DNA from: an uncultured virus (IMG/VR IMGVR_UViG_3300005617_000382)
Lineage: Duplodnaviria > Heunggongvirae > Uroviricota > Caudoviricetes
DNA: 20,000 bases
Virus record (IMG/VR): IMGVR_UViG_3300005617_000382
Strand: one strand, 5' to 3'
The notes under the pieces were generated by a model. That model had not been told where the DNA came from and ran no database searches. It was given only the letters and a program-made list of their open reading frames with translations. The translations under genes and the position numbers were made by a program. Positions 1 through 20,000 of the stretch are shown here, piece after piece (within the stretch, counting starts at the first letter, position 1; each line of letters starts with the position of its first letter).

Positions 1-1
1 T

Positions 2-400
2 GAGCAGATACCGTGCACTGGATGCGACGGCACAGGCTGGCTCAAAGACGCCGCTGGCGTACCTCAGGCGCCGCGGCTCCACGCGAACCAGCGCGACTCC
101 GATGAGACGTCCGAGGCGTTCGAGGAGCGGTTGGTCGAAGCGATCGCGGATGCGCCCGACGCGTTTCTTCTGCGCGGTGTGGTCGTACGGCTCGAGCACG
201 AGTTGCCCGGGATGCGCCAGGACCTGCTCGATCAGATCGCTGTCGAGCAAACCGGCCTGACTCCGCGGAACCCTGACAGCTGTTCGCGCTACGGCGTGCT
301 GTGCCCGATGTTCGATGTGTGCGCCGGCCGCGCCAGCATCGACGACCTGGAACGCTTCCCCCGCGGTCGAGTTCATCCCGAGCTCGATGTTGCGGCCTGA
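2..400 (+). CDS. C-terminal part of a PD-(D/E)XK / Cas4-like exonuclease (5' truncated by window)
   Basis: Frame is open from base 2 (EQIPCTGCDGTGWLKD...). C-terminal PRNPDSCSRYGVLCPMFDVC resembles the three-Cys Fe-S motif of Cas4/AddB-like nucleases. Directly upstream of Sak4-like and SSB genes. Catalytic motif lies outside the window. Confidence 0.7.
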   Translation, partial: EQIPCTGCDGTGWLKDAAGVPQAPRLHANQRDSDETSEAFEERLVEAIADAPDAFLLRGVVVRLEHELPGMRQDLLDQIAVEQTGLTPRNPDSCSRYGVLCPMFDVCAGRASIDDLERFPRGRVHPELDVAA

Positions 401-429
401 CACCTGACGAGCGAAAGAGGCTCACGACA

Positions 430-1581
430 ATGGCAACACCGACACCAACTCCAGTACCCAAGCCAGCCGACAACGGCGTTGCTCCGGCTCCGGCCCAAGC
501 CGTTCGCCCGGCGCCCGCCGCGCCACGACCAGTCTCCGCGCTTCCAACGCGCCCACCAGCTGCGCCGGTCAAGCCGAAGTCCCGGCTCGGCCAGGTCCAG
601 CGCGGCATTCAGCGCGTTCCGCTGCGCCACCTGTTCTACGGGCCGCGCGGCGTCGGCAAGACGTCACTCGGCGCCGACGCCCCCAACCCGCTGTTCATCG
701 ACGTCGAAGGCGGATCGCTGACGTTCAACGCCACGCGATACACGTTCCGCGACGAGCCCGGCGGACACGTGCCGAGAACCTACGAGGAATTCCTCACCGC
801 GATCGACGACCTGATCGCGAATCCAGGGCACGGGTACTTGTCGCTGGTAATCGACACCATGGATGCGCTCGAGACCTTGATCCATGAGTACATCTGCCGC
901 CGAGACGGCAAGGCGAACATCGAGGCCTACGGATACGGCAAGGGCTACAAGATTCCGCTCGTCGAGATTCGCGTCCTGCTCGAGCGTTTCGACCGCATCA
1001 TCCATTCGGGGGTTGCAATCATCATCCTGGCCCACTCCGACGAGAAGACGTACAAGAACCCGCGAGGCCCCGATTACGATCGATTCAAGGCGCAGCTCAA
1101 CGAGATCGCCTGGGGGAAGTTCGCGGCGTGGTGCGACGTCTGCGGTTTCATCAACTTCGAAGGCGGCGGCGCCGCGCTCAAGGGCGACGAATCTCAGGCC
1201 AAGCGCGCACGGGGTTGGTCCACAGGCCGGAGGATGATCCAGCTGACGCCGGACGCTGCCGCGCCTGATGTGAAGTGCCGGCTGGCGCTGCCGACCGAGC
1301 TTGAGCTCGGCGAAGCGCACCCGTGGGCTCCGTTCGCCAGTGCGAAGCTCAAGGCCGAGGAAGCCACCGTCGAGACGCTCACCGTCGACATTCTTGCCGA
1401 GGTCGACCGCATCACCGGTGGTGACCACGCCGTCGAGTTCACCACCGATGCCGGAACGAAGACATCACACGCCGCGATCCTCGATCTCGCCACCAACAGT
1501 GACGCGAGCGTGCTCTCGCGTGTGCTCGCCGGCCTGAAGGCCACCGCTCCAATCGTCGCAACCCAGGAGACCACGCCATGA
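430..1581 (+). CDS. Sak4-like / AAA_24 phage ATP-binding recombination protein
   Basis: Walker A YGPRGVGKT, FIDVEGG, Walker B LVIDT, GYGKGY and IILAH motifs. ATG 430 has AAGAGG upstream. Pro/Ala-rich N-terminal extension. Confidence 0.85.
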   Translation: MATPTPTPVPKPADNGVAPAPAQAVRPAPAAPRPVSALPTRPPAAPVKPKSRLGQVQRGIQRVPLRHLFYGPRGVGKTSLGADAPNPLFIDVEGGSLTFNATRYTFRDEPGGHVPRTYEEFLTAIDDLIANPGHGYLSLVIDTMDALETLIHEYICRRDGKANIEAYGYGKGYKIPLVEIRVLLERFDRIIHSGVAIIILAHSDEKTYKNPRGPDYDRFKAQLNEIAWGKFAAWCDVCGFINFEGGGAALKGDESQAKRARGWSTGRRMIQLTPDAAAPDVKCRLALPTELELGEAHPWAPFASAKLKAEEATVETLTVDILAEVDRITGGDHAVEFTTDAGTKTSHAAILDLATNSDASVLSRVLAGLKATAPIVATQETTP

Positions 1582-2150
1582 CGCTACCGATGCAGAAGGC
1601 CACCTATCGCGCGCTCGCCACCTCGGCGCCAATTAAGTTCGGAAAGTCCAAGAACGGCAACGTTCAGATCGCCGTCGAGTTCGAAATCCTCGACAAGAAC
1701 GAAGCGGACGAGGACGTGTCGACCGGTGAGTACATCACTTGGATCGGTCACTTCACCGACAAAACGGCGAACCGCACGATCGAGTCGCTGCAACACGCGG
1801 GCTGGCAAGGTGATGATCCGTCTGACCTGAATGGCGTCTCAGCGTCATCCGAACTGCTGACTCCGGTCGAGCTGGTGTGCGAGCCCGAGGAGTGGGAGGG
1901 CGCACTGACACTCAAGGTGCAGTGGGTGAACAAGCCGGGCGCGGGCCGGTTCGCGTTCAAGGAGCCCATTAGCGACAACGAGCTCAAGGCGTTCGGTGCC
2001 CAGCTGCGCGCAAACGTGAAGGCTGTGCGTGCGGCCGGAGGTGATCCGCGCGCGCCACGGCAGCAGAGTGCGACGTCAAGGTCGAGCGGCAGCAGCGGAG
2101 CGCCTCGACATCCGAACGCGCCTGGCGCCGACGACGATATTCCGTTCTGA
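1578..2150 (+). CDS. Phage single-stranded DNA-binding protein (DUF669-like)
   Basis: SKNGN hairpin motif, Gly/Ser-rich linker, acidic tail DDDIPF; ATGA overlap with the Sak4-like gene. Confidence 0.8.
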   Translation: MTLPMQKATYRALATSAPIKFGKSKNGNVQIAVEFEILDKNEADEDVSTGEYITWIGHFTDKTANRTIESLQHAGWQGDDPSDLNGVSASSELLTPVELVCEPEEWEGALTLKVQWVNKPGAGRFAFKEPISDNELKAFGAQLRANVKAVRAAGGDPRAPRQQSATSRSSGSSGAPRHPNAPGADDDIPF

Positions 2151-2162
2151 CCCAGGAGCGCC

Positions 2163-2720
2163 ATGTCAATCACTATCAACACCAACGCCCTCGCCGCTGT
2201 CGCCAAGTGGGCGCTTCCGACGTTGGACCGTCCGCACCTCCACATGGTGCTGTTCACCAATGGCGAGTACGTCGCCTGTGACGGCCATCGGCTGGTTCGG
2301 GTGCCATGCGCATACGATGGCGAGCCGTTCGGCGTGGACCGATCGTATCTGCTCGCGACAGCGGCGGCACAGCAGGCATTGCCGAACCACGACGATGATC
2401 TGGCGATCGAGTGCAAAGACGGTTGCATCTACCTGACGATCGCCAACGGCGTGAAGTTCGCTGTACCGGCACGCGATCCGACCGTGTATCCGCCGTACGA
2501 GCAGGTGATGCCGAAGCCTGGCACGCCAGATCAGCCCAGACCGAACGGCTACGGATTCAATCCCCGATATCTCGCCGAGATGGATGCGATCAACTCGGCG
2601 ATCTCCGAAGGCGACAATAACTACGTGAAGCTTGTGGCGTGGAATTCGGACCGTCTCGGTGCTGTGCTGTTCGAGGGCGCCGGTGGAGTTCGGTTCGTCA
2701 TCATGCCGGCGAGGATATAG
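2163..2720 (+). CDS. Short DNA polymerase III beta-clamp-like protein
   Basis: VACDGHRL (cf. ATDGHRL), YPPYEQVMP, GFNPRYL and C-terminal FVIMPARI match DnaN motifs; only 185 aa; AGGAG RBS. Confidence 0.7.
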   Translation: MSITINTNALAAVAKWALPTLDRPHLHMVLFTNGEYVACDGHRLVRVPCAYDGEPFGVDRSYLLATAAAQQALPNHDDDLAIECKDGCIYLTIANGVKFAVPARDPTVYPPYEQVMPKPGTPDQPRPNGYGFNPRYLAEMDAINSAISEGDNNYVKLVAWNSDRLGAVLFEGAGGVRFVIMPARI

Positions 2721-2722
2721 CG

Positions 2723-2896
2723 ATGCTGACCGGACACGCTGCCCGACTCGCCGGTGCCGTACGCCGTAACTTCGAGCTTCTGCGAGAGCTCGAGAAAACC
2801 GAGCCGGCTGCCGTCGATGCGATCGTGGCGATGATGGCGGCACACCTCCGCAGCTGGAAGCCATTGGCGTTGATCGCTGCGCAGGTGACGCCGTGA
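2723..2896 (+). CDS. Hypothetical protein (57 aa)
   Basis: ATG 2723 with GAGGA upstream; stop overlaps the next GTG. Confidence 0.5.
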   Translation: MLTGHAARLAGAVRRNFELLRELEKTEPAAVDAIVAMMAAHLRSWKPLALIAAQVTP

Positions 2897-3189
2897 GCGG
2901 TCGTCTCGTCTCCTACACCTGCCGCAAGCACGGCGACTTCTCGGTCAAGGTGCGCTGTGGCTACGGTTATGGACCGGCGCCGAAGCAGCAAGAGTGCCCC
3001 GTACCGGAGTGCTTCCGGCTGGGCGACCGGAGACACGATGCCGAGGCACGCCAGCGCCGCGACACCGTCCGGTCGATCGCGGTTCCGACGCCGGTGTACG
3101 ACCGTCTCAAACAGCACTGCGACGCACATGGAATCTCCATGGCTCAATGGATCGACGCGCACACAACGGACATCGGAGGTGGCGAGTGA
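2893..3189 (+). CDS. Zn-ribbon plus ribbon-helix-helix DNA-binding protein
   Basis: CRKHG...CPVPEC metal-binding motif, then RSIAVPTPVYDRLKQHCDAHGISMAQWID, an RHH-like pattern. Confidence 0.6.
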   Translation: MSGRLVSYTCRKHGDFSVKVRCGYGYGPAPKQQECPVPECFRLGDRRHDAEARQRRDTVRSIAVPTPVYDRLKQHCDAHGISMAQWIDAHTTDIGGGE

Positions 3190-3434
3190 TGAAGGACCTC
3201 GACGAGGACGAACTAGCAGAGTGTACCGACCCAGGCGACGGAAGCTGCGAGCATCTAATCACGGCAAGGATGGCTGCGGAGATCAGGAGGCGCCGCGACG
3301 CCTTCACCCCGGATGCTGTAATCGCCGTCATCGACTACGTGCTCGATGAGAGCGGCCTGGGGCCGAAGTCGAGAGCGTCGGTTCGTGCGTTCGCACTGCA
3401 GATGCTGGCGAGGAGCACGCCATGGCCGACTTGA
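3189..3434 (+). CDS. Hypothetical protein (MKDLDEDELAE...)
   Basis: GGAGG RBS, TGATG coupling; N-terminus resembles the next two ORFs. Confidence 0.6.
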   Translation: MKDLDEDELAECTDPGDGSCEHLITARMAAEIRRRRDAFTPDAVIAVIDYVLDESGLGPKSRASVRAFALQMLARSTPWPT

Positions 3435-3706
3435 CCGACTACGACCTGGAGCACTCGATCGTCGATCTCGGCGGGATCGATGTCGTCAACGCATCCAACG
3501 CCGAGTGGTGCCGCGTGCTCGCCGAGCTGTACCGGCGCCGTGCCGCGGTCAAGGCGTTCGCCGATACCGTCGATGCGGCCGTCCGCGCCAACGCTCGGCG
3601 CGGTCAGGGCGGTCAACAGGTTTCGTTCCACGGCGACTTCTGCGCGGCGACACCGGGCGTGCTTAACCGACTCGAGTGGTGGGCGCGACACCTGAAGGGA
3701 GAATGA
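3422..3706 (+). CDS. Hypothetical protein (MADLTDYDLEH...)
   Basis: GAGGAG RBS; overlaps both neighbours in the operon. Confidence 0.6.
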   Translation: MADLTDYDLEHSIVDLGGIDVVNASNAEWCRVLAELYRRRAAVKAFADTVDAAVRANARRGQGGQQVSFHGDFCAATPGVLNRLEWWARHLKGE

Positions 3707-4095
3707 AGATGGCGGATTTGACGGATGAGGAACTGGCGGAGCACCTGGCGTGCTGGACACCGGGATCAATTCTGCATCGACTATGCACCGAAGTGACGCG
3801 TCATCGCTCCGCCCGTGCCACCGACGAGGAGCGGGTGCGGAGCGTGGTGCGCGAGGCAGTGATGGACGTATGTGAGCACTGGCGATACGAAGGCAAGGCC
3901 GTCGAGACCGCCGCAACGCTCATCGCCACCCGCGCCGCGAAGCAGCTGGCCGTGGCGGTGGTGAGGCTGGATCTGACCGAAGGCGAACTACAAGTCATAC
4001 AATGGTTGATCGATGATGCGCCCGCAACTCATCGAGGCGATCTGATCCGGCGAGTCTGCCGAAGGGTTCTCCTCGCCACCCGGAGCGCCCCATGA
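3703..4095 (+). CDS. Hypothetical protein (MKMADLTDEELAE...)
   Basis: ATGA coupling at 3703; alternative ATG at 3709 with GGGAGA RBS. Confidence 0.6.
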   Translation: MKMADLTDEELAEHLACWTPGSILHRLCTEVTRHRSARATDEERVRSVVREAVMDVCEHWRYEGKAVETAATLIATRAAKQLAVAVVRLDLTEGELQVIQWLIDDAPATHRGDLIRRVCRRVLLATRSAP

Positions 4096-4427
4096 TCATC
4101 ACCCTCGCCACCATCCGCGGACCGGTCAGCGTCGACGCCACAGTCACCGGTGAGTGGGCCAGCCATCGCGATCCATTCGACACTGGCATCGCCGGTCCGC
4201 ACGAGCGCTGGACGGTGACCCACGTCCCGACCGGTCTTCGTATTCCGCGTCTTCTGACCAGCAAGAGAGCTCGCGACCTGGCTGAGCGACTGTCGAAGGA
4301 GGTGCCGACGCTGGGTGTCCCGGCAACGATAGTACCGACCAGGCAGGTCAGGGTCGACGACCTCGGACCGGGATACGCAGCAGTCCTCGCGCGTCTGACC
4401 GGAATCGTCGACGAGGTGTGCACATGA
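4092..4427 (+). CDS. Hypothetical phage protein
   Basis: ATGA overlap, GGAG RBS, WTVTHVPTG motif. Confidence 0.6.
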   Translation: MIITLATIRGPVSVDATVTGEWASHRDPFDTGIAGPHERWTVTHVPTGLRIPRLLTSKRARDLAERLSKEVPTLGVPATIVPTRQVRVDDLGPGYAAVLARLTGIVDEVCT

Positions 4428-4942
4428 CACTCGACGACTACCACATCAAGCACGCGCTTAAGGTCGCATCGCGTTCGCCGTGCCGAAGTAAGCGCGGCGT
4501 GGTGCTATTCAACGCTACGACTGGAGCGCACCGCGGCGAGGGCCATAACGGACCGCCGTCGCCGTTGACCTGCCCGGGTCGAGAGCGCTGCGCCGGTACG
4601 TGCGGTCAGCGGTCTGTGCACGCAGAGATGCGGGCGCTGCGCGATGCCGAAGGCTATCGCCGATATCACGAAACCGGACCATACGAGCTACTTCACGTCG
4701 AACTCGCGCCAGATGGCGGTGTCGTCGCCTGCAGCGGTCCGAGCTGCTGGCAGTGCGCGAGGGAGATTCTTGACGTCGGCTTCATCGATGGTGTGTGGCT
4801 GTACGAGCGAGCCGGATGTCCACACTGCGAGGCCGGTGAAGTAGCCCAGGACAAGCAATGTCCGCGCGGATCCGGCGGCTGGCGCCGCTACACCGCCGAA
4901 GAGTTCTACCGCGTCACGCTCGTCAACTGCGGAATCACATGA
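4424..4942 (+). CDS. Zinc-dependent cytidine/dCMP deaminase-family protein
   Basis: SPCRSKRGVV, GHNGPP, HAEMRAL and PSCWQC match the HxE...PCxxC deaminase signature. Confidence 0.8.
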   Translation: MTLDDYHIKHALKVASRSPCRSKRGVVLFNATTGAHRGEGHNGPPSPLTCPGRERCAGTCGQRSVHAEMRALRDAEGYRRYHETGPYELLHVELAPDGGVVACSGPSCWQCAREILDVGFIDGVWLYERAGCPHCEAGEVAQDKQCPRGSGGWRRYTAEEFYRVTLVNCGIT

Positions 4943-5112
4943 GACCCACCGACACCCCGTCACCGACGTCGCACTACTACCCGTCGTGGCTCACCGCGAG
5001 GCAGTCGCTGTACCACGCGTGCTGCGCGCGAACTGCGGCGCATCGATTCGACTGTCCGGTGGTGCGGCCGGAGCGCAGGGAGCGCGGTCCGGTGTGGAGG
5101 AGGAGACCGTGA
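4939..5112 (+). CDS. Hypothetical protein (57 aa)
   Basis: ATGA/GTGA overlaps at both ends. Confidence 0.4.
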   Translation: MRPTDTPSPTSHYYPSWLTARQSLYHACCARTAAHRFDCPVVRPERRERGPVWRRRP

Positions 5113-5360
5113 GCCGCCGCCGGAAGTTCCGTCCGATCGTGTCGAAGATCGGTTCAGCCGCGTTCTGCGACAACGGAGCGATGATCACGTATGACGACAT
5201 CGACGCGGCGCTCGACGCTGACCGCTCAGCCGGGTTCCGGGACCCGACAACCGAAGAGGTTGACCTGCTGGTGTTCGGCGACGACGACGGACGTATACCG
5301 CGCAGACTGATGAAGCTGCACCCGGCGCTGAACGCACTGCTCACCAGGGAGATGACATGA
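5109..5360 (+). CDS. Hypothetical protein
   Basis: GGAGGAGGAG RBS before GTG 5109; coupled to the next gene. Confidence 0.55.
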   Translation: MSRRRKFRPIVSKIGSAAFCDNGAMITYDDIDAALDADRSAGFRDPTTEEVDLLVFGDDDGRIPRRLMKLHPALNALLTREMT

Positions 5361-5548
5361 CCTGGTACCTGCTCCCCATCGCCGCCTCGCTCCTCGCCTG
5401 CCTGCTGTCGTACCGCGTCGGTTGGCGACGAGGAGATCGTGCAGCTCGTCGACGTCTCGTGCCGATGCTGGACCAGCGCGGGCGGGACCTACGGGCCGCG
5501 GAGTACAAGGTGGCGCGGTTGGAGGAGAGGAGCGGGCCATGGGTGTGA
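5357..5548 (+). CDS. Small membrane protein
   Basis: N-terminal hydrophobic helix, basic/coiled tail, GGGAG RBS. Confidence 0.55.
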   Translation: MTWYLLPIAASLLACLLSYRVGWRRGDRAARRRLVPMLDQRGRDLRAAEYKVARLEERSGPWV

Positions 5549-5724
5549 AGCTGACGAAGCAAGGCGTCCGCGACCTAGGCGGAGCACGGCCGCCGCGTCG
5601 CCGACTGGTCTACACGTGTCCGCACATCTGGGAACGTGAAGTCGAGTGGAGCTGCTGGAGCGGATGGGACGAGCAGTTCAGGGCGATCTATCGGTGCGGG
5701 CTGTGCCAGGAGATCCGTAGGTGA
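5539..5724 (+). CDS. Small Zn-finger-like protein
   Basis: CPH...CGLC motif; GAGGAG RBS. Confidence 0.55.
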   Translation: MGVKLTKQGVRDLGGARPPRRRLVYTCPHIWEREVEWSCWSGWDEQFRAIYRCGLCQEIRR

Positions 5725-5987
5725 CCACCACCGCCGCGCTGCTCGAGGCAATCCGCGCTGTTGTGCGCGAGGAGCTTGAACGCGATCGGCACTCCCGGGT
5801 ATCCGAGGAACCATGCGAACCACCCCACGTATCAACGGTCCCTACAAGCACGGTCGAAAGTGGCGCGTCCAGTTCACTACAGGAAGCGGCAGAGATCGGT
5901 CGACGACATACAAGGTCTTTGATACGCGCGCAGCGGCGGAGGCTTGCGTCGACGGCGCTCGGGACGAAGCGCAAGGCGTCACGGTGA
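5721..5987 (+). CDS. Possible excisionase-like or small regulatory protein overlapping the integrase 5' end
   Basis: AGGAG RBS, GTGA coupling; LEAIRAVVREELER resembles N-termini of phage HTH/Xis proteins; HTH itself not clear. Confidence 0.35.
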   Translation: MTTTAALLEAIRAVVREELERDRHSRVSEEPCEPPHVSTVPTSTVESGASSSLQEAAEIGRRHTRSLIRAQRRRLASTALGTKRKASR

Positions 5988-6856
5988 AGATGGCCGTTGA
6001 CCAGTGGCTGACCGAGAAGCGTGCCGCTGGCTTGGCCGACGTCACGATCGCGGGCTACCGGGCACGACTGACGGCGCTGCTGGGGCCAGCGCTGAGCCGA
6101 CCGCTGCGCTACGTGCGGACCCGCGGCGCAGAGCTCTACATCGGCGTGCTCAACGGCCGGCGCCCCGACACGCATCAGCACGCGCTCGTGATCGGCGGCA
6201 TGTGGGGCCGCTGGTGCGTGAAGCGCAAGCTGCTCAAGGAGAACCCGTTCGCCGACGTCGACCCGGTCGGCCGCAAGACGCTCGGCGCCGACAAATCGCG
6301 GCTCACTGTGGACGAGTCGCGCATTCTCTACGGCTGGTGTCTCGAGCAGCCGGACAACGCTGATGCGATCCTGACGCTGGGCTACCTGCTGCTCGGCTCG
6401 CGCGCATCGGAGCTGACGAAACGCGACGTCCGTGACCTGGACGACAGCGGCCGGATGCTGTGGATTCGCGCAACCAAGACTGCCGCGGGTCGCCGTCGCC
6501 TGATCGTGCCACCCGAGCTGGTGCCACTGCTACTCGGCCTGTGCGGCGATCGCAGGCCTGACGCACCGATCTTCGCGCACCCTGATGGGTCCCGCTGGAC
6601 ACGACAGCTCGCGCGCCGCAAGGTGATGTCGTGCTGCAAGGCCGCTGGCGTTCCGGTGCTGCCACCCCAGGCGCTGCGCAGGACGCAGGCCACGCTCGCG
6701 ACCGAAGCAGGCGAGACGGCTCTCGCGGTGGCGTACCACCTCGGCCAGGCCGTCAAAGCGGCGCCTGCTGTTACTACGAGGTCGTACATTGGACGGGACG
6801 CGGCGCAAGAAGCGACGGCGCATCGGGCGAGGAAGTCGATTCAGGGGCTGAACTGA
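5813..6856 (+). CDS. int: Tyrosine recombinase / phage integrase
   Basis: Arm-binding-like N-terminus (KWRVQF...FDTRAAAEA); GSRASEL (R), TKT (K), QALRR (HxxR position), HLGQ, TTRSY (catalytic Y); GAGGA RBS. Confidence 0.9.
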   Translation: MRTTPRINGPYKHGRKWRVQFTTGSGRDRSTTYKVFDTRAAAEACVDGARDEAQGVTVKMAVDQWLTEKRAAGLADVTIAGYRARLTALLGPALSRPLRYVRTRGAELYIGVLNGRRPDTHQHALVIGGMWGRWCVKRKLLKENPFADVDPVGRKTLGADKSRLTVDESRILYGWCLEQPDNADAILTLGYLLLGSRASELTKRDVRDLDDSGRMLWIRATKTAAGRRRLIVPPELVPLLLGLCGDRRPDAPIFAHPDGSRWTRQLARRKVMSCCKAAGVPVLPPQALRRTQATLATEAGETALAVAYHLGQAVKAAPAVTTRSYIGRDAAQEATAHRARKSIQGLN

Positions 6857-7005
6857 TGACTGGGTACACCACTGGAAGCACATTGGGAGCAAACGACCGA
6901 TCGCAATGAAATCCTCGTCGGAAACTGCTCTTCATTCCAGCACCCGTTCTACTGGTACGACCGACGAGGTCAACGATGCCGTGATCCCACGGCCGACGAC
7001 AAAAG
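6857..7005. other. Putative attP / integrase-binding region
   Basis: Apparently non-coding gap after int with three spaced related repeats (TGGGTACAC, TGGAAGCAC, TGGGAGCAA) and inverted repeats CCTCGTCGG/CCGACGAGG and GCCGTG/CACGGC. Confidence 0.4.
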
Positions 7006-7017
7006 TTGGAAACCACC

Positions 7018-7368
7018 ATGAACCACGGACGACGTCAGCGACACCCGGACAAGTACACGGCAGCCATCTACTTCGCGCAGTGCCAGGACGAGAACGGCTA
7101 CATCAAGATCGGCTACACGAAGGACGTGAACGCGCGGATCGCCAGCTTCCAGTGCGGCTGCCCGTATCCGATCGTGCTGATCGCGTGGTTCACCAGCGAC
7201 GACGCCAAGAACGTCGAGGCCACGCTTCTGGAGCGCTTCAAGCACCTACGCGTGCGCTGCGAGTGGTTCCGGCCTGAGCTAGAGCTCTTGGATGCGATCG
7301 CTCAGATCGGCAGCGTGAAGAGTGCATCGTCCAGAGTAGCGGCAGCGCTCGGTTACGCTGGTGGGTGA
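7018..7368 (+). CDS. T5orf172 / GIY-YIG family nuclease
   Basis: IYFAQ...YIKIGYT...R...Q...E...R..EWF pattern typical of T5orf172/MUG113. Confidence 0.85.
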   Translation: MNHGRRQRHPDKYTAAIYFAQCQDENGYIKIGYTKDVNARIASFQCGCPYPIVLIAWFTSDDAKNVEATLLERFKHLRVRCEWFRPELELLDAIAQIGSVKSASSRVAAALGYAGG

Positions 7369-7450
7369 AACCCGGTGGGTATCGACGACGAGCACAGCGT
7401 TCAGGTTCGCTCACCAACGAACAGACAGCAGAACTCGAAAGGACACCGAG

Positions 7451-7889
7451 GATGAAAACGCATAATACGCGCGGCCTCAAGGAGGCCAGCAAAGAACGCT
7501 CAATGGTCAGCGGAACCGGAGGCGGCAACCGTTCCAAAGGCAAGCCACGCCGGATCAGGGGTACGTCTACGATCTATGGCGGACCAAACATGTACCCGCT
7601 CGCCGGCTGCCCTGGGTGGTTCACGAATTCTCCTCCGCCGCACCTGCAGACCGACGAAGACAAGTTCGTCATCCGTTGGAACCTCGAGCCCAAGAGCTAC
7701 TTCCGTCAGATGACCGGCATTGGTCCGGCGTTCGGCGTCTCACTCGCAGAAACGCCGCGGTTCGACAGTGCGCTCGAAGCTCAGCGCGTCATCGATCGCT
7801 TTCCGATGGTGGCCGAGGTTGGCTCCGAGGTAGAGACGGTTCGGGGCCGACTCAGCTATGCGTTGCGTTCCGGAGACGCCAAGCCATGA
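7451..7889 (+). CDS. Hypothetical protein
   Basis: ORF coupled to the next ATG; start uncertain (7365, 7451 or later). Confidence 0.45.
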
Positions 7890-8188
7890 CCAAGGAACGA
7901 GACCTCGCTCTTCTCGACGCTGCTGTAGAACCTGAAGGGGGACACGCGGTTGCGGGTGGAGGGGATGAGCGTGTACCGGCTATCTACCCCGATGGGCTGT
8001 CGGATGCGATCCGTGTCGCCACACGAGACGCGGTTCGATTGGTCCTCGATGATCAATCCGCCACCTTCGTTGTGGGCGGCTGTGTGCTCGATCTGCACGG
8101 CCTTCGGCGGAGGCAACACCTGGCGTTCGTGGCGGATGTTGTCGCGTCTCGAGTCGCCGATGCCGTCGCCGGAAAAGGAACGAGATGA
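7886..8188 (+). CDS. Hypothetical protein
   Basis: ATGA overlaps at both ends; GGAG RBS. Confidence 0.5.
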   Translation: MTKERDLALLDAAVEPEGGHAVAGGGDERVPAIYPDGLSDAIRVATRDAVRLVLDDQSATFVVGGCVLDLHGLRRRQHLAFVADVVASRVADAVAGKGTR

Positions 8189-8397
8189 ACGAAACGAACG
8201 AGACGAAGAGGCGCATCATGAAGCTGATCGAGCAGTACGGCACCGCGCGCTCCCAGGAAGAGTTGGCCGGCTCTCGTGATGCTCCTGGGTCGGTTGTCAA
8301 GCGACACTACGACCGCGGACAGCAGGCGTGGGAGGAGATCGGCCAGGAGATCGATGCACTGCTGACCGCCACCCGCCCCACGCAGAAGGATGGATGA
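8185..8397 (+). CDS. Hypothetical protein (helical, 70 aa)
   Basis: AAGGA RBS; coupled. Confidence 0.55.
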   Translation: MNETNETKRRIMKLIEQYGTARSQEELAGSRDAPGSVVKRHYDRGQQAWEEIGQEIDALLTATRPTQKDG

Positions 8398-8749
8398 GAT
8401 GAGCGAGACGATCTACGACAGCGCGCCGCAGCCCGACCCAACCGACCCCGAGATCTTCCAGCACGGCGTAGCTGTGTTCATGGTCGCATCGCCACGATCG
8501 ATGACCATCGAGAAGTGGGTCCGGTCGGTCGCAGCCGAGACCGGGCTGCGCATGGACTGGCGCATGATAGGTGGCCGCGGTACGGTTCTCGTTCTTGGCG
8601 ACCGCGCTGACTGCGAGCGCGGCCAGCAGGCATGCGCTGACGCGATCGACAGGCTGAAGGAGATGTACATGGCCTGCCCGTACAACTTCACCAAGTCACC
8701 GTCGCCGGACGACGTCGTCTATCGCACGCTCGACATCGAGGCCCCATGA
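8390..8749 (+). CDS. Hypothetical phage protein
   Basis: Coupled ORF with globular composition; MDWRMIGGR motif. Confidence 0.6.
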   Translation: MDEMSETIYDSAPQPDPTDPEIFQHGVAVFMVASPRSMTIEKWVRSVAAETGLRMDWRMIGGRGTVLVLGDRADCERGQQACADAIDRLKEMYMACPYNFTKSPSPDDVVYRTLDIEAP

Positions 8750-8949
8750 CCCTAACCACCTCTCAGCTCGACGATCTCGAGCGCGTTATCCGGTCCGAGC
8801 GAGATCCGCTTGACGTGCTACAGGCTCATCCGCTGCTCCAGCTCGTGGCGATCGCGCGGGCGGCGCTGGCGCATGTCGATCGCTGGCATACCGATGAGCT
8901 AGACGATACGATGGACGCGCTCGTGGCTGCACTGCATGGTGACCCATGA
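8746..8949 (+). CDS. Hypothetical protein
   Basis: ATGA overlaps; GAGG RBS. Confidence 0.55.
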   Translation: MTLTTSQLDDLERVIRSERDPLDVLQAHPLLQLVAIARAALAHVDRWHTDELDDTMDALVAALHGDP

Positions 8950-9359
8950 CCACCGACGCCCGCGCTCTCATCGCGGAGTGGGTGCGACAGGAAGAGTCGT
9001 TCGACAACCCAGCGTCGACCGTCGAATACGGTCGCGCACAGAACTGGATCAGGACCAACCTCTCGGCCCTGCTCACCGGCTACTCCGCGGCGCTGGACGA
9101 GGTGGAGCGGCTACGACCGGTAGAGCCATGGGTGGCGGAGCTACAGAAGGAGCTGGACGCCCTCCGCACCGAGCTCGGCGAGGTGAAGCTAGTCATCGAG
9201 CAGCAGGACCGGGATCTGGAGCGGATGCGGGCAGGGCTGACTGAATTCCGCGAGGCTGTCGAAAAGAACTACGACGATGACATCCGTCGATCTTGGGTAC
9301 GCGACCAGATCGATGACATACTCGAAAGGACCCCATGCACGGACACGACGACGAAGTGA
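8946..9359 (+). CDS. Coiled-coil phage protein (Ead/Ea22-like segment)
   Basis: ALL...ALDEVERLR motif followed by heptad repeats. Confidence 0.55.
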   Translation: MTTDARALIAEWVRQEESFDNPASTVEYGRAQNWIRTNLSALLTGYSAALDEVERLRPVEPWVAELQKELDALRTELGEVKLVIEQQDRDLERMRAGLTEFREAVEKNYDDDIRRSWVRDQIDDILERTPCTDTTTK

Positions 9360-10390
9360 CGCCCGAGATGGCCGCAGCCTACATGCGCAACCTGGACAAG
9401 TTCCGCGAGGCGATGTGCAAGGAGTTCCCGGAGCCACTGATCGTCATCGGCGTCGACTACGGCTCCGAGCCTGCCACCACGGTAGTCCACCACAAATGCG
9501 CCCGGTGCGAGCAGGTGCTGCCGGTCATGCGCTGCGGCCTGTCGGAAGCGGCGGCCCAGGCGAACCTTGACGCGGCGCTCGCCGCGCACCAGGAGCGCTG
9601 CTTCCGCCCCGGTGATCACGTCAGATGGGAATGGAAGAAACACGGTCGCTGGGCCGAAGGCGACTTCGTCGGCGCCCTGAAGTGCGACGGCTGGACTCGC
9701 TACACGATGATCGTTGCTGGAGCGTCGGTCGGAAACTGGAGCGCTCTGTCGCCCAGTCTGCCGATCGGCAAGGAGCACCAGTTCGGCGTACGCGTCGACG
9801 GTACCGGACAGGACATCCGCCGCATCCCGCGCCCGGAGCAGAAGGTCGAGTTCGGGACGTATCAGGAAGGCTTCGACAGACAGGCGGAGCAGCCGACCCT
9901 CTCCGCTCGCCTCGGCCACCTCAAGCACGGACCCGGCGGCTCGGGGCCCTCCGGTCCGTGCGATGCGGACTGCAGGAAGTGCGCGGCCGAGAGGAAACCG
10001 CAGGAATTCCATGCAGTCGATTGCCCGTACTACGACAGCGTCGACGCGGAATGTATCTGCAACGGTCCACCGCCCACGATCGAAACGCCGTGGATCACGC
10101 CCGGTGGCCCGAGGCCCGACCCACTCGACACGAAATACGACGGCCAGACCCTCCGCGACCTCCTCGCCGCGGACCTCGCCATGAGCCGCGAGACGCTGAT
10201 CTCCGACATGCCGCTGTGGTTCCGCATCCAGGACGGCTTGACGCGGACGCAGCGGCAAGCGGTGAGCGCGTACAGGAGCGCGGAGTTGAGGGCCAAGATC
10301 GCCGCCTCGCGTGAAGCCGAGCGATGCGCGGTCAGGGTGGATGACGATCTGTGGCTGGCGAACTGTAAGGATGTCGATGAAGATCTCTGA
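9335..10390 (+). CDS. Mosaic hypothetical protein with several Cys/His clusters
   Basis: AAAGGA RBS; CARC...H..RC, CDADCRKC and HAVDC...CIC motifs. Confidence 0.65.
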   Translation: MHGHDDEVTPEMAAAYMRNLDKFREAMCKEFPEPLIVIGVDYGSEPATTVVHHKCARCEQVLPVMRCGLSEAAAQANLDAALAAHQERCFRPGDHVRWEWKKHGRWAEGDFVGALKCDGWTRYTMIVAGASVGNWSALSPSLPIGKEHQFGVRVDGTGQDIRRIPRPEQKVEFGTYQEGFDRQAEQPTLSARLGHLKHGPGGSGPSGPCDADCRKCAAERKPQEFHAVDCPYYDSVDAECICNGPPPTIETPWITPGGPRPDPLDTKYDGQTLRDLLAADLAMSRETLISDMPLWFRIQDGLTRTQRQAVSAYRSAELRAKIAASREAERCAVRVDDDLWLANCKDVDEDL

Positions 10391-10784
10391 ACTGAAGGTC
10401 GGCGACCGCCTCGAGAATTACCGAACCGGGACAACAATCGTCGTCGAGAAAATCGAACCGTGGTCGGGTGGCAATGGCGACATCAGCTTTCGCGAAGGCC
10501 TAACGTGGGCACGCCAGCGCTCAATGACGTTCAGGCAATTCGAGCGCCTGAAGTTCATCCGGCGACTCGGCGATCGACGCATACGCCTGACCGAACAGCA
10601 GTGGCGCGACGTGTTCAAGATCCGCTGCCGCTCGAAGCGCGGCGAGGCCATCTCGGCAAGTGACCTGGCCATGTGCGAAGCGGCGCTCAAGGATGACCCC
10701 AAGCGCTACAGCAACTCCGAAGTCGACGTGTTCAACGCGACCGTGCCGTTCGGATCGAACGTCCGACGAGTCAGAACACCTTGA
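10371..10784 (+). CDS. Hypothetical protein
   Basis: MSMKISELKVGD start (10371, or 10377 with TAAGGA RBS), a beta-barrel-like N-terminus. Confidence 0.6.
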   Translation: MSMKISELKVGDRLENYRTGTTIVVEKIEPWSGGNGDISFREGLTWARQRSMTFRQFERLKFIRRLGDRRIRLTEQQWRDVFKIRCRSKRGEAISASDLAMCEAALKDDPKRYSNSEVDVFNATVPFGSNVRRVRTP

Positions 10785-10929
10785 TCACCTTGCTCGCGAC
10801 CGTGAACAGCGTCACAAGCAGCCCGCACCAGAACAGAGCGCGGCCGACTTCGACGACCTTGGCGTTGGCCGCGAGCACGTAGATGAGCAGACCGACGATT
10901 GCGGCCAGGAGCGGGATGATGGCGATCAT
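10771..10929 (-). CDS. Small two-TM membrane protein (52 aa), not in the ORF track
   Basis: Manual translation MIAIIPLLAAIVGLLIYVLAANAKVVEVGRALFWCGLLVTLFTVASKVIKVF; strongly GC3-biased codons; candidate promoter just upstream. Confidence 0.7.
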   Translation of the reverse strand: MIAIIPLLAAIVGLLIYVLAANAKVVEVGRALFWCGLLVTLFTVASKVIKVF

Positions 10930-10935
10930 GGAGAC

Positions 10936-10964
10936 AGCGTACCCTGTCAGACGCTGTTAGCTAA
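10936..10964 (-). promoter_or_regulatory. Putative sigma70-type promoter for a leaderless transcript of the 52-aa gene
   Basis: Minus strand reads TTAGCT-17 bp-TACGCT, with 6 nt to the ATG and no SD. Confidence 0.4.
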
Positions 10965-10989
10965 CGTACCGCGTGTTTCCGCCAACCAG

Positions 10990-11016
10990 TCGACATAGAA
11001 GCAGTCGTGCTATAAC
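10990..11016 (+). promoter_or_regulatory. Putative sigma70-type promoter for the RNA cassette
   Basis: Extended -10 TGcTATAAC (11008-11016) with TCGACA upstream (15-bp spacer). Predicted +1 at ~11022 coincides with the start of the long stem. Confidence 0.55.
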
Positions 11017-11021
11017 TTCCT

Positions 11022-11140
11022 GGCACGTCCAATCGCAGCGAGCCCACACGCAATGTTGCCCCATGGTGGGGCGACGGTCTTGTAAACCGTAGGGGCTGGT
11101 TCAATTCCAGCACTAAGCGCTCGCCGCACTCGGACGTGCA
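11022..11140 (+). ncRNA. Long-stem RNA with tRNA-Thr(UGU)-like head (tRNA-like core 11050-11119)
   Basis: D arm CCCC-ATGGT-GGGG; anticodon arm ACGGT-CTTGTAA-ACCGT; T arm GCTGG-TTCAATT-CCAGC. Acceptor GCAATGT/ACTAAGC has 3 mismatches. Enclosed by GCAGCGAGC/GCTCGCCGC and GCACGTCC/GGACGTGC helices. Confidence 0.7.
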
Positions 11141-11143
11141 ACA

Positions 11144-11212
11144 TGCAGGGAGAGGCAGACTCAACCGCGGCTCATAACCCCGGTTCTGCCGGTGCGACTC
11201 CGGCCCCTGCTA
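11144..11212 (+). tRNA. Atypical tRNA-Met(CAT), initiator-like
   Basis: Acceptor TGCAGGG/CCCTGCT plus A73; anticodon loop CTCATAA; T arm GCCGG-TGCGACT-CCGGC; shrunken D arm GAG-GCAGA-CTC; no encoded CCA. Confidence 0.7.
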
Positions 11213-11215
11213 CGA

Positions 11216-11548
11216 ATGGGAACCACCTATTACCTCGCGCGCCCGGACAGCGGCACGCTGTTCGACCTCGGGAAGTCGTACGAAGCGGCTCGCACGTGGC
11301 GCGGCGAGGTTGACCGGTTCACCACCGTCGTCGTGGACACCTCAACCGGAGCGCTCGCCAAGGTGCTGCGAACCGGCATGGGGTTCGAGGCTGAGACGCC
11401 CTACCTGTGTGAGGTTATCCGCCGGATTCGCCGGTTCGCAGACGGTCGCGAGGTGCATCTGCTAGACGAGCATGATCTCGAGGACGATGCGTTCCGCGGT
11501 GAGGGCGGCGAGCTGCGTGTAACCGGATCGCGATTCGATGACGGCTGA
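11216..11548 (+). CDS. Hypothetical phage protein (MGTTYYLARPD...)
   Basis: ATG directly after the tRNA-like gene; globular sequence; ends at the strand convergence point. Confidence 0.6.
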   Translation: MGTTYYLARPDSGTLFDLGKSYEAARTWRGEVDRFTTVVVDTSTGALAKVLRTGMGFEAETPYLCEVIRRIRRFADGREVHLLDEHDLEDDAFRGEGGELRVTGSRFDDG

Positions 11549-11549
11549 C

Positions 11550-11861
11550 CTATTGCCTCCCCCAGTGAACCCCGCAGCTGCATCCCTGCTCGACCGCAGC
11601 GTGCGCGTGGATCCTAACCAGCATGAATCCCAGCTCGACAAGCGCGGCCACGTGCTCCGGTAGGTCCGCCGCGCCGAACACGTCGATCGACTGCTCGTAC
11701 GGGTCGAAGTTCCACCCGGGGCCCCACTCATCGCTGAAAATCCGGTTGAGCTCGGCCTCGAGCTGGTGTTCGACGGTCAGCGCATGGGCCTCGGACGCGA
11801 ATAGCACCATGGCCAACGGGACGACGATCTCCGGTCTTGACTCGACGGTCTGCATGCTCAC
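11550..11861 (-). CDS. Hypothetical protein with C-terminal HxH...CxC motif
   Basis: GGAGG upstream; GTG 11861 or ATG 11855; coupled to the upstream gene. Confidence 0.6.
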   Translation of the reverse strand: MSMQTVESRPEIVVPLAMVLFASEAHALTVEHQLEAELNRIFSDEWGPGWNFDPYEQSIDVFGAADLPEHVAALVELGFMLVRIHAHAAVEQGCSCGVHWGRQ

Positions 11862-12139
11862 CCTCCACTGTCGAAGCCGTGAAGCTCGGCGATCAGCCAA
11901 CGCCCCGCGACGTGATCGGTAACCGCGAGCTCGTCTGGTCCGCGGTTGTGGGCCGCGAGCCACAGTTCTCGCGGCGTGAGACCGTTGCTTCGAGCGAGCT
12001 GCTCGAGAGTCCGGTCATGGTTATCCTCGATCTGCGTGCGCCACCTCTCGACGAACGCCCACGGCACACGGCTCGGCCACGAGCGCCGGACCGCAGCCGG
12101 AACGGTCGTGTAGTCGTGCGAGATCGGGAAATGCGTCAT
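11858..12139 (-). CDS. Hypothetical phage protein
   Basis: ATG 12139 overlaps the peptidase stop; VPW...NHDRTLEQLA..GL...E motif. Confidence 0.6.
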   Translation of the reverse strand: MTHFPISHDYTTVPAAVRRSWPSRVPWAFVERWRTQIEDNHDRTLEQLARSNGLTPRELWLAAHNRGPDELAVTDHVAGRWLIAELHGFDSGG

Positions 12140-12885
12140 GTCCGGTCGATCTCCACGAGGTCGCGCATCAGCTGCCGCAGGTTGAATCCCGACGGCGAGA
12201 GCATCGTGGTGTCGTCGATCCACTGCTCGTCCAGAGCGGCCCACGCCTCGGAGGTGTAGCGCTCCGACCACTTGCGGGTTGCGACCTTGAGCCCGCCCCA
12301 GGTCACGTAGATGTCGAACGAGCGATCGTAGCTGAGCTTCGCCATCGCGTGCGGACCACGACTGTTCGGCTCGTAGCGCCGGCCGATGCCGACGTCCCAC
12401 ACGGTCTGGTCGAACGTGGCCAGCGGCAGGTCGACGCCGCAGTAGACCCATCCGGTGAGGTTCAGTGCCGCTTCCATGTGCTCGCGGTTTGCTGGATCGA
12501 CGGCGACGAACGCGCCGAACCGGTGGCCGCAGAGCCCGACGGCGCGCATCTCGGTGAGCACGTCGAGCATCTCGGCGCCCTGATCGGTCTCAGGTCGCTT
12601 CGGGTCGTAGCCGCTGACATCCTGGTAGAGCCGGATCACATCTCCGCCGATGATCGTCAGCGGCCGGCCGGTGTTCGCGGACTGAGCCTGCAGGTAGTGA
12701 CCGATCGCGGCGCACGTGCAGTCGCCGAGGGAGTCGTTCGCGAACATCCCGAACGCAGGCGCATCCTGTGGGTGCGCCCAGTCGCGCGCGGGTGGGCTGG
12801 CCGGAACGTCCTGCAGCGAGACGTATCGCGCGAACTGCAGCGTCCGTGGATCGGTCCGCGACGGTATCCGGCCGAGCTTCAACAC
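12136..12885 (-). CDS. Papain-like (C1-type) cysteine peptidase, candidate endolysin
   Basis: KLGR N-terminus; NDSLGDCTCAA (catalytic Cys), GPHAM (His), VTWG; lies downstream of holin-like genes. Start GTG 12885 or TTG 12882. Confidence 0.7.
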   Translation of the reverse strand: MLKLGRIPSRTDPRTLQFARYVSLQDVPASPPARDWAHPQDAPAFGMFANDSLGDCTCAAIGHYLQAQSANTGRPLTIIGGDVIRLYQDVSGYDPKRPETDQGAEMLDVLTEMRAVGLCGHRFGAFVAVDPANREHMEAALNLTGWVYCGVDLPLATFDQTVWDVGIGRRYEPNSRGPHAMAKLSYDRSFDIYVTWGGLKVATRKWSERYTSEAWAALDEQWIDDTTMLSPSGFNLRQLMRDLVEIDRT

Positions 12886-12995
12886 TGCCGTAGCACCGCG
12901 CCGACGACCAGCACCGCGAGCAGACCGAGCGCTGTGATCACGATCGGCATCGCCCACAGGGATACCAGATCTGCACGCCTCAACCACGCCCGCAT
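12879..12995 (-). CDS. Small single-TM peptide (38 aa), not in the ORF track
   Basis: MRAWLRRADLVSLWAMPIVITALGLLAVLVVGAVLRQC; exactly fills the gap between the holin-like and peptidase genes. Confidence 0.5.
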   Translation of the reverse strand: MRAWLRRADLVSLWAMPIVITALGLLAVLVVGAVLRQC

Positions 12996-12997
12996 CG

Positions 12998-13699
12998 CTA
13001 GAGGTTGCCGGCGGCCGTCTTGAAGGTCGCACCGTTGGCTTGCGTGGCCCGGAAGTCCTCGAGCGCAGCGCGGGCAGCGCGTCCCTGCTCGCCGGCCGGT
13101 GCTGCCCTGCCCTTCGGTGGAGCCAGGTAGTGTTGGACGACCTCAGCTAGCGCGCAGCCGCCGAGGTCTTTCCCCGCTGTGATCGCCTGACTCTCAACGT
13201 CCTTCCAGCTACCGCTCGAGGTAAACACGGCCCACAGTGAGCCGACCAGCTCCATCAGCTGCGTCTGATCCTGCGCAAGGCAGTCGATCACGACGGCGCC
13301 ACCGGTGACCACTGCGGGTGTACCGCAGGCGGGCTGCATGGACAGGCCCAGCGAGACGACCAGTAAGGCGACGAGTGACCCGCGGGTCGTGAACTTCGGG
13401 GTCGACATGATCGTCACGGGCGCTGCGGACGCTGCCGTCTTGACCATGGTGCGGCTCACGGTGTAGCCAAGGGCGCCAAGGATCGCTGCGGCCATGCCGG
13501 CGATCGCCAGCGCAGTGCTGTTGGTGAGCGCGCCGCTGGCGTACAACACGGTCAGCGCGAGCGCGGCCAGCTTGAGCCAGAACTCCGAGGTGCGCCAGCC
13601 GGGCGCTGGTAGCGCCGGCGAAATGACCTCGCCGGTTCCGATTACCGTGCTCGGGGTGGGGCTCGTCGTCGTTGTGCTGGTCGTGGTGATGTCAGTCAT
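12998..13699 (-). CDS. Holin-like membrane protein fused to a lipoprotein-like C-terminal domain
   Basis: AAAGG RBS; PGWRTSEFW, two TM helices, YTVSR; then a third hydrophobic helix ending QPAC. Confidence 0.6.
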   Translation of the reverse strand: MTDITTTSTTTTSPTPSTVIGTGEVISPALPAPGWRTSEFWLKLAALALTVLYASGALTNSTALAIAGMAAAILGALGYTVSRTMVKTAASAAPVTIMSTPKFTTRGSLVALLVVSLGLSMQPACGTPAVVTGGAVVIDCLAQDQTQLMELVGSLWAVFTSSGSWKDVESQAITAGKDLGGCALAEVVQHYLAPPKGRAAPAGEQGRAARAALEDFRATQANGATFKTAAGNL

Positions 13700-13703
13700 C
13701 GCT

Positions 13704-14147
13704 CTACCTTTCGTCGTCGCCGACGTTGCGATCGCTCCGGATCGGGACACCCTTGACTGCGGTGGTCCGGCGCGGCCCGGCTTGCTGCCGGCGCTGCGGA
13801 CCCGGCCGCTCCGGCTCGGTTTCTTCGTCGACGCGCTGGAACGCCCGGAGCGTCGTAGGTGTCATCGGCGGCATGGACTGCACCGGGGTGCGCTCGCGTG
13901 CGACTTCGATGGGCGCGGCGCCCGGTGTGTGGTGGTAGATCCACCGCGTGATGTGGTCGATGTCGGCCCGCTGTGCGGCGAGCGCGCCGGCAAGGTCGAT
14001 CTGCGCGTCCGCCAGACGCAGGTTGCTCGATGACTGATCGTCCATGGCCTTGGTGATCCGGGTGACAGCCCACCGGATCATTCCGGCGATCGTGCCGAGA
14101 CCGGCAATCACAGCAGACAGCAGTGTCGCAAACTGTGCGTCTGTCAT
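13704..14147 (-). CDS. Membrane-anchored coiled-coil protein (lysis region)
   Basis: GAGGG RBS; N-terminal TM, coiled coil, charged tail. Confidence 0.65.
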   Translation of the reverse strand: MTDAQFATLLSAVIAGLGTIAGMIRWAVTRITKAMDDQSSSNLRLADAQIDLAGALAAQRADIDHITRWIYHHTPGAAPIEVARERTPVQSMPPMTPTTLRAFQRVDEETEPERPGPQRRQQAGPRRTTAVKGVPIRSDRNVGDDER

Positions 14148-14238
14148 CGATCCCTCGTCGTCGCCAGGTGTTGCCCATCCACTGTCAGGCTATCCAGGAT
14201 CACGACGGTATCGATCCGTCATTGGCGGGTCGATACGG

Positions 14239-14373
14239 CTAGGATCGGCGCGGCGCGACAGGCTCTTGGTACGTCGGCGGCGACTCATTCGGTCGATCCG
14301 GCTGCTGCGGCGGATGAGGCTGCGGCTGATGGGACGGCTGAGTCGGCGTAGTCGGGGTCTTGGGTTCGGTCAT
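14239..14373 (-). CDS. Pro/Gln-rich peptide (44 aa), not in the ORF track
   Basis: Strong TAAGGAG RBS; MTEPKTPTTPTQPSHQPQPHPPQQPDRPNESPPTYQEPVAPRRS. Confidence 0.55.
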   Translation of the reverse strand: MTEPKTPTTPTQPSHQPQPHPPQQPDRPNESPPTYQEPVAPRRS

Positions 14374-14390
14374 GATAATCTCCTTACGGC

Positions 14391-15146
14391 CTACGGTGTC
14401 GGCATCGTGGTCGGAATGGCTTGCAGCGCGGCTACGTGAGCGTCGAGAGCCGTCGTAGACGTGTCGATCACAGCGGTCGCGGTGTCGATCGCAGCCGAAG
14501 TGCCGCTCAGCTTGCTCAGTGCGTCGGTAAGCTGATCGATGGTGGCCTGCGATACGCCCTGTGCTCGCAGTGTGTCGATAACGTCTTGCACGCGCTTAGC
14601 GGTCTCGGCAATAACCAGCCCCTCTGCGTCGAGCTTGGCGTTGGCCTCGTCGAGCTTGACGCCTTCGGCGGCGACCTTGTCGGCGAGCATGGTTGTGGCC
14701 GCGTCGACGGCTGCGGATAGATCGTTGACATTGGTTGCCATGAGCTGAGCTCCTGCGATGATTGAGGCCAAGAGGGCCGTTTGTTCTCGTTGCTCGAGTT
14801 CGATCTTGGCGATCTTCGCTTCGATTCTGTCGAGCTGGGTGGTCATCAATTGAGACCATGCACCCGGATTCTGCTCAAGGCGATACATATCGCTGTCATA
14901 TACAGGGCCGATATCGACTGCAGTATCGACAGCAGTAATCGGAAGCCGGCCAAGTCTCACCGCACAGGCTGCGCAGTAGTACGTCGTCGATCGAACCGAG
15001 CACTCGGCGCACAGCCCGGCCTCACGGTTCGCCTTGCGCCGCTTCGCCCGCCACTCACGGTCGCGCGTGCGCTGAGCATCCCGGTGCGGCGCGCAGCGGA
15101 TCGAGCCGGGTGCAGCTTCGGCCGGGCACTGGACGCAGGTGGGCAT
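14391..15146 (-). CDS. Zn-finger N-terminus plus long coiled-coil C-terminus (possibly two in-frame products; internal ATGs at 14846 and 14741)
   Basis: CVQC...CAPH, basic helix, CAEC...CAAC; then Ala/Thr-rich heptads; AGGAG precedes ATG 14741. Confidence 0.6.
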   Translation of the reverse strand: MPTCVQCPAEAAPGSIRCAPHRDAQRTRDREWRAKRRKANREAGLCAECSVRSTTYYCAACAVRLGRLPITAVDTAVDIGPVYDSDMYRLEQNPGAWSQLMTTQLDRIEAKIAKIELEQREQTALLASIIAGAQLMATNVNDLSAAVDAATTMLADKVAAEGVKLDEANAKLDAEGLVIAETAKRVQDVIDTLRAQGVSQATIDQLTDALSKLSGTSAAIDTATAVIDTSTTALDAHVAALQAIPTTMPTP

Positions 15147-15147
15147 G

Positions 15148-15591
15148 TCATCGGCGCAGCAGGAGCGCCCAGCCGACGAGCGAGCTGATGACGGAAACCG
15201 CCGCGACGATCCACCCGATGTAGTCTTTGAGTCCGCCAGCTCTACCGGTCTGCGCTGCGCTCATCGTGGCGATCATGGTCGCCTGCATCGACACGGTCTC
15301 CTTGACCTCGTTAAGTCGACGATCCATGGCATCGAGCGCATCCTTCGTGGCAACCCCCTGGCGCAGCTCGTTCAGGCCCTCGAGCCGCTTCTCCGTGGCG
15401 ATCTCGGCCTTGACCACAGCCTCCTTCGCAGCGAGCAACGCGGTCTGGACGGCTTTCTCCGCGGCCGACAGCGCGGCGGTCAGCGCGATCTGCTGCGCCT
15501 CGCGAAGCTGCAGGGAGAGCAGCTGGTCGGCGGCGCGCAGCGACTCGATGTGCTCCTTGAGCGTGTTCAGCGTCCAGCCGCTATCGGTCAC
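15148..15591 (-). CDS. Coiled-coil protein with C-terminal TM helix
   Basis: GTGA overlap with the lyase-like gene; AAEKAV...KAEIATEKRLEGLNELR helical repeat; C-terminal TM. Confidence 0.65.
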   Translation of the reverse strand: MTDSGWTLNTLKEHIESLRAADQLLSLQLREAQQIALTAALSAAEKAVQTALLAAKEAVVKAEIATEKRLEGLNELRQGVATKDALDAMDRRLNEVKETVSMQATMIATMSAAQTGRAGGLKDYIGWIVAAVSVISSLVGWALLLRR

Positions 15592-17609
15592 AGCGGATCG
15601 ACCCCCGCCCCCAGCGTCACCGCTCGCCCGTCCAGCGTGAACGTCACCCCGATGTCGGCGAACCGCACGCTGGTCGTCGCCGTACTTGTCGCGCCGTCGA
15701 TCGACAGCACCGTGACGTACGTCCGGTCCCCTGCTGGTTGCACCTGATCGAGCCGCCATGCACCGCTGAAGTCGCTGTTGCTGCGGAAGTCAAACGCGGT
15801 CCAGGTCCCGGTAGCGGGTTGCAGCCGGACCACCTTGAGCCGGCCGACCGTCGCGGACTCACCGGAGATAGCCGGGGCGACTGGCACGACGAGCTGCCAG
15901 ATCTGCGCCTGCGAGCTCACAACGTGATCCTGGACGATAACGACGTCCGGCATCAGCCACAGCACCTGCCGTCGGACCATCGCAACCGCGCCCGCGTAGA
16001 CCGGCGTGACGTCAACCGAGGCGAACAGATAGCCTGGACCAGCGTGCAGCGCAAGCAGCTTGCTCGAGGTGCCCTCGCGCTGCTGCTGCCCCTCGATCCG
16101 GACCAGCGAGTGCGCCTCGGGCAGCCCGACCAACGTGCCGTTCATCCGTACACCGCTGTGCGACGTGATGACCGCGTCGTACGCCAGCCACTCGCCCTTG
16201 TAGATCATCAGCGAGCCCTGGTCCTGGTGCGCGTGTGACTGCGTGAACGGACCGGCGATCAGGTTCAGCCACGTGGCCGACGAGGCGATCCCGCGGCGCT
16301 TGCCTCGCGCCTGCATCGCTGTGCCCCACCCACTGCGCGCGTAGATCTGCCCCGTGCCCGCGGCGTAGCGGACCAGCGGTAGGTCGACCGGCACGCCCGG
16401 AACCGTCGGCGCGTACACGAAGTCGTAGCCCAACATGAACCCCCACTGCATGGACGGCACGCTCGATGCGGCGAGCACCGCGACAGCACGCGCGGCCTCC
16501 GGTGCAGTGGGGTACAGCGCGATCAGCTCGAGCACGTAGGCCCGCTCGTAGTCGGCCAGCATCGCAGTGGAGTCCCTGCTCTGGTCACCGATCGGCGCCT
16601 TGCGATCAAGCGTCGGGACCCAGGTCGCCAACATCGTCGACAGCGACGCCCGCGTGTGTGACGTGCGGTCCGCGATCGGTTCGCCCGTGCTCCACTGCCA
16701 GAGCGCGTAGAGCTCCCACAGGTTGCGCAGTGCCACCCCGTAGCCGGTGCCCTCGCGCGATCCGCCACCGGCGAGCTGTGCGTTGAACTCAGTCACGAGC
16801 CGATCGATGCGCTCGCGGAACTTCGCGATGTGCGTCGCTGCCGCGGCACTCTCGCCGGTGGTCGCCAGCCCGAGCAGCATCGTGGCACGCAGGAACGAGT
16901 AGTAGTAGTTGTTGCTCGGGTCATCGACTCCCCAGCCGGTCCACGGAGCGCTACGTCCGCCCCAGCTCGCGGACTTCCAATTCCAGACGTTGCTGACCGC
17001 TTGGTTAGCGTAGTTCGTCCATCGAGCGCGCTGCGCCGCTGTCGTCGACGACGCGCACCAGTCGTAGACCAGCGCGAGATCGCCGATCATCTCGCCGATC
17101 TGCAGGTAGCTGTCGCCAGCGACCTCCGGGTTCGCGCCGGCCGCGATCTTGACCTCGGCCGCGTTGACCTGCGCATCGACGACAGCGACGGACTTGACGC
17201 AGTACCTGGCGTCACCAGTCAGCGCCGACAGGAGCGCGCCGTTCCACGCCGCGAAGTTGTAGACGTCCGCACCGCTCAGCCAGCGGTCGACCGTGGCGCG
17301 CCAGCGAGCTCCGGCCGGCGCTGAGAGCCCCGCCTTGAGCCGTGAGGTTTGAGAGCCGAGCATGATCCGCGGGTGACCGGTGGGCAGCGGCGGCGGGGGT
17401 GCGGCATCGATCGCCGGTGGCACTACGACCACCGCGCCATCAACCGGCACCGGAGGCACGCCGGCGTCCCGAGGGCAGCAGCAACAGCTGTCGGCCACGG
17501 TCGCGTCTCGAGCAGCCGGCAGTGGCACCGGAGGCTGCACGGGCTGCCGCTGCGACGAGCAGGCCATGACCATGGCGAGGCTGCAGATGAAACACAGCGT
17601 CTTGTTCAT
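15588..17609 (-). CDS. Lipoprotein, heparinase II/III-like polysaccharide lyase
   Basis: AAGGAG RBS; signal ending MVMAC; Pro-rich linker; HPR start of the catalytic region; NNYY, EGTGYG, and SHAHQDQGS (HxHxDxxS) motifs. Confidence 0.75.
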   Translation of the reverse strand: MNKTLCFICSLAMVMACSSQRQPVQPPVPLPAARDATVADSCCCCPRDAGVPPVPVDGAVVVVPPAIDAAPPPPLPTGHPRIMLGSQTSRLKAGLSAPAGARWRATVDRWLSGADVYNFAAWNGALLSALTGDARYCVKSVAVVDAQVNAAEVKIAAGANPEVAGDSYLQIGEMIGDLALVYDWCASSTTAAQRARWTNYANQAVSNVWNWKSASWGGRSAPWTGWGVDDPSNNYYYSFLRATMLLGLATTGESAAAATHIAKFRERIDRLVTEFNAQLAGGGSREGTGYGVALRNLWELYALWQWSTGEPIADRTSHTRASLSTMLATWVPTLDRKAPIGDQSRDSTAMLADYERAYVLELIALYPTAPEAARAVAVLAASSVPSMQWGFMLGYDFVYAPTVPGVPVDLPLVRYAAGTGQIYARSGWGTAMQARGKRRGIASSATWLNLIAGPFTQSHAHQDQGSLMIYKGEWLAYDAVITSHSGVRMNGTLVGLPEAHSLVRIEGQQQREGTSSKLLALHAGPGYLFASVDVTPVYAGAVAMVRRQVLWLMPDVVIVQDHVVSSQAQIWQLVVPVAPAISGESATVGRLKVVRLQPATGTWTAFDFRSNSDFSGAWRLDQVQPAGDRTYVTVLSIDGATSTATTSVRFADIGVTFTLDGRAVTLGAGVDPL

Positions 17610-17627
17610 CCCATCACTCCTTTGTCG

Positions 17628-18431
17628 TCACCAAACGACCGTCTCCCCGAGGGTCTGCAGAAGCGTCTTGACCTGCGCGTTGCTGAGCTCGGCCGCCGCG
17701 CCCCTAAACTCAGCGCCGTAGGCGTACACGGCGGCCGAGCAGAGACCGGTGTGTCCGCCGAACCAGATCGCCGAACCGCTGTTCGGTAGCACGTAGGTTC
17801 CGGCCAACGCCTCGAGCCCGGTGAGTAGCGCGATCGTCGACGCGGTGATGTTCACGCGCATCGCGATCCAGTGCTGCGTCCCGTTGTAGGACGCCGAGCT
17901 GTCGGTGGCGGCGCCGGCGACGATCCGCAGCTTGCCGGTCGTCTGCAGGTAGTTGATGACCGCTCCGGTCTGTACCCCCATCAGGTCTCGCGTACCGCCT
18001 GGGGCGACGCCGAAGTCGATGTACGTGAGCAACATCGTCGACGTCGTTCCGGGATTCGGCGCGCCTGTCGTTCCGAGAAGCTTCTTCGACGTGCCGCCGT
18101 CGGCATTCGTGTAGCCGAGTCGCGACGCGCCGGTCACCGGCGACTGCGGAGACCCGAATGTGTTGGTCAACGTGCAGCCGCCCGGCGTTCCCGAGTCGGC
18201 CGCATTCGCTGCGCCCTGCAACGTCCATACGTTGGCCGGGTTTCCCGTCGCCAGACCGGCCACGGTCATCACGATCGACCACTCGGCATCGGTTGCCGGG
18301 TAGCGCTTCAGGTTCGTCGGATCCTGGGTAACGCCAGCCAGCGGATCGACGGCGGCCGTGTCACCGACGAGGCCGATCCTCGATCCTATGCGCGGCCCGA
18401 TCCTTGGACCGATGTTCGGGCCGAACGCCAT
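17628..18431 (-). CDS. Putative virion/tail-associated protein (LamG-like beta-rich)
   Basis: Gly/Thr/Ala-rich; N-terminal GP(N/R)I repeats; QHWIAMRVN and IWFGG...LSNAQV resemble a LamG C-terminus. Confidence 0.55.
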   Translation of the reverse strand: MAFGPNIGPRIGPRIGSRIGLVGDTAAVDPLAGVTQDPTNLKRYPATDAEWSIVMTVAGLATGNPANVWTLQGAANAADSGTPGGCTLTNTFGSPQSPVTGASRLGYTNADGGTSKKLLGTTGAPNPGTTSTMLLTYIDFGVAPGGTRDLMGVQTGAVINYLQTTGKLRIVAGAATDSSASYNGTQHWIAMRVNITASTIALLTGLEALAGTYVLPNSGSAIWFGGHTGLCSAAVYAYGAEFRGAAAELSNAQVKTLLQTLGETVVW

Positions 18432-18932
18432 TTACACCTTGAGGCTCTCCGAGACCCTGGCGTCCCCACCCGTGCTACCGACGACCACGGCCAGACGGGT
18501 ACGGCTCGCGCTCGTCTCAGGGAGGTGATACTTCGCGCCCCCGACTCCTGCGCCGCTCGCGGCCACCACGCCAGCAGTCGCGCCGCTTCCGACAGTCCAT
18601 CCGGTGCCAATGACCGCGACATAGGCCGTGGTAGGCTTCTCGGGCGCCCACTCGCCGACCACCGTCGAGAAGTCGGTCACCTCTCCGCTGCCGTGATCGC
18701 AGTCCTCGATCGTGACCGAGGTCAGGATCAGCCCGGCCGTGTATCCCGTGATGTGGCATCCGACGAATGGCGCATCGCCGCCGCTCAGCGGGTAGTAGTA
18801 GGTCGTGTTGGCGACGAGGGTGTACTTGCCTGCGTTTCCTGCGCCTGCAACCGCCGCTGGCGTCGAGCCGTCAGTCGATTTGAGCGGAGCGACGTAGGTG
18901 CCGGTGACTCCGCTTATCCGTGCCATGCCCAC
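18432..18932 (-). CDS. Putative virion structural protein
   Basis: Gly/Thr/Val-rich beta-type sequence; GGAG RBS; directly abuts the next gene. Confidence 0.6.
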   Translation of the reverse strand: MGMARISGVTGTYVAPLKSTDGSTPAAVAGAGNAGKYTLVANTTYYYPLSGGDAPFVGCHITGYTAGLILTSVTIEDCDHGSGEVTDFSTVVGEWAPEKPTTAYVAVIGTGWTVGSGATAGVVAASGAGVGGAKYHLPETSASRTRLAVVVGSTGGDARVSESLKV

Positions 18933-19010
18933 ATCGTGGGCTCCGACGAGGATGGGGTCGAAAGGGTCACGTCCACGGGTGACGTGTCGGGTACGCTACC
19001 TAAGCTACCG

Positions 19011-19026
19011 TATTACATATGGAATA
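19011..19026. promoter_or_regulatory. AT-rich near-palindrome in a divergent intergenic region
   Basis: TATTACAT-ATGGAATA (7 of 8 pairs), preceded by the direct repeat GCTACC-taa-GCTACC. Confidence 0.4.
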
Positions 19027-19084
19027 TACCACGAGTCGTTTTCTCACTGGCGCTCGAAACGCGGCGTGATTACCGTTCGGGACC

Positions 19085-19504
19085 ATGAGAACAGACTTGA
19101 CCCTGCGCCTGGTGTTGATGGGCGGACTTGTCGTGATGGCGTTCATGGCCGGGTGCGCCGACCAAGATCCGCCGTGCGGCTCCCTTCCAGGCAACCAAGA
19201 GGCGCGTGACCGCGCGTGCACCGACTCGAGTTCTCCCCAGTTCCATCTGCCGGCCGCCGAGTGCGACGCGTCCTATGTGACCGGGACGTTCCAGCCGGCA
19301 TGGTGCGAGGTCGGCTGCACGCCGGCCGCCGCCGAGACCGGCGCCGCGTGCAGCAACGCGTCAAACCCGTTCTTCCGCGACACGATCAACTGCCAAGCGA
19401 CGCACGCCGTCGGAGATCAGATCGGGTGCTGCGTCGCGGGGACCAGCAACGACCCGGTCTGGGGCACGAAGAACGATGCCGTGATGTTCTTCTCGTGCCC
19501 GTGA
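19085..19504 (+). CDS. Cys-rich lipoprotein
   Basis: Lipobox MAGC; multiple additional Cys residues. Confidence 0.7.
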   Translation: MRTDLTLRLVLMGGLVVMAFMAGCADQDPPCGSLPGNQEARDRACTDSSSPQFHLPAAECDASYVTGTFQPAWCEVGCTPAAAETGAACSNASNPFFRDTINCQATHAVGDQIGCCVAGTSNDPVWGTKNDAVMFFSCP

Positions 19505-19950
19505 TGTGGTCGGCGCTGGCCCTTGCTGCAATCGCATCGGTGGCCGCAGGGTGCGCGTCAGCTCCAGGCTTGCATCAAGTGCAACGCGCGGCAACGGTTG
19601 ACGCAAGTTTCAGTGCAGCCTGGAGTGCAGTCATCGATCTGTTCAGCGATCTCAACTGGACGATTCAGACCGTCGACAAGAACTCTGGTCTTATCGCCTC
19701 GGACTGGCTGAACGTCGGCGATGACTTCGCCGACTGCGGCAGCGCGCCACTCGCGCGAGACGTCGCCACACAGCTCCGGCTAAACGTTAGAGTGAAGGAA
19801 GTAGACGGCGGAACCCAGGTCACCGTCAACACGACGTACCGGAAGTACCGCTCCTTCGACGGCAACATCTCCGTGGTGCAGTGCGCATCGCTCGGCGTGA
19901 TGGAGTCGAAGATCCACGCCGCGGTCCGCCGCCGCAGTGCCGCTCACTAG
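19504..19950 (+). CDS. Lipoprotein, BamC-like helix-grip domain candidate
   Basis: TGATG coupling; lipobox AAGC; W.AV..LF..L...I...DK.SGLI..DW pattern. Confidence 0.65.
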   Translation: MWSALALAAIASVAAGCASAPGLHQVQRAATVDASFSAAWSAVIDLFSDLNWTIQTVDKNSGLIASDWLNVGDDFADCGSAPLARDVATQLRLNVRVKEVDGGTQVTVNTTYRKYRSFDGNISVVQCASLGVMESKIHAAVRRRSAAH

Positions 19951-20000
19951 AACGCGCCGAGCGTGACGTCGAAGTCGTCGCGAACGAGCTGCAGGGTGAT
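19947..20000 (-). CDS. 3' end of a minus-strand gene (…ITLQLVRDDFDVTLGAF*)
   Basis: Open frame with high GC3; stop overlaps the convergent stop at CTAG. Confidence 0.45.
   Translation of the reverse strand: MTLQLVRDDFDVTLGAF

What the first reader, a model, noticed from the sequence alone, without database searches (positions are those of the whole stretch)
11022..11140. tRNA-Thr(UGU)-like head on a long terminal stem: candidate new tRNA-mimic ncRNA
Seen: the D, anticodon (loop CUUGUAA) and T arms are well formed, but the acceptor has three central mismatches (A·A, A·A, U·U) and no CCA. The ends continue into two more helices (8 of 9 bp, and 8 bp) that start at the predicted +1 of a TGnTATAAC promoter. 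Known: G1-C72 and C2-G71, which are kept here, are ThrRS identity elements. Inference: the mature RNA may be a non-chargeable ~118-nt mimic, such as a decoy for anticodon nucleases or a ligand of ThrRS or the ribosome. The terminal stem loosely resembles the Ro60-binding stem of Y RNAs, but the arm order is canonical rather than YrlA-permuted and no Ro gene is visible in this window.
Basis: partly seen in the sequence, partly recalled or inferred. Interest (0 to 1): 0.85.

Follow-up and report, generated by a model that had tools for sequence, protein, structure and literature searches.

The report
Stalked, mismatched tRNA-Thr gene in phage
An uncultivated soil phage carries a threonine-tRNA-shaped gene whose end stem is broken by three mismatches and clamped by a long outer helix, next to an unusual start-tRNA gene; the shape is real and rare, but whether it is an odd tRNA precursor or a tRNA mimic cannot yet be told.

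Summary
ARAGORN and Rfam both call a tRNA-Thr(UGU) at 11050-11119. Its D, anticodon and T arms are perfect. Its acceptor stem has A.A, A.A and U.U at pairs 3-5, and no CCA is encoded. Leader and trailer form two further helices (8 bp, and 8 of 9 bp).

Both oddities are rare in a control set of phage tRNAs from unrelated viral contigs:
- Only 2 of 211 have two or more unpaired acceptor positions.
- Only 2 of 218 have a comparable leader-trailer duplex.

Four bases downstream lies an initiator-type tRNA-Met(CAU), a member of a family found on at least 120 viral contigs. A phage gene starts 3 nt after it. All of this forms one accessory cassette in a temperate, high-GC phage.

One complete relative (63 kb) keeps the 282-nt intergenic cassette with a single change (C72 to U). 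Flanking genes have dS 0.09-0.16. More distant relatives differ at this place.

No Y RNA model match and no Ro gene were found. No host tRNA copy was found, which argues against attP.

My best reading (0.4) is a tRNA precursor on a processing or folding stalk. A retained, uncharged mimic is a live rival (0.3). Covariation and RNA ends could not be tested.

The parts
10990..11018 (+). Promoter-like stretch: TCGACA (10990-10995), TG (11008-11009), TATAAC (11011-11016) or TAACTT (11013-11018, 17-nt spacer)
   Evidence: Read. It is not listed by the consensus scan (0 promoter-like sites in 10700-11700). It is identical in the relative G001. The start site is inferred, not shown.
11023..11030 (+). 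Outer helix H1, 5' strand (GCACGTCC); pairs with 11132-11139
   Evidence: pair probabilities 0.99-1.0
11035..11043 (+). Helix H2, 5' strand (GCAGCGAGC); pairs with 11119-11127, with A11037.C11125 unpaired
   Evidence: pair probabilities 0.98-1.0 for 8 of 9 positions
11044..11049 (+). Six-base 5' bulge (CCACAC) between H2 and the acceptor. It would leave positions -1 to -6 single-stranded.
11050..11119 (+). tRNA-Thr(UGU)-shaped core, 70 nt. Acceptor 4 of 7 pairs (A.A, A.A, U.U at 3-5/68-70). D, anticodon and T stems are perfect. T loop UUCAAUU. G73 is shared with H2. No CCA.
11119..11127 (+). Helix H2, 3' strand (GCTCGCCGC). It starts directly at the discriminator.
11132..11139 (+). Outer helix H1, 3' strand (GGACGTGC)
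11144..11212 (+). Initiator-type tRNA-Met(CAU) with U1.U72, A73, a 3-bp D stem, a C.C mismatch in the anticodon stem, T loop UGCGACU and no CCA
   Evidence: ARAGORN only. It is not matched by RF00005 at E <= 10. It is a member of a family on >= 120 IMG/VR contigs.
11216..11548 (+). ORF P0001 (110 aa, no family). The ATG lies 3 nt after the Met gene's discriminator, with no Shine-Dalgarno sequence.
   Evidence: (homologues all start MGT...)
10771..10929 (-). Divergent small ORF P0002 (52 aa, hydrophobic), GC3 0.90. It is probably leaderless: TACGCT lies 6 nt before the ATG on the - strand.
   Evidence: promoter read (inference)

Best explanation
The element is the first gene of a small accessory (moron-like) tRNA operon of a temperate, high-GC soil phage. 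The proposed order is: promoter, tRNA-Thr(UGU)-shaped RNA, initiator-type tRNA-Met(CAU), then the mRNA of P0001.

I think the 17-bp leader-trailer stalk (H1 + H2, split by a 4x4 internal loop) is most likely a folding and processing clamp. It would hold the two ends of a weak acceptor stem together in the precursor. It would also offer a double-stranded site of about two helical turns, of the kind RNase III cuts in rRNA and phage precursors. The six unpaired bases 5' of G1 would leave the RNase P site accessible. RNase P cleavage at the Met gene (11144) would free the Thr module.

The product would be a phage tRNA-Thr with a loosened acceptor (a 3x3 loop). It would receive CCA after transcription and be charged poorly or normally.

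Shown: the cloverleaf, the mismatches, the stalk, how rare both are, and their conservation in one relative.
Inferred: the promoter, co-transcription, every cleavage, and charging.
For: The core is a good tRNA. It scores 41.4 bits against a gathering score of 29. The D, anticodon and T stems are perfect, and the anticodon and T loops are canonical.

It sits 4 nt upstream of an initiator-type tRNA gene that belongs to a family on >= 120 viral contigs. In that family, 64 of 90 members encode CCA and 70 of 90 have a 1.72 mismatch, so they look like genuine tRNA genes. Thr and initiator-like Met genes lie within a few hundred bases of each other in other phage loci (L065, L089, L127).

The stalk is predicted with probability about 1. 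The acceptor alone is not predicted (probability 0.03). This fits a clamp that compensates for a weak stem.

The 5' bulge leaves the RNase P site single-stranded.

The intergenic 282 nt differs at 1 position from G001. Flanking genes have dS 0.158, 0.142 and 0.094. The single change, C72 to U, keeps the pair as G.U.

Earlier notes of this scan describe leader-trailer helices around viral and bacterial tRNA genes. These are leads only.
Against: Three consecutive mismatches in an acceptor stem are almost unknown among working phage tRNAs. In the control set, 1 of 211 has three unpaired acceptor positions, 1 has two, and 209 have none or one. All 9 other phage tRNA-Thr genes examined have 7 of 7 acceptor pairs.

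After processing, only two G-C pairs would close the acceptor end.

The discriminator is paired into H2 and no CCA is encoded. The 3' end is therefore buried, which should hinder RNase Z and exonucleases.

The relative weakens G1-C72, which belongs to the acceptor-stem part of threonine identity. The review PMC9976931 (passages) states that identity lies in acceptor pairs plus anticodon. The specific pairs are recalled.

ACA is 8.5% of Thr codons (77 of 907) in G001. That is no more than other A-ending codons, so there is no special demand for this tRNA.

The cloverleaf is 8.3 kcal/mol above the MFE; 13 of 211 control tRNAs have a gap that large.

No phage RNase III gene was found. No RNA data exist.
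Confidence: 0.4

Rival explanations
1. This is a retained tRNA mimic. RNase P cutting at the downstream Met gene releases a ~120-nt RNA whose two ends stay locked in the stalk. It is never charged. Its intact anticodon arm and elbow, or its A.A/A.A/U.U loop, bind a protein. Candidates are a host anticodon nuclease or another tRNA-targeting defence (decoy), ThrRS, or a phage protein.
For: Two rare features coincide: a broken acceptor (2 of 211 controls with >= 2 unpaired positions) and a strong stalk (2 of 218 controls with z <= -3). All other stems are perfect, which looks like design rather than decay.

The stalk begins at the predicted transcript start and ends 4 nt before the next gene. The RNA would therefore have no free ends.

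G73 is paired and no CCA is encoded.

The only change in the relative preserves pairing but alters a ThrRS-side pair.

Phage tRNAs as counter-defence are established (PMC10264068 and PMC11555353; abstracts and passages).
Against: No RNA ends, no partner protein and no covariation are available.

A decoy for an anticodon nuclease has no need for a broken acceptor.

There is no match to any Rfam mimic family at E <= 10.

The neighbour is a plausible working tRNA, and the six-base 5' bulge looks made for RNase P.

Only two near-identical copies are known in IMG/VR.
Confidence: 0.3
2. This is a tRNA relic. A once-normal phage tRNA-Thr lost its acceptor pairing and no longer works. The region looks conserved only because the whole intergenic cassette was exchanged recently between the two phages, or because overlapping promoters and operators and the downstream Met gene are under selection. 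The inverted repeat would serve something else, such as 5'-end protection of the Met/P0001 transcript.
For: The two genomes are mosaics. Divergence per 100 nt ranges from 0 to 18 within one aligned block, so low divergence can reflect recent exchange.

The cassette is not conserved in more distant relatives. L005 has no tRNA upstream of its P0001 homologue. Contigs of runs X12 and X16 run on unlike the window exactly at 10931 and 11216 (table 7).

There is no codon-usage demand for ACA.
Against: A relic should show damage elsewhere too. Here 14 of 14 pairs in the D, anticodon and T stems, and the loop consensus, are intact.

Three adjacent changes confined to one stem, plus a 17-bp stalk exactly framing the gene, are not what drift predicts.

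The recombination end points would have to fall within a few bases of both flanking start codons.
Confidence: 0.2
3. This is a DNA-level element. It could be an attP core carrying a copy of a host tRNA-Thr gene, whose 5' acceptor strand is phage-specific. Alternatively, it could be an invertible or mobile segment bounded by the inverted repeat.
For: The phage has a tyrosine integrase (5813-6856). An attP that copies all but the first bases of a tRNA gene would give exactly this picture: a perfect tRNA except for the 5' acceptor strand.
Against: The 20-mer spanning the T loop to the 3' acceptor strand occurs in 0 of 185,579 species genomes.

The integrase lies 4.2 kb away, with several genes between.

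The tRNA is atypical for bacteria (70 nt, short D loop).

There is no target-site duplication beside the repeat. The stem words are not repeated elsewhere in the window.
Confidence: 0.05

Closest known systems
Phage-encoded tRNA genes (Rfam RF00005), here tRNA-Thr(UGU)
   Same: It has a cloverleaf with canonical D, anticodon and T arms and loops. It passes the Rfam threshold. It lies in a tRNA cluster with its own promoter-like site.
   Different: The acceptor stem has only 4 of 7 pairs, with a central 3x3 loop. The discriminator is paired into an outer helix. A 17-bp leader-trailer stalk frames the gene. In the control set, 209 of 211 tRNAs have at most one unpaired acceptor position, and 216 of 218 lack such a stalk.
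Leader-trailer processing stalks of stable-RNA precursors cut by RNase III
   Same: The 5' and 3' flanks pair into about two helical turns, interrupted by an internal loop, and enclose a stable RNA.
   Different: No cleavage is shown. No phage RNase III gene was found. The stalk is separated from the acceptor by a 6-nt bulge on one strand only. Covariation could not be tested.
Bacterial Y RNA / YrlA with Ro60 (Rsr)
   Same: A tRNA-like head sits on a long terminal stem.
   Different: There is no Rfam Y_RNA/YrlA match at E <= 10. The arm order is canonical and a full anticodon arm is present. No TROVE domain was found in the window or in the relative's genome.
Viral tRNA-like structures (TYMV type, RF00233) and the thrS operator mimic of tRNA-Thr (PMC9976931, passages)
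   Same: These are tRNA-shaped RNAs in viral or regulatory contexts. A tRNA-Thr anticodon arm is known to be used as a ThrRS ligand.
   Different: RF00233 gives a weak match only to the neighbouring Met gene (17.7 bits, E 0.2), not to the Thr element. The Thr element has all four arms, unlike the thrS operator.

Membership tests
tRNA (RF00005) / working elongator tRNA-Thr | Cloverleaf that passes the family's curated score | tested here: met
   41.4 bits against a gathering score of 29. ARAGORN calls Thr(tgt).
tRNA (RF00005) / working elongator tRNA-Thr | Seven-pair acceptor stem (at most an isolated mismatch) | tested here: not met
   4 of 7 pairs, with A.A, A.A and U.U at 3-5/68-70. In the controls, 209 of 211 phage tRNAs have 0-1 unpaired positions. 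All 9 other phage tRNA-Thr genes have 7 of 7.
tRNA (RF00005) / working elongator tRNA-Thr | Free 3' end: unpaired discriminator followed by CCA (encoded or added) | tested here: inconclusive
   CCA is not encoded. G73 is predicted to pair with C11043 (probability 0.98). CCA could be added after processing.
tRNA (RF00005) / working elongator tRNA-Thr | Threonine identity: first acceptor pairs plus anticodon G35, U36 | tested here: inconclusive
   G1-C72, C2-G71 and UGU are present in the window. The relative has G1.U72. The review states that acceptor pairs plus anticodon carry identity; the exact pairs are recalled.
tRNA (RF00005) / working elongator tRNA-Thr | Aminoacylation and use in decoding | not testable with these tools
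   This needs RNA and enzyme assays.
Y RNA / YrlA | Match to the Rfam covariance models | tested here: not met
   No Y_RNA or YrlA match at E <= 10 in 10900-11300.
Y RNA / YrlA | Ro60/Rsr (TROVE) gene in the same genome | tested here: not met
   No TROVE match in 22 window ORFs, nor in 87 of the 89 ORFs called in the complete relative (the 2 ORFs that crossed locus borders were not scanned). The host genome is unknown.
tmRNA | tRNA-like domain plus tag reading frame | tested here: not met
   ARAGORN with the tmRNA search found 0 tmRNA genes.
Leader-trailer RNase III processing stalk | Leader and trailer pair into about 20 bp enclosing the stable RNA | tested here: met
   8 + 8 pairs around a 4x4 loop. 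Duplex energy -33.6 kcal/mol, z -5.0, reached by 0 of 2000 shuffles. Pair probabilities are about 1.
Leader-trailer RNase III processing stalk | Pairing kept by compensatory change in relatives | tested here: inconclusive
   G001 is identical in both strands. One divergent copy in run X11 shows a changed 3' strand, but its 5' strand is not visible.
Leader-trailer RNase III processing stalk | Cleavage by RNase III | not testable with these tools
   No RNA data are available.
attP core copying a host tRNA gene | Identity with the 3' part of a host tRNA gene | tested here: not met
   The 20-mer from the T loop to the 3' acceptor strand has 0 matches in genome contigs. The true host may be unsampled.
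attP core copying a host tRNA gene | Position next to the integrase gene | tested here: not met
   The integrase is at 5813-6856 and the element at 11050.
Bacterial-type initiator tRNA (for the neighbouring Met gene) | Non-Watson-Crick 1.72, A73, CAU anticodon, G-C pairs at the foot of the anticodon stem | tested here: met
   U1.U72, A73, CAU, G30-C40 and G31-C39 are present, with C29.C41 mismatched. In the family, the 1.72 position is a mismatch in 70 of 90 and A-U or U-A in 15 of 90; A73 occurs in 79 of 90.

The most novel reading that the evidence does not exclude
The mature RNA is the whole ~120-nt stalked molecule. It would be a phage-made, non-chargeable mimic of tRNA-Thr(UGU) with closed ends, and its A.A/A.A/U.U acceptor loop would be a designed feature. 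It would act as a decoy or inhibitor of a host tRNA-directed defence or of ThrRS. It is made together with a structurally altered initiator tRNA, so that the cassette as a whole protects phage translation.
Probability: 0.3. Interest if true: 0.8.

Novelty: new variant of a known kind. Interest (0 to 1): 0.45.

Why it matters
Phage tRNAs are now seen as tools against host defences that attack tRNAs. A tRNA-shaped RNA that cannot be charged and is kept on a closed stalk would be a new kind of phage counter-measure.

If it is instead a precursor, it shows that a phage of GC-rich soil bacteria uses an rRNA-style leader-trailer stalk to mature a tRNA with a very weak acceptor stem. Such a design is not described for bacterial or phage tRNAs in the papers I could search.

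Either way, the cassette points to a much larger and apparently undescribed family of phage initiator-type tRNAs with an altered elbow.

Tried and rejected
**Searches for homologues of the Thr element**
- Exact 36-mer in IMG/VR: only G001.
- Loops-only pattern with free stems: only G001.
- Tandem Thr-T-loop plus Met pattern: G001 and one unrelated low-GC tRNA array, L131.
- Trailer patterns: 0 matches. The second pattern missed even G001, because of its C72 to U change.
- blastn of the cassette against 120 fetched loci: only the Met part matches.
- INPHARED phages: no match to 801 nt of DNA or to a 673-aa neighbouring protein.
- Genome contigs: no P0001 relative and no 20-mer.
- Protein search with the antisense ORF 10961-11164, hoping for mis-called ORFs in relatives: nothing.
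- The record of L005 is not held for a whole-record search.
- No own genome is held.

**Sequencing runs**
- No RNA holder is listed.
- In the four runs laid (X10, X11, X12, X16), no contig covered 10949-11137. This is no evidence of absence.

**Ideas rejected**
- MITE or mobile element bounded by the repeat: no target duplication, and the stem words are not repeated.
- Nested wreck of older tRNA genes, a lead: no further tRNA-like match in the flanks at E <= 10.
- Retron-like ncRNA: the downstream ORF has no reverse transcriptase or any other family.
- Terminator: none found.
- Coding on either strand: the pattern of zero substitutions is not that of a gene.

**Other**
- P0001 has no Pfam match even at E <= 10 in any of 5 family members. 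Atlas neighbours are unnamed viral or Actinomycetota clusters.
- Literature searches found no paper on phage tRNAs with multi-mismatch acceptors, on leader-trailer stalks of phage tRNAs, or on the G55 initiator family. These searches cover the open-access library only.

Full report
**What the window is**

The window is 61-69% G+C. It carries phage recombination and lysogeny genes:
- a Sak4-like AAA_24 protein at 301-1581;
- a RusA-like protein at 2163-2720;
- a deaminase-like protein at 4418-4942;
- a tyrosine integrase at 5813-6856;
- a T5orf172/MUG113 protein at 7006-7368.

No whole genome is held for it. No cultured phage in INPHARED resembles it, by DNA or by a 673-aa protein.

Its one close relative is a complete 63,206-bp IMG/VR genome with terminal repeats (G001). 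It encodes a terminase, an SU10-type adaptor, a DnaB-like helicase, a sigma-70 region 4 protein and a Cpn10. The two genomes are mosaics of shared blocks at 73-98% identity. Parts of the region occur in soil and rhizosphere DNA metagenomes.

**The observation**

ARAGORN and Rfam both call a tRNA-Thr(UGU) at 11050-11119. The D stem, the anticodon stem (5 of 5) and the T stem (5 of 5) are perfect. The anticodon loop is CUUGUAA and the T loop is UUCAAUU.

The acceptor has only G1-C72, C2-G71, G6-C67 and U7-A66. Positions 3-5/68-70 are A.A, A.A and U.U. No CCA follows.

- H1: 11023-11030 with 11132-11139 (8 bp).
- H2: 11035-11043 with 11119-11127 (8 of 9 bp).
- A 4x4 internal loop separates the two helices.
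- Six unpaired bases (CCACAC) lie on the 5' side only, between H2 and G1.

The discriminator G73 is the first base of H2.

In the thermodynamic ensemble, H1 and H2 have probability 0.98-1.0. The acceptor pairs have 0.03 or less.

**Is it more than chance?**

The leader-trailer duplex is -33.6 kcal/mol, against -17.6 +/- 3.2 for shuffled flanks. That is z = -5.0, and 0 of 2000 shuffles reach it. In the window itself, 7 of 537 segment pairs of the same geometry do as well.

I used the tRNAs that ARAGORN finds in 120 unrelated IMG/VR loci as a control set:
- Of 218 tRNAs, 2 have a leader-trailer z of -3 or lower (-4.19 and -4.04; the window's Thr scores -3.7 on the same 28-nt measure). None has a duplex of -25 kcal/mol or better; the window's is -26.6.
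- Of 211 distinct tRNAs, 154 have no unpaired acceptor position, 55 have one, 1 has two and 1 has three.
- All 9 other tRNA-Thr genes have 7 of 7 acceptor pairs.
- The cloverleaf lies 8.3 kcal/mol above the MFE; 13 of 211 controls have a gap that large or larger.

Both oddities are therefore real and rare, and they coincide in one gene.

Four bases after H1, ARAGORN finds a second gene, tRNA-Met(CAU), at 11144-11212. RF00005 does not match it even at E <= 10. It has U1.U72, A73, a 3-bp D stem and the T loop UGCGACU.

I found 96 distinct sequences, of which 90 have a clear acceptor. Among those 90:
- the 1.72 position is a mismatch in 70, A-U or U-A in 15, and G-C in 5;
- A73 occurs in 79;
- CCA is encoded in 64.

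This is an initiator-type tRNA family, and the window's gene is an ordinary member of it.

Three bases after its discriminator begins P0001 (110 aa, no family). Its five known family members all start MGT.... The window has no Shine-Dalgarno sequence there, whereas the distant relative L005 has one.

On the other side, a small hydrophobic ORF (P0002) diverges on the minus strand.

The Thr element is thus the first gene of a compact unit: promoter-like site, Thr, Met, P0001. The unit sits between the end of the late (structural) genes and the early genes.

**Conservation**

Against G001, the 282 nt from 10934 to 11215 differ at one position, 11118. That change turns C72 to U, making G1-C72 a G.U pair. 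The flanking genes have dS 0.158 (P0002), 0.142 (P0001) and 0.094.

At the synonymous rate, about 40 changes would be expected. This is either strong constraint on the whole intergenic unit or a recent exchange of exactly this piece. The mosaic pattern of the two genomes does not let me exclude the second possibility.

More distant relatives do not keep the cassette:
- L005 (P0001 61% identical) has an upstream gene and no tRNA.
- Contigs of runs X12 and X16 run on unlike the window exactly at 10931 and at 11216 (table 7).

One 261-nt contig of run X11 lies on 11141-11178 with 3 differences. Its 30 visible letters before 11141 resemble the Thr trailer. They share the last acceptor bases plus the start of H2, and an 8-nt word (GCACTCGG) running from the end of H2 across the inter-helix loop into H1. 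They differ in the H2 and H1 3' strands and in the 3' acceptor strand. A diverged copy therefore exists, but its 5' half is not visible, so covariation could not be tested.

**What it is not**

- Y RNA/YrlA: no Rfam match at E <= 10. No TROVE domain in 22 window ORFs or in 87 of the 89 ORFs called in G001. The arm order is canonical.
- tmRNA: none found.
- attP: the 20-mer from the T loop into the 3' acceptor strand is absent from 185,579 species genomes. The integrase is 4.2 kb away.
- Mobile element or nested tRNA wreck: no target duplication, no repeated stem words, and no further tRNA-like match in the flanks.
- Supporting enzymes: no RNase III, RtcB, aminoacyl-tRNA synthetase or CCA-adding enzyme domain was found in G001.

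**How it most likely works**

I put 0.4 on a precursor reading. The stalk holds together a tRNA whose own acceptor cannot form alone. It also offers a two-turn double-stranded site with an internal loop, like the leader-trailer stalks and phage sites that RNase III cuts (recalled knowledge; one search gives leads from this scan). The 5' bulge keeps the RNase P site single-stranded. RNase P at the Met gene would separate the modules, and the Met gene's 3' processing would leave P0001 with an almost leaderless mRNA. All of these steps are inferred.

Against this reading stand:
- the three mismatches;
- the buried 3' end;
- the weakened G1-C72 pair in the relative;
- the lack of any special ACA demand (77 of 907 Thr codons in G001).

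I put 0.2 on a relic inside a recently exchanged or otherwise constrained cassette, and 0.05 on a DNA-level element.

**Comparison and novelty**

The element works like a tRNA gene on an rRNA-style processing stalk. It fails one defining feature of a working tRNA, the 7-bp acceptor, so I file it as a new variant of a known kind rather than as an ordinary member.

My literature searches (open-access library only) found nothing on such a design in phages.

Interest is moderate. The anatomy is unusual and conserved, but there are only two near-identical copies, no expression data and no covariation.

Noticed in passing
window 11144-11212; loci L010-L129: The Met gene belongs to a large family of phage initiator-type tRNA-Met(CAU) genes. 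They share the T loop UGCGACU (G where U55 normally stands). Their D loops lack GG, or the D arm is reduced to a short hairpin with a GAG loop. The family occurs on >= 120 IMG/VR contigs with G+C 32-69%. Forms with a reduced D arm score just under the Rfam threshold for the tymovirus tRNA-like element (L043: 36.6 bits against 40). Three cultured-phage tRNA-Met genes found by similarity all have the normal T loop. I found no paper describing the family.
   Followed up: partly
window 11212-11218: P0001's ATG lies 3 nt after the Met gene's discriminator, with no Shine-Dalgarno sequence. The distant homologue in L005 has GAGGAA upstream. 3' processing of the tRNA could therefore create a nearly leaderless mRNA.
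   Followed up: no
window 10934-10965: The conserved divergent control region holds a perfect 10-bp palindrome, GTTAGCTAAC (10956-10965), and a 7-bp inverted repeat (10934-10940/10951-10957) that overlaps the likely -10 of the leaderless P0002 gene. These are candidate operator sites, and they are identical in G001.
   Followed up: no
window 11119-11131 and 11501-11513: The Thr trailer (H2 3' strand plus loop) is 12 of 13 complementary to a stretch inside the 3' part of P0001 (I4). This could be chance in GC-rich DNA.
   Followed up: no
L100 about 120-270: In another high-GC viral contig, the stretch just upstream of its Met-family gene contains a T-arm-like hairpin and an acceptor-like pairing, but ARAGORN calls no tRNA there. 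It may be another non-canonical tRNA-like gene (seen by eye).
   Followed up: no
window 10338-10773 against G001: The 435 nt left of P0002 have no counterpart of equal length in G001 (232 nt there). The tRNA cassette therefore sits at a mosaic junction.
   Followed up: no
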